From assembly GCA_965197475.1 (NCBI GenBank), contig CBDANF010000002.1, positions 1,408,001 through 1,472,000 of the forward strand: 64,000 bases of DNA, given 5' to 3'. This DNA is from Candidatus Poribacteria bacterium. Its GTDB lineage: Bacteria > Poribacteria > WGA-4E > WGA-3G. The notes under the pieces were generated by a model. That model was not told the DNA's origin. It made no database searches and saw only the letters and a program-made list of their open reading frames with translations. The position numbers and the translations under genes were made by a program. Below are positions 1 through 64,000 of this stretch, piece by piece. How positions within the stretch are numbered: position 1 is the first letter of the stretch; every line of letters starts with the position of its first letter.

Positions 1-431
1 CGTTCGCCGACATAGTCATAAAGTGGCACAGCCATCCCACAGGAAGTCTGCACGAGATCAACGTTGAGGTCAAAGATTTGCCTTGCACCGGGAATTGGCG
101 GGAATAGTGGAAAGAGAAGCTGCCATTCCACATCGTCATTGTGGATAGCCTTGGCAGTACCGTAGAGTCGGAGGATAATAGGGTTATCCTCAAATGCCGT
201 CCACATTAGCGTCATCCGTGGGTTTTCCTGAACGTGCGCTGCGGTTTCATTCCCACTTCCTGTCACGTTTAACCAGACAACGCGATTTGCACCAAGTACG
301 CGCAAGGAATCCATGCCTTTTGGAGAAAGGTTGATTCTACTGTCAGTTGTTGCTGTTGCGACAAAAAACATCTTTTGGTCTTCAATGAATTGCTGCAATT
401 TGGGTGGGATCTGTTTGTATAGTTTTGACAT
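1..431 (-). CDS. Pyridoxamine 5'-phosphate oxidase family protein (runs off the window edge)
   Basis: Manual translation from ATG at 431: MSKLYKQIPPKLQQFIEDQKMFFVATA...NLSPKG...GSGNETAAH...QTSCGMAVPLY, typical of this FMN-binding family. Not in the ORF track because it is edge-truncated. Confidence 0.85.
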   Translation of the reverse strand, partial: MSKLYKQIPPKLQQFIEDQKMFFVATATTDSRINLSPKGMDSLRVLGANRVVWLNVTGSGNETAAHVQENPRMTLMWTAFEDNPIILRLYGTAKAIHNDDVEWQLLFPLFPPIPGARQIFDLNVDLVQTSCGMAVPLYDYVGE

Positions 432-470
432 CGCACTGTTTATTTCTTGAGAATGACGGTGTATGAGACT

Positions 471-1100
471 TTAATCTCGATTTTTTAGTGCTGCCCAAGT
501 TGTTGCTAATTTGTCAGTGGGTTGAACAGCGTGTGGTTCTGCCCCTTCAATATCGCTTACATATTTTCCTTCATAGAGACGGATATGGTCAACCCATACA
601 TCAATCTTCTCTATCCCCATGATTATACCCGCGCGCGAATTTACGTCATCCACAGGCATCTCAAAGGTGATGAAAAATTCCTTCCACGTTTCAGATAGAC
701 TAATTGATCTCGCGCTGTATACATTCCACGGATCACCTTGATGCATAGTACGCATAGTGGCGTTTCTCTGTTTTCCACTCTTTGCCCACAAACTATAGGT
801 ATAGGTGGTGTCTTTCTCAAGTGTGAAGGGTTGCTGATAGAATTGTATGTGTCCTAATGCATTGCCTGCTTTACTGATTTTGATATAGGCAGCGTTTTTC
901 CCGATAACCGGTTCTGCCCTAACGCCTTCCGTTAGGAAAGCTGCGGTAGCACTTTCGTGTGTCCAGTGGTGCCATTGGTCAAGATGATCGTTAAATCACC
1001 GTTCTTGAGGATATTTTCTGGTGGTTCCGCGGCGTATGTAAGCGTTGCGAGTCCGAACAACCCTATCAACACAAATAGACAGATATAAATCGAAACGCCC
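471..1100 (-). pseudogene. Secreted CBM4/9-like carbohydrate-binding protein, frameshifted near 992 and lacking a clear start codon
   Basis: Signal peptide GVSIYICLFVLIGLFGLATLTYA-AEPPENILKNGD is in one frame. The continuation NDHLDQWHHW...QFYQQPFTLEKDTTYTYSLWAKS...WVDHIRLYEG...AVQPTDKLATTWAALK is in another frame. Confidence 0.7.
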
Positions 1101-1973
1101 TTAGTTGTGTTCACCTTCACCCTTCCGGTTATGCTCACCTCTATGTTCTGAGTCATGCTCACCATGTTCTTTCCCATGGCTATGTTCACCTTCGCCGACT
1201 TCGGGATGTGCAGTCCATCCATCAAAATCCGTGCTTGTTGCGTTGAGTTGAACTTCTCTTTTTTCACCGGATGCAAGGTCATCTGGTTTGGTTGGACCGA
1301 GTTCCTTTCCGTTGGACAAGTGAGCTTCAACCCTAACTTGCTTCAAGGTTTCATCGGTGGTGTTTTCTATGGTGCCTTCAAAGGTATTGTTTTGCGCGTT
1401 GTAATTCATGATGAGTCGCACGCCATTTCTGACCTTATCGTAGGTTTGATTTAGCGCAAGTTTAGCTCCTGATTCTTCTTCGCCTTCACCCTTTCGGTTA
1501 TGCTCTTTCTCACCTTCCCGGTCATGCTCACCTCTATGTTCTGAGTCATGCTCACCATGTTCTTTCCCATGGCTATGTTCACCTTCGCCGACTTCGGGAT
1601 GTGCAGTCCATCTGTCAAAGTCCTTACTTTTTGCGATGAGTTGAACATCCGTTTTTTCACCGGATGCAAGGTCAACCGAGGGTGTCGGACCGAGCTCTTT
1701 CCCGTTAGACAAGTGAGCTTCAACCCTAACCTGCTTCAAGGTTTCATCGGTGGTGTTTTCTATGGTGCCTTCAAAGGTATTGTTTTGCGCGTTGTAATTC
1801 ATGATGAGTCGCACGCCATTTCTGACCTTATCGTAGGTTTGATTTAGCGCAAGTTCAGCCCCTGATTCTTCTTCAACGTTTTCAGTGGACTGTTTTGCCA
1901 TCTTTGCACAACCGATAATAACGGCAACTAATAACACAGCAATGAGAATTGCATTCAATTGATTCATATTCAT
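1101..1973 (-). CDS. Lipoprotein with two tandem FxLYD-like beta domains, each followed by a His/Glu-rich tail
   Basis: Lipobox VIIGC; 393-bp internal repeat; GTIENTTDETLKQVRVEAHLSNGKELG motif; HSHGKEHGEHDSEH tails. Confidence 0.75.
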   Translation of the reverse strand: MNMNQLNAILIAVLLVAVIIGCAKMAKQSTENVEEESGAELALNQTYDKVRNGVRLIMNYNAQNNTFEGTIENTTDETLKQVRVEAHLSNGKELGPTPSVDLASGEKTDVQLIAKSKDFDRWTAHPEVGEGEHSHGKEHGEHDSEHRGEHDREGEKEHNRKGEGEEESGAKLALNQTYDKVRNGVRLIMNYNAQNNTFEGTIENTTDETLKQVRVEAHLSNGKELGPTKPDDLASGEKREVQLNATSTDFDGWTAHPEVGEGEHSHGKEHGEHDSEHRGEHNRKGEGEHN

Positions 1974-2171
1974 TAGGTATCTCCCTATCTGAAATGTTGG
2001 TTTATGTCAGTTAATTTTCAATTACTACGCCTACTGGGTAAATTGTGTGGCTTGACTGCACATCTGACACATTTTCGAGTGGACCTAAGTTCGCTACTTG
2101 AATATTAGAAATGTGCAGATGCGTTCAAGACAGAAACATTGTATCACATACTCTGTCTCTATAGATAGGAT

Positions 2172-2210
2172 TCCCAGCATCGACCTACTTTCCCACGAGG
2201 TCGCCCCGAG
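2172..2210 (-). repeat. Degenerate copy of the 5S rRNA 3' end
   Basis: tcccagcatcgacctactttcccacgaggtcgcccc vs 2851 tcccggcaacgacctactttcccgcggggttgcccc (31/36 identical by eye). Confidence 0.75.
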
Positions 2211-2217
2211 ACTGTGA

Positions 2218-2622
2218 CTAATGCTCACTACCTCCTACTTCGGGATGTGCAGTCCACCCATCAAAGTTCGTACTTGTTGCGATGAGCTGGACTGTTTTTT
2301 TTTCACCGGGGGCAAGATCGACCAAGGGTGTCGGACCGAGCTCTTTCCCGTTTGATAAGTGGACTTCAACTAGAACCTGTTTCAAAGTTTCGTCAGTGGT
2401 GTTTTCTATGGTGCCTTTAAAGGTATTGCTTTGTGCGTTGTAATTCATGATGAGGCGCACGCCGTTTCTGACCTTATCGTAGGTTTCGTCCAGCGCGAGT
2501 TCAACGTTAGATTCTTCACCCTCTTCGCTAATGAGCAGGTCGTCTGTCCTTGAACAGCTGCTCATAACGGAAACTATCGCCACGATGGCAATTGCAGCAA
2601 GAATTCTCAAAATTTGTGTCAT
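2218..2622 (-). CDS. Lipoprotein, single-domain paralog of 1101-1973 without the His tail
   Basis: Lipobox MSSC; the domain is nearly identical to the repeats of the neighbouring gene. Confidence 0.75.
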   Translation of the reverse strand: MTQILRILAAIAIVAIVSVMSSCSRTDDLLISEEGEESNVELALDETYDKVRNGVRLIMNYNAQSNTFKGTIENTTDETLKQVLVEVHLSNGKELGPTPLVDLAPGEKKTVQLIATSTNFDGWTAHPEVGGSEH

Positions 2623-2805
2623 GGATATTTTCCTTCCTTATTGTAGGCACTCTCCCGAGCGCAAAAATGTGAATTATACCAAATTAGCAAACTTCAACGT
2701 GATAAGTTGACTCCAACGTGGATTTGCTTCAAAGTTTTTTCGTCCACTGCCATGCTTAATGCTGCGGCGGAGAACAGAATTCCCCTAGCTAAGATGACTG
2801 TTGCT

Positions 2806-2843
2806 AAAAAACCAAAAAGGGTAGATGATTAACCTACCCTTTG
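2806..2843 (-). terminator. Intrinsic terminator of the rRNA unit
   Basis: Stem aaagggtag/ctacccttt followed by T-runs on the minus strand, just downstream of 5S. Confidence 0.65.
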
Positions 2844-2850
2844 AAAAGAA

Positions 2851-2967
2851 TCCCGGCAACGACCTACTTTCCCGCGGGGTTGCCCCCGAAGTATCATCAG
2901 TGCTGAAGGACTTAACTACCGTGTTCGGAATGGGTACGGGTGGGTCCCCTTCGCTATAGCCACCGGA
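2851..2967 (-). rRNA. rrf: 5S rRNA
   Basis: Minus strand reads CCGGTGGCTATAGCG...CCCATTCCGAACACGGTAGTTAAG...GGGAAAGTAGGTCGTTGCCGG. Confidence 0.97.
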
Positions 2968-3030
2968 AAGGTGTATAAAAATATTTGACAACTGTATAGG
3001 TAATGAGGGGTCGGTAGAGAAAGATATAAT

Positions 3031-6020
<2,990 letters not shown>

Positions 6021-6114
6021 GTGATATCTTTATTCTTCTACCGATTTACCCTCTCTATACAGTTGTCAAAGAACGCCGCCTATTATCAGAAGTCAAAACA
6101 CTTCTTTTAGGCGA

Positions 6115-6187
6115 TGGAGATGAGCGGAGTTGAACCGCTGACCTACTGCGTGCAAAGCAGTTGCTCTCCCAGCTGAGCTACACCCCC
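6115..6187 (-). tRNA. tRNA-Ala(TGC), CCA not encoded
   Basis: GGGGGTGTAGCTCAGCTGGGAGAGCAACTGCTTTGCACGCAGTAGGTCAGCGGTTCAACTCCGCTCATCTCCA folds as a cloverleaf. Confidence 0.96.
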
Positions 6188-6193
6188 TCGCGC

Positions 6194-6365
6194 ATGGTAT
6201 ATTAGTATACCACTAAATCCAACATAAATCAAATTCTCTTCAAATGGTATATTAGTATACCATAGAATCCAACATAAGTCAAATTTATTTTCAAAGAACG
6301 GGATTTAATAAAACTTCAATCCCTAAGCAGATTTTAAGTATACCACATAACGTGGTAGATGTCAA
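6194..6365 (-). promoter_or_regulatory. Three tandem sigma70 promoters for tRNA-Ala-23S-5S
   Basis: TTGACA-17-TATACT (6365-6337), TTGACT-17-TATACT and TTGATT-17-TATACT; the last two lie in a 50-bp direct repeat. Confidence 0.8.
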
Positions 6366-6404
6366 ATTTATTTTACAAAAAATGAAACTGTGTCGTTGTT
6401 ACAT

Positions 6405-6668
6405 TATAGTGAAATCTAAAATTACCTTTACAGTTCTCTATAGGTTTGATGCGTTTGTAGTCGCGCAATTCATTGTGCCTCTTACATATACTGGTAAGCG
6501 CGCTTTTACGAAGTTTAAGTATTTAAATCGGTAATCCCGATTTCCCATGTCCGCTAGGTGCGGTTTCCTAACCGCACCTAGCATTGATAAGAAATTACCG
6601 AATTATTTTTTTAATCTTCATTTAAGCGCGCTGTTAACAGTGTTCAAGTTATTATACGCTTTACTATA
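6405..6668. mobile_element. Nested MITE/REP element
   Basis: Outer TATAGT...ACTATA ends. Inner inverted repeat ...TCGGTAAT/ATTACCGA... flanked by the direct repeat TAAGCGCGCT (6495, 6623). Central perfect hairpin at 6553-6582. Confidence 0.65.
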
Positions 6669-6734
6669 AGTTTTTACAGATTTAATTTGACTTTTGAGGT
6701 TGGATTGAGTAAAATTAACCACAATTAATTTGTT

Positions 6735-6776
6735 GCGTTACTAAATTTGATATAGCGTTACTAAATTTGATATAGC
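6735..6776. repeat. 20-bp tandem duplication
   Basis: gcgttactaaatttgatata occurs twice. Confidence 0.85.
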
Positions 6777-6823
6777 TTAATATGGCTTTTCGGTTTAGGT
6801 ATTTTACTGCGGAAAACACATGC

Positions 6824-7420
6824 ATGAAAAAACACTCCATTCGTTATTCTTTTATTTTCTTGATTTATCTGTTAGTCTTACTATCGTTTTTATCTGAAGC
6901 AATAGCATAATCCGTTAACATTTATGGATGTAAGGGCGAGTCCAAAGTTTTTTACGGTAACGGTTATAGAAACCACACTTCCTCCACAACAGCAGCAAGA
7001 AACGCCAACACAACAACAAGAACCACCATCACAGCAAAATCAGGAAACACAACAGCAACCTGATCCAGTCCCAGTGTCAGCACCTTAAGGAGCCACCCAC
7101 CGTCCTCAGTAAACTTTCTGAACCCGGACAAATCGGTTTCAGTGAGTTGATGTTCACTACCAAAGGAGGGCAAGATCCTCTTCCACAGTGGATAGGACTT
7201 TACAACAACTCCGACACAGAAGCGATAAATCTCAAAGGTTGGAAACTCGAAATAGAGACACGCGACAAAAATGGTAACCATCGACACGTTGTGATCTCGC
7301 TTGAAGATTTGCATATCTTGCCAAAATAGATGGCACTCATAGTGACATGGACAGGACGGAACTCTGAAGATATCCCGGAAGATTACGTCTACAAATTTTT
7401 CGATCAGCACTTTGACCGGG
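6824..7420 (+). pseudogene. Decayed secreted lamin-tail-domain-like protein
   Basis: Signal peptide MKKHSIRYSFIFLIYLLVLLSFLSEAIA, a Q/P-rich linker, then GQIGFSELMFT...PQWIGLYNNS..AINLKGWKLEI. Several internal stops. Confidence 0.6.
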
Positions 7421-8115
7421 ACCTTGAGGACCCCATCGCCTTGATTATGACGCACTCAAGCAACATTTCGCTGATTTTCCCGATAGCACACAAATGGAGC
7501 GTGCTGCTCACTTCAGTGTTTCCAAGCACTGTATCTGGTATGCGCTTAACAAACTCAACATCACGCGAAAAAAAGACACTCACGTATAAGGAACAATGTC
7601 CCCTAAAACGGGAAGCGTCCCTCAACGCACTTCAGACAGCACAGCAGTGCTGGAAAACACCCATTTTTGTTGACGAAAGTGGATTTACCACAGAAGCACC
7701 CGAAGGTATGCTTATGCGCCGAGAGGCATTTGTGTTGAAGATAAAGTCTCAAGCAATCGGTATAGATGCGCCTCTTTGATTGCAGCACACATTGCGGGTT
7801 GTTTTAGAGTGCCTGTGCTCTTTGAAGGTGCTTGCGATGGCAGTGCCTTCAATGCGTGGCTCAAGCAGATGTTATGCCCGCTGCTTGATGAAACCCATGT
7901 CGTGATTTTGGATAATGCGTCCTTTCACAAAGGCACAGAGACAGAAGCGATTATTGCTGCGTGTGGTGTGAGTTTACTGTGTTTACCACCATATGCCCCA
8001 GAACTGAACCCGATTGAGAAAGATTTCGCCAACATCAAGCGGATACGAGAATACAACACAGAGACATCTATTGATGAATAATAAAAATGTATAAGCAATT
8101 ATGGATTTCACTATA
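7420..8115 (+). mobile_element. Degenerate IS630-family element (left boundary approximate)
   Basis: IFVDESGF, ILDNASFHK and LPPYAPELNPIEK motifs lie in broken frames; right end AATTATGGATTTCACTATA (8097-8115). Confidence 0.85.
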
Positions 8116-8126
8116 AAATAGCGGTA

Positions 8127-8450
8127 TTATGAATTATTTCCATTCAAACTTTGCGGCTGAAGTCGCCCCGTCATCATTACTCTTCTTTGGTGTTGGATAA
8201 CCATGTTGACAGTAATGCGGTATACCCATGTCTCCAAAGATACCTTGAAGCCATACTTGGGTAATGCATTGAGCACTTTTTCTACTATCTGGGACTCCAA
8301 CACTTTTTCATCTTTATCAGAACCCTGAATCCCTCTCTTTTTGATAGTGGGAAGTGCCGCCGATTTTATCCGATCTTTTAGCATGTCCACCGCTTCGGTA
8401 TCGCCTTCTATCGCGGCTTTTATCAAATTTTCATCTGAAATCTTTGACAT
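8127..8450 (-). CDS. ECF sigma factor region-2-only protein (possibly truncated)
   Basis: SDENLIKAAIEGD and F..SLETWVYRITVN motifs; no region 4; ends beside the IS630 end. Confidence 0.6.
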   Translation of the reverse strand: MSKISDENLIKAAIEGDTEAVDMLKDRIKSAALPTIKKRGIQGSDKDEKVLESQIVEKVLNALPKYGFKVSLETWVYRITVNMVIQHQRRVMMTGRLQPQSLNGNNS

Positions 8451-8538
8451 GATTAAAATCCTCCTTTTTCTAAAGTTTAGCGCAAATTTATCTCAGTTGT
8501 CAAGCAATTGTTGCATTCTTCTTGGAAGAGTTTCAATA

Positions 8539-10710
8539 TCAACCAATAAACGGTTTGACATCCCATAGCAGAATAGTGCCATCGTAACTTCCACTTGCCA
8601 GAAGTTCGCCATCCGGTGAAAAATCAATTGACCAAACATCAGTAGGGTGTCCCCAGAAGGTATGGATATTTTCTCCTGTATTAATATCCCACAAACGGAC
8701 AGACACTTTTTCTTGTCCATCTTGCCATTGTGCACCTACAGCGAGATATTTACCACAAGGAGAAAACCTAAGGGTCTGAGGTCTTTGACATCCGATAGGT
8801 GGAATTATCACCATACGTGATTCTAAGGTAGTTGCATCCCAGAATCTTATTTCACCCATTTTGCCATGTCGTATCCCGCCAGCAATAAGAGTGCCACAGC
8901 GCGAGAATCTTAGTGTCCAAAGTCGTGGATGGGACGTTTCTGGTTGTTCGTAGAGCCTATGTATATTCTGTTGTGTCGCCTTATATAAAGATGTATCTAA
9001 ACACACCGTTGTATCAAGTGCACCGATTTGTTTGCCACTTTTAATATCCCAGACGAGAGTTGGTCCATCAAGCACGCTGCTGATTAGATGATTACCGTTC
9101 GGCTGAAATCGTAGTTGCCAACGTTTAGAACTTTGCACCACTGAAAGTGGCACGTGGTGGCGTTTTTCCCACCGTATGGTATCCCATATTGTGAAGCTAT
9201 CTCCATAGAAACTGACAAAATATTCACCTGTTCGTGAGAATCCCATTCTATTAATTCTGGAGGGGTTTTGAGAAAGTTCAGCGATTTGTGTGCTGGATGC
9301 AAGGTGCCAGATATTAATGATTTTTCGAATATTGGTAGTGACAAGGTATTCTTCTGCTGGTGAAAACGTCATCCGAGTCACCCCTTTATGTTTTTCTGTG
9401 AGTTCTGCGACTTGGGTATCTGACACGAGATTCCAAACTCTAATAATTCTATTTTCTTCTGAGGCTGCGAGTAGTTCCCTACTGCGAGAGATAGATATCA
9501 CACCAAGTGAATTGGGACGTGTAAGGTTAAATGTTTGTTTCACCTGTTGATGCACAATATCCCATAACCGATATCCGGTAGGATCGTGACTGCTGATCAA
9601 TGTGCGACTGTCTTTGGAAAAGCGAACATAAACTACGCCTCTTGATATATGTGTAGGCAGAGGCTTAACCGTTGAAGGGTTACCCCGCGTCCATACTTGC
9701 AGTTCTCCGTATTTATTTCTGATGGCAAATTGTGTTCCATCAGATGAAAAACAACCATTTAATGGTATCCAAGATTCCAGGGTATCCACCGTTTCCTGCC
9801 GCGTTGTATCCCAGATCATCACTTTACCCTTAGATATACCAGCAATTTGTAAGGTGCCATCCGGTGTATAAACGGGGACACGAAACGTTCCTTGCGTGTT
9901 ACTGTCACAATAGGCTGTTGGAGCTATTTCTAAGGTACCGTTCTGAATATTCCAAACGTGGAGCTTGTTACCTCGATTGCAAGCAGCAAGATACTTTCCA
10001 CACGGAGAAAACACGAGTTTGTAGCAGCCTTCTCCTGGTGTATCGGTGTAATCATCACGTAGTTTAGCGATGTGTTCGCCAGTTTCTACATGCATCACGG
10101 ATGTGATATTCGCTTCAGGTGTATATGCGACAAGACTTCCATCAGGTGAAAGAGCTGTAGGGTGGACGTCCCGTTTTCCTGGTTTCGGTTGAACAGTATA
10201 ACTTGCAATGGGTGTGTCGGTATTTTCTTGCCAATCGTATACGGTAAAATGCCTACCACTACCATTATCACGGGAAATTAAATTGGAGCGTGTTAAGTGC
10301 TGCCCGTCCTGTGAAAAGAGTAGATTGCCGGATAATCCCAACACGCCTTCTGGATTTTTAGGTTTATCTATGTTGGCAACACATTGCAGGTTTTGTGTAT
10401 CAAATACCTTCACATCTCCATTCCAGTTTCCGGTAGCAAGCCATCGGGCATCTTGTGAAAAGGCGATGTCGTATAGTATTCCTTGCTCGGAATTCCACCA
10501 GGCGCGGAGTGTCATTGTATTTAGGTTATACCACCAGCAACCAATAGTCGTTGCAACAACAAGTGCCTCACCATCGGGTGAAAATGCCATTCCGCCGGTT
10601 ATCCACCCTCTGCCTAAACGGGCGATCGCGCCTTCAGGAAGATTCCAAGTAGTTATATCTGTGCTGTCAATAGGTCTAAATACGGAGGTTGCATGTTTTC
10701 TGTTTTCCAT
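8539..10710 (-). CDS. WD40 repeat protein
   Basis: LPEGAIARLGRG N-terminus, many FSPDG/WD repeats, GHPTDVWSIDFSPDGELLASGSYDGTILLWD. Start set at MENRKH with an AGGAGA RBS. Confidence 0.9.
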   Translation of the reverse strand: MENRKHATSVFRPIDSTDITTWNLPEGAIARLGRGWITGGMAFSPDGEALVVATTIGCWWYNLNTMTLRAWWNSEQGILYDIAFSQDARWLATGNWNGDVKVFDTQNLQCVANIDKPKNPEGVLGLSGNLLFSQDGQHLTRSNLISRDNGSGRHFTVYDWQENTDTPIASYTVQPKPGKRDVHPTALSPDGSLVAYTPEANITSVMHVETGEHIAKLRDDYTDTPGEGCYKLVFSPCGKYLAACNRGNKLHVWNIQNGTLEIAPTAYCDSNTQGTFRVPVYTPDGTLQIAGISKGKVMIWDTTRQETVDTLESWIPLNGCFSSDGTQFAIRNKYGELQVWTRGNPSTVKPLPTHISRGVVYVRFSKDSRTLISSHDPTGYRLWDIVHQQVKQTFNLTRPNSLGVISISRSRELLAASEENRIIRVWNLVSDTQVAELTEKHKGVTRMTFSPAEEYLVTTNIRKIINIWHLASSTQIAELSQNPSRINRMGFSRTGEYFVSFYGDSFTIWDTIRWEKRHHVPLSVVQSSKRWQLRFQPNGNHLISSVLDGPTLVWDIKSGKQIGALDTTVCLDTSLYKATQQNIHRLYEQPETSHPRLWTLRFSRCGTLIAGGIRHGKMGEIRFWDATTLESRMVIIPPIGCQRPQTLRFSPCGKYLAVGAQWQDGQEKVSVRLWDINTGENIHTFWGHPTDVWSIDFSPDGELLASGSYDGTILLWDVKPFIG

Positions 10711-10847
10711 AGAGATGTCTCCTTTTATTGCCAATGGACACGCGAGATATGACACCCGCGTGCACCGAAGTATTATGTAAAATTGACTAAGAGAGTTATG
10801 CGATGCAAGCAGCATCGCTATGTAATAGATGAATTGACAAGGAATAT

Positions 10848-11655
10848 TTAAGGGTCAATAAACGGTTTCATATCCCAAAGCAGGATAGTGCCGTCGTAGC
10901 TACTACTTGCCAAAAGTGCGCCATCCTTTGAAAAAGCGAGATTTTGCACATCCGAGGTATGCCCCCAGAAGGTATGGATGTTTTCCCCAGTGGCAACCTC
11001 CCACAAACGGATGGAGACTTTGTCTGTTTTCCGCCACCAAGAACCGGAGGCAAGATACCGACCACATGGTGAAAACACCACGACACCAACATGGGAGCAA
11101 CTCTCAGGTAGAATCATCCCCATGTGAGGCTCCAAAGTTGCAGCGTCCCACAGATGAATCCCACCGTATAATCCAGCAGCCAAAAAAGTACCGCAAGGTG
11201 AAAATGTAATCGAATGGAGATACTTTGAAGGTTTGTAACGTGGCTGGATTTGTCTCTGGATTTGTCGCATATCTCCTTTATATAGGGCAACAAAGGTGGA
11301 ATCTACAGCAGGTGAACCGAGTTGTTCACCACTCGTAACGTCCCAAATAGATATACCATATCTCCCGTCAGCAGTAGCGAATCGCTTTCCGTTGGGGTGA
11401 AAGGCTGTTGTCCGAAGCGGCTCTGCATGCTCTATAAATGCGTGCTGCTTTTCCCAACCTTGGACACGCCACACAACAAGTTTTCCATCTATATCACCGC
11501 TGATGAGGTGTTCCCCTGATGGTGAAAACACCACGGTGGTGATAAGGCTTTGGTGTCCGGTGAGTTCTGCTATTCGGGTTCCGGAGGTGATGTTCCAGAC
11601 TTCAAGCGTTTGCCCATTTTCTCCGATGAGTGCCAACAATTCTTCACAAGGAGAC
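10848..11655 (-). pseudogene. WD40 repeat protein, 5' part removed at the IS3 boundary
   Basis: Paralogous to the C-terminal part of 8539-10710; homology stops at the IS3 left inverted repeat. Confidence 0.8.
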
Positions 11656-12900
11656 TGTACTGCCACCGGAAATTCGGGCCGCTCTCTAAGACAAGATTAT
11701 GGTATAATATCCATCTCCTTGAAAGGAGTATCCGATGGCGAAACGAAAACGAAGAAACTTCACCCCCGAGTTTAAAGCCGAAGTTGTTCTTGAGGCTCTC
11801 AGCGTTGAAAGTTCCCAAGCAGAAGTGTGTCGGCGACATAACCTCATCGATGAACAACTTTCAAAGTGGAAGCGACAGCTTCTTGAAAAAGCGGCGACCC
11901 TCTTTGAACCCGCTGATAAACAGTCTGATGCCTCTGCGGAGCGGATCGCCCAACTTGAGCAACTCGTTGGGCGGTTGACCTTGGCACTTGACATCCAAAA
12001 AAAAGCCTCAACTTACTTGAGTTAGCCTCGATGGAGCAGCGAGAAATGGTTACGGCATTACGGACAGACTTTTCGGTTCGGCAGATATGTGAGACACTCG
12101 GTTTCAACCGAAGCAACCTCTATTATCACTCCAAGCAGGCCCCGTGTGAAGCGGGCCTCCAGGATGAAATAGAGACGTTATCTTTGCTATATCCAACATA
12201 CGGATATAGGCGTCCCACACAGTTGTTGGTGCGTAACGGATACACCATCGGGTATAAACGTGTTGCCCGATTGATGAAGTCCGCCAACCTCTCGGTTTCT
12301 GTCAAGCGTGTCTGTCAAACCACGACATCCGTTGCGGGTGTGCGTCCCTGGAGCAATCGCCTTGAAAACCTTGATGTCTCCCGATGTGATCAGGCCTGGG
12401 TGGGCGATATTACCTACGTCCGCCTCAAAGGACACTTTATCTATGTTTGTCTGCTCATGGATGTCTTCACTCGCATGATCAGAGGGTGGCATATCAGTCA
12501 ACACTTGACGCAATCTCTGACGTTGAAACCCTTGGAGACAGCATTATGTCAAAGTGTCCCAGAGATCCATCATTCTGATCAAGGCGTTCAATATCTTTCA
12601 AATGCGTCCATCTCACTGCTTAGGCATCATGGGATTGAGATTTCAGTCGCCCGGAGAGGGTGTCCTTGGGAGAACGGATATGCTGAAAGACTTATCCGCA
12701 CGCTCAAGGAAGAAGAAGTTCATCTCAATGACTATGAGGACATCCACGAAGCAAGAACCCGCATTGGGCATTTTATTACACAAGTGTATAATCACAAACG
12801 CCCTCACTCTGCGTTAGGGTATTTGACACCTGTGGAATTTGAGCAAAAAAACTTGTCTTAACTTTGCTAAATTTTGGTCTGAATAAACGGTAGCACTTCA
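11656..12900 (+). mobile_element. IS3-family insertion sequence (orfA 11735-12025, orfB 12031-12861)
   Basis: TG...CA imperfect inverted repeats (tgtactgccaccggaaattcgggcc / ggtctgaataaacggtagcacttca). HTH orfA and rve integrase orfB (WVGDITY, HHSDQG, ENGYAER). A8 slippery tract at about 11997-12004. Confidence 0.93.
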
Positions 12901-13129
12901 CGTCTTTATATTGTATATTTCCTATAGGAAATGTTTCTGGGTTCTTAGGTACTTCTCCATTGTTTTGAAGCTCTAATACTTTGTAAGGATTAGTTGGATA
13001 TAAATAACCTGTTTCATCTTGAAATTTGATATAATCACCTATTGTTACTTCTGTTTTATCTAACCAAAATTCGTTTTCTATGAGAATCATATTGTCTTTG
13101 TTTATAGGATCTATCAATATATTAGACAT
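12901..13129 (-). pseudogene. FGE/SUMF1-domain fragment cut by the IS3
   Basis: FWLDKTEVTIGDYIKF...FPIGNIQYKD resembles the F.IDK.EVT..QY..F...PV..V.W.DA motif; AT-rich. Confidence 0.55.
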
Positions 13130-13138
13130 TATAATGAT

Positions 13139-13939
13139 TTAAATAACAGGAGTTTCATAACGCCAGGGTCTAAAGTTTAGTCGGAAGTTGTGTAAACCAC
13201 AACAAGTTTCCATAACTAAATCACAAAACCCTTTCTTCCAATTCCTGAGTTTATCTTTGACAATGCGGCATCTTTTGACACCACTAATCGCATGTTCAAC
13301 GCGTATGCGTATAGACGCTATCTTTCTATTGTTTTCTTTTTCTTCATTCGTCCGTTCTCTACCTCTCGGTTTTTTCTTCGGTTGAATGATGTTTATATCC
13401 GGGAGAACGAAACCCTGAAAACCGGTATCTTGGGACAATGTGCTACCCTGTGGCACACAATAGCCCACCATATCGGCTATGTGTTTGTCATGGTGTCTTC
13501 CTTCAAAAGAAGGTGTCAATAGGACGACTTTGCAGGCCTCATTGATAATCAGATTATTTTTCACTGTATGGCATTTCTTTTTACCACTATAATACGCCTT
13601 TTGAGTTGATGGGTCTTTTGGGCGTCGTATAGGGCGTTCGGTGCTATCATGAAAAAAATGTTCTCCTTCTTGATTTTGAGTTGATACTTTTGATGGAGCA
13701 CATATAGGGGCGGGGTCTGTTTCCCGAGATGGCAACTCTCCAAGTTCTGCTAATGCTTTGTTCAATATCGATAAAAGCAAGTGAATCCATCTATTAGCAA
13801 GAGGTTGAGACATGCCAAAGAGCGCACCGAATAGCACTTGTTTCGGTGCTTCACGAAGGTAAATCAGTATAAATAGCAACATATCTTCAGGTGTATCAAA
13901 ACGACTATTTTTGAGGGTATTGGTTAAATAATGATGCAA
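13139..13939 (-). mobile_element. IS5-like (DDE_Tnp_4) transposase, 5'-truncated
   Basis: DSTERPIRRP, YYSGKKKCHTVK, QDTGFQG and RIRVEHAISGVK motifs. Confidence 0.85.
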
Positions 13940-13987
13940 GAATTAGCGGGATACCCTCTGAACCGCGCTGCATCATATTTCAGTTGC

Positions 13988-16207
13988 GGTAATGATAACA
14001 CTTACTGATATTTCTCAGAATAGTCTTGAACCTAATAATAATCAATAGAAACAAGGTATAGCACCATGAAAATGCGTTTTTGCTGTGTCCATTTTCCTTG
14101 ACTTTTATAGCATGAGATAGCATCCTAATTACAGATTTGAATATAAACAAACATTAGGAGGATATCTCATGCTAACTCAGCTTATCAAATCTACCACTTT
14201 TTTTCAAGAACTTCTATCTTCACAGTTTCGGACCTTGAAACAGCATTTTGTTCATACCTTAGTGTTTTTGTCAACCTGCCATCTGTTTGGGCTCACTAAC
14301 CCGGATCAAGTGGCGGATGCGTTGTCTATTCCGAAAACGAGGCTATATCGGGAACTGAACACGATGAGTCTTTATCTCTGGCAGCATCTTTTTGTGCGTA
14401 TCGGGTGTTCTATTGCGTTAGAGGTGCTACAGGAGGCAGTATCAAAAAGTGCTGCTTCTCTATCGCGTCTGTGTATCGTCATCAGTGTGGATGATACCTT
14501 TCTTTTCCGCTATGGAGAGGGTCTCGCCTACACATCCAATTGGTGGTCTTCTCAAGCAAAACAGCCGATGAAGGGGCAAAATATATTGGGGATCGTCCTA
14601 AAGATTGGAAAACGGATCATTCCCCTGAATATGCGACTGATCAGCAAACAAGGCCGCGGGAATACGGATAAACCCTCCTGTGTCATCACTATGTTCAAGG
14701 AAATCTTGTCTTTCTTTGAAGGGACCGGAATAGATATCCGAAACTATCCGGTCACCTTTGATTCGTGGTATGGTAGCCGCCACTTGATTGACACCTTGCG
14801 AGAAATGGGATTTGAAACGATCCTTGTGCACGGAAAAAGCAACTATGTGATGACGATTGATGAAAAAAGGGCGAAACTCTCGGAACATAAAAAGTCGATC
14901 CAACTCCTCTCCAATCAATGGGGGTGCGATAAACCGGTCTATCGGACTAAAGCCACAAGTCCAACTTTTGGAAAAGTAGTGGTGTTGTTCTTTGCAGACC
15001 GTGGCAAAGTCCGAACAATGCTCGTATTCGGGAAACCACTCCGTGCTTGTGAAATCCTGCGGATATGGTCTCAACACCACGGTATAGAACAGTATTGGCG
15101 GTATCTAAAAACAGACCTAAACCTTGCATCCATGAGCCTAAAAGGACGGAATGGCGCGTATGTGAACTTAGGTGTGAAAGTGATGAGCTACCTTTTGATA
15201 CAGCAGGTCAGTCGCTCCGTGCGAAAAACCTTTCATCAAGGACAACTTGAACTTTCAGGACAGAGGCAGATGCTGTCTGATCTCAGCGAGCATTTTCATG
15301 AACAAATACCAAGAAAACATTGATAAACATTGACATATGAAGAATTTTGATAAATATCAGACTTATAACGAGAGTTGTCAATGAAAAAATCAGACTGATT
15401 TTCATTGACTTATATGCCTAAAACCTGTATCCTCATTGAAACAACTCATTTCTACTCACAGGAGGATACCATGAAAGCGTGTCCAAGATGTCAACATATT
15501 CACTTCGTCAAAAACGGGTTCGTCAACGCAAAACAACGCTATAAATGTCCAAGTTGCCACTATCAATTCACACGCAAAACACCACGAGGTAAACCCCAGA
15601 CACATAAAACCCTCGCTCTGCTCTTGGACTGCCACGGTATTTCAATGAATGCTATCTCAAAACTCTTCAACATTCATGTAACAACTGTTCTCAAATGGGG
15701 ACGCTCCTATGCGAAAAAACACGCCCCGAAACGGACATTTTCACCCGGATCCACCGTAGTTTTGGAGCTTGATGAAATGTGGCATTATATCGGAAAGAAG
15801 AAAAACAAACTTTGGATATGGAAAGCACTTGACAGGAACACAGGATACCTCATAGATTGGCAATGCGGCGGACGCAACACAGAAACCCTTGAAAAACTGA
15901 CGCATCGCCTCAAAGCCTTGAATGTCAAAATGTCCTACACCGACAAGTGGCAGGTGGACGAATCCATCCTACCTGCTTCAAAACATGTTCAAACGAAGGC
16001 GGAGACACATCGCATTGAACGCAACAATTGCTTGATGCGGCACTGGTTCGGCCGGTTCAAACGTCCGTCCATTATTGTTTCAAAAAGTGTGGAGATGGTG
16101 AACCTAACGATTGCCTTGTTCGCACGATTTCGTGTTAATGGAGACGTGTTTGACATTTTAAAACTTGGCGGAATGGAAACCATGAATATCATTAGTTAGG
16201 CAATACC
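13988..16207 (+). mobile_element. IS1-family element (single InsAB-type ORF 15471-16199) with another IS nested in its left end
   Basis: CPRC..KNG....QRYKCPSC zinc ribbon, ELDEMW and T.RIERNN..RH motifs. Ends GGTAATG (13988) and CAATACC (16207). Confidence 0.75.
14005..15360 (+). mobile_element. IS4/IS701-like DDE element (transposase 14169-15323)
   Basis: Terminal inverted repeats CTGATATTT(C/A)TCA(G/A)AAT, 5-bp target duplication ACTTA on both sides, and SVDDT / FDSWY / GIEQYWR motifs. Confidence 0.85.
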
Positions 16208-16220
16208 CTCCATTTTTCTA

Positions 16221-17237
16221 TTAAGGATGCAATGCTGTTTTGACACCGCATTGAGCAATAGCATTATCAAACGCTTCCAAACCTTGTGTAATAGGAAACT
16301 GATCGGTTAGCAAGGGTTTGAACTTGATTGCTTTCTGTAGCAGGAGTTGGCGGGATTCTTCAAGGTTCGCACGGGAAAATGCCCACGATGCCATCAGTTT
16401 GTGTCCAGTGTAGTGAAATTCTTCCAAGTTAATGCGAAGTTCCTCACCTTCCGGTGCAAGACCGAAGAAGTTGATGCATCCCCCTTTGCGTACAATCTGA
16501 AAAGCGAGGTTAATCACTGATGCATTATTGGTCGTAGCAGAGACAACGGTATCTACACCACCGTGGGTGATTTCTTGAAGGCAGGTTAAATCTTCAGGAA
16601 CAATGTCAAAAGCCGCATTGGCTCCGACAGTTTCTGCGACTGTCCTTCGGTGAGGAAGTGGATCAAGGACGTAAGTTGCTAAGCCTGTTCGTTTTGCCAA
16701 CTGCGTGAACATCAACCCAATGGGGCCGGCACCAAGGATAGCAACGGAGTTTTGGAAAATAGTTTCATGCATACCGTTCAGACAGCACCCTAACGGTTCA
16801 AGGAAGAGCAGTTCTTCTGGCGGGATACTGTCTGGCACTCGGATGAGTTTGCCGGTGTCGACACCGTGCTTTGGCATTCGGATGTATTCGGCGTAACCTC
16901 CATCAATATCGTGTCCGATACCTTTGATCGTATCACAATATTTGTCCCGGTCATTTTGGCAGTGCACACACTCACCGCAGGAGAGCATCGGATTCACGGT
17001 TACCCGTTCACCTATCTTGACATCCGGGTGCCGACTCTCGACTATTACACCTGCAAGCTCATGCCCCATCACAATAGGTGGTGCATAGTCTGATACATCA
17101 CCACGGAGTGCTGCGAGGTCAGATGTGCAGATTCCGCATAATTCCATCTGGATAAGCACATCCCTGTCATTGAGCGTAGGAATCGGTTTATCCTGGACGC
17201 TTAACTGCTGGATTTTTTCAAAAACGACTGCTTTCAT
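16221..17237 (-). CDS. Zn-dependent alcohol/polyol dehydrogenase
   Basis: GICTSD, GHE, CGECVHC...C and GAGPIG motifs. Confidence 0.92.
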   Translation of the reverse strand: MKAVVFEKIQQLSVQDKPIPTLNDRDVLIQMELCGICTSDLAALRGDVSDYAPPIVMGHELAGVIVESRHPDVKIGERVTVNPMLSCGECVHCQNDRDKYCDTIKGIGHDIDGGYAEYIRMPKHGVDTGKLIRVPDSIPPEELLFLEPLGCCLNGMHETIFQNSVAILGAGPIGLMFTQLAKRTGLATYVLDPLPHRRTVAETVGANAAFDIVPEDLTCLQEITHGGVDTVVSATTNNASVINLAFQIVRKGGCINFFGLAPEGEELRINLEEFHYTGHKLMASWAFSRANLEESRQLLLQKAIKFKPLLTDQFPITQGLEAFDNAIAQCGVKTALHP

Positions 17238-17315
17238 ATAGGGAGTTGGTTGGTGTAGGATCGTAAGAGCGAAGCCCGTGCTCCGCTCTTGCTTATAGGA
17301 TTAGTAGTCTGGTAT

Positions 17316-18344
17316 TTACTCAAACTCATAAGGTACTGTTTCAGACTGATGCGTCTTTGACGATTTTTCTGCCAAATCCATGATGGCAATCACACGGCGA
17401 GCAGACTCAGGCGTTACAAGCAACGGTGTCCCGTCGTTTAAGTGCGCAACGATATTTTCGTAATAACGAGGTCCAGGTCTGCCATGATGACCTACTTTCT
17501 GCTCTTTCGGATGTCCTTCAACTTCGGATAAAACATGATATTGTCCGCCTTCAGAAACAATAGATCCGTGTGAACCGAGCATTTTCCATTTAGGTCCGCC
17601 GACCTTCGCAATATTAGACATCTGGATGTTTGCTGACGCACCATCAGCAACAAATTCCCCTTCTGCAAATCGAATAATAGCCTGCACGTGGTCTTCGTTG
17701 GTAATGTCTTTCCACACGAGATTCGGTTGAAAAAATCCGGTGACGTTAATCATTGGTGCCTCAAGAATGTTAAGTAGCCAGTCAAGGAAGTGTGCGCCCC
17801 AGTCATAGAATTGTCCACCAGAAATGGCTTTGACACTCCGCCACCAATTCGGGTTCGGCCTGCCGTAGCCACCGCCCCACATCTCAGCACTATAGACTTT
17901 TCCGATAACACCTGATTGAACAAGTTCGCGGAGCGTCCAAAAATCGGCATCCCATCGGCGGTTGTGGTGAACCGATAGCATCACATCATTTTCTTTCGCA
18001 GCGGTAATCATTTCCGTTGCTTCCGCAATTGTGACGCACATCGGTTTTTCAACGACAACGTGTTTGCCAGCGTTGTGGGCAGCAACGGTCGGATCGCAGT
18101 GTAGACTGTGAGGTAGCACGTTCGCTACGAGATCAACATCTTCGTCTGCAACGAGGTCTTCAACTGAGTTATAAGTTCGGATGTCGGGAAAATCCGCTTT
18201 CGCTGCCTTTGTCCGATCTGGATCAATGTCGCACACCGCAACACATGTGATGCCTTCTGTGCCCTGCATCATATTTGCGTGTGCTTTACCCATATTGAAT
18301 GCCGCTCCATAACCGAGAACAGCACCTTTAATAATATCTGCCAT
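17316..18344 (-). CDS. Gfo/Idh/MocA family oxidoreductase
   Basis: AGKHVVVEKP, HNRRWD and GG..YDWGAH motifs. Confidence 0.92.
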   Translation of the reverse strand: MADIIKGAVLGYGAAFNMGKAHANMMQGTEGITCVAVCDIDPDRTKAAKADFPDIRTYNSVEDLVADEDVDLVANVLPHSLHCDPTVAAHNAGKHVVVEKPMCVTIAEATEMITAAKENDVMLSVHHNRRWDADFWTLRELVQSGVIGKVYSAEMWGGGYGRPNPNWWRSVKAISGGQFYDWGAHFLDWLLNILEAPMINVTGFFQPNLVWKDITNEDHVQAIIRFAEGEFVADGASANIQMSNIAKVGGPKWKMLGSHGSIVSEGGQYHVLSEVEGHPKEQKVGHHGRPGPRYYENIVAHLNDGTPLLVTPESARRVIAIMDLAEKSSKTHQSETVPYEFE

Positions 18345-18611
18345 TATATGTCTTGGCTCCTTCTGTGCAAGGGGTTGTTACCCCGATTTCATTTATGAAT
18401 ATCTTATTATAGCATAGATGCGGGGGCGTGTCAAAAATTAAATTGGGAAAGGGTATAGAAATTTGACAATAGGTTACCCATCATCTTGTTTGTCGGGGAT
18501 GAGTCTGCGTGCCAACCCATGCTTTCTTACAAAGAAAGGGCAAGGCACAGAGACCTCGCCCTACAAATGATTTATAAGATGGACTGTAAAAAATCCGTTA
18601 TTCCTATATTA

Positions 18612-19382
18612 CTACTTGGCTTTAAGTTGTCCCCAAGTAACAGCGATCTTGCCAGATGCTTCTACAGCTGTTGGGTTATTCATCACCGATTCGATTTCGT
18701 CTGCGCTCAGTGCACGGTCATACAACCTCACCTCATCTACCTTGCCCTTGAAAAGGTATTCACGCGCAGCATGTTCATTCGTGTCTGCACCTATGAGAAA
18801 TTCCTGACTAAGATTGAAGTTAAGATTAGAGTCCTTTTCCCCTACAAGTTCCCCGTTTACGTAAAACATTAGTTTGCCGTCAGCAAAGGTGCCGGCAATG
18901 TGATCCCATTTACCAAGATTCACTGCCGGTCCTTGAATAGTTACCCATCCTCCATCGCCCCCCGTCCAAAACTCCCATGTATGCCCGGGTTCTGCGTAAA
19001 AGATATACCCACTTGTAGGTGGCTTATGACGAGAAGAAACAACAGCACGATGACCCGCACTCCCCGGTTCAACGTTTGCCCAAGCAGTTATGGTGAAAAC
19101 TTCTGGATTGAGATCTGCATGATACGGAACATTTACCTCATCTTGGACTTGGTCAAATTCCAATGCGCCGCCGAAGTATCCGTCGTTAGTCCATTGTGGA
19201 TCACCTATCAACGTTCCATCATGTCCGTTTCCAGTTGAGTCACTCGCAATGGTTCCTTCATTTTCATCAAATGCCCAGTACGCAACAAGACCGTCCTCAA
19301 CAGCATAACTTAATATCGGCAGTACCAAGAGACCGACAAAAAATATTGTTCCAAATATCAAAGTAATAGATTTCATTTTCAA
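18612..19382 (-). CDS. Secreted LamG-domain protein
   Basis: Signal peptide, LVAYWAFDE, FKGKVDEVRLYDRALS, and C-terminal AVEASGKIAVTWGQLK. Confidence 0.9.
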   Translation of the reverse strand: MKMKSITLIFGTIFFVGLLVLPILSYAVEDGLVAYWAFDENEGTIASDSTGNGHDGTLIGDPQWTNDGYFGGALEFDQVQDEVNVPYHADLNPEVFTITAWANVEPGSAGHRAVVSSRHKPPTSGYIFYAEPGHTWEFWTGGDGGWVTIQGPAVNLGKWDHIAGTFADGKLMFYVNGELVGEKDSNLNFNLSQEFLIGADTNEHAAREYLFKGKVDEVRLYDRALSADEIESVMNNPTAVEASGKIAVTWGQLKAK

Positions 19383-19581
19383 TTCCTTTCTGTTTAACAG
19401 TTATTGATTTATAGAGTTTTTTTCAAAGTATTATTGCAAGCGACACACAGAAACCCTTTCCAACCGCGTATCGCCGCAGTCAATCGTCAAAATTGTATTA
19501 GAACAACCTTGACAAAACTTATACACCATATCATTAATTTCTTCTATGCGATGTACGTAAAAGTCAGTTTTGCTGATGATG

Positions 19582-20367
19582 CTACTTGGCTTTGAGTTGT
19601 CCCCAAGTGACAGCGAGTTTACCAGATGCCTCAACAGCTAATGACTCACTTTCCATCACCGCTGCGATTTCATCTTCGTCCAGAACGCGGTCATATAACC
19701 GCACCTCATCAATCATGCCTCTGAAAAAGTAATTATGGTTTGCGGTCTCATTTGCTCCAGCACCTATTAGAAATTCCTGGGATGCATTGAGTACAATCTG
19801 AGAAGCTGTTTTTCCTACAGATTCACCGTTTACATAGAATTCCATCATACCATCAGCATAGGTACCAGCAAGATGATCCCATTCCCCAAGGTTCACATCA
19901 GGCCCTTGAACAGTTTTCCAAGGTATTGGTCCAGCACCAGTCCAAAACTGCCATGTATTGCCGGGTTCTGCGTAAAAAATATACCCCCTCACCTGCTGTG
20001 CATTTCCAGGAAGATCATCACGAGAAGAAACAACAGCACGATGATTTACGCTCCCGAGCTCAACGTTTGCCCAAGCAGTTATGGTGAAAACTTCTGGATT
20101 GAGATCTGCATGATACGGAACATTTACCTCATCTTGGACTTGGTCAAATTCCAATGCGCCGCCGAAGTATCCGTCGTTAGTCCATTGTGGATCACCTATC
20201 AACGTTCCATCATGTCCGTTTCCACTTGAGTCACTTGCGGTATCACCATCTTTTTCATTGAAATCCCAGTAGGCTACGATTCCGTCCTCAACATTCTGAG
20301 CGAACACCGGTTGCGTCATAAGCCCTACGATTAATAGTAAAGCAAATATGTTAAAAATAGTTTTCAT
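19582..20367 (-). CDS. Secreted LamG-domain protein (tandem paralog)
   Basis: Same architecture as 18612-19382; ends AVEASGKLAVTWGQLKAK. Confidence 0.9.
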   Translation of the reverse strand: MKTIFNIFALLLIVGLMTQPVFAQNVEDGIVAYWDFNEKDGDTASDSSGNGHDGTLIGDPQWTNDGYFGGALEFDQVQDEVNVPYHADLNPEVFTITAWANVELGSVNHRAVVSSRDDLPGNAQQVRGYIFYAEPGNTWQFWTGAGPIPWKTVQGPDVNLGEWDHLAGTYADGMMEFYVNGESVGKTASQIVLNASQEFLIGAGANETANHNYFFRGMIDEVRLYDRVLDEDEIAAVMESESLAVEASGKLAVTWGQLKAK

Positions 20368-20512
20368 TTCATTTCCTTATAGTTTTACTCCATTGATTTA
20401 TAGAGCGTTATAGTTAATAAAAATTTTTAAGAACCACACCCTTCCAACATTTTTAAAATTATAGTTTTGCCAATTGTGGCATTGCAGGGATAAGTCATGT
20501 AAAAAATACATC

Positions 20513-21498
20513 CGCTCATGTCAAGAGTAAGTGCTTTTGACAAGTTTTGCTATAAAATCAACACTGACAGCTTTTAGATTCATGACGAACTCACAGATTG
20601 CGACGTAACCGGCGAGGAACTTTTTATGAACGCCACGAAAGGGACGAAGGAAGTTTCGCAGCGTCGTCCAGGCACCTTCAATCGTCCTTGTATGGATCTC
20701 GTAAAGACCATCACCGTCTGCGTCTCTTGCCCACTCGCCATCCTTATGGAGAACAATCTCACGGGCGCGCTGAATACGGTTATAGCCACGCCAACCATCC
20801 GTATACACCGTTGAAGTCGGCAACGTCCACTGATGAACGTGTGTTGAAAGCGTCGCAGAATCGGTGTGCCGCACAACACGTAATCTCAGGAGACCGCTTT
20901 CGCGACCTTTCGTCCCAACAATAGGCGGACGATCATTGTCATAAGTCCCATGTCCCCTGCGTTTATTGCCACGCCGACGCGGCGGATCCGAAGCATCAAC
21001 GTGCTTATCGCCTTTTTCACCGGCGTTTTGAAACATCTCATCTGTTTCGACTTCAGCATCAGGTAAAGCAGCTTCGGGTTGTATCTGCTCTGCCGAAGTT
21101 TGGAGTTTACGTCTTATAGAAAGAACGGTTTGACGACTTAGACCCAGTTCACACCCGAGTTGTGCACTTGAAACACCTTGACAGACACCGCGCAAAAGCA
21201 GAACGACCTGTGAGGGACGAAACTGCGTGCCAGCAAAGACCGTCCCGGTATAGAGGTTGTAGATGCTCTCACAGTGTTTGCAGCGATACACTTGTAGACC
21301 ACTTGTTTCAGTCGGACGGAACTTGCGTGCCTCCGCCACGCTCGCTTGGCATTTTGGGCAACACAGCCCTTGAAGGTGGAAATGATCCAACACCCACGCT
21401 TGAGTTTTTTCTTCATCCAGGAGAGATTGTATTGGAAAGTCCATAGGTAACACGCTAACATAACTTTGAAAAAATAGCACTTACTTTTTACATGAGCC
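20513..21498 (-). mobile_element. IS1595-family element
   Basis: Terminal inverted repeats (G/C)GCTCATGT(A/C)AA(A/G)AGTAAGTGCT and 8-bp target duplication AATACATC. Transposase has a Zn ribbon plus EVETDE, VYTDGW and IEGAW motifs. Confidence 0.92.
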
Positions 21499-21600
21499 AA
21501 TACATCTCAACTATTTATTTACGCAATGAGTAGTTTTGGACTTGAAAATTTTTCTCAAATTTTTTACTTGACAAAATCCTGCCAGTATAGTATCCTATTA

Positions 21601-21689
21601 ACATCACGAAAACTTTGGTAGAGAATGTTACCCGCGTCGCAAGGCGCGGTCTCTACCATAACCAAGTAACATTGGAAAGTTTCGTGTGT
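21601..21689 (+). ncRNA. Candidate structured RNA with a pseudoknot
   Basis: Starts right after TTGACA-17-TATCCT. Has nested stems, a GCAA tetraloop hairpin and an 8-bp AATGTTAC/GTAACATT pairing. Confidence 0.5.
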
Positions 21690-21807
21690 ATAGTTCTCGT
21701 GAACCAAACAGTTAACATCATATTTATAGAATCAGCGACATAATAATCGCTTTGCATTTAGCTTATTACATCGCTGAAACCACTCCCTTTTACACAAGGA
21801 GACTATT

Positions 21808-22182
21808 ATGTCTTTGTTTTCAGATTGGAAAGAACGCAGGAAACACAAAGATAGAGATAAGTGGCTTATAAGGGAATTCCCTCGTCTTGCATTGACACAT
21901 TATGAAACCTTGCGTGATCTAAACCCTTCTGATACTCCCAAAAAGCAATTGTATGAAACGATTATTAGAGGGTTTGCTCTCACCTTTGGTGTGCCCAATG
22001 AAAAGCGCGATGAATTTACCGAATGCATTTTGCATACAGCAACTCTTGGTGAACCATCTGAACCTTTTGGTTTACGTATGATTGTTGTCTCACTTATATG
22101 CTCGACATGGAGCTTAAAGAGTGAACTATCTATTGCTGTAGCAATAACCAGCGTGTCAGAAGTAATCCCCGAATACTTATAA
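21808..22182 (+). CDS. Hypothetical passenger protein
   Basis: AAGGAGA RBS, 124 aa, no recognised motif. Confidence 0.6.
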   Translation: MSLFSDWKERRKHKDRDKWLIREFPRLALTHYETLRDLNPSDTPKKQLYETIIRGFALTFGVPNEKRDEFTECILHTATLGEPSEPFGLRMIVVSLICSTWSLKSELSIAVAITSVSEVIPEYL

Positions 22183-22237
22183 CAACTCTGACAACGAGGG
22201 GACCCTGTCCCCTCTAACTCCAAAGGAGATTAAAATC

Positions 22238-22510
22238 ATGTTTTTCGTTGAATATACCGAAAATAATGAAAGAAAAGCATTAAACTTGGCTATGTGTCAG
22301 AGAATTGAAACTGAAGAACGCCACATAAGCGCAAAAAGTAGTTTCTACATCTACATACATCACAAAGAACGCGCAAAAATGGTGTTAGAATTCAAATCAA
22401 AAGAGGAAATGTTAACCACTTTTGATAATTTTATGGACGCACTCAACCGGTGTCAAGCTCACTTGTTTTCCCAGAATGTTTTGTCTGAGGAACATTATCG
22501 GCAGTCCTGA
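22238..22510 (+). CDS. Hypothetical passenger protein
   Basis: AAGGAGA RBS, 90 aa. Confidence 0.55.
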   Translation: MFFVEYTENNERKALNLAMCQRIETEERHISAKSSFYIYIHHKERAKMVLEFKSKEEMLTTFDNFMDALNRCQAHLFSQNVLSEEHYRQS

Positions 22511-22676
22511 ATTCTTCAACATACCTGTGAAATGCATCGATGAAATATTCAGCAACGATACAAAATTCTTCAAAGAATTCTGTTTCAGAAAGAGCAGATC
22601 TTGAAGGACTATCACTTTTCTTATCTAGTCCGTGCTGACTCAATACATCTGCCATAGAATCTCTAACTTCTCTCAC
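22443..22676 (-). CDS. Small hypothetical protein coupled to the IS1595 transposase
   Basis: GTGA overlap with the transposase stop; overlaps the convergent ORF at its 3' end. Confidence 0.35.
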   Translation of the reverse strand: MREVRDSMADVLSQHGLDKKSDSPSRSALSETEFFEEFCIVAEYFIDAFHRYVEEFRTADNVPQTKHSGKTSELDTG

Positions 22677-23658
22677 AACATACTTTCGTTGACAAACTTG
22701 ACAAACAAGCTGTCAACGCTCCTATAGTTATACTTATAGCACGCTTCCGCCACATACAGCGGTGTGTATCCTGTCTGATAATGGTGATGCTGTCCATACC
22801 AAGCCCGTTTGAGTAGTGACCAGAACCCTTCAATCGTGTTTGTATGTGTATCACCATCAGCAAACTGCACCTTGTGGTTGATAACAGCGTGCTTCATTTC
22901 CTTTCCAATAGCGTTGTAAGCCTGATACTCATCGGTTATTAGTTCCGAGTCCTTTAGGTTTACAGCACTCCGAATAAACTCAAGGATAGTGCGTCCTGTG
23001 AGGTTATGTGCCACCTGTGCGACAACCCTACCCCCACGTTGCACTGCTCCTATTATAGCAGTTTTCTCCGTTCCTCTGCCACGTTTATGTGGTTCATCAT
23101 CTTCACGTTTGTTCTTTTTACGAGGTTTACCGCCAATATAGGTCTCATCTGCTTCAATGATACCTTGTAGTAAAGCCCCGCCTTTCTTTGCCATTTCAGC
23201 ACGAATACGTGCCATCATAAACCATGCTGTCTTTTGATTCAAGTCTAAATCGCGCGCCAGTTGATGCCTTGACAAACTTTTCTTCGCATTCGTTATCAAC
23301 GAAATAGCCAAAAACCACTTCTGTAACGCTATCTTTGTCCCGTGAAACACCGACCTGCACGTCACCTTGAAACTCACTTGGCACTCGTGGCAGTTCCAAC
23401 GACCGATACGACCGATTTCTGTTTCTGTCCGTTCTCCTATATGATCGCTTTCACAATGCGGACACACAGGTTTACCTCGCCAACGAATCTTCTCTAAATG
23501 TGCAATACAACTCTCTTGATCGGGGAAACGTTCCATGACCTTGATTAAATCCATCAGATAACTCCTTGAAATAGGAGTTGCTTTTTCTGACGGATTTCTG
23601 ATATAATATCAGATAAGATTAGAACCTTCAGAAAGCAACTCTGCTTTTTGGGTTAATT

Positions 23659-23682
23659 GGGAGGCTACAACCTCCCTTTTTT
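23659..23682 (+). terminator. Intrinsic terminator antisense to the transposase leader
   Basis: GGGAGG-ctacaa-CCTCCC-TTTTTT. Confidence 0.6.
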
Positions 23683-23766
23683 CTTATCTATATTATACCA
23701 TATAAACCTTGTCTACACAAGGGTTTATCACACTTTTTCACATGTTTTTTGCAAGTCCAAAACTAC

Positions 23767-24477
23767 TTATTGCGTTGCTTTTTGCCTGCTTGTATCACTT
23801 GTATAATTCTGCTCTAAAGCACCGCTAGAATCTATGGTTGTAATTCGTTTCCCTTTATGTTTGGATTTTGGACTATACGCTTCTGTTAATGTGTTAAATT
23901 GAATTAGTTGACTGTTCTTTGCATAAAACAAGATTATGTCATGCATCCTTTGAAAATGTTTTGTAGCACCTGTCCATCGCTGATATGACCACACAATCTC
24001 ATTTCTGAAAAACTCATTTTTCCCTCGATTATCTTGATCCCAGATTGCGTCCATGATACCTTTGAGATAGTGGCTTGCTGTCGGATCACAATGCAAATAA
24101 ATACTACCTTTTTCAGTAAGTATACGGTGCATTTCGGCAAGGCGAGGCCCCATAAATGCAAGGTATGCACGCATCGCGCCTTTGTTGCCGGTGACTGCGT
24201 TCTGTAGGACTAAGTCGTATCCTTTTAAGCAGGTATCCAATGCTTTGTATGTGTCGCTTGTAATTGCGCGTGATTCAATGTCTGCGCGAGCGTCTTGTGC
24301 GGCGGTGTCCCAGGTCCATGTATCGGTAAACGCTTTCTTTTGTGCAAGGGAGTCACCGATGAAGGCGTTGTAGTCGCGTCCGGAGTTAAAGGGCGGGTCG
24401 GTGCATATTAAGTTGACGCGTTCGTCATCCATTTCTCGTAGGATTTGTAGGTTGTCGCCGAAGTAGAGTTTGTTCAT
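23767..24477 (-). pseudogene. N6/N4 DNA methyltransferase, 3'-truncated by the IS1595 element
   Basis: LYFGDNL, TDPPF, GSIYLHCD and FRNEIVW motifs. The SAM-binding FxGxG motif is missing and the stop lies inside the inverted repeat. Confidence 0.85.
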
Positions 24478-26207
24478 TGTGATTCTCCGCTGTGTGATTT
24501 GAGTTCTTCAAGTTGTTCCGTAATTTCCGCTATAAGATCCGAATTCTTAGTCTGTTCTGCAAGTTTCAGCGCGGTTTGGTAATCCTGTTCAGCCTCACTA
24601 AAGAGACCTAATGCAGCCCTTGCCTTACCTCGATTGTGATATGGAACTGGATAATTGGCATCCAGGCGGATTGCCTCGTCATAATCGGCGATCGCCTCAA
24701 CATATCTTTCTGAGTGAGACTTCACATTTCCACGATTGTTATAGATGCGAGAATGAGGTTCCAGGCGGATTGCCTCGTCAAAATCAGCAATCGCCTCAAC
24801 ATATTGCTTTAGTGCCGACTTCGCATTACCACGATTACTGTAGACTCCAGCATTATCAGGTTCCAGGTGGATTGCTTCGTCATAATCGGCAATCGCCTCA
24901 ACATATTGCTCCAAGCGAACTTTTGCATTGCCACGATTGTTATAAACAAGTGAATCATCGGGATTCAATCGGATTGCTTCATCAAAGTCAGAAATCGCCT
25001 CAACATATTGCTTTAGTGCCAACTTCGCATTACCACGATTGTTATAGGTGCGATAATGAGGATCCAGGCGGATTGCTTCGTTAAAGTCAGCAATTGCCTC
25101 AGCATATTGTCCTATGGCAAACTTTGTGTTACCGCGTTTAAAATGGACTTTCACGTTATCCGGATCCAGACGAATCGATGTGCTATAATCCTCAATGGCC
25201 ATGTCAAACTTATTTGTATTGTGATAAAGCTCACCACGAGCGTAATAGGCAATATCAAAATCTGGATTCAGTTCTATAGCCTGACTATAATCTTTAATGG
25301 CCTGGTCAGTCTTGCCATCAAACTCATAAACAGAGGCGCGACCCACGTAAAAAAAAGCAAGCACGTGATTATTTGGTTTTAAAGATATACCTTTGGAGTA
25401 ATAGTCAATTGCCTCATCTATTTTGCGTTCCCGAGACGCGTCAAGACCGCGTTGAAAATAATATCGAGGATCTGGTTCAATATATGTTTTATTCTGGGCA
25501 CGTTGACTCGCGAAACCATCAAAATCAGGGAATAAAATCCCTTCAGTAATACCTACTGATTTTTCCAAAGAATTGCGAATATCTTGCTTACTGTTTTTAA
25601 AGACTATACATTCTGCTCCTACTTGAATTTTTGCACCGCCAAATAGGAAAATAGATTGCTGCGCGAGCATTCGGTTATCCTGGTAATTGGGCTGCCACTG
25701 ATACAGTTGATACCCACTGTTTTCATCCGGTTTGAAAAAATAAGCAATCTTTTTCTCTTGTGACAATTCAGAGGTAACCGGTTGAAATGTGAGTTGAGAA
25801 CTGATATCCACAGCATAGACTTTACCATGTGCGGCCCCACTGGAACCTTCTCGACAGGCCATCCAGAGCGCGACCAATGGGTTTTTTGTAAAGTCTATCA
25901 AACAGGTAGCTGCTCCGCGGTGCTGAAGTTCTGCAAGTAAATCCAAATCCTTCCTGTCCCCACCGTGTCCTTGGCGCCGTGCATCTTCAAGCATCTCCTC
26001 ATTGATTTTGAGAAGTTTTTCAGTGGTGCCATACTCTTACTTCCTGAAGTTACCATCTTTGTCCTTGAGACGACGGTAAGTGGACGCTTCTATTGGATAT
26101 TTCACATTTGAAACACCCCGGAATACATATTCCCCATCATTGAATCGTTCTGCCCATTCTATAAAACTTTTCAACGTTCTAACACGTTTTGATTCTTTTT
26201 TCGCCAT
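24474..26207 (-). pseudogene. FRG-domain plus TPR protein with an in-frame TAA at 26037-26039
   Basis: MAKKES...YVFRGVSN...FRK*EYG... is in frame with LAELQHRGAATCLIDFTKNPLVALWMAC, RMLAQQSIF and about 9 TPRs. Confidence 0.85.
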
Positions 26208-26406
26208 TCAATCTAAACCCTCCATAAAAAATTTTACGTTATGTTTACCATATAATGTATACCATATTTTAACGGAAAAATCAAATTTATTTTCTGTTTA
26301 TCAGACAGTTAATGACACATCAATGCGATATTTCTCGTTATAAACCTTGAGTTCGCAACGAAATTTAGTCAGAAACGAAATTTCTGTTAAAATTCTCTTT
26401 TATTGA

Positions 26407-26672
26407 CTATAGTTTGGACAATTTACACGCTGTTCAAGTGGATTTGCTGAGAGACTGTTGGGTGTATAAAGTCAAAATGCTGGACACCTGTCGCCCCGCT
26501 GGGGCTTTGTCCGTGTGTATGTCGGCTGCTATACACATTTCGCCCCGCTAGGGCTGCCTTTGCTGAACCTATAATAGGTTTCTGTGAGTTACAACTTCGC
26601 ACAAAACTCGTAGAAAGATAGAAAACACTTGAGAACACAACATGAAACAGACAGAAATTGTCCAAACTTTAG
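26407..26672. mobile_element. MITE with an internal REP-like doublet
   Basis: Terminal inverted repeats CTA(T/A)AGTTTGGACAATTT; internal cgccccgct(g/a)gggct occurs twice. Confidence 0.7.
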
Positions 26673-27002
26673 TGTTTCTGTAGTAAAATGGCTAATATTA
26701 TCCTCAATTTGTGGTAGAAGGAGGAAACGTATTGACTACGTGATATTTCTCGTTATTAATCTTAAGTTAAGAATGAAATTATGTTAAAATGCTCTTTTAT
26801 TGAAAAATTAGGCAAAAAAGTTTTGCATTTAATTAAGTTTTATGTTAAACTATATTTCACGTTTTCATTGGATGGACGCGAACAGGACTTCCTCTTACAC
26901 GAAAGAGACCTCGTTGAAGTGCCAAGTGAAAACGTCAAGTGAATTTTTGTATCAGATTTTCTAACTATGCTTTTTTAATTTTTATAATGAAAGGAATTAC
27001 AC

Positions 27003-27371
27003 ATGAGTGAAGAAGTTATTTCACGGATAAAGAAGCGTCGCCGTGAACTTAAAATGACGCAAACCGAATTGGCAAAAGAAGCGAATTTGACACCTGCAGC
27101 TATTTCTCAATTTGAGTCGGGGACTCGAAAACCCTCATTTAATACGCTTTCCAGTTTGTCTGATGCCTTGAAGGTGACAACAGATTACCTGCTCGGCAAA
27201 AAGGATCGAGGCTACGATGATCTATTAGCCGATCCAGCGGTTAATATAATGCTTAGGGGAATGATGGAACTTGCGGAGAAAGATAAAGAAACGCTCTATG
27301 AGTTCTATAAATTTCTCAAGACACAATCGGAAACAGAAACATCAAGTGAAGGCTCTACTGATGCTGAGTGA
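27003..27371 (+). CDS. XRE-family HTH transcriptional regulator
   Basis: MTQTELAKEANLTPAAISQFESGTRKPS...VTTDYLLG. Confidence 0.92.
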   Translation: MSEEVISRIKKRRRELKMTQTELAKEANLTPAAISQFESGTRKPSFNTLSSLSDALKVTTDYLLGKKDRGYDDLLADPAVNIMLRGMMELAEKDKETLYEFYKFLKTQSETETSSEGSTDAE

Positions 27372-28230
27372 CCTTGTGCAATATGCGAAGGACAGTCCCG
27401 TAGCGAAAGCGTGGGGCATCCTTCGCGACCTCAAAATCCAAGATTTTCCGATAGACCCAAGACGTATCGCAACAGAACTCGGTATTGTGATCTGGGAACG
27501 TGATCTCCCCGTTACTTGTGACGGATGTCTGATGCGGGTTGGGGATGCGTGGGGTATTCTTATCAACGCGCGCATCCGATCGGAGACTCGGCGGAATTTT
27601 ACCATTGCCCATGAAATTGGTCATTACTTGTTGGAGAGCGATGCCGCTGGTTCTTATTTGCTGAGTGAGCAGTTAAATACCGCAATTGCAGAGCAAAGTG
27701 AGAACACTGAACAGGAGCGTCTGAAGAAACAGGCGTATCTCGTAAGTGAGCAACGGGCGAACCAATTTGCTGCGGAACTGCTAATGCCTACTCCCATCTT
27801 TTTGGCGGATTCATCCTCACATTCACAAGTAGGATTGCCAGCAATTTCCGAACTCGCTTTACAGTACGGCACATCTTTGACGAGCACAGCAATTCATTAC
27901 ACAAGGTTGTCCGAACTTGTTTGCGCGATTGTGTTTTCAGAGGAAGGTGTCATTCGGTACTTCGCGTATTCCGATGGGTTTCGCGAGAATAGGGACTGCT
28001 ATCTGATTAATGGGCAACCGCTGCATCCGGAGGCATTAGCATCTCGGTTCACTAATAAACCTCGTGTTGGTGAATTGGTGGATGAAGTGCCGCTAAATTA
28101 CTGGTGCAGACCAAAAGAATACCGAATGAATGGGGGTAATTCGGCAGGTAAAAATTATAAGATTATTGAGCATTCAAGGCGAACTCCGCGCACAAAACAG
28201 GTGGTAACTTTTCTCCGCCTTCCTTGCTGA
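27361..28230 (+). CDS. ImmA/IrrE-family metallopeptidase
   Basis: RRNFTIAHEIGH and EQRANQFAAELLMP motifs; start overlaps the XRE gene end. Confidence 0.9.
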   Translation: MLSDLVQYAKDSPVAKAWGILRDLKIQDFPIDPRRIATELGIVIWERDLPVTCDGCLMRVGDAWGILINARIRSETRRNFTIAHEIGHYLLESDAAGSYLLSEQLNTAIAEQSENTEQERLKKQAYLVSEQRANQFAAELLMPTPIFLADSSSHSQVGLPAISELALQYGTSLTSTAIHYTRLSELVCAIVFSEEGVIRYFAYSDGFRENRDCYLINGQPLHPEALASRFTNKPRVGELVDEVPLNYWCRPKEYRMNGGNSAGKNYKIIEHSRRTPRTKQVVTFLRLPC

Positions 28231-28252
28231 TTATCTGAAATTGTGTTATGGG

Positions 28253-28353
28253 CAGGACTTACGCAGATTGAGCAGAAAAAGTCGTTAATTCGGTATTTTA
28301 ACCCCTAAATCTCCCTTATCAAGGGGACTTTTGAACCTATTGCGTAAGTCCTA
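28253..28353. mobile_element. MITE (AGGACTTACGCA family)
   Basis: Terminal inverted repeats AGGACTTACGCA/TGCGTAAGTCCT and 5-bp target duplication ATGGG. Related copies at 45765-45884 and 47498-47617. Confidence 0.8.
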
Positions 28354-28396
28354 ATGGGTTAAGATATATCTTTTAGAATCAAAATTTAACTTTAAT

Positions 28397-28756
28397 TCAA
28401 GACTTACCTGATACGGATTCATTGCGTACAATTTCCGCAATTTGCAAAGTTACATTAGGCAATTCTGTAATAACAATATTCCACACAATTTCAATATCTA
28501 CGCCAAAATAATGATGAATAAGCCTGTCTCTGATGCCAGCTATACTTTTCCAAGGTACATTTGGATATCGGTCACGAAATTCCATAGCGAAATTTTTAAC
28601 TGCTTCGCCAATAACTTCAAGATTACGGATTACAGCATCTTGGGTTTTCGTATCCGTCAGAAATATTTCATACGTCATCCCATCTGTATAGACTTTGATC
28701 CGTCGTGCGGCCTCTTGAATATCGCTCAGAAATTCTGTATTTGTTCTATTAGACAT
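28397..28756 (-). CDS. HepT-like (DUF86/HEPN) RNase toxin
   Basis: DAVIRNLEVIGEA and RDRLIHHY (RX4HXY) motifs. Confidence 0.9.
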   Translation of the reverse strand: MSNRTNTEFLSDIQEAARRIKVYTDGMTYEIFLTDTKTQDAVIRNLEVIGEAVKNFAMEFRDRYPNVPWKSIAGIRDRLIHHYFGVDIEIVWNIVITELPNVTLQIAEIVRNESVSGKS

Positions 28757-29056
28757 AGATGATACTCTCTCTAATTGACTGAGCAATATGTGGGTGTCGA
28801 ATACTTTGGAGCGCACTTTCAGTGAGAAGATCCACCGGTTTCCCAAGAATTTCTTCAAGATAGTCAGCAAGCTCCATGAACTTGAAACCTATAGGGCGGT
28901 CAAACTCAACGACGATATCAACGTCACTTGTTGGTTTGATAGATGTTCCTTTTGCATAAGACCCAAACAAACCTATCCTCTTAACACCGTATTCTGAGGC
29001 AAGATATTCCGAATTTTCCAACAAGATATCGGTAATTTTTTCTTTTGTCAATACCA

Positions 29057-29057
<1 letters not shown>
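28749..29057 (-). CDS. MntA-like nucleotidyltransferase antitoxin
   Basis: GLFGSYAKG...SDVDIVV motif. Confidence 0.9.
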
Positions 29058-31129
<2,072 letters not shown>

Positions 31130-31378
31130 TTAGAGTTTAGACCTGCCAACAGGTACTAACTCTAATGCTTCAGTGAGAGTTATTTTGGACATTGGATTCC
31201 ATCCTTTTCCATGCGGATAGGTTTATCCACAAAAACGTCTTTATGGATTCCTTGGTTACAGATATGGATAAAGTTTGGGAGGAGGGCATCACAACAAAAA
31301 GACTTTTGGAGAACATAAAAGAAAAAACGCCCCTTTAGTTAGCGTTGTTCTCTTATATGTATAAGAAAACATTACATA

Positions 31379-32287
31379 TTACAAAAGACTTAGCGTCCGT
31401 TGAATTTGCCCTTCAAGATAAAGATTTCCAGTTTCTTGTGCGAGATCTAACGCTTTTTGAATATCTACTTTTACCATCTTTAAATCATTACCTAACGATA
31501 TATTTGTTAGTCCACGAGCATAGTAGGATTCAGTATATTTAGGATTTATGGTAATTGCTGTATTAAAATCATGGATGGCTTCTTGATGTTTTCCCATTTT
31601 ACGCATCAGGAGACCATGCTCGTAATGATACTTAGCGTTGTTTGGATCTAATTCTATTGCTTTGTCAATGTCAGAGATACACGCTTCTGGATGTCCTAAA
31701 CTGTTCTTTGCGAGTCCTCTATCATAATATACATCAGCAAAATTAGGAAGCAAACTAATAACTTTGTCATAGTCGTAAATCGCTTCAAAATATTGTCCTA
31801 AATCCTTTTTCACATTACCTCTGTTATAATACGCCATGGCATATCTTCTTTCTAATGTAATGGCTGTGTCGAAATCTTTGATAGCTTCCTCATGTTGTCC
31901 TTTTTTCCGTTTGGCAATCCCTCGGTTGAAGTAAGCCGTTGCTCTATTTGGATCTAATTCTATTGATCGGTCAAAATCCAATATCGCTTCTTCAGGACGA
32001 TCCAGTTGTCCTTTAGCCACTCCGCGATAATAGTAAGCTTCTGCGTTAGTATCATCTAAATCTAATGCATCGTTAAAATCCGTAATTGCATCAAAGTGTT
32101 GCTCAAGATTTCCTTTTGCCCTACCTCTTAATATGTAACCCTCGATTAAATTTGGGTCTATTTTGAGAACCTCATTGCAATCCGAAATAACTTCTTCAAA
32201 TCTATTATCAAGATACCTTGTCTGTGCCCTATGGAGCAAGGCATCTACAGATGCTGTTTCTTCAATTTCGTTTATTGTATTTTGCAT
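31379..32287 (-). CDS. TPR protein
   Basis: About 7-8 AYxNRG..K..LG TPR repeats. Confidence 0.9.
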   Translation of the reverse strand: MQNTINEIEETASVDALLHRAQTRYLDNRFEEVISDCNEVLKIDPNLIEGYILRGRAKGNLEQHFDAITDFNDALDLDDTNAEAYYYRGVAKGQLDRPEEAILDFDRSIELDPNRATAYFNRGIAKRKKGQHEEAIKDFDTAITLERRYAMAYYNRGNVKKDLGQYFEAIYDYDKVISLLPNFADVYYDRGLAKNSLGHPEACISDIDKAIELDPNNAKYHYEHGLLMRKMGKHQEAIHDFNTAITINPKYTESYYARGLTNISLGNDLKMVKVDIQKALDLAQETGNLYLEGQIQRTLSLL

Positions 32288-32742
32288 TAGGAGGTTACTC
32301 CTTCGGGTTTGTATTCGTCTTCGTATTTACTCTGCTCTTCTTGATCTTTTTGGTCTAATTCTTCAAGAGGTGGTGCAGATTGTGGAATATACTGACTCAT
32401 TTGTTTCTTAACAGAACGATTTTGGAGGATTAGACCACCAACTATAGTCACGAAAAGCCCAATCATTCCTGCTAGAATGTTGCTTGTTCGTTCATCAATT
32501 CTTGCTATTTGTACCTTTAGATCTCCTATATCTTTTATTAGAGGTTCTTGAGTCTTAGTTAGTGTGTCTATACTTCCGCTAAGCTTATCCACCGTTTTGA
32601 CAAGTTCCGACAAGTTCACTGTTTCAGTATACTCTATAACTGCAGAACCTTGTTTAGGCTGTTGGCTGATCGCAGGTAGGGTCACGCAAAAGACAATTAG
32701 AACTACGAAAAGTCCGTAGAGAGTTCTACACTCTTTACGCAT
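32287..32742 (-). CDS. Hypothetical protein with signal peptide, coiled coil and C-terminal TM helix
   Basis: MRKECRTLYGLFVVLIVFC..., IGDLKVQIARIDER, ILAGMIGLFVTIVGGLIL. Confidence 0.65.
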   Translation of the reverse strand: MRKECRTLYGLFVVLIVFCVTLPAISQQPKQGSAVIEYTETVNLSELVKTVDKLSGSIDTLTKTQEPLIKDIGDLKVQIARIDERTSNILAGMIGLFVTIVGGLILQNRSVKKQMSQYIPQSAPPLEELDQKDQEEQSKYEDEYKPEGVTS

Positions 32743-33021
32743 TATAATACTCCTAAATGTTATCTGATGAAAGAAAAACGATACCGGTTTTACGCTTCTT
32801 GCTAAATTATTGTAGCACATTTACAAGATATAAAAAAATGATTTGCGAAAATATATTCTAATATTGATTGGGAAAAGGTGTCCAATTGATTAACTGAATG
32901 TTAACTCATATTATAGACATTTTATGACGCTTTGCACGAAGAATGTGAAATTGCTTAACGGTTAGTATGATTTTACAGTCCTTAAACGACACAAACTGGG
33001 TCGTAAATCAACCTATTTCCC

Positions 33022-34446
33022 TCACAATGTGTGAACGGATAAGTCGTTTGCCAGCGTTAATCGTCTCTGGCGTGTAAATGTTCGGGGGCGGGTGAATCCT
33101 TCACCGGTGGGTCCGGCGATAGTCATTGCTAAAAAGCCTTCGCCTTCCAATCCACAACATGCATAAGAGGGGGCATTAACAACAACAACACTACAATTCA
33201 TCGCCTTGTGATATTGTGTGATGCGCGCAGTGTTGTTAGTATGTATCATCGCTGTGTGTCCTCGTCCGCCATCTGCTGCGAGCGTACCTTTGAGTGCTTC
33301 GTCAAAATCACGCACCCGGACAACAGGCAAAATCGGCATAAGGTATTCGTTGATAACAAACCCATGGTCAGCTGGAACTTCCACCACAATAGCGACTGTT
33401 TGAGCGGGTGCTGAAATACCTGCTGCTTCTAATATGGTCCTTGCGTCTTTACCGATATATTCCTTGTTTGATTCTCCGTTTTCCGTAACAACTGCCTCAA
33501 GTGCCTCGCGTTGACTCGCCCCGAGTAGGTGTCCGCCGTTCCGCGTTAATTCACGGATCGTTTCGTTAGCGACAGATTCAACAACAAAAAGTGCCTTTTC
33601 GCCAATACAAAGCAAGTTATTGTCAAAACTCGTTCCTGCAATAACATGTCTTGCTGCTTTTGGAATATCCGCTGTTTCATCAATAATTGCTGGAGGATTG
33701 CCTGGTCCTGCGGCAATTGCTTTTTTGCCACTTGTTAATGCTGCCCGGACAACACTCTTGCCGCCAGTCGCAACGACCATTGCAATGTCGGGATGGTCCA
33801 TAATTTGTTTTGCTGTACGCAGTGTAGCGTTTGCAACGGAGGTGAGTAAATTAGCAGGTCCGCCCGCCTTAACAATTCCTTCATTGATGACATGCATTGT
33901 CTCTTCAGTGCATTCACTTGCGTTCGGATGCGGACTAAACACAACAGCGTTACCCGCGGCAATCATGATAATCGCATGGTTAATAACTGTCGAAGTCGGA
34001 TTAGTGGTGGGAGTAATTGAATTAATAATACCAAATGGAACATACTCAATCAATAGGGTGCCATTATCTCCGGACATCGACTCCGACAAAAGGTCTTCCA
34101 TACCGGGCGACAAGTTTACAGCACCTTCATTTTTCATCACTTTGTGTTCTACGGTGCCCATTTTTGTATCTTGAACAGCCAGTTCCGCGAGTCGTTTTGC
34201 GTTTTCAAGCGAGACCTGTTTTATAGCTTCAATAATTTCACGTCTTTTGGCAAACCCAAGCTTGACGAGTGCTTCTTGTGCTGTTTTTGCTGCACCGATA
34301 GCCTCCTCAACAGTTCCGAAAACGCCTGACCGAGAAGAGGTCGTCACAGGTGTCGTAGAAGGCACGGTGACTGTTCCGTCTCGTTGCAGTGTTGTTAGGA
34401 CTTGTGAAACAATCTGTTCAATCTGTTTCTCATCAATCTGTGCCAT
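33022..34446 (-). CDS. EutE/PduP-type acylating aldehyde dehydrogenase with an N-terminal encapsulation peptide
   Basis: TPTTNP, SPHP, ATGG, AGPGNPP, FDNNLLCIGEK and TIAGPTGEG motifs; amphipathic helix IEQIVSQVLTTL plus linker. Confidence 0.92.
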   Translation of the reverse strand: MAQIDEKQIEQIVSQVLTTLQRDGTVTVPSTTPVTTSSRSGVFGTVEEAIGAAKTAQEALVKLGFAKRREIIEAIKQVSLENAKRLAELAVQDTKMGTVEHKVMKNEGAVNLSPGMEDLLSESMSGDNGTLLIEYVPFGIINSITPTTNPTSTVINHAIIMIAAGNAVVFSPHPNASECTEETMHVINEGIVKAGGPANLLTSVANATLRTAKQIMDHPDIAMVVATGGKSVVRAALTSGKKAIAAGPGNPPAIIDETADIPKAARHVIAGTSFDNNLLCIGEKALFVVESVANETIRELTRNGGHLLGASQREALEAVVTENGESNKEYIGKDARTILEAAGISAPAQTVAIVVEVPADHGFVINEYLMPILPVVRVRDFDEALKGTLAADGGRGHTAMIHTNNTARITQYHKAMNCSVVVVNAPSYACCGLEGEGFLAMTIAGPTGEGFTRPRTFTRQRRLTLANDLSVHTL

Positions 34447-34646
34447 TCAACCCTCCAATACCTCAAGTAGGCACGCACTTAAACTAAAGTAAATCAGTAG
34501 GTGTAGCATAAACACCGATTCGCGCTCAGAAATCAGCGCATCGCCACGGATTGCATGTTGATTCGAGGATCGTAAATATACGTTGTTTCCACGTTCCCCG
34601 TAGGCGCGATCTTTATGTCGCGCCGTGTCCAACACAAACAATGGAT

Positions 34647-34943
34647 TTACGCATCTGAATCGGCAGCGGTTTTCCCTGCCAGAATCGTTTCAACATCCGA
34701 ATGTGGACGAGGAATGACGTGTACTGATACCAATTCACCAACCGCTTTGGCAGCTTCAGCACCAGCATCTGTGGCAGCTTGCACTGCACCAACATCCCCA
34801 CGGACCATGACGGTTACAAAGCCACCGCCTACCTGTTCTTTTCCAACCAATTTCACGTTTGCGGCTTTGACCATCGTGTCGGCAGCTTCAATAGCACCGA
34901 TCAACCCACGTGTTTCAACCATTCCTAATGCTTCATTGCTCAT
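34647..34943 (-). CDS. BMC hexameric shell protein (EutM/PduA-like)
   Basis: [24 protein letters not shown]...RGDVGAV...HVIPRPH. Confidence 0.95.
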
Positions 34944-35168
34944 ATTATTTGCTCCTTATCTGTCTGAAAAGTAGAATGCAAGGCACTGCTCAATATATTA
35001 CTGATGTTTTGCCTAAAAGACAGATGCAGTACCTTTAATGATAAAATATTCACATTTATATGATACTATAAATGTGTATTTTCTGCAAATCAAATTTTAT
35101 TTTGGGTGCGAATATTTGGGTATGGAATGAAAAGGAGTGTTTATTGTTAAATCGAAATTTGGATTTTT

Positions 35169-36130
35169 CTATAACATTTGGCGAGTGATCGGGTATTTTC
35201 TGAGATCCACCCTTGCTGCGTCAAAGAAATCAAGCACCTCTTTGAGCATAGAGACAAAATAGGAGGATTTATCCGTATTGCCTCTGCCTTGTTTGCTGAC
35301 AAGACGCATATTGAGCGGAATGATCACCTTGCGAATCTTGCCTAATATATTTTGTCCTTTCACCGGTTGGTTCGCTTTTGTGGACCACCAGTAGTAGCAA
35401 TAGGACACTTTCTCCGTATCTCGCTCTATGTGTGTATCATCCACACTTAGCGTGATACACCTTCGGGATCGTGTTGAAGCACTTTTTGACTCGGCATCCC
35501 GGATTTCCTATAGCGCAACAGAACATCCGATACGTACAAATAAGTGCTGCCACTGATAAAGACGGACTTCATTCAGGTGCCGATATAGGCTCGCTTTCGA
35601 TATAAACAACGCATCCGACACTTGATTTGGGTTATAGAGACCAAAAATGACACAATGAAAGCAACATTATGGTTTGACCACTCGTTCTTTCAAGATGCGA
35701 AAACGAGAAGAAAGAAGTTGTTGAAAAAAGACTGTTGATTTGATAAGCTGAGTTTGCATGAGATATTCTCCTAATATAACCCAAGTTGCTACCTTTTGAA
35801 AATCAATCAATTCTCTTATCGTTGGGGTGTTTAATCTTCCGCTCCAGCGGAGCGATATGTTTATAGAAAAAGTTAGTCCTTTCTTCCGCTCCAGCGGAGC
35901 GGTATGTCCAGTAACTGTGAGTAGCACTTATCTGAAAATTCTGTGTAGATGACGTTTTCATGTTAGTAGGTGGCAACTTGGGTTAATATACTATAGTGTT
36001 TTGATAATTAGGATGATATCTCATGCGATAAAACTCAAGTTAAATTTAAAAGTCAAAACGCATTTTCATATTGTAATATCCTGTTTGTAGTGATTATCAT
36101 TAGGGGCCAAACAATTGTGAGAAATATCAA
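35169..36130 (-). mobile_element. Degenerate copy of the 14005-15360 IS
   Basis: MQTQLIKSTVFFQQLLSS and KGQNILG...MRLVSKQGRGNTDK in broken frames; upstream DNA is homologous to 14005-14168. Confidence 0.8.
35779..35983. mobile_element. MITE inserted in the leader of the degenerate IS
   Basis: Terminal inverted repeats ACCCAAGTTGC(T/C)ACCT, flanking direct repeat TAATATA, and internal ccgctccagcggagcg twice. Confidence 0.75.
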
Positions 36131-36320
36131 GTATATAATTTATTAGGTAAGGATACCATTTTTATAAATACTTCACAAGACCCCACTCAATTCATTTTTA
36201 TGCCAAAAACTTTACACACCCGTTCGTGCAAAAACGCTTTGAATTCCTGCTGAATTTTGGTATAATGTAGGCATTAACTGGTATGGAAAATCCAATTTGG
36301 CGTGCTGAGAGAACACTATC

Positions 36321-37694
36321 ATGGATCCACTCAAAATTGACTTTGACAAAGGCACCCTCATCCTACAGAACGTCCCAGAAGCACTCCAAACACAATTACC
36401 GGACATCCGTTGGGACGAACGTACCCTCACCTATCGCGCCCCTGCTTACCGTTATCGCCATATTGTCTCACAGCTGTGTGCACACGACATTTCATATCAA
36501 GATACAGCACGACAATTCACAGTCACACCCTTTACCAACCAAAAAACGGTATCACCCTACCCTTATCAGTCTGAAGCAATTGACGCATGGCATGCCAACG
36601 GCAAGCGCGGTGTTATCAGTCTCCCGACAGGTGCAGGTAAAACTTTCATCGCAATTCTGCTCATTGCAGAAACGCAACGTCCAACGCTTGTGCATGTGCC
36701 GACCATTGATTTAATGCATCAATGGTACGAAGTGCTGAAAGAACATTTTGGACAAGAGGTAGGGCTTTATGGCGGCGGACAACACGAATTACAAGACCTC
36801 ACCGTGACAACCTATCAATCTGCTGTCATGCATGCCCCGCACTACGGGAATCGGTTTGGTTTCGCCATTTTCGATGAATGCCACCATCTACCGGGAGACC
36901 AATATCAATACGCAGCGATCAGTAGCATTGCGCCTTTCCGTTTGGGGTTGACGGCTACCCCCGAACGTGTTGATGGAAAAGAGAGCAGGCTTTATGCCCT
37001 TGTCGGTGAATGTTGTTATGAGGCGAAGGTGCAGGAACTCTCTGGGAAAACGCTTTCACCATATCGTGTCGTCACGATTGCGGTTGATATGAAAGATACG
37101 GAACGGGTTCAATATGAGGAAGCAAGACGCACCTACTTAAACTTTCTGAAGCAAGCGAAAATCAATATGGGAACATCACGCGGATGGCAAACATTTTTGT
37201 GGAAATCCTCACAATCGGAAGTGGGACGCGCCGCTTTCAAAGCATATCTTACACAGAAGCAGCTCAGTTTCGCCTCCACCGCAAAACAGGAATGGGTGTG
37301 GAAACTAATTCAACGGCATCAAGGTGACCGAATCCTAATATTTACACAGGATAACGACACAGCGTATCAGCTCGGCACACGCTTTTTCCTGCCGGTCCTA
37401 ACGCATCAGACGAAACTGAAAGAACGAAACACTTTTTTGAACGGATTTCGCGATGGCACCTATTCTATCCTTGTCACCTCAAAAGTGCTGAATGAGGGGG
37501 TGGATGTGCCAGAAGCGAATGTCGCTATTATCGTTTCGGGAAGTGGCAGTGTCAGAGAGCATGTGCAACGGTTAGGGCGTATTCTCCGTAAGCAGGAAGG
37601 CAAACAGGCGGTACTTTACGAACTCATTTCCAAACAGACCAGCGAACACTTTGTCAACAAGCGGCGAAGACAACACCACGCATACCAAAAATAA
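36321..37694 (+). CDS. XPB/Rad25-like SF2 helicase
   Basis: LPTGAGKT, FDECHHL, LGLTATPER, VLNEGVDVP and QRLGRILR motifs. Confidence 0.92.
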   Translation: MDPLKIDFDKGTLILQNVPEALQTQLPDIRWDERTLTYRAPAYRYRHIVSQLCAHDISYQDTARQFTVTPFTNQKTVSPYPYQSEAIDAWHANGKRGVISLPTGAGKTFIAILLIAETQRPTLVHVPTIDLMHQWYEVLKEHFGQEVGLYGGGQHELQDLTVTTYQSAVMHAPHYGNRFGFAIFDECHHLPGDQYQYAAISSIAPFRLGLTATPERVDGKESRLYALVGECCYEAKVQELSGKTLSPYRVVTIAVDMKDTERVQYEEARRTYLNFLKQAKINMGTSRGWQTFLWKSSQSEVGRAAFKAYLTQKQLSFASTAKQEWVWKLIQRHQGDRILIFTQDNDTAYQLGTRFFLPVLTHQTKLKERNTFLNGFRDGTYSILVTSKVLNEGVDVPEANVAIIVSGSGSVREHVQRLGRILRKQEGKQAVLYELISKQTSEHFVNKRRRQHHAYQK

Positions 37695-37726
37695 AGTAGG
37701 CACACACTTTGTGCTGTCAAACCATT

Positions 37727-38974
37727 ATGCTTACCAAAGACCTACTCATATACAAAATTCAGAACGGACAAATCTATCCAAAATTTGTAGACCCCACCGA
37801 TAACGGATTGCTGGCGATTGCTGCGCAATTAATCGCTATTTTTGAAAAATCATCCGACAAGACACGTTCAACGTTATTAGAGGCAAGTAAACATATTATT
37901 GACAGTACACCGGGCATCCTTATAGTCAAGCGTGGATTTGAAAAACTGCTGTTGGATCGGACAGAATTTGATACCGCGCCTAACGAAGAACTCATTGCAT
38001 TTCGACAAAAACTTTTCATGGAAACGAGTCAATTACTTTCACAAGAGCAGTTTCAAGATTATGCGGACTACCAGCAGAAAGTTTCACAGATAGCAGGAAT
38101 CGAATCGCAATTACAGGGGGCGGAGTTAGGCGACAGACTTTATGCTGATTTGCCGAATTGTCAACCAGTGTTGTCTTTCAAAACACTTTCTGCTGAACAC
38201 CTACTTCACCGCTACAACACCGCGCAAGTGCAAGGGTTGCTCCTACATTGCAACACCCTCACATTAAACCTCACCGATTCCATGACCGCCGAATTGCGTC
38301 AGCTGTTTAAGTATATTAGATTTCATCAGCTTCTGTGCACTATTCGGAAAGGGAAATTCGAAAGCGAAGATTTATTTCAGATTACAGTGGACGGACCGCT
38401 CAACCTATTTTACAAAACGAAGCGGTACGGTATGAATTTAGCGAACTTCTTTGTTGCTGTGCTGCATCAATCCAAGTGGGAACTCACGGCGGATATTCAG
38501 TTTCGGAATAAACGGAGTTCTCGGTTATGCCTCAATGAGTCATGTGGGATAAAACCGATTTCACAACAATTTCTTGCCTATATTCCTGAAGATATTCAAC
38601 TTTTTCAGGCGATGCTCCGTAACAAAACGGATGACTGGCAGATCCGTCCTGGAAGTCAGTTTCTCCCTTTACCGGGAGATTTCTATTGTTTCCCAGATTA
38701 TCAATTGATTCATACCAATGGTGTGGAAGTAGCGATTGAATTATTTCACCCGTGGCACCAAGGACATCTCCTCGCCCGTCTTAACACGCTCGCTGAACAC
38801 ACTGATACACCCCTAATCCTCGGTGTTTCAAAGGAATTAGAGAAAAAACCGATGATCGCTGAGGCATTAGAGGCATCGGCATATTTCTCACGATTTGGCT
38901 TCACGTTCCGAGATATTCCGACAATGAGTGCATTGCTACCGATTCTGAATTCACTTATTGACATTGACCGTTAA
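37727..38974 (+). CDS. DUF790 (Bax1-like) endonuclease
   Basis: MLTKDLL N-terminus, LYADL, LLHRYN.AQVQGLL, DGPL.LF..T.RYG and PD...IELF motifs; adjacent to the XPB-like helicase. Confidence 0.85.
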   Translation: MLTKDLLIYKIQNGQIYPKFVDPTDNGLLAIAAQLIAIFEKSSDKTRSTLLEASKHIIDSTPGILIVKRGFEKLLLDRTEFDTAPNEELIAFRQKLFMETSQLLSQEQFQDYADYQQKVSQIAGIESQLQGAELGDRLYADLPNCQPVLSFKTLSAEHLLHRYNTAQVQGLLLHCNTLTLNLTDSMTAELRQLFKYIRFHQLLCTIRKGKFESEDLFQITVDGPLNLFYKTKRYGMNLANFFVAVLHQSKWELTADIQFRNKRSSRLCLNESCGIKPISQQFLAYIPEDIQLFQAMLRNKTDDWQIRPGSQFLPLPGDFYCFPDYQLIHTNGVEVAIELFHPWHQGHLLARLNTLAEHTDTPLILGVSKELEKKPMIAEALEASAYFSRFGFTFRDIPTMSALLPILNSLIDIDR

Positions 38975-39109
38975 GAAAACTACGAATTCAAGTTGAAGTA
39001 TCGCAATGCCATATCACACAATTGCTTTCAATAACTTTGTGTGTTATACTCTAAACATCTGGAAATACAAAGCTGAAATATTGTCAGACATTCTGGTGAG
39101 GCAGACACA

Positions 39110-40012
39110 ATGGCGCGAAACAAATGGAAAGATAGCGTTGTATATCTGGCTGTTTTGGGCTTTAGTTGGGTCTGTCGCATTATCCCCAGAAATTGGGCAA
39201 TGTATCTCGGTAGTGCTATTGGCGAACTTCTCTATCGGATTCTCAAAAAACGGAGACAGATTGCGCTCAATAACTTGCAAATAGCCTTTGGAGACGACAT
39301 AAAAGAAACACGCCGACATGAAATATGTAAAGCGAGTTTCATCAATTTCAGTAAAACAATAATTGAATTCATGCGTTTCCCGAAATTGGACGCAGAGAAT
39401 ATCTGGCGTGAAGTTAAAGTGCATGGTAGAGAACATCTCAATTCCACTTTGGCAGAAGGAAAAGGTGCGATTGTTTTTTTACCGCATTTTGGAAATTGGG
39501 AACTTCTCTCACTCATTTATGGTGCGCTCATCCCGAATCGAGCGAAAGCAATCGCTTTTCCGCTGAAAAACACACGATTGAATGCATACATTTGGCGTAA
39601 TCGTGAACTACTGAGTTTAGAATTAATTCCGCGAAAAAACGCGATTCGTTCAACCTTGCGTGCCCTTAAAAACAACGATGCAGTCGGTTTCTTTTCGGAT
39701 CAGAACGCCGGGGATCAAGGGGTATTCATCGATTTTTTTGGCAAACCTGCTTCTACGGCGCGGGGACCAGTGACACTCGCGCTTAAGACCGACACACCGA
39801 TCCTTTTTTCATTGGATATCCGACAACCAGATGACCGACACCACGTCCATATTTCCCCACCCATCCATTTAGAACCTTCTGATGATTTTGAGCGGGATGT
39901 TGAATTATACACAACCCTTTTAATGAAACAATTAGAAGAATACATTAAGAGATATCCGGAGCAGTGGCTTTGGATACACAATCGATGGAAAACACAACCA
40001 AATCCGAATTGA
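39110..40012 (+). CDS. Lipid A lauroyl/myristoyl acyltransferase family (LpxL/HtrB-like)
   Basis: HFGNWE, DQ, FFG and YPEQWLWIHNRWK motifs. Confidence 0.9.
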   Translation: MARNKWKDSVVYLAVLGFSWVCRIIPRNWAMYLGSAIGELLYRILKKRRQIALNNLQIAFGDDIKETRRHEICKASFINFSKTIIEFMRFPKLDAENIWREVKVHGREHLNSTLAEGKGAIVFLPHFGNWELLSLIYGALIPNRAKAIAFPLKNTRLNAYIWRNRELLSLELIPRKNAIRSTLRALKNNDAVGFFSDQNAGDQGVFIDFFGKPASTARGPVTLALKTDTPILFSLDIRQPDDRHHVHISPPIHLEPSDDFERDVELYTTLLMKQLEEYIKRYPEQWLWIHNRWKTQPNPN

Positions 40013-40158
40013 CAGGAAAAAGAAAAAGTCGCTATCAGGCGGCATAGGGCTTTTCGTAAATTTGCGTTGCACTAATGTAGGAATTGTGTTAAAATACACA
40101 GACGCAAAAATACAGTCTGTGAACATTGAACCGAATTTAACCGCAGTGGGGTACTCTC

Positions 40159-41703
40159 ATGAAAAGATTCACTTTGTCCTTCATCGTTTTAGTTATCGCT
40201 ATCGGGCTCCCGTTGCTTATTATTCACTCCAGTGAAAAATATGCGACGAGTGATGATGAACAAATCACCCAGACGCTGAATAAAGCACTCACGAAAGCTA
40301 TTGACACCGCCGAAGAAAATTACTATAAACCGATAGATAGAAATGCAATGTATCAAGGGGCAATCAAAGGCGCACTCGCTGCAATTGGTGATCCATATAC
40401 CTATCTTCTATCAGAGCGCGACCATCAACGTTCTGTCGAAAATCTATACAATGCTAATTTCGGTGGACTCGGAGTACAGATTTACCCCGATCATCGCGGT
40501 TTTATAAAAATATCTAAGCCAATACCGGGCACCCCCGCAGATTCGGCGCATCTACAAGCGGGCGATTACATCACTAAAGTTGATGGGAAGCAAATTTATT
40601 TGGGTGAAAGAACAGGTATGACTCTGGACGATGTGGTTGATTTACTTCGTGGGACTGTGGATTCTGATGTCACAATTACCGTGCAACGTAAGTTCCTTGA
40701 GCCGTTTGATGTGAAACTGACCCGAGCCAAAATTTCAGTACCGAGTGTTACAACTACAATGTTGGATGACGGAATCGGTTATATCCAAATCACCAAATTC
40801 ATCGGAACAGATCGGGTTGGCGGCACAGAGGAACAATTCAACAAAGCACTCGCAGCACATAAAGAAGCTGGAATGAAGGCACTAATTTTGGATTTACGAA
40901 GCAATCAGGGTGGGTTACTTGACGCTGCTTATCACATTGCCGATGCATTCATCAACCAAGGCGTTATCGTCTCAACAAAGGGTAGAAAAAACGAGTTTGA
41001 TGAGGAATATCCTGCTCACCCCGAAATTCTGTGTGATCCAAAGATTCCGCTTGTAGTCCTCGTTGATGAATACAGCGCAAGTGCTTCAGAAATTGTTGCT
41101 GGTGCAATTAAGGATACCGGTCGTGGCATCCTGGTTGGCACCCAAACCTACGGAAAAGGTGTTGTCCAAAAAAGATATCCTTTGACAGGTATCGGAGCAA
41201 TCTCACTCACCATCTCATCTTATTATACACCTAACGGGACCTCAATAGACAAATCGGGAATCACGCCACACGTCCCTGTCACTGAACAGCAACCTGAAAG
41301 AATCGAACAGATGATGCAGCGGCTTGTCGCAGAAAAAAATGCTGTTGAGAATTTTGTTACTAATTGGATTGAAACAGAGGTCAAACGTACTAGGGAAATC
41401 CCTAAGGATTTCGGAGGGCTTGAGGCAGAACTACCACAATTTAGGCAAAAACTTGCAGACGATGGATTCCGTGTTAGTTTACGATGGTTGACAATACGCG
41501 CTGAACAACTGTTTAACATCCATGTTGGTATTGAGCGGATTGTGAATTTAAAACATGATACACAACTGCTGGAAGCAATTCGTATCATTAAGGCAGATGA
41601 GGTAGGAAAGACTATTCAGTTATACCGGACCATTGATCAGCTGTTGAAGTTTATGGGACAAGAATTGCAAGCCCTGGCACACGCTTCTGGACACAAAAAT
41701 TGA
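40159..41703 (+). CDS. S41 C-terminal processing peptidase
   Basis: DPY, PDZ domain, LDLRSNQGGLL, SASASEI and TYGKGVVQ motifs. Confidence 0.93.
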   Translation: MKRFTLSFIVLVIAIGLPLLIIHSSEKYATSDDEQITQTLNKALTKAIDTAEENYYKPIDRNAMYQGAIKGALAAIGDPYTYLLSERDHQRSVENLYNANFGGLGVQIYPDHRGFIKISKPIPGTPADSAHLQAGDYITKVDGKQIYLGERTGMTLDDVVDLLRGTVDSDVTITVQRKFLEPFDVKLTRAKISVPSVTTTMLDDGIGYIQITKFIGTDRVGGTEEQFNKALAAHKEAGMKALILDLRSNQGGLLDAAYHIADAFINQGVIVSTKGRKNEFDEEYPAHPEILCDPKIPLVVLVDEYSASASEIVAGAIKDTGRGILVGTQTYGKGVVQKRYPLTGIGAISLTISSYYTPNGTSIDKSGITPHVPVTEQQPERIEQMMQRLVAEKNAVENFVTNWIETEVKRTREIPKDFGGLEAELPQFRQKLADDGFRVSLRWLTIRAEQLFNIHVGIERIVNLKHDTQLLEAIRIIKADEVGKTIQLYRTIDQLLKFMGQELQALAHASGHKN

Positions 41704-41706
41704 AAC

Positions 41707-41799
41707 TATAGTAGATCTGTAATTATTGGGACATCATTAACAGCGCGCTTGAAAAGCGTGCCTACCGAGAAAGATCCACATATTTCAAATTTGACTATA
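41707..41799. mobile_element. MITE with TATAGT...ACTATA (IS630-like) ends
   Basis: Imperfect terminal inverted repeats; shares TTAACAGCGCGCTT with the 6405-6668 element. Confidence 0.55.
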
Positions 41800-41864
41800 T
41801 GCTAATTACGGTAGTAACTTGAAACATGCATTTCCGCTGAATTTGATCCCCTTGCAAAAAATTA

Positions 41865-43796
41865 ATGAATCAGCAACCCTTGCATCCTACCGGGGTAATC
41901 ACCAAAAAAGCGATAATTGTTGGCTTAATCCTCGTCATCGTTAATGCATACTGGGTCGGAATAGCCAGTGAACTCTGGTACGCAGTCTACACACTTGTTT
42001 CCCCTTTTTCTAATGCGGTTTTTACGCTGGTAGTGCTACTCGCGCTGAATGTTATCCTCCGTAAAATCTCATCACGTTTCGCTTTCACACCCGCCGAACT
42101 CTTACTAATCTATATTATGGTGACGATGGTCTCCACCATTTCTGGACATGCGATGATGGCAATCCTGATGGGGATTTTGGCACACCCTTTCTGGTTCGCG
42201 AGCACCGAAAATGAGTGGGCACAACTCTTTTTGCACCATATTCCTCAATGGCTTACGGTGCATGAACCCGAATGGTTAGCTGGTTATTATGAGGGTGAAT
42301 CAAGCATCTATTTATCGGAGCATCTCCGTGTATGGACAAAGCCAGTTCTTATCTGGTCAAGCTTTATCTTTCTTCTTTATGGATCGTTGCTCTGTTTGGG
42401 ACTGCTGCTTCGGAAACAGTGGATGGAACGGGAAAAATTAAGTTTTCCATTAACACAGTTGCCATTACAAATGACAACGAACCGTAGTTTTTTCAGTTCG
42501 CGTGCGCTTTGGATAGGGTTCGGAATTGCTGCCCTGCTCCGCGTACTGGCAGGCTTGCATGACCTATTTCCTATAATACCAGCATTTCCATCAAGTTACC
42601 GACTTGATAGACATCTTACAGACAAACCGTGGAATGCTGTCGGCTATGTCTCTATGTCCTTCAACCTCGCTATTGTTGGATTGACCTATTTTATGCCGCT
42701 TGACCTCGCATTCTCCACGTGGTTTTTCTTTTGGCTTACACGCGCAGAACGGGTGATTGCGAGTGCCGTAGGCTTATCGAATATCAGCAAACTTCACCTT
42801 AATGACCGCGCATCGGGGGCTTGGATTGGTATTGCTGTGCTGACTTTATGGATGGGGCGCAGACATCTCATTAGGTTTTTCAAACATGTTGCGGGGATTG
42901 AACGAGGCGATGATGCAAGCGAACCTCTCTCCTATAGAACCACAGCAGTTCTTGCTATTCTCAGCGTAGGCGCAGTGTTTGCTTTCTGCTATATTGCCGG
43001 AATGTCGTTATGGGTTATTGGTATCTTTTACATGCTATTCGTAGCGTTCGCCTTAGCAATCGGACGCGTTCGTGCTGAATTGGGACCGCCTTATCATGAG
43101 GTGATTGGCATTAATCCGCGCCAAATGATGGTGAATACATTTGGTTCACGCAGCTTGGGCGCAGCAAACCTCACCGTGATGACATTCCTATACGCTTTCA
43201 ACCGTTGCAACCGTTCACATCCGATGCCGAACCAGATTGAATCGCTCCGAATTGGGGATCAGGCAAAGATTCCCGGCAAAACTTTGCTTTTAAGCATGGC
43301 ACTTGCTATCGGTGTTGGAGCACTTGCCACGTTTTGGACATATCTGCAGGTGGCTTATAACTACGGTGTGCTTGCACGGTGTCAAGGTCATGTTGGGCAT
43401 TTTGGATGGGAGAGTTTTAATCCGCTGCAAAGTTGGTTACAACATCCAAAGGAGGCGAATGTGAGTGCGATTGCATTTATGGGAGCAGGTTTCGGTTTTG
43501 TCTTCCTACTCAATTTTTTGCGCACCCGTCTCCTATGGTGGACACTGCACCCATCAGGGTACGTTCTTTCCGGTGCTTCGTGGGGCGGTCTCATCTACTT
43601 TTGGTTTCCTGTTATGGTCAGTTGGTTTATTAAGTTCATGATTTTGCGATTCTCAGGCTGGCAAACCTATCGCAAGGCAATACCATTTTTCCTCGGATTG
43701 GTTTTAGGCGATTTTGTGCCGCGAAGCGTCCTGAGTTTAATTAGTTTTGCGATGAATCTCTATATGCCCTCTTCTGGCGCAGGGCATTCCCTTTAG
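41865..43796 (+). CDS. Polytopic membrane protein, DUF6785/DUF6784-like putative transporter
   Basis: Many TM segments; ELLLIY, RKQW..REKLSFPL, RAELG, WW.LHP.GY and PFFLGLVLGD motifs. Confidence 0.7.
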   Translation: MNQQPLHPTGVITKKAIIVGLILVIVNAYWVGIASELWYAVYTLVSPFSNAVFTLVVLLALNVILRKISSRFAFTPAELLLIYIMVTMVSTISGHAMMAILMGILAHPFWFASTENEWAQLFLHHIPQWLTVHEPEWLAGYYEGESSIYLSEHLRVWTKPVLIWSSFIFLLYGSLLCLGLLLRKQWMEREKLSFPLTQLPLQMTTNRSFFSSRALWIGFGIAALLRVLAGLHDLFPIIPAFPSSYRLDRHLTDKPWNAVGYVSMSFNLAIVGLTYFMPLDLAFSTWFFFWLTRAERVIASAVGLSNISKLHLNDRASGAWIGIAVLTLWMGRRHLIRFFKHVAGIERGDDASEPLSYRTTAVLAILSVGAVFAFCYIAGMSLWVIGIFYMLFVAFALAIGRVRAELGPPYHEVIGINPRQMMVNTFGSRSLGAANLTVMTFLYAFNRCNRSHPMPNQIESLRIGDQAKIPGKTLLLSMALAIGVGALATFWTYLQVAYNYGVLARCQGHVGHFGWESFNPLQSWLQHPKEANVSAIAFMGAGFGFVFLLNFLRTRLLWWTLHPSGYVLSGASWGGLIYFWFPVMVSWFIKFMILRFSGWQTYRKAIPFFLGLVLGDFVPRSVLSLISFAMNLYMPSSGAGHSL

Positions 43797-43822
43797 CCCT
43801 AAAAGTACGCTATAATGGAAAT

Positions 43823-44866
43823 ATGATATCACTATTAACTGTCAAATCCATAACAAAACAGTTTGCAGCAACACCTATTGTGACGGATGTTAGTTTTGAG
43901 GTCTATCCGGGGGAAATCTTTGCGCTTTTAGGTGCCAGCGGTTGTGGAAAGACAACCACTTTGCGCTTAATTGCAGGATTTGAAAAAGCGGATGCTGGCA
44001 CAATTTCAATGGCAGATCGCGTTCTTGAAGACGAGGAGATACACATTCCGCCAGAATCACGTGAAATAGGGTTTGTCTTTCAAGATTATGCGCTTTTTCC
44101 TGACAAAAATGTTCTGGAAAATGCAGCCTTCGGACTTAGTCGGAAAATGCCGAAAAAAGAACGGCACAAGAGTGCTTTGGATACCCTTGAGCGAGTGGGC
44201 ATCGCGCACCTACACGCACGGATGCCGCATCATCTCTCATGCGGTGAACAGCAACGGGTCGCTTTAGCGCGTTCACTTGCAACGCAACCGAAGCTGCTAC
44301 TATTAGACGAACCTTTTTCAAGTCTTGATGCTGGGCTACGTCAGGCAACGCGGGAAGAGGTGCGAGGTTTGTTAAAAGCCGCTGGGATTAGCGTAGTTTT
44401 GGTGACCCACGATCAAGAAGAAGCGTTGAGTTTTGCCAAAAGGGTTGCCGTAATGAACAACGGCACGATTGAACAGATTGGCACTCCTGAAGATGTATAC
44501 CGACACCCAAAAACTGTATATGTCGCGAATTTTTTGGGAAAAACGAATATCATTGAAACAGACATCAGAAACGGTGTTGCTGAAACGCCCTTCGGATCGT
44601 TGGAGATAGATTTTCCAGACACAACGCAGGCTCTTCTCTCAATCCGTCCGGAACATTTTACTATAGAGAAATATGTCTCCGATTCCAGCGATGGAAGCTC
44701 TGGACGTATCGTTGCCCGAGAATTCAAAGGACATGATTTTACCTACCGTGTTGAGGTAGAAGGTAAACCTTATTTCGTTCAAACTGACTATCAGCGGCAC
44801 TTCCAAGTAGGCGATGCCGTTACATTAAAACCGATTGAAGCGGTTATTATTAAGGACAAAGACTGA
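43823..44866 (+). CDS. ABC transporter ATP-binding protein (FbpC/PotA-like)
   Basis: GASGCGKT, VFQDYALF, LSCGEQQR, LLDEPF and a TOBE-like C-terminus. Confidence 0.92.
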   Translation: MISLLTVKSITKQFAATPIVTDVSFEVYPGEIFALLGASGCGKTTTLRLIAGFEKADAGTISMADRVLEDEEIHIPPESREIGFVFQDYALFPDKNVLENAAFGLSRKMPKKERHKSALDTLERVGIAHLHARMPHHLSCGEQQRVALARSLATQPKLLLLDEPFSSLDAGLRQATREEVRGLLKAAGISVVLVTHDQEEALSFAKRVAVMNNGTIEQIGTPEDVYRHPKTVYVANFLGKTNIIETDIRNGVAETPFGSLEIDFPDTTQALLSIRPEHFTIEKYVSDSSDGSSGRIVAREFKGHDFTYRVEVEGKPYFVQTDYQRHFQVGDAVTLKPIEAVIIKDKD

Positions 44867-44867
44867 T

Positions 44868-45046
44868 TTCGCTTTTTGTTAGCGGTTTTTGAGGGATTTT
44901 TATAAAAAATGAACTTTTAACTTGATTTTTTTTTTGCAATTTTGTATATTTTATGTTAATCGTATAAAAGCACCTATTTACAAAGGTGTCATGACAAAAT
45001 GTGATGGGAATTTGATCTATTTTCTAATCAAATTTGGAGGTGTAAA
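44868..45046 (+). promoter_or_regulatory. Array promoter module P1 (copies at about 48455-48540, 50517-50714, 53097-53274, 54110-54288)
   Basis: TTGATT-polyT-GCAATTTTG-TATA(A/T)T, inverted repeats GACACCT/AGGTGTC and AATTTGAT/ATCAAATT, and RBS GGAGG. Confidence 0.75.
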
Positions 45047-45787
45047 ATGATTCGGGATATTCTAATCAACAGATGGTTTCTCGGCGGATGCGGATTCCTG
45101 ATCCTTCTCTCAATTGGCTGCTACTTCTGGTATCAGAACTATATAGAACCTTACCGCATAGATGCAGCAGCGTCTGCCGAGATGCTCCGTCAATGGGAAC
45201 AATACAAAACTGTGAAGAAAAACTTCCGTAAGGAAAACGGCCAGACACCAAAAGAGGGTGAACCGGATGTTTCCGATGAAACTGCTAAAGAGAACAACAT
45301 TATAGCGGAAACAGAGAATGTTCCTGAAGTAGAAAACATTGCGAAAGTTAGTGTATCCCCTCACGGATTTGGACCTTATCCTGAATTACCTGAAGAATGG
45401 AAAGCAGCAGTTGCAAGACGGGGCGAACCCTTTTTTTGGGACCCCAAAGACCCTAACGGGGAATTGATGCTACGCGTGCAGGCAAAACTTTTGCACCAAG
45501 GCATACCCGCCGTAGGTTCAATGATGGATAACGATAACGGTTTAGTATACCCGATAATCAAAGGTATCCGATATGTTGAATTTGAGTGGTCCGGTTTTCG
45601 GAGATATATCACAACCTCAATCGGCACACCTGAGGATGGTAACCGCCTACGCGCCATCAAAAAAGCGATAGGGCGGCCTCTAACTGCAGCAGACGTGCCA
45701 CCAGACATCATACTGGTACCTTACGAAGAAGCAGGAATTGACCCGTATACATTTTTAGATTTACCAGGGCTTACGCAAATTGAGTAG
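45047..45787 (+). CDS. Array family A membrane-anchored protein A1 (C-terminus altered by a MITE)
   Basis: MIRDIL.N.WFLGGCGF TM anchor, VSPHGFGPYPELP and GIDPYTFLDLP motifs. Confidence 0.8.
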   Translation: MIRDILINRWFLGGCGFLILLSIGCYFWYQNYIEPYRIDAAASAEMLRQWEQYKTVKKNFRKENGQTPKEGEPDVSDETAKENNIIAETENVPEVENIAKVSVSPHGFGPYPELPEEWKAAVARRGEPFFWDPKDPNGELMLRVQAKLLHQGIPAVGSMMDNDNGLVYPIIKGIRYVEFEWSGFRRYITTSIGTPEDGNRLRAIKKAIGRPLTAADVPPDIILVPYEEAGIDPYTFLDLPGLTQIE

Positions 45788-45884
45788 AAAAAGGACATAT
45801 TGGACTTAAAAAGTCGTTATTTCGGTATTTTAACCCCTAAATCCCCCTCATCAAGGGGACTTTTGAATCTATTGCGTAATCCTA
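45765..45884. mobile_element. MITE (AGGACTTACGCA family)
   Basis: Same terminal repeats and body as 28253-28353; flanked by ATTTAC. Confidence 0.75.
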
Positions 45885-45937
45885 ATTTACTATAAAGTGA
45901 ATTCGATCTATTCTCTAATCAAATTTGGAGGTATAAG

Positions 45938-46660
45938 ATGATTCGTGATACCTTAACCAACAGACGGTTCCTCGGCGGATGCGGATTCTTGATCCTTCTC
46001 TCAATTGGCTGCTACTTCTGGTATCAGAACTATATAGAACCTTACCGCATAGATGCAGCAGCATCCGAGGAGATGCTCCACCAATGGGAAACAACCCAAA
46101 AAGCATCGGACGCATCAAACACCGATTCTATCAAAACCGAGACTACTAACAGGTCATCTAATTCTACCAACCCTGTGTCAGAAAACATAGACAACAGTCC
46201 GTCACAAAAGGCTGCGTCGGTGGCGAAAACGGGCACAGACGTTCCAGTTTCACCTTACGGATTTGGTCCCTATCCTGAAGTACCCTCAGATTTCCCGGGT
46301 ATCATCAGTTGGAACGATCCCGAAGGTCAAGCAAACCTGCCTGATCATGCGAATAAAAACATTGAACTCATAGAAAGAGTTCTTATAAAGTTATGGAAAC
46401 AAGGCGATAAAAGTTTCCGCGGTGGAAGTACCTATAATGGCAAAGTTTATCCTCATTATAATAACACTGTTTATGTCCTTTACGACGAGTATGAATTACC
46501 GGATGGGACAATGCAACGGTATCCTGCGTACGCAAAATCAGGACCTCAGGTTATTTACAGCACGGCGGACCTTTTAAACCCACCAGCTCACCTTCGTATT
46601 TTAGACTTAGATTCTTCTGGGATTGATCCATATCAATTCCTAAATCTACCTCAAGATTAG
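45938..46660 (+). CDS. Array family A protein A2
   Basis: Same anchor and motifs as A1, different variable domain. Confidence 0.8.
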   Translation: MIRDTLTNRRFLGGCGFLILLSIGCYFWYQNYIEPYRIDAAASEEMLHQWETTQKASDASNTDSIKTETTNRSSNSTNPVSENIDNSPSQKAASVAKTGTDVPVSPYGFGPYPEVPSDFPGIISWNDPEGQANLPDHANKNIELIERVLIKLWKQGDKSFRGGSTYNGKVYPHYNNTVYVLYDEYELPDGTMQRYPAYAKSGPQVIYSTADLLNPPAHLRILDLDSSGIDPYQFLNLPQD

Positions 46661-46669
46661 GAGAAAAAA

Positions 46670-47416
46670 ATGCATATATTCTATACTACAAGAAGTAACA
46701 CCGTTAGACTTTGTTGTCTGACTCTTTTGGTAATATTTGTTGCCGTAGTTTTGTTTACGCTTCAAGGTGAAACAGAAGATTTTCCTTCAAACGATGAAAT
46801 CCCAGCAAGTATATACGGGGATAGCCATGGAAATAAAGAACTGTTACCCATGCGTGTCGGAAAAGTTTTTTGGTCACGTACATACGTTCACTGCCATGCA
46901 CTTGCTTATGCTCACTGGAGCCGCCGCGGTTTTCATGACGTTCAGGCATATACAGGCCGAGCTGATATGGGTCGGTTTCCTTTTATTAGAAAACATAGAG
47001 ATAAGAAGACAGCTTATTTTAGGAATGGGTGTCGGGCAATCGCAGATCTTGACGTATCCTACCATCTAATAGGGCCCAATAAGGTGCAGTGGATTGCCTC
47101 GTATCGTATTTGGGATCAAACAGGCGCAAAAATTGGACAGGTAAACCGCCAAGGGTTAGGTTATCCCCTTGAAGACGATATGAATCTTCCTGAAGGGGAC
47201 ATGGGTGATGCAGGAGGTAGTGGCAACGTTAGATTAGCCACAACTACAGGATACGAAGTCACTGCAGGAACTGCACACGAAGCGAGTATTACCACAGATG
47301 CACCGTATTATTCAATTATTTGGTCTATAACAAGTCCAGGTCAAACCGAACCAGATACGGTTGCAGAAACCGACCAGGGAGACGGAACTACAACAGAGGC
47401 GAAGACGATGATTTAA
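46670..47416 (+). pseudogene. Array family B secreted protein B1, truncated by fusion to an A-gene 3' fragment
   Basis: Signal peptide, variable N-domain, then TAGTAHEASITTDAPY repeat; switches to A8-identical DNA at CAACAGAGGCGA (about 47391). Confidence 0.7.
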
Positions 47417-47497
47417 CTGAGGCAGATATACCACCGGATATCAAATTGGTCCCTTACGAAGAAGCTGGAATTGACCCATATACATTTTTAGATTTAC

Positions 47498-47617
47498 CAG
47501 GACTTACGCAAATTGAGTAGAAAGAAGGACATATTGGACTTAAAAAGTCGTTATTTCGGTATTTTAACCCCTAATCCCCCTCATCAAGGGGACTTTTGAA
47601 TCTATTGCGTAATCCTA
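47498..47617. mobile_element. MITE (AGGACTTACGCA family)
   Basis: Near-identical to 45765-45884 and sits at the same position in an A 3' end. Confidence 0.75.
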
Positions 47618-47679
47618 ATTTATTATAAAGTGAATTCGATCTATTCCCCGATTCAAATTTAAAATGTGGAGGTTTTTAG

Positions 47680-48405
47680 ATGATTCGCGATATCTTAATC
47701 AACAAATGGTTTCTCGGCGGATGCGGATTCCTGATCCTTCTCTCAATTGGCTGCTACTTCTGGTATCAGAACTATATAGAACCTTACCGCATAGATGCAG
47801 CAGCGTCTGCCGAGATGCTCCGTCAATGGGAACAATACAAAACTGTGAAGAAAAACTTCCGTAAGGAAAACGGCCAGACACCAAAAGAGGGTGAACCGGA
47901 TGTTTCCGATGAAACTGCTAAAGAGAACAACATTATAGCGGAAACAGAGAATGTTCCTGAAGTAGAAAACATTGCGAAAGTTAGTGTATCCCCTCACGGA
48001 TTTGGACCTTATCCTGAATTACCTGAAGAATGGAAAGCAGCAGTTGCAAGACGGGGCGAACCCTTTTTTTGGGACCCCAAAGACCCTAACGGGGAATTGA
48101 TGCTACGCGTGCAGGCAAAACTTTTGCACCAAGGCATACCCGCCGTAGGTTCAATGATGGATAACGATAACGGTTTAGTATACCCGATAATCAAAGGTAT
48201 CCGATATGTTGAATTTGAGTGGTCCGGTTTTCGGAGATATATCACAACCTCAATCGGCACACCTGAGGATGGTAACCGCCTACGCGCCATCAAAAAAGCG
48301 ATAGGGCGGCCTCTAACTGCAGCAGACGTGCCACCAGACATCATACTGGTACCTTACGAAGAAGCAGGAATTGACCCGTATACATTTTTAGATTTACCAA
48401 AATAG
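47680..48405 (+). CDS. Array family A protein A3 (near-identical to A1)
   Basis: Translation equals A1 except residue 9 and the extreme C-terminus. Confidence 0.8.
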   Translation: MIRDILINKWFLGGCGFLILLSIGCYFWYQNYIEPYRIDAAASAEMLRQWEQYKTVKKNFRKENGQTPKEGEPDVSDETAKENNIIAETENVPEVENIAKVSVSPHGFGPYPELPEEWKAAVARRGEPFFWDPKDPNGELMLRVQAKLLHQGIPAVGSMMDNDNGLVYPIIKGIRYVEFEWSGFRRYITTSIGTPEDGNRLRAIKKAIGRPLTAADVPPDIILVPYEEAGIDPYTFLDLPK

Positions 48406-48646
48406 GGAGGAAAAGCATGTTTTACCGTATATTTTGGCTATCACCAGTCAACTATCGGCTTTTTGTTAGCGGTTTTGAGGAATTTTTATAAAAATGAATT
48501 TTTAACTTGATTTTTTTTGGGCATATTTTAGTATAATGTATGAAAATGGTAAGCAAACCTGCATTATAGAAGTTTATACCTGGAAACTCCCTTGTCCGCT
48601 GGACGCAGCGAAATATAAGTACCACCAAGGAATAAGGAGGATGCTC

Positions 48647-49723
48647 ATGAAAAAGCAACTGTATTGGGGATTCGGTATCCTCATTTTATTTTTTAGCGTT
48701 GTCGGTGTTTTCTTGTTGATACCCAAAGACACTGACACCGAACCGGAAAAGGTCTATAAGGCACCATCGGAAGAAGTCAGTGAAAAGGCACAAGAAGCAA
48801 ACACCCCTTCAGATGATATCACACTGCCACCGCGGGCAGTACAACCCTCTGCTGACACCGGCGAACCGTCAGAACAAAAACTTGAAAAAAGGAAATATGC
48901 GACGGAACCATTGGGGTACGAGAAGGAAGGGGTTGAGGGAATGTACATTACACACATCCCACGCGATCCTTCTCGTTTTGCGGACAAACCCCCGCCACCG
49001 TTGCCCCCCTCCTCAGTGCCGGACGACATCCCTGAACACCTCAAACTCCCACCCGAATGGATAGATGGTGTCTATCGCGATATAGAACCACCACCGCCAG
49101 ATGATACATTGACAGACGAAATAAGGAGAAGTATAGGAGAAATTATCCAAGAGGTTGTTCGCAACTACAACCCGAAACGTTCCTACGCTGATATATGGGA
49201 TCAGTTTATTGAATATGAGAAGATGTATCGCGCTTATGCGGAGTACGAACTCGGCTATACACCGCAAAATGCATCAATGACTTGCAACCGAGTTGATTGG
49301 TTATATGAACAGGTATGGGCTTTCCCTGAATTTATGGAATTGGGAAATACGGCAGACACACCACCCCCACCTGGTGAAGAAAGTCGTTTTCTAACAGCTT
49401 ATGACATTGCAATGGGTATAGATCATACGGGCTGGAACCACATCACCCTCAAAGATGGTCGTGATTTTTACATCAAAGGGGAGACACGTTATGAGTTTGT
49501 ATATCAGGGTGTAACTGAAGCAGGGGATGAGTGGAAAAACGTCACAGGGTTTAGCCGAACCCGAGTCACAGAAAGCACACCAGTCATTACGATTGATGTT
49601 TATAATACTTCTGACGAAGAACTTAAAAGGCTCATGGGGTGGGATTACCGCGTCAACCCTATCACCATGAAACCGATGCAAGATAACCTTTACGACTATA
49701 TACTTCATAGGAGGATAGAATGA
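48647..49723 (+). CDS. Array family C membrane-anchored Pro-rich protein C1
   Basis: MKKQLYWGFGILIL TM anchor, AAGGAGG RBS, Pro-rich stalk. Confidence 0.75.
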   Translation: MKKQLYWGFGILILFFSVVGVFLLIPKDTDTEPEKVYKAPSEEVSEKAQEANTPSDDITLPPRAVQPSADTGEPSEQKLEKRKYATEPLGYEKEGVEGMYITHIPRDPSRFADKPPPPLPPSSVPDDIPEHLKLPPEWIDGVYRDIEPPPPDDTLTDEIRRSIGEIIQEVVRNYNPKRSYADIWDQFIEYEKMYRAYAEYELGYTPQNASMTCNRVDWLYEQVWAFPEFMELGNTADTPPPPGEESRFLTAYDIAMGIDHTGWNHITLKDGRDFYIKGETRYEFVYQGVTEAGDEWKNVTGFSRTRVTESTPVITIDVYNTSDEELKRLMGWDYRVNPITMKPMQDNLYDYILHRRIE

Positions 49724-50487
49724 AAAAACTAACATTGTTTGTTTTTGTGTTTACAGTTTCTATCATATCAACAGTTTGTTATTCAGCGGATGCGGATTCC
49801 TGATTGTTTTCGCGTTTGGTTGTTATTTGTGGTATCAGCACGAGCTTGAACCCTACAAACAAGAAGCAGCAGAAGCACACCGGCAGTGGGAAGCATCCCA
49901 AAAAGCGGATGCTAACAGCGACGTGGAACAGGTGGTATCTGATGCACTTGTGGAACGCAGCATGCCAACTGTAGCGAAACCTATAACCGAAACGGTGGAG
50001 AAAAACGTTGTCTTCAGCGATCTCCACGAAAACCTGACAGAACAAATGCAAGAAACGGTAACCACCGAAGATGTGCGGGTTTCTCCTCACGGTTTCGGAC
50101 CGTATCCGAAAACACCAGAAGGTTGGTCCCCCATACCTTGGGAACTCTACAAAGACCCGGACCGTGAATTGATGACACGTGTCAGGATAAAAATCCTTGA
50201 ACAAGGGAAACCCATCAAAGGTGTCACGATGGATAGAGGCAAAGTATATCCCATAATTAGTGGTATCCGCTATATCAAATGGGAAACGGAAATTACACAG
50301 GAAGGCGAAGTGAAGCAGAGAATAACTCGCTCACTTGGAACTATTGAGGATGGCAGACATCTTGCTGCTATCAGAGAAGCGAAAGGGGGGCATTTTGACT
50401 GTGTCTGACGTGCCACCAGACATCATACTGGTACCTTACGAAGAAGCAGGAATTGACCCGTATACATTTTTAGATTTACCAAAATAG
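49720..50487 (+). pseudogene. Signal-peptide stub fused out of frame to family A gene A4, with a G6 frameshift at 50385-50390
   Basis: MKKLTLFVFVFTVSIISTVCYSAD joins A DNA at GCGGAT. Removing one G restores ...GILTVSDVPPDIILVPYEEAGIDPYTFLDLPK. Confidence 0.7.
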
Positions 50488-50714
50488 GGAGGAAAAGCAT
50501 GTTTTACCGTATATTTTGGCTATCACTAGTCAACTATCGGCTTTTTGTTAGCGGTTGTTTGAGGAATTTTTATAAAAAATGAATTTTTAACTTGATTTTT
50601 TTTGCAATTTTGTATAATTGTGTCAAAGTATAGAGAGACACCTATTTACAAAGGTGTCATGACAAAATGTAATGGGAATTTGATCTATTCTCTAATCAAA
50701 TTTGGAGGTATAAG

Positions 50715-51464
50715 ATGTATCGCGATATCTTTACTAATAAATGGATAATCAGAGGTATTGCAACTCTGATAATAGTGGCCTGTGCGTGTTTTTTATGGTA
50801 TAAATACGATACGGCAGCAGACAGAAAAGCGGCAGCCGAAACCGCCGAACTGCTACGTCAATGGGCAGCTAAAAAGTCTACACCTGACGACAAGACAGAA
50901 CAGCCAGCCGCTGCCCCTGTGGAAAACACGGAGAAACTAAGAACCGAAACAACCGGTGCCGTTGTAAAAATAGACACAAGCCTCAATGAAACAACTCAAT
51001 ACGTCCCAGGCGATGTCTTTATCGGCCCCGCACCGCCGACAGAACGGGGTTCTAAAGATGAACTCGTCTCTCCCTACGGTTTCGGACCCTATCCCGAATT
51101 ACCAGAAGGGTTCGGACCCATCACCTGGCCCCGCAGGAGTGCTGAATCTGAATTGAGAACACGTGTTCGGATCAAACTTCTAAAAGAAGGTATCCCTGTC
51201 AAAGGGGCTGTTATGGAAAATGGCTTGGTATACCCCATCATCAAAGGTATCCGCTATGTAAAATGGGGTGAGAGAGCGGGAGGGAGCCGCTATCTCACGC
51301 GATCCCTTGGTCATCCCGATGATGGCGACCGCATGCAGGTGATTGAAGAAGAGAAATATAAACGGAGAGAAAGTTTTACCCAAGCAGACGTGCCAGACAT
51401 CAAGCTGGTCCCTTTTGAAGAGGGAGGCATAGACCCTTATACCTTTCTTGATTTACCCAAATAA
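50715..51464 (+). CDS. Array family A protein A5
   Basis: Divergent anchor MYRDIFTNKWII; VSPYGFGPYPELP and GIDPYTFLDLPK motifs. Confidence 0.8.
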   Translation: MYRDIFTNKWIIRGIATLIIVACACFLWYKYDTAADRKAAAETAELLRQWAAKKSTPDDKTEQPAAAPVENTEKLRTETTGAVVKIDTSLNETTQYVPGDVFIGPAPPTERGSKDELVSPYGFGPYPELPEGFGPITWPRRSAESELRTRVRIKLLKEGIPVKGAVMENGLVYPIIKGIRYVKWGERAGGSRYLTRSLGHPDDGDRMQVIEEEKYKRRESFTQADVPDIKLVPFEEGGIDPYTFLDLPK

Positions 51465-51475
51465 GGAGGAAAAGC

Positions 51476-52362
51476 ATGAAAAAGCATCTGTATTGGGGAC
51501 TCGGTATCCTCATTTTATTACTCGGCGTTGTCGGTGTTTTTTTGTTGATGCCGCAAAATACCGACAACGAGTCGAAACCTGTATTAGGGGAGGCAACCAA
51601 AAAACTGCTAAAAGAAGGCACTGAACAAACCGTGGTTAAACCTCTGCCTGGTGAAACCGAAGCAGGCTTAGAGAGCGTAGGGACACATCCCGTAAAATTA
51701 GAGGACATCTCTATAAACTGGCCAGAAGGGGCAGACTGGCCTGTCAATTGGAAAGTGTTGTACAATAATTTGTCCGAAGAAGAGTTTGCTAAACTTCCTC
51801 AGGCTACAAAAGATGCAGTTAACCGGGCATTTTATGCTGAAATGGGATTAGAACCCCCCCACCCGGATACTATCACCATCGAAACAAAAAGACAGGTAAG
51901 TGGGAGCTCGCCCGAAACAATGTGCCTATCATTGAAGTACGTTGGGAAGAATCTACATACAATCAATTTCACCAACTCACTGACGCAGAATACGAACGGT
52001 ATCACGCGCTTATGTGGATTGCCGATAATCAGGAAGCCGTAGCAAGCTCCGTTGCTTCTGGGCGGCATCCACATCGGATACTTGCTTACCCGCCAGAAGT
52101 CTATGAATTGGCTCAGAAATGGTTAGATGAACTCCACGAAAAAACTTATGGTCCTACCCTTCAAGCCTATGCTAATGTCTATTATGACCGGCCAAAAACG
52201 GCTGCCGATCACGAAATGGTAGATAGGATGATGGACGAGGCAATGAAAACAGCATTGCCCCATCGTCAAAGGTCAACGAGGCCAACTGACGTTGTCGTTG
52301 ACGAAATTCTTAATGAAATCGAGGTTGAACTCGGTATCACAATAAAGCGAAAATCTGAGTGA
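51476..52362 (+). pseudogene. Array family C protein C2, split at a C7 tract (51854-51860)
   Basis: MKKHLYWGLGILIL anchor. One extra C gives GLEPPPPGYYHH...NNVPIIEVRW, joining the two ORFs. Confidence 0.7.
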
Positions 52363-52582
52363 CAAGGATTTCCCGAGAATTAGAAGAGCAAATACGGTCG
52401 CGCGCTAAGCGTTACAATTTGTGTAGGATGATGCTTCCTCAGACGAAAGCATTCGGAAACTAGCATGAAATTCATAGGCATCTACATGAAAATTTATATG
52501 TATCCATCTGAAAGGGAACAATCAGTAGAAATCCTTTTCTGTGGTAACCGGTGCTACTTGTGCCAAGAAAGGAGATATACAA

Positions 52583-53047
52583 ATGAGATTTAAGATATTA
52601 ATGCGAACCCTGTTAATCTTTGTAATAGGACTCCTGACTGTTGTTCATATACATGCTGATCCTCCGTCAGAGGCTGGCGAAAATCCGCCTCAATGGGAAA
52701 AGTGGGGACCTGTTCCCTGGGAATCTCTGAGCCGCAACAGGGAATTGATGACGCGCGTTCGTATCAAACTCTTGAACCAAGGTATACCCGTCGTAGGTTC
52801 AATGATGGATAAAGATTTAGTATACCCGATAATCAAAGGTATCCGATATGTTGAATTTGAGTGGTCCGGTTTTCGGAGATATATCACAACCTCAATCGGC
52901 ACACCTGAGGATGGTAACCGCCTACGCGCCATCAAAAAAGCGATAGGGCGGCCTCTAACTGCAGCAGACGTGCCACCAGACATCATACTGGTACCTTACG
53001 AAGAAGCAGGAATTGACCCGTATACATTTTTAGATTTACCAAAATAG
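52583..53047 (+). CDS. Chimeric A6: signal peptide joined in frame to the A1/A3-type C-terminal domain
   Basis: MRFKILMRTLLIFVIGLLTVVHIHA-D, then LVYPIIKGIRY...LDLPK identical to A3. Confidence 0.7.
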   Translation: MRFKILMRTLLIFVIGLLTVVHIHADPPSEAGENPPQWEKWGPVPWESLSRNRELMTRVRIKLLNQGIPVVGSMMDKDLVYPIIKGIRYVEFEWSGFRRYITTSIGTPEDGNRLRAIKKAIGRPLTAADVPPDIILVPYEEAGIDPYTFLDLPK

Positions 53048-53274
53048 GGAGGAAAAGCATGTTTTACCGTATATTTTGGCTATCACCAGTCAACTATCGG
53101 CTTTTTGTTAGTGGTTGTTTGAGGAATTTTTATAAAAAATGAATTTTTAACTTGATTTTTTTTGCAATTTTGTATAATTGTGTCAAAGTATAGAGAGACA
53201 CCTATTTACAAAGGTGTCATGACAAAATGTAACGGGAATTTGATCTATTCTCTAATCAAATTTGGAGGTATAAG

Positions 53275-54060
53275 ATGATTCGAGATATCCTAACCAACAG
53301 ATGGTTTCTCGGCGGATGCGGATTCCTGATTGTTTTCGCGTTTGGTTGTTATTTGTGGTATCAGCACGAGCTTTCACCTTACAAACAACAAGCAACAGAA
53401 ACACATCAGCAATTGGAAGCATTTCGAAACGATGATAAAGACAGCAGGGTGGAAAAAACAGCTGATGCGGATTCTTCTGAGGAAAGCACATCAATAACAA
53501 CAGAGAAAACTATAGGTGAAACAACCAATACAGTAGTAGATGAAAATGCTTCCTCCGGCAAGACCGATTCCAACTTAACGAGACAAACACAGGAGACCGA
53601 ACCAGTTGATGAACTGCGCATTTCGCGTTTTGGATTCGGTCCGTATCCAGAGGTGCCTGAAGACTTCCCGTACCCCGCTGTTTGGGATGTTCCCTATACG
53701 GGTCCATACGACGAGCGCGCGCAGATCCAGGACGAACTCCTCTGTCGTGTCGGAATCAAGTTGTGGACACAAGGTATCAAAAGTTTCGGTGGCGTTTTTG
53801 GTGATGACGGTTTGGTTTATCCGAATCTCAAAAACACTGTCTATGTTGAATGGGCGTACCGAGGGGCATTCAATAACTTACGTTATCCCAAAAGAATTCG
53901 AGGCGATCCGAGTGCTGGGAGGCGGATAAGAGACATCTCATTCGAAAAACGGGAAAGACGCGAGAGTTTCACCGATGCGGATATCCCTTCAGATATAATA
54001 GTCATCCCTTTTGAAGAAGGGGGTATTGACCCTTATACCTTTCTTGATTTACCAAAATAG
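53275..54060 (+). CDS. Array family A protein A7
   Basis: Anchor plus ISRFGFGPYPEVP and GIDPYTFLDLPK motifs. Confidence 0.8.
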   Translation: MIRDILTNRWFLGGCGFLIVFAFGCYLWYQHELSPYKQQATETHQQLEAFRNDDKDSRVEKTADADSSEESTSITTEKTIGETTNTVVDENASSGKTDSNLTRQTQETEPVDELRISRFGFGPYPEVPEDFPYPAVWDVPYTGPYDERAQIQDELLCRVGIKLWTQGIKSFGGVFGDDGLVYPNLKNTVYVEWAYRGAFNNLRYPKRIRGDPSAGRRIRDISFEKRERRESFTDADIPSDIIVIPFEEGGIDPYTFLDLPK

Positions 54061-54288
54061 GGAGGAAAAGCATGTTTTACCGTATATTTTGGCTATCACC
54101 AGTCAACTATCGGCTTTTTGTTAGCGGTTGTTTGAGGAATTTATATAAAAAATGAATTTTTAACTTGATTTTTTTTTTGCAATTTTGTATAATTGTGTCA
54201 AAGTATAGAGAGAACCTATTTACAAAGGTGTCATGACAAAATGTAACGGGAATTCGATCTATTCTCTAATCAAATTTGGAGGTGTAAA

Positions 54289-55017
54289 ATGATTCGGGAT
54301 ATTCTAATCAACAGATGGTTTCTCGGCGGATGCGGATTCCTGATTGTTTTCGCGTTTGGTTGTTATTTGTGGTATCAGCACGAGCTTGAACCCTACAAAC
54401 AAGAAGCAGCAGAAGCACACCAGCAATTGGAAACATCTCAAAAAGCAGCGGATGCACCACAAACCGATTTTATCAATACCGCGCCTACTAACGGAACGGC
54501 GAATACTACCGACACTGTGTCAGAGAATATAGACAACAGTATGCCCCAAGAGACAGCATCAGTTGAGAAAACAGATAAAGACGTTCCTGTCTCACCTTAC
54601 GGATTCGGACCCTATCCACCTTTACCGCCAGGGTGGAGAGGCACACCTGAGAGAACATGGAATAACCTATCTGCTAATCATGAACTGATAGCACGGGTCC
54701 AGATAAAACTACGCTGGGAAGGTGTAGACGTAAGAGGTGCTGTTACGAAATATGGCAAGGTATACCCAATTATCAAAGGTATTTGCTATGTTCGATGGGA
54801 AACAGAAAACACACCGATGGGTGAATACAGATATATCGCAGGAAGTACCGGCCATCCAGATGATGGTGGCCGCCTACGTGCTATTAAAAAGGCGAAATTC
54901 AACAGAGGCGAAGACGATGATTTAACTGAGGCAGATATACCACCGGATATCAAATTGGTCCCTTACGAAGAAGGGGGCGTTGATCCGTACGAGTTCTTAG
55001 GACTCACACCACCATAA
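54289..55017 (+). CDS. Array family A protein A8
   Basis: Anchor plus VSPYGFGPYP and GVDPYEFLGL motifs. Confidence 0.8.
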   Translation: MIRDILINRWFLGGCGFLIVFAFGCYLWYQHELEPYKQEAAEAHQQLETSQKAADAPQTDFINTAPTNGTANTTDTVSENIDNSMPQETASVEKTDKDVPVSPYGFGPYPPLPPGWRGTPERTWNNLSANHELIARVQIKLRWEGVDVRGAVTKYGKVYPIIKGICYVRWETENTPMGEYRYIAGSTGHPDDGGRLRAIKKAKFNRGEDDDLTEADIPPDIKLVPYEEGGVDPYEFLGLTPP

Positions 55018-55028
55018 GGAGGAAGCAA

Positions 55029-56162
55029 ATGTTTTATCGTATACTTTGGACTTCTATCGTAGGAATGCTAATGATCGCACCACTACATGCAGATTACAAA
55101 ATTGCAAATCTACAAGAAAGTTTTGCCCGGAAGTTTGCAGGAGATAGTCAATCAGAACTATACGCCGAAGCCCATATTGACGTTGATCACGATAAATGGT
55201 CTGAATTGCAAACCAGGGGAACTGCACAGATTACTGGCGGCGCGAACATGCACGATTACTATGGACAGGAACACAACTATGAAAACATTGCGCACGCTTA
55301 TGCTTATGATTTCTCACATGCGGATGCCGATATATGGAATTGCTACAACTGCACACCGAACGATGAATTAGACACACCTTGTTCTAAGTGTGGTGGTATT
55401 GATACACAAGGTGGCATGCCTGTTGATCAACAATCTCCTCTTGAGACTCCTGAAACTCCTGAAACCCCTAACCCGGATGAAGGAGGCACTGAAGAAGGTG
55501 GCGGCACTGGAAACCTTGATGGCGGTACTACCACCCCGACCACCTACCTGGCAGATTCATCTACCAGGACCTTAGCCCCTGCCAGTGGGTCAAATACTTA
55601 CGCCACGGCAGGGTCAACACACGAGGCGAGTCTAACAAGTAGCGTGGCTTATGACTCGGTTGTTTGGCAGGTTAGGACACCCAGCAATACCAGTCATCTT
55701 GTCCCAACTGTTGAGACGGACACCGGCGATGGCACCGCAACCGATGCATCGATGAGTTATACTTTCTCGGCAGGTGTAACCGGTACCTACACGATTATGG
55801 CTTATGTATGGTATTCAGATTTGTCGGCGCGTGCAATGTCCTACGATGTCACAGTCACACTCAGTCCGGGTTTACGCCCGATCAATGGTTCAAGTTACTA
55901 TGCGAATAGTGGTGATACGTACGAGATGGGACTTGTGACGGACGCTCCCTATTCTCAGGTTCAATGGTATGTGAAACCCCCTGGGGATACGAGCACTGAT
56001 GGCACAAATGTTGAAACTGACACAGTTACGGGCACAACGACTGAAGCGGAGCTTAGCTACACGCTTCCAACAGGGACCCCTGGAAACCGCCGGATTACGG
56101 CGCATATTTTCAGGGCAGATGGAACTAATTATAAAGTCACCTACGATGTTTATGTTTATTGA
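55029..56162 (+). CDS. Array family B secreted protein B2 (intact): variable N-domain, CxxC...CxxC, linker, two Ig-like repeats
   Basis: Signal peptide MFYRILWTSIVG..PLHA-D, CYNC and CSKC motifs, two repeats of about 105 aa with V.W.V..P...VETD..TGT.T.A..SYT. Confidence 0.75.
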   Translation: MFYRILWTSIVGMLMIAPLHADYKIANLQESFARKFAGDSQSELYAEAHIDVDHDKWSELQTRGTAQITGGANMHDYYGQEHNYENIAHAYAYDFSHADADIWNCYNCTPNDELDTPCSKCGGIDTQGGMPVDQQSPLETPETPETPNPDEGGTEEGGGTGNLDGGTTTPTTYLADSSTRTLAPASGSNTYATAGSTHEASLTSSVAYDSVVWQVRTPSNTSHLVPTVETDTGDGTATDASMSYTFSAGVTGTYTIMAYVWYSDLSARAMSYDVTVTLSPGLRPINGSSYYANSGDTYEMGLVTDAPYSQVQWYVKPPGDTSTDGTNVETDTVTGTTTEAELSYTLPTGTPGNRRITAHIFRADGTNYKVTYDVYVY

Positions 56163-56180
56163 CATAATCACAATCTCAGA

Positions 56181-56222
56181 ACAGGCAGGTAACCGCAGCG
56201 TTGCCTGCCTGTTTTTTATTTT
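56181..56222 (+). terminator. Intrinsic terminator closing the array
   Basis: ACAGGCAGGTAAC-cgcagc-GTTGCCTGCCTGT followed by a T-run. Confidence 0.8.
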
Positions 56223-56320
56223 CACTACTTTTTTAATATTTAATGTGTTAAAATAGTAAAGAAAAGATACGTAACTTTACGATTTATTCTGAATTTAAAT
56301 GCTAACAGCAAGGAATTCTG

Positions 56321-57013
56321 ATGGAAGCAAAAATATTAATTGTAGAGGATGAACGTGATATTGTAGAGTTGCTGAGATATAATCTACGGCAGGAAAATTT
56401 TAAAGTTGATACTGTTCAGAATGGTGCTGACGCGTTACAACGCGCAGTAGATAATCCCCCCGACCTCATTTTGTTAGACCTCATGCTACCAGAGGTGGAC
56501 GGCTTAATTGTCTGTCGACTTTTAAAAAATGATCCACGTACAAAAAAAATCCCTATCGTGATGCTAACCGCAAAAACTGAAGAAAGCGACCGCGTGACTG
56601 GACTTGAGTTGGGAGCTGATGATTATATCACAAAACCTTTTAGTCCGCGCGAGGTTGTTTTACGCATCAATGCTGTCCTACGTAGACTCAATGCCAGTCA
56701 TCAGGCTGAAGAGGAAAATCAAATCCAAACACACGGTGTGATAATTGATTTGGATCGACATCAAGTATTGACCGAAGATGGCGCAATTGATCTCACAGCG
56801 ACTGAGTTTAAACTTATCACGTTATTTGCACGTTCACCCGGACGCGTCTTCTCTCGTGATATTCTGATGGATGTTATTTGGGGACAGGAATACTATGGGA
56901 TTGATAGGACAGTTGATACACACGTTAGCCGTCTCAGACGCAAACTCGGAAATTTAGGGGCGCAGATTGAGACTGTGTATGGTGTTGGATATCGACTTAA
57001 GGAAAAGAAATAA
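56321..57013 (+). CDS. OmpR/PhoB-family response regulator
   Basis: ILIVEDE, LLDLMLP, GADDYITKPF and RTVDTHVSRLRRKL motifs. Confidence 0.95.
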   Translation: MEAKILIVEDERDIVELLRYNLRQENFKVDTVQNGADALQRAVDNPPDLILLDLMLPEVDGLIVCRLLKNDPRTKKIPIVMLTAKTEESDRVTGLELGADDYITKPFSPREVVLRINAVLRRLNASHQAEEENQIQTHGVIIDLDRHQVLTEDGAIDLTATEFKLITLFARSPGRVFSRDILMDVIWGQEYYGIDRTVDTHVSRLRRKLGNLGAQIETVYGVGYRLKEKK

Positions 57014-57082
57014 CTTCCTTACTGTCGTAATACCACAGTTGATAAGCATAAAAAAACATTTCTGAAGAAACGGAGCCAATTA

Positions 57083-57853
57083 ATGAACTTACGATTAACA
57101 GACAAAGTCGTTGTTGTGACAGGGGCAAGTCGTGGAATAGGTAGAGCAATAGCAAACGGCTTTGCTGCAGAGGGCGCACGGCTCAGCATCTGTGGTAGAG
57201 ACCCAGATACCTTACAAACCGTAACCGAGGAACTCAGCGCACACGGTATAAAGGTGTTGTCAAAACCCACCGATGTAACTGATACTGCTCAAGTAGATGC
57301 GTTTATGACAGAAACCTTGTATCGTTTCGGTAGAATTGATGTTGTTGTTAACAATGTTGACGGAAGTCGTTGGACACCTCTAAACGAGATTTCTGATGAT
57401 GAATGGCATGAAATTCTGGATCTGAATCTTGTTTCGGCAACGCGTATCAACCGCCTTGCTATTCCTGCAATGCAGAAGCAGGGTGGTGGTGTGATTCTCA
57501 TGATTACGTCTATTTACGGTAGAGAAGGCGGCGGACATATTACCTACAACGCAGCGAAAGCCGCAGAAATCAGTATGGCAAAGTCGTTGGCAAAGGAACT
57601 TGCCGCTGACAATATCCGTGTCAATAGTATTGCACCTGGGTCTATCCTGTTTCCCGGTGGCGGTTGGGATCGTCGTATCAAAGCGGATCCAGAACGCATG
57701 AAAGCCTTTGTTGAAAACGAGATGCCGCTTGGTCGTTTTGGAGAACCTGAAGAGATCGCCAATGTTGCTGTCTTTCTCGCTTCCGAACGTGCCAGCCTTG
57801 TTACTGGAGCATGCATCAATGTTGACGGATGCCAGTCGCGATCCAATATATAA
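57083..57853 (+). CDS. SDR family oxidoreductase
   Basis: TGASRGIG, YNAAK and RVNSIAPG motifs. Confidence 0.93.
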   Translation: MNLRLTDKVVVVTGASRGIGRAIANGFAAEGARLSICGRDPDTLQTVTEELSAHGIKVLSKPTDVTDTAQVDAFMTETLYRFGRIDVVVNNVDGSRWTPLNEISDDEWHEILDLNLVSATRINRLAIPAMQKQGGGVILMITSIYGREGGGHITYNAAKAAEISMAKSLAKELAADNIRVNSIAPGSILFPGGGWDRRIKADPERMKAFVENEMPLGRFGEPEEIANVAVFLASERASLVTGACINVDGCQSRSNI

Positions 57854-57905
57854 AGTTAGATTGCGTTAAACGCATGGGTTGGGTTGGACATAAGTTACAA
57901 TTCAC

Positions 57906-59111
57906 TTAGGTACGATAGTCGGCATTAATTCGGATATAATCGTAGGAATAATCACAGGTCCACATGGTTATTTCAGCATCGCCAGCGCGCAGGTCAATGG
58001 TAATCCGAACGGGATCATTGCCAAACAATTGTGTTGCTTTTTTTTCGTCGTAGCCCGCATCCATACCGTTTTTGACAAGAAGATAATCTCCGAGCAGTAC
58101 GTCCACTTGATACGGGTCAAATTCTGCGCCGGATTTTCCAATCGCCATCATAATTCGTCCCCAGTTGGCATCATTTGCAAAAACAGCAGTTTTGACCAGT
58201 GGCGATTCTGCAACTGCACGGGCGGCTTTTTCCGCATCAATTCTATTTTTCGCACGTTTGATGACAACTTCAACAAGTTTAGTTGCGCCTTCGCCATCGC
58301 GGGCTAACATTTTTACCAATTCGGTGCAAACAAACTGCAGCCCTTCACAAAACATTTCGTAATTTCTGCCTTTAGCTTCGGCTATTTCCGCATTTTCTGC
58401 ATTCCCTGTTGCCAAAATTATCACAGTGTCATTTGTGCTGCGATCAGTGTCAATGGTTAAGAGGTTATAGGTGTTATCCACAACACGGTTCAAGGCAGAC
58501 TGTAGCGTTTCACTATTGATGTGTGCATCCGTTGTTAGGTAGGACAGCATTGTCGCCATATTAGGTGCTATCATCCCCGAACCTTTGGCTATTCCGCCGA
58601 TTCTTACAGATTTACCACCAATTTCTATTTCAACAGCGGTAGACTTCGGATGTGTATCGGTCGTCATAATGGCTTCTGCGGCATCGCTCCCACCATCAAC
58701 ATTGAGTGCATCAGCGGCAAGCTGAATCCCGTTCTCAATTTTATCCATCGGCAATTGCTGTCCGATAACACCGGTAGAAGATACGAGGACAAGATTTTCA
58801 TCTATGCCGAGTTGGTCAGCTGTTGCTGTAGTCATACGTTGTGCGTTTGCCATGCCGAGGTCACCTGTGCATGCGTTGGCGTTCCCGCTATTGATTATAA
58901 TTGCTTGTGCTGTTGGATCGCTAAGATTTCGGTGACAAACAAGGACAGGTGCGGCGGTAATGCTGTTTTTAGTGAAAACACCGGCAGCAGCCGCTGACGC
59001 ATCAGTAGCGATGAGTGCTAAATCTTTTGATCCTGCCATTTTGATACCAGCGTGAACGCCCGCAGCTCGCACACCTGGAACAGCGGTAATTCCGCCATCT
59101 ATCTGTTTCAT
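57906..59111 (-). CDS. argJ: Bifunctional ornithine acetyltransferase/N-acetylglutamate synthase
   Basis: NSGNANACTG, IMTTDT, KGSGMIAPNMATML, RDGEGATK and YIRINADYRT motifs. Confidence 0.97.
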   Translation of the reverse strand: MKQIDGGITAVPGVRAAGVHAGIKMAGSKDLALIATDASAAAAGVFTKNSITAAPVLVCHRNLSDPTAQAIIINSGNANACTGDLGMANAQRMTTATADQLGIDENLVLVSSTGVIGQQLPMDKIENGIQLAADALNVDGGSDAAEAIMTTDTHPKSTAVEIEIGGKSVRIGGIAKGSGMIAPNMATMLSYLTTDAHINSETLQSALNRVVDNTYNLLTIDTDRSTNDTVIILATGNAENAEIAEAKGRNYEMFCEGLQFVCTELVKMLARDGEGATKLVEVVIKRAKNRIDAEKAARAVAESPLVKTAVFANDANWGRIMMAIGKSGAEFDPYQVDVLLGDYLLVKNGMDAGYDEKKATQLFGNDPVRITIDLRAGDAEITMWTCDYSYDYIRINADYRT

Positions 59112-59257
59112 TAAACGCTCCTAAAAGACAGTGTGTGATGAATTCTAATATATCTTGATGCAATTGTCAAGATTTTTGCATCAAGTGAACAATACTTGAC
59201 ATTTGGATAAAAATACGTAAAATAGACATAGCAATTTTGAATGGCGGAGGAGAAAAT

Positions 59258-60253
59258 ATGGCAAAGATACGGATGGCACAATATGGAACTAAGCACGGAC
59301 ATGCACGCGGCAAACTGCAAGCGATGCTCGTGAACCCCGATGTAGAGGTTGCAGGCGTATTTGAACCTGATGAAGATCGGCGCGCAAAACTTCAAGCTAA
59401 TGGCAGTTGGTCTAATGATGTCCACTGGTTTGCAGATGCAGTGGAGATGTTAGAAGATAAATCGATTGTAGCGATTGCTTCTGAGGGTAATAACGCTGAA
59501 AGTTTAGATCAGACAGAGGAGATTGTGAATGCGGGTAAACACGTTTGGTACGATAAGCCCGCAGGTGAAAACTGGGAGCAGTGGCAACGCGTTATTAGGA
59601 CAGCACAGGAAAAATCACTGTTGGTCCAGTTGGGATATATGCTGCGGTATCATTCCAGTTTTAAACAAGTGACCGAGTGGGCAAGATCGAGATTTTTGGG
59701 GAACGTGTTTTCAGTTCGGGCACACATGTCAACCAATGTATCCGAGGAAGCACGTACGCGGATTAGCCAACACATTGGCGGAATCTTTTTTGACTTAGGT
59801 GGACATGTGCTTGATCAAATTGTGTGGATGCTGGGAAGGGCTGAGAAGGTCACTAGTTTTCTGCGCAACGATGGTGGATCAGTGGAACCTTTCAGAGATA
59901 ATACGCTCACTGTGTATGAGTTTGAAAAAGGGATGGCGTTTATCTCGATTTCTGCGTTGGAACCGCGTCCGATGGCGCGGCGTTTTGAGGTGTATGGCAC
60001 TGAGGGAAGTGCTATCATCGTTGAACCGTTTGAACCGGGACATACGATCCGACTCTGTTTACAAAATGCTAAGGAGGGATATTCACAAGGTGAACAGATT
60101 GTTAAGATAGCAGGGGAGAGTCGTCAACGATTGTATGAGTTGGAACTGGATGCGTTTTTGGCGACTATCGCGGGAGAGCAACCCCCTGATCGACCAGTGT
60201 CACACGAATTATTGGTGCAGGAGACACTGTTGCGTGCAACGGGTGTTATTTGA
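59258..60253 (+). CDS. Gfo/Idh/MocA family oxidoreductase
   Basis: AGKHVWYDKP, GYMLRY and GGIFFDLGGH motifs. Confidence 0.88.
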   Translation: MAKIRMAQYGTKHGHARGKLQAMLVNPDVEVAGVFEPDEDRRAKLQANGSWSNDVHWFADAVEMLEDKSIVAIASEGNNAESLDQTEEIVNAGKHVWYDKPAGENWEQWQRVIRTAQEKSLLVQLGYMLRYHSSFKQVTEWARSRFLGNVFSVRAHMSTNVSEEARTRISQHIGGIFFDLGGHVLDQIVWMLGRAEKVTSFLRNDGGSVEPFRDNTLTVYEFEKGMAFISISALEPRPMARRFEVYGTEGSAIIVEPFEPGHTIRLCLQNAKEGYSQGEQIVKIAGESRQRLYELELDAFLATIAGEQPPDRPVSHELLVQETLLRATGVI

Positions 60254-60256
60254 AAT

Positions 60257-60351
60257 TATAGTAAATCTAAAATATGTGAACACCCTGGTAGGTGCGGTTT
60301 CCTAACCGCACTATTTACCCACAGCGTATAGATAATTATGGTTTTACTATA
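60257..60351. mobile_element. MITE with IS630-like ends carrying the TAGGTGCGGTTTCCTAACCGCAC hairpin
   Basis: Right end AATTATGGTTTTACTATA resembles the IS630 end at 8097-8115; same hairpin as 6553-6582. Confidence 0.7.
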
Positions 60352-60364
60352 AGATTCATATTAC

Positions 60365-60438
60365 TGTAGTGTGAGGTCCCTGTGCCTCACAAGTCCAGTG
60401 GGCAGAAAATAGGGCAGGCACAAAGACCCACCCTACAA
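60365..60438. repeat. REP-like doublet (GTAG...CTAC type); a related copy lies at about 18536-18566
   Basis: tgtagtgtgagg..cctcac and agggcaggcacaaagacccaccctaca. Confidence 0.5.
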
Positions 60439-60462
60439 TGGAGGATGGGAAATTGGTATCGA

Positions 60463-61128
60463 TTAATCTTCCAAGCCGCCTGTCCATTTGAGGCACCCTG
60501 CGATGTGTTCGTGGAACCAAGGTTGACTCCATAGTGCATCAGGATGACCAAATGCAGTATACATTACGCGTCCCTTGCCGTAGGTATGGCACCAACCGAG
60601 CGCGTAATCGTTATCATCGCGGTTGCCGCGTGACACATCAATTGAATCGTTGTCTAAACGCATTAGGACATGCGTCTTTTCACGAGACCAACTTTTGAAA
60701 GTGTAGATTTCATCAACAACCTTGAAACTGTCGCCAAGCATCCGAGTCGCAGGGTGGTCGGTATCTTCAACGATGACGTTGACCTCTTCGTGCCACGGAT
60801 GTCCGTTGAAATAGCCACCGAGCATTTCTCCAAATTCTGGCCAATCGTAACAGGTATCGGTAGCATTGTGAATCCCGAAGAAGCCTTTTCCGTTTCGGAC
60901 AAAGTTGAGTAACGCTTCTTTTTGGGAATCATCAAACGGTAAATTTCCGGTTGTTGCGAACGCAACGATATCCTGTTTTGCTAAATTATCTTCCGTGATT
61001 CTATCGCAGCGATGGGTTGTGGTAACCCTCCAACCGTTTGCTGTACCAATCTCTTTCAGCGTGACTTCTGCATTCGGTAAGTAACTATGCTCAAAGCCTG
61101 CAGAATGACATAACATCAGAATGTTCAT
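60463..61128 (-). CDS. ThuA domain protein
   Basis: GFEH, GKGFFGIHNA, GGYFNGHP, DEIY and GKGRVMYTAFGH motifs. Confidence 0.9.
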   Translation of the reverse strand: MNILMLCHSAGFEHSYLPNAEVTLKEIGTANGWRVTTTHRCDRITEDNLAKQDIVAFATTGNLPFDDSQKEALLNFVRNGKGFFGIHNATDTCYDWPEFGEMLGGYFNGHPWHEEVNVIVEDTDHPATRMLGDSFKVVDEIYTFKSWSREKTHVLMRLDNDSIDVSRGNRDDNDYALGWCHTYGKGRVMYTAFGHPDALWSQPWFHEHIAGCLKWTGGLED

Positions 61129-61306
61129 TGTTTTTCCTTTCAGAACTTGCAATTTGTTGGATATTATACAGGATTTTTTGAAAAAATGGTAGTATTTTTG
61201 GTGTGCTATATATTCTGCTACAACAAACTTTCAGTAAAAAGATTGGCAATTCAGTGATTTTTATGGCATTATTATGTAAAGAGACTTTGGAGAAGGAGAA
61301 GAAACA

Positions 61307-62251
61307 TTGAAATTTTTTAAAAAAGGTGAAAAAGATATAGAAAAACCTAAATCTACAACACAATCACATCCTGAACTGCAAGTAATCAGTGGTTCTGAAA
61401 TTTCTGGCACACGCGCGCAACAGCCGAATCCGCAGCAACAAGCACCGCAACAGAACATTACGTTGCCAAATATAAAGTATAAAATTGCAGTGGCGAGCGG
61501 AAAAGGAGGTGTCGGTAAGTCGACCGTTGCTACGAATTTGGCGATCTCTCTGGCGAAAGCAGGTGCCGCAGTCGGATTGATGGACGCTGATGCTTATGGA
61601 CCCAGCATACCTACAATGATGGGTGTTCAGGAGAACCCTCGCACAAGTCCAGAACGAAAACTGATTCCTCTTGTGCGACACGATATTAAACTCATGTCAA
61701 TTGGGTTTATGGTGCCTGAAGAACAAGCGATGATCTGGCGTGGACCGATGCTGCACAGTGCTATCCGTCAATTTCTGAGCGATGTGGATTGGGGTGAACT
61801 GGATTACCTCATCATTGATCTACCACCCGGCACTGGAGATGTGGCATTAACCTTAACGCAGGCGATTCCACTTACAGGTACGGTTATTGTAACGACACCA
61901 CAAGATGTCGCGTTGGCAGATGTGCGACGTGGGGTTGCTATGTTTGAACGTCTCGGCGTGCCGATTCTCGGCATTATTGAGAATATGAGCTACTTTCTCT
62001 GTCCACATTGTAATGAGAAAACAGAGATTTTCAGAGCGGATGGTGGTAAAAATACGAGCGAACGGTTCGGTGTTGCGTTTTTGGGAGAGATTCCGCTTGA
62101 CGCTGAAGTTTGCACGGCAGGGGATATTGGCGTACCGATCGTCGCAGGACATCCGGAGTCACCACAATCTGCTGCGTTCGGGGCAGTTGCTATAGAATTA
62201 GATAAAGTGTTAGCGGAGAGTAGAGAAGAGGATGAATTGACTATTCTTTAG
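61307..62251 (+). CDS. apbC: Mrp/NBP35 (ApbC) Fe-S cluster carrier ATPase
   Basis: SGKGGVGKST, DADAYGPS, WRGPM, DLPPGTGD and ENMS..CPHC motifs. Confidence 0.92.
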   Translation: MKFFKKGEKDIEKPKSTTQSHPELQVISGSEISGTRAQQPNPQQQAPQQNITLPNIKYKIAVASGKGGVGKSTVATNLAISLAKAGAAVGLMDADAYGPSIPTMMGVQENPRTSPERKLIPLVRHDIKLMSIGFMVPEEQAMIWRGPMLHSAIRQFLSDVDWGELDYLIIDLPPGTGDVALTLTQAIPLTGTVIVTTPQDVALADVRRGVAMFERLGVPILGIIENMSYFLCPHCNEKTEIFRADGGKNTSERFGVAFLGEIPLDAEVCTAGDIGVPIVAGHPESPQSAAFGAVAIELDKVLAESREEDELTIL

Positions 62252-62276
62252 ATGGAACACATCTTTACAAACGTTT

Positions 62277-62304
62277 AAACCGTTGCTCTAATCAACGGTT
62301 TTTC
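62277..62304. terminator. Probable bidirectional terminator
   Basis: AAACCGTTG-ctctaat-CAACGGTTTTT lies between convergent genes. Confidence 0.6.
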
Positions 62305-62343
62305 TATTTAAGGGTATTCAATTATGAAGAATATCTGTGAAAG

Positions 62344-62838
62344 TCAAATAGCATTTGAATCTTCGTCTATAAGTTGTATGTCCATCACATCAGCAATAAG
62401 GCGTATTGCATGCTGGAGTAGGTCTCCTCCTTTGGTGAGGTCTTGGGTCGGTATTTTTCCAAGATTGTGATTTAAATCTTCAAGTGGCGTGAGTCCGAAA
62501 TTCTCCATACCTTCAAGCATCCCCTCAAGATATCCCAGCCCTGGCATTTCCAAGTCTCGTACATCATCAAGCATTCGGTAAAACATGATGTCCTCTGTGT
62601 AGTATTTTTCATATAAGGTCGGATACCCCTCATATCTGTCAAGGGATTTCTCATCTTTTTCAGAGATTTCCCAGAGACCGCCTTTCACGGATTTGCCTTG
62701 CACAGGAGTTATATCGGCGTAGAAGCGAAAGACAAGTTGATATCCTTGCAGTGTATACGCACCGAGAGGTTGTGCGGTGGGACATCGCCACTGCATGTGC
62801 TTGATATTGAGATTTGATCCATAGGCGAAGTATTTCAT
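62344..62838 (-). CDS. Gamma-glutamylcyclotransferase family protein
   Basis: YFAYGSNL, RCP.A and LDRYEGYP..Y motifs. Confidence 0.88.
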   Translation of the reverse strand: MKYFAYGSNLNIKHMQWRCPTAQPLGAYTLQGYQLVFRFYADITPVQGKSVKGGLWEISEKDEKSLDRYEGYPTLYEKYYTEDIMFYRMLDDVRDLEMPGLGYLEGMLEGMENFGLTPLEDLNHNLGKIPTQDLTKGGDLLQHAIRLIADVMDIQLIDEDSNAI

Positions 62839-62966
62839 GGTCAGGAATTAATTTCTGAACCAGAATTAAGGGTCAAAACGGAGCAATTCGTTTTCAAAAT
62901 CAGTTATCAGTTGAGAATATTTTACATGAGATAAAATCTTTCTAACTGATAACTGATTATATGTTT

Positions 62967-63635
62967 CTAAAATAACAGAGATAAAACAGAAGATTCTTGA
63001 CGTGGATCGTCATCGTTTTTTTCAGCAGTTTTATATCCGAAAATTTCAATTTCACCTATTTCGGCAGAGGCAATGCGTTTGGTGGGACCACCTGTCCCAC
63101 TACCTGAGCCTCACGAGGAGCCGCTTGAAAGATTGCAGAGTTGTGCTGCGAGATCAACTTCGTTCCGTGTAAAAGAAGCATCGTCTGTCGTTCCTAAAAC
63201 GACAAGACGGATACGATCCGTAGGAAATGAGTATAAAATCGGAATGACAATCTTACCGGAATTGGCATTTTGTTCCTCTTTTATCAAATTCCAGTCCGTC
63301 CCTGAGATTGGACTGCCTCCTTTATCTGCATAAAGTTTAAATTTCTTGATATTATCTGAGTGAATAACGATCTTTCGGATTATCTTTTTTTCTGGTAAGG
63401 TAATGACAACTTCAGGTAGGGAATTTTTGCCTGAGAGACTATTAGCAGAATTCGTTGAACTTGTTTTACCTACGGTACTGATATCACCGTCAATCATTTG
63501 TGGGTTGGTTGCTTGAGTGCCATCAAGGAGCGTGTAGTTATCGCTCCATTCTTGTTGTGAAAGTAGGGCACTACAACCTGCCATAATTACAACAAAGCAG
63601 ACGAGTGAAATGATAAGGGCGAATCTGTAAATCAT
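62967..63635 (-). CDS. Discoidin-like lipoprotein with an in-frame TGA at 63111-63113 (candidate selenoprotein, or nonsense allele)
   Basis: Lipobox MAGC. The frame continues 47 codons past TGA through IGEIEIFG; a hairpin starts 10 nt after TGA. Confidence 0.65.
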
Positions 63636-63710
63636 TTGTAACTCCTTATTGCGCGCGAATTTAGTATGAGTATTCTTCTTCTGTGAAGATATACAGTTTT
63701 ACCTCTCCAT

Positions 63711-63857
63711 TTGTTATATACTATATATTAACAAATTTTAATATGTATGTCAAGAAAAATTGTTATATACTATATATTAACAAATTTTAATATGTATGTC
63801 AAGAAAAATTGTTATATACTATATATTAACAAATTTTAATATGTATGTCAAGAAAAA
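63711..63857 (-). repeat. Three perfect 49-bp tandem repeats, each containing a sigma70 promoter
   Basis: Unit ttgttatatactatatattaacaaattttaatatgtatgtcaagaaaaa; minus strand reads TTGACA-17-TAATAT. Confidence 0.9.
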
Positions 63858-64000
63858 GATAAGGTTATTTAGTTTTAGGTTTTCAGAATGCAGCATTGGG
63901 ACTTAGCGCGCTATATTTCGCGTAAATCTGGGTTACAAACCCCTCCCACAAGAGAGGTGATCCGTAGGTTGGGTAAGCACAAGGAACCCAACAAACCGAC

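Follow-up and report, generated by a model that had tools for sequence, protein, structure and literature searches.

This locus raises the question of whether a TGA triplet at codon 175 of a lipoprotein gene ends the protein or is decoded as selenocysteine (Sec). The gene lies in a window of 64,000 nucleotides, which is the whole stretch of DNA that was analysed. It very probably belongs to a genuine new selenoprotein family, here predicted, in a Poribacteria genus of sponge symbionts, and Sec decoding at codon 175 is well supported. The lone hairpin of the window is just modestly above chance, and the selenoprotein case is carried by the comparative evidence. In the ORF translation, the frame around the TGA reads ...AAQLCNLSSGSS, TGA, GSGSGTGGPTKRIASAEIGEIEIFGYK..., and the presence of a lipoprotein gene with an in-frame TGA and a continuing frame, first proposed in a sequence-only reading of this DNA, was confirmed from the ATG to the TAG (Table 1). 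The read-through product of 222 residues can be written as ...AAQLCNLSSGSS-U-GSGSGTGGPTKRIASAEIGEIEIFGYKTAEKNDDDPRQESSVLSLLF, and the residues that flank position 175 in this predicted product are NEVDLAAQLCNLSSGSS-U-GSGSGTGGPTK. No in-frame ATG, GTG or TTG is found in the 47 codons between the TGA and the TAG.

Table 1 Features of the Sec-lipoprotein gene and its surroundings, in window positions.
Feature	Position	Strand	Remarks
Sec-lipoprotein ORF	ATG 63635 to TAG 62969-62967	minus	222 codons with the TGA read through
Putative lipoprotein signal peptide	63573..63635	minus	residues 1-21, lipobox ...IMAG-C21
Codons 1-174	63114..63635	minus	whole protein in the public annotation
Cys166	63138..63140	minus	only Cys of the mature protein, 8 residues before Sec175
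In-frame TGA	63111..63113	minus	codon 175, proposed selenocysteine codon
47 post-TGA codons	62970..63110	minus	Gly/Ser/Thr-rich loop, basic stretch, last β-strand, acidic tail
SECIS-like element	63067..63113	minus	RNAfold and comparative evidence
Upper stem GUGGGAC/GUCCCAC	63100-63094 and 63088-63082	minus	7 bp
Apical loop AGGUG	63093-63089	minus	5 nt, begins 17 nt after the UGA
GEIEIFGY, predicted closing β-strand of the sandwich	63039..63062	minus	residues 192-199
True stop codon, TAG	62967..62969	minus	
Three perfect 49-bp tandem repeats	63711..63857	minus	upstream of the gene
γ-Glutamyl cyclotransferase-like gene (GGACT/AIG2)	62344..62838	minus	next gene, same strand
Mrp/NUBPL-type Fe-S carrier ATPase gene	61307-62251		convergent, beyond GGACT/AIG2

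The read-through protein was searched, with stops read through, against 176 genomes of the Poribacteria phylum, and 150 of the 728 matches were listed. A family match occurs in all 176 genomes. Exactly one TGA is present in 35 copies among the 150 listed matches, comprising the 34 top-scoring matches and one more, and among the matches listed these copies are confined to the window's genus, in 30 of its 40 genomes; for the other ten genomes of the genus, no TGA copy is among the listed matches. The codon at the site is TGA in 35/35 copies and TAA or TAG in none, and the protein identity of the TGA copies across the 30 genomes is 51–77%. In the fetched DNA, all 35 copies read ...G-S/G/T-S/T/I-U... 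and stay open, with L039 reading ...RSL-U. Full-length paralogues at 44–56% identity, again among the matches listed, contain no TGA, and three of them contain one TAA. In many genomes, such a non-Sec paralogue often stands in tandem with the Sec gene. Some genomes hold two to four TGA copies: G110 (L013, L035, L036 and L037), G081 (L008 and L034) and G080 (L015 and L038). The extra copies in these three genomes have loops of the UGSMTGAGGP or UTGTTMTGTGGP type, with Met but no Cys near Sec.

A comparison of the read-through product with 5.8 billion proteins yielded 256 hits. None of these carries a family name, and two are labelled by source only, as 'hypothetical protein [Candidatus Poribacteria bacterium]'. 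Among the 120 database relatives listed, 66 stop at G[SGT][STI], the same point as the window's TGA, which indicates a systematic truncation of the public gene calls in this clade. A further 50 of the 120 are full length (199–248 aa) and end in ...EIE[IL][YF]GY..., and the remaining four have odd ends. None of these 50 full-length relatives has a Cys at the Sec site, and their whole loop is without Cys. Cys homologues aligned to Sec are the classical criterion for a selenoprotein, one that is usual but not obligatory. The alignment of homologues, which the sequence-only reading had proposed as a check for a conserved TGA or Cys at this position, returned the conserved TGA (35 copies in 30 genomes) but no Cys.

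In a maximum-likelihood tree of 45 family members, all 28 Sec rows fall inside one clade of 30 (support 99/93), and the TGA may have had a single origin in the family. The other two rows of this clade are the non-Sec forms L031 and P0053, which sit on a long branch. L031 (G083:C106), the nearest non-Sec form, has a CGA (Arg) codon aligned to the TGA of L039 (G076:C61). The hairpin of L039 is degraded, and L039 groups in a subclade with L031 and P0053. As read from these sequences, either Sec would have been lost to Arg in this subclade or Sec would have arisen from Arg. In the L031/L039 subclade, the exchange of one base (TGA vs CGA) involves Sec and Arg instead of Sec and Cys. The idea that L031 is an orthologue that lost Sec in place was rejected, as L031 shows no synteny with the Sec gene and is a separate paralogue. 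A non-Cys codon at this position in a close homologue had been named beforehand as the sign of a simple nonsense mutation. The CGA in L031 corresponds to the letter of that statement, but a simple nonsense mutation is unsupported; the CGA in L031 does not refute the Sec reading, because the clade as a whole conserves the TGA, the hairpin and the frame beyond them.

The frame downstream of the TGA remains open for 45–60 codons in 29 copies and closes with TAG or TAA. Pairwise differences by codon position amount to 1441/848/3340 in an ungapped block of 18 codons after the TGA, and the codon differences after the TGA comprise 2472 synonymous vs 1738 non-synonymous changes. Residues E195, I196, E197 and G200 are invariant in 45/45 aligned Sec and non-Sec members. 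Judged by its pattern of substitution, the frame downstream of the TGA is translated. Since residues 192–199 form a core strand of the predicted sandwich, a product that ended at the TGA would be without this core strand.

The mRNA after the stop reads UGA-GGCUCAGGUA-GUGGGAC-AGGUG-GUCCCAC, and RNAfold extends the hairpin by a lower stem, GAGGC/GCCUC, whose start lies within the UGA. Folded over 66 nt, the RNA has a free energy of −24.4 kcal/mol (z = −2.1), with 8/200 shuffles folding equally well, and the 40-nt fold of the window hairpin has z = −0.6. According to the 2026 review PMC13188914, a bacterial SECIS (bSECIS) has an upper stem of 4–16 bp, a loop of 3–9 nt with a G in the first two loop positions, a location 16–37 nt after the UGA and a minimum free energy of −7.5 kcal/mol or lower. 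All of these features are found in 33/35 copies (28/29 in the first set). The two copies that fail are L010, in which a competing fold is better by >2 kcal/mol, and L039. As controls from the same genome, 59/400 true TGA stops and 82/400 random in-frame coding sites fit the model. With 15–20% of control sites accepted, the bSECIS model is permissive, yet the enrichment among Sec copies is clear. An Rfam search at E ≤ 10 gave no SECIS and only chance snoRNA and miRNA matches.

Two types of hairpin are found among the copies. Type A has the form G(U/C)GGGAC-NGGNG-GUCCCAN and codes for GTGGP, and type B has the form GGCGGC-AGUUC-GCCGUC or GGAGG...CCUCC and codes for AAVRR or GGAVRLR. The two types share one position, and the loop starts 17–24 nt after the UGA. 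In type A (18 sequences), both-sided changes are observed in 3/7 pairs, 90.4% of cells pair as compared to 37–57% with the partner slid, and the covariation score is reached by 0/500 shuffles, although these covariation counts overstate independence because the copies are related. The 10 distinct rows of type B have 100% of cells paired, vs 40–70% when slid. A compensatory change from GGG/CCC to GAG/CUC keeps the pair, as G-C becomes A-U, and replaces Gly with Glu and Pro with Leu. That the pair is kept at the expense of both encoded residues points to selection on the RNA. For the 72 nt before the EIE motif, the mean folding energy is −21.2 kcal/mol in 34 Sec copies vs −11.5 kcal/mol in 10 non-Sec paralogues, a gap that is due in part to the higher G+C of the Sec copies. 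The 7-bp stem and the loop at 17 nt that had been described from the letters of the window, and likened to bacterial SECIS geometry, are thus upheld, and the hairpin is kept at SECIS distance across the copies with compensatory changes.

The genome that contains the window also has the complete set of genes for Sec insertion, which the sequence-only reading had named as a point to check. Profile searches identified selA (610.8 bits) and selB (a 662-aa frame, 349.8 bits), and a tRNA-Sec gene (selC, anticodon tca) adjoins selB. The fourth gene, selD (L033, at G000:C3:3099237-3100163), contains one TGA, located at the canonical ...KCAG-U-ASK... site, and so itself encodes a selenoprotein. Its hairpin has 7 bp in the stem, and the CGGGU loop of 5 nt starts at a distance of 16 nt from the UGA. 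This geometry is nearly that of the lipoprotein hairpin, and the selD SECIS can be taken as a same-organism positive control. In E. coli fdhF (...GCAGGUCUGC...), the loop is GGUC and starts 18 nt after the UGA. A small G-containing loop just past the UGA is therefore common to fdhF, selD and the lipoprotein gene, and fdhF and the lipoprotein gene also share a lower stem that starts within the UGA. The earlier remark that the loop region resembles the CAGGU of fdhF holds literally, as these letters lie within the fdhF segment given above. SelB scores above its curated cut-off in 167/176 genomes of the phylum; owing to this near universality, asking whether the Sec form is limited to genomes with SelB has no power to discriminate. 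A 2026 paper, PMC13582414, places Poribacteria among nine phyla with Sec-containing group 4 hydrogenases.

The predicted protein begins with a basic N-terminus, a hydrophobic helix and the sequence ...AG-C21, and the AlphaFold2 model has an N-terminal helix at residues 2–25. This region is presumably a lipoprotein signal peptide, based on a match by eye to the PROSITE rule, and both G20 and C21 are invariant in 45/45 aligned family members. The AlphaFold2 model, which was built on the alignment of 45 members, has a mean pLDDT of 74.1 and a pTM of 0.64. It shows the strands of a β-sandwich at residues 74–149, a helix at residues 152–169 and a last strand at residues 192–199, with a mean pLDDT of 91 for residues 191–200. 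Sec175 is located inside a low-confidence loop (residues 173–183, pLDDT <50), and no recognisable active site surrounds it in the model. At E ≤ 0.001, a Foldseek search against the PDB returned 171 matches. Leading these are CBM32 modules, the best match being 4a42_B (E = 3.6e-7, TM 0.74 on target), and further matches include 7blg, 2v72, APC10/Doc1, IFT25 and the muskelin discoidin domain. The fold is accordingly predicted to be a galactose-binding-domain-like β-sandwich of the CBM32/discoidin type. The model and these matches agree with the proposal, made from the sequence alone, that the post-TGA segment EIEIFGY is the closing strand of a discoidin-like fold. At the level of sequence profiles, no Pfam family matched the lipoprotein at E ≤ 1, and a PDB profile search gave only sub-threshold hits to neuropilin b-domains (E = 0.15).

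A Cys residue usually lies close to the proposed Sec. Exactly one Cys is found between positions −8 and +6 of Sec in 26/28 copies examined; apart from it and the Sec, 24 of these 26 copies have no Cys downstream of the lipobox. Over the full set, a Cys occurs no more than 9 residues from U in 28/35 copies, and 7/35 have none. The position of this Cys varies with the subclade and is −8, −6, +1, +5 or +6 relative to Sec. The C-x7-U motif that had been suggested for the window consequently holds for the window (Cys166 and Sec175) and its own subclade, but not for the rest of the family. The loops that are without Cys include UGSMTGAGGP, UTGTTMTGTGGP, URKKTGSGG and UDSKTGIGG, as well as that of L004, which comes from the window's own subclade.

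Several other explanations of the TGA can be weighed against Sec decoding. The UGA could be read by an ordinary tRNA (e.g. for Trp, Cys or Arg) without SelB, which would give a full-length protein without selenium and a hairpin that only stimulates read-through or causes a pause. The data show continued translation and not the identity of the inserted residue, and this explanation would also fit the lack of a Cys homologue among the 50 full-length relatives (of 120 listed) and the Arg (CGA) of the sister form L031. It is nonetheless considered unlikely: only TGA is used in the 35 copies, SECIS spacing and loop rules hold in 33 of these, the hairpin matches the SECIS of the genome's own selD, the Sec machinery is complete, and the single Cys that usually accompanies the site fits a Se-S pair. 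Conserved programmed read-through of UGA that inserts a standard residue is not known as an established route to bacterial proteins. Alternatively, the TGA could be a true stop and the 174-residue product functional, with the downstream sequence acting as an RNA element or persisting as the remnant of an ancestral C-terminus. Every public gene call stops at this point, as do 66 of the 120 listed relatives, and the hairpin is poor in one copy, L039. We regard this account as very unlikely, since the third-position excess downstream is the codon pattern of a translated frame, the frame is open for 45–60 codons in the 29 copies measured, and it encodes the invariant EIE..G strand common to all full-length paralogues. 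Moreover, one core strand of the sandwich would be missing from the 174-residue product, and the frame has no start codon after the TGA.

Two further accounts have a negligible probability. A nonsense mutation could recently have turned the gene into a pseudogene, or the TGA could stem from faulty sequencing or assembly, and the TGA is indeed one base from the CGA of a related form. However, this TGA is shared by 30 genomes at 51–77% protein identity, contigs from an independent RNA study reproduce it with 0 differences, and the gene is under purifying selection on both sides of the TGA; nonsense mutation and assembly error were ruled out on the basis of these genomes, the codon pattern and the RNA contigs. 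UGA could also be read as an amino acid throughout the lineage, as in genetic codes 4 or 25. Under table 11, selA, selB and the full-length paralogues are open and have 0 internal TGA codons, and selD has exactly one, at its known Sec site; genome-wide reassignment is excluded by these intact frames. TGA ends 555/2402 long frames of the genome, a tally that carries no weight against recoding, since the same count would be expected in a recoded genome.

For the preferred reading, Sec decoding at codon 175, the following mechanism is proposed. SelB with Sec-tRNA(Sec) would bind the hairpin, which lies inside codons 176–190, and would deliver Sec to the ribosome at the UGA. Translation would then run on through the last β-strand, which the fold needs. 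The resulting 222-residue prolipoprotein would be exported and lipidated at Cys21 and would display its CBM32/discoidin-like β-sandwich on the surface. In this arrangement, the Sec would be in a flexible Gly/Ser-rich loop just ahead of the closing strand, usually with one Cys near. The scaffold that carries the Sec loop would likely be glycan-binding. With low certainty, the selenol, either alone or as a selenenylsulfide with the nearby Cys, may be an extracytoplasmic redox centre or a metal/metalloid-binding centre.

As a tentative suggestion, which we hold to be possible but rather doubtful, the family may have been born recently, within one genus of sponge symbionts, with Sec arising in a disordered loop of a surface lipoprotein of glycan-binding type, and with none of the relatives examined here having a Cys form at this position. 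In one reading of such a birth, a one-base change between CGA (Arg) and TGA was involved, and the SECIS would have been recruited out of the Gly-rich coding sequence itself. If this recent birth took place, an exposed, lipid-anchored selenol would act outside the cytoplasm, for example in the capture of metals, metalloids or host-made electrophiles, or as a reversible Se-S tether to a partner, and Sec would be used beyond the usual thioredoxin-fold redox enzymes.

The lipoprotein differs from known selenoproteins in several respects. It is unrelated to the products of fdhF and selD, and its Sec is predicted to lie in a disordered loop of a non-enzymatic-looking scaffold with no known active site and no Cys form. 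Table 1 of PMC13188914 covers 119 prokaryotic selenoprotein families or subfamilies, and there is no entry for a discoidin/CBM32-like lipoprotein among them. The exported or lipid-anchored selenoproteins in that table include the substrate-binding lipoprotein SaoX, SaoB, DUF1573 'UGC', an FCYXU TonB-dependent receptor and DsbA/DsbG-like proteins. Like SaoX, SaoB, DUF1573 and the others, which are predicted to be extracytoplasmic and in some cases lipid-anchored (PMC13188914; bioRxiv 10.1101/2022.07.06.499078), the lipoprotein is predicted to act outside the cytoplasm, and the public records of SaoX-type selenoproteins are also commonly truncated at the UGA. In contrast to the SaoX-type proteins, the lipoprotein has another fold and lacks a constant Sec motif of the UxxC or CU kind. 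A search of NCBIfam release 20.0, which includes the curated selenoprotein models, gave at E ≤ 1 only a chance signal-peptide match (E = 0.19) and thus revealed no sequence relation to these proteins. Literature searches on bacterial and sponge-symbiont selenoproteins turned up no account of the family, which supplements of selenoproteome surveys could list.

With CBM32 and F5/8 type C modules, the lipoprotein shares the predicted sandwich, and an N-terminal motif, ...IDGDxxT, is kept in the lipoprotein family. In contrast to these modules, it inserts the helix at residues 152–169 and the Sec loop before the last strand. The non-Sec paralogues, at 44–56% identity, share the lipobox, the sandwich and the C-terminal RIsEIEIYGYK strand, but have an FGGRxGxFRR-like loop with no TGA, no Cys and no stable hairpin. 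The decoding mechanism is thus the known bacterial one, whereas the family, the fold, the location and the absence of Cys forms are new. The family adds to the selenoproteins a fold (discoidin/CBM32-like) and a location (lipid-anchored, at the surface) that are unusual for selenium, in a host from an uncultivated phylum of sponge symbionts. With its TGA and CGA forms, its two hairpin sequences and a partner Cys that moves, it also offers a natural case for the origin of a Sec codon together with its SECIS.

The stretch was found in seven public sequencing runs, four of which are sponge metatranscriptome libraries from one study. Contigs of these four libraries span the gene in full, TGA included, show 0 differences and extend over 62947-63769, 62535-63784, 62541-63740 and 62664-63747. 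These contigs show presence in RNA libraries, where DNA carry-over is possible, and are no proof of transcription or decoding; they begin within the repeat array, and their ends cannot be taken as transcript ends. Each 49-bp repeat of this array contains a sigma-70-like TTGACA-17-TAATAT sequence, with a TG in the spacer, that faces the gene, and the array therefore resembles a triplicated putative promoter. The order Sec-lipoprotein gene, GGACT/AIG2-like gene and convergent Mrp/NUBPL gene is observed in 3/3 loci examined (the window, L009 and L015). On the other side of the repeat array, a gene for a DUF1670/HTH protein of 289 aa lies divergently upstream (L002 2656-3525, just past the window's end), and this protein could be a regulator.
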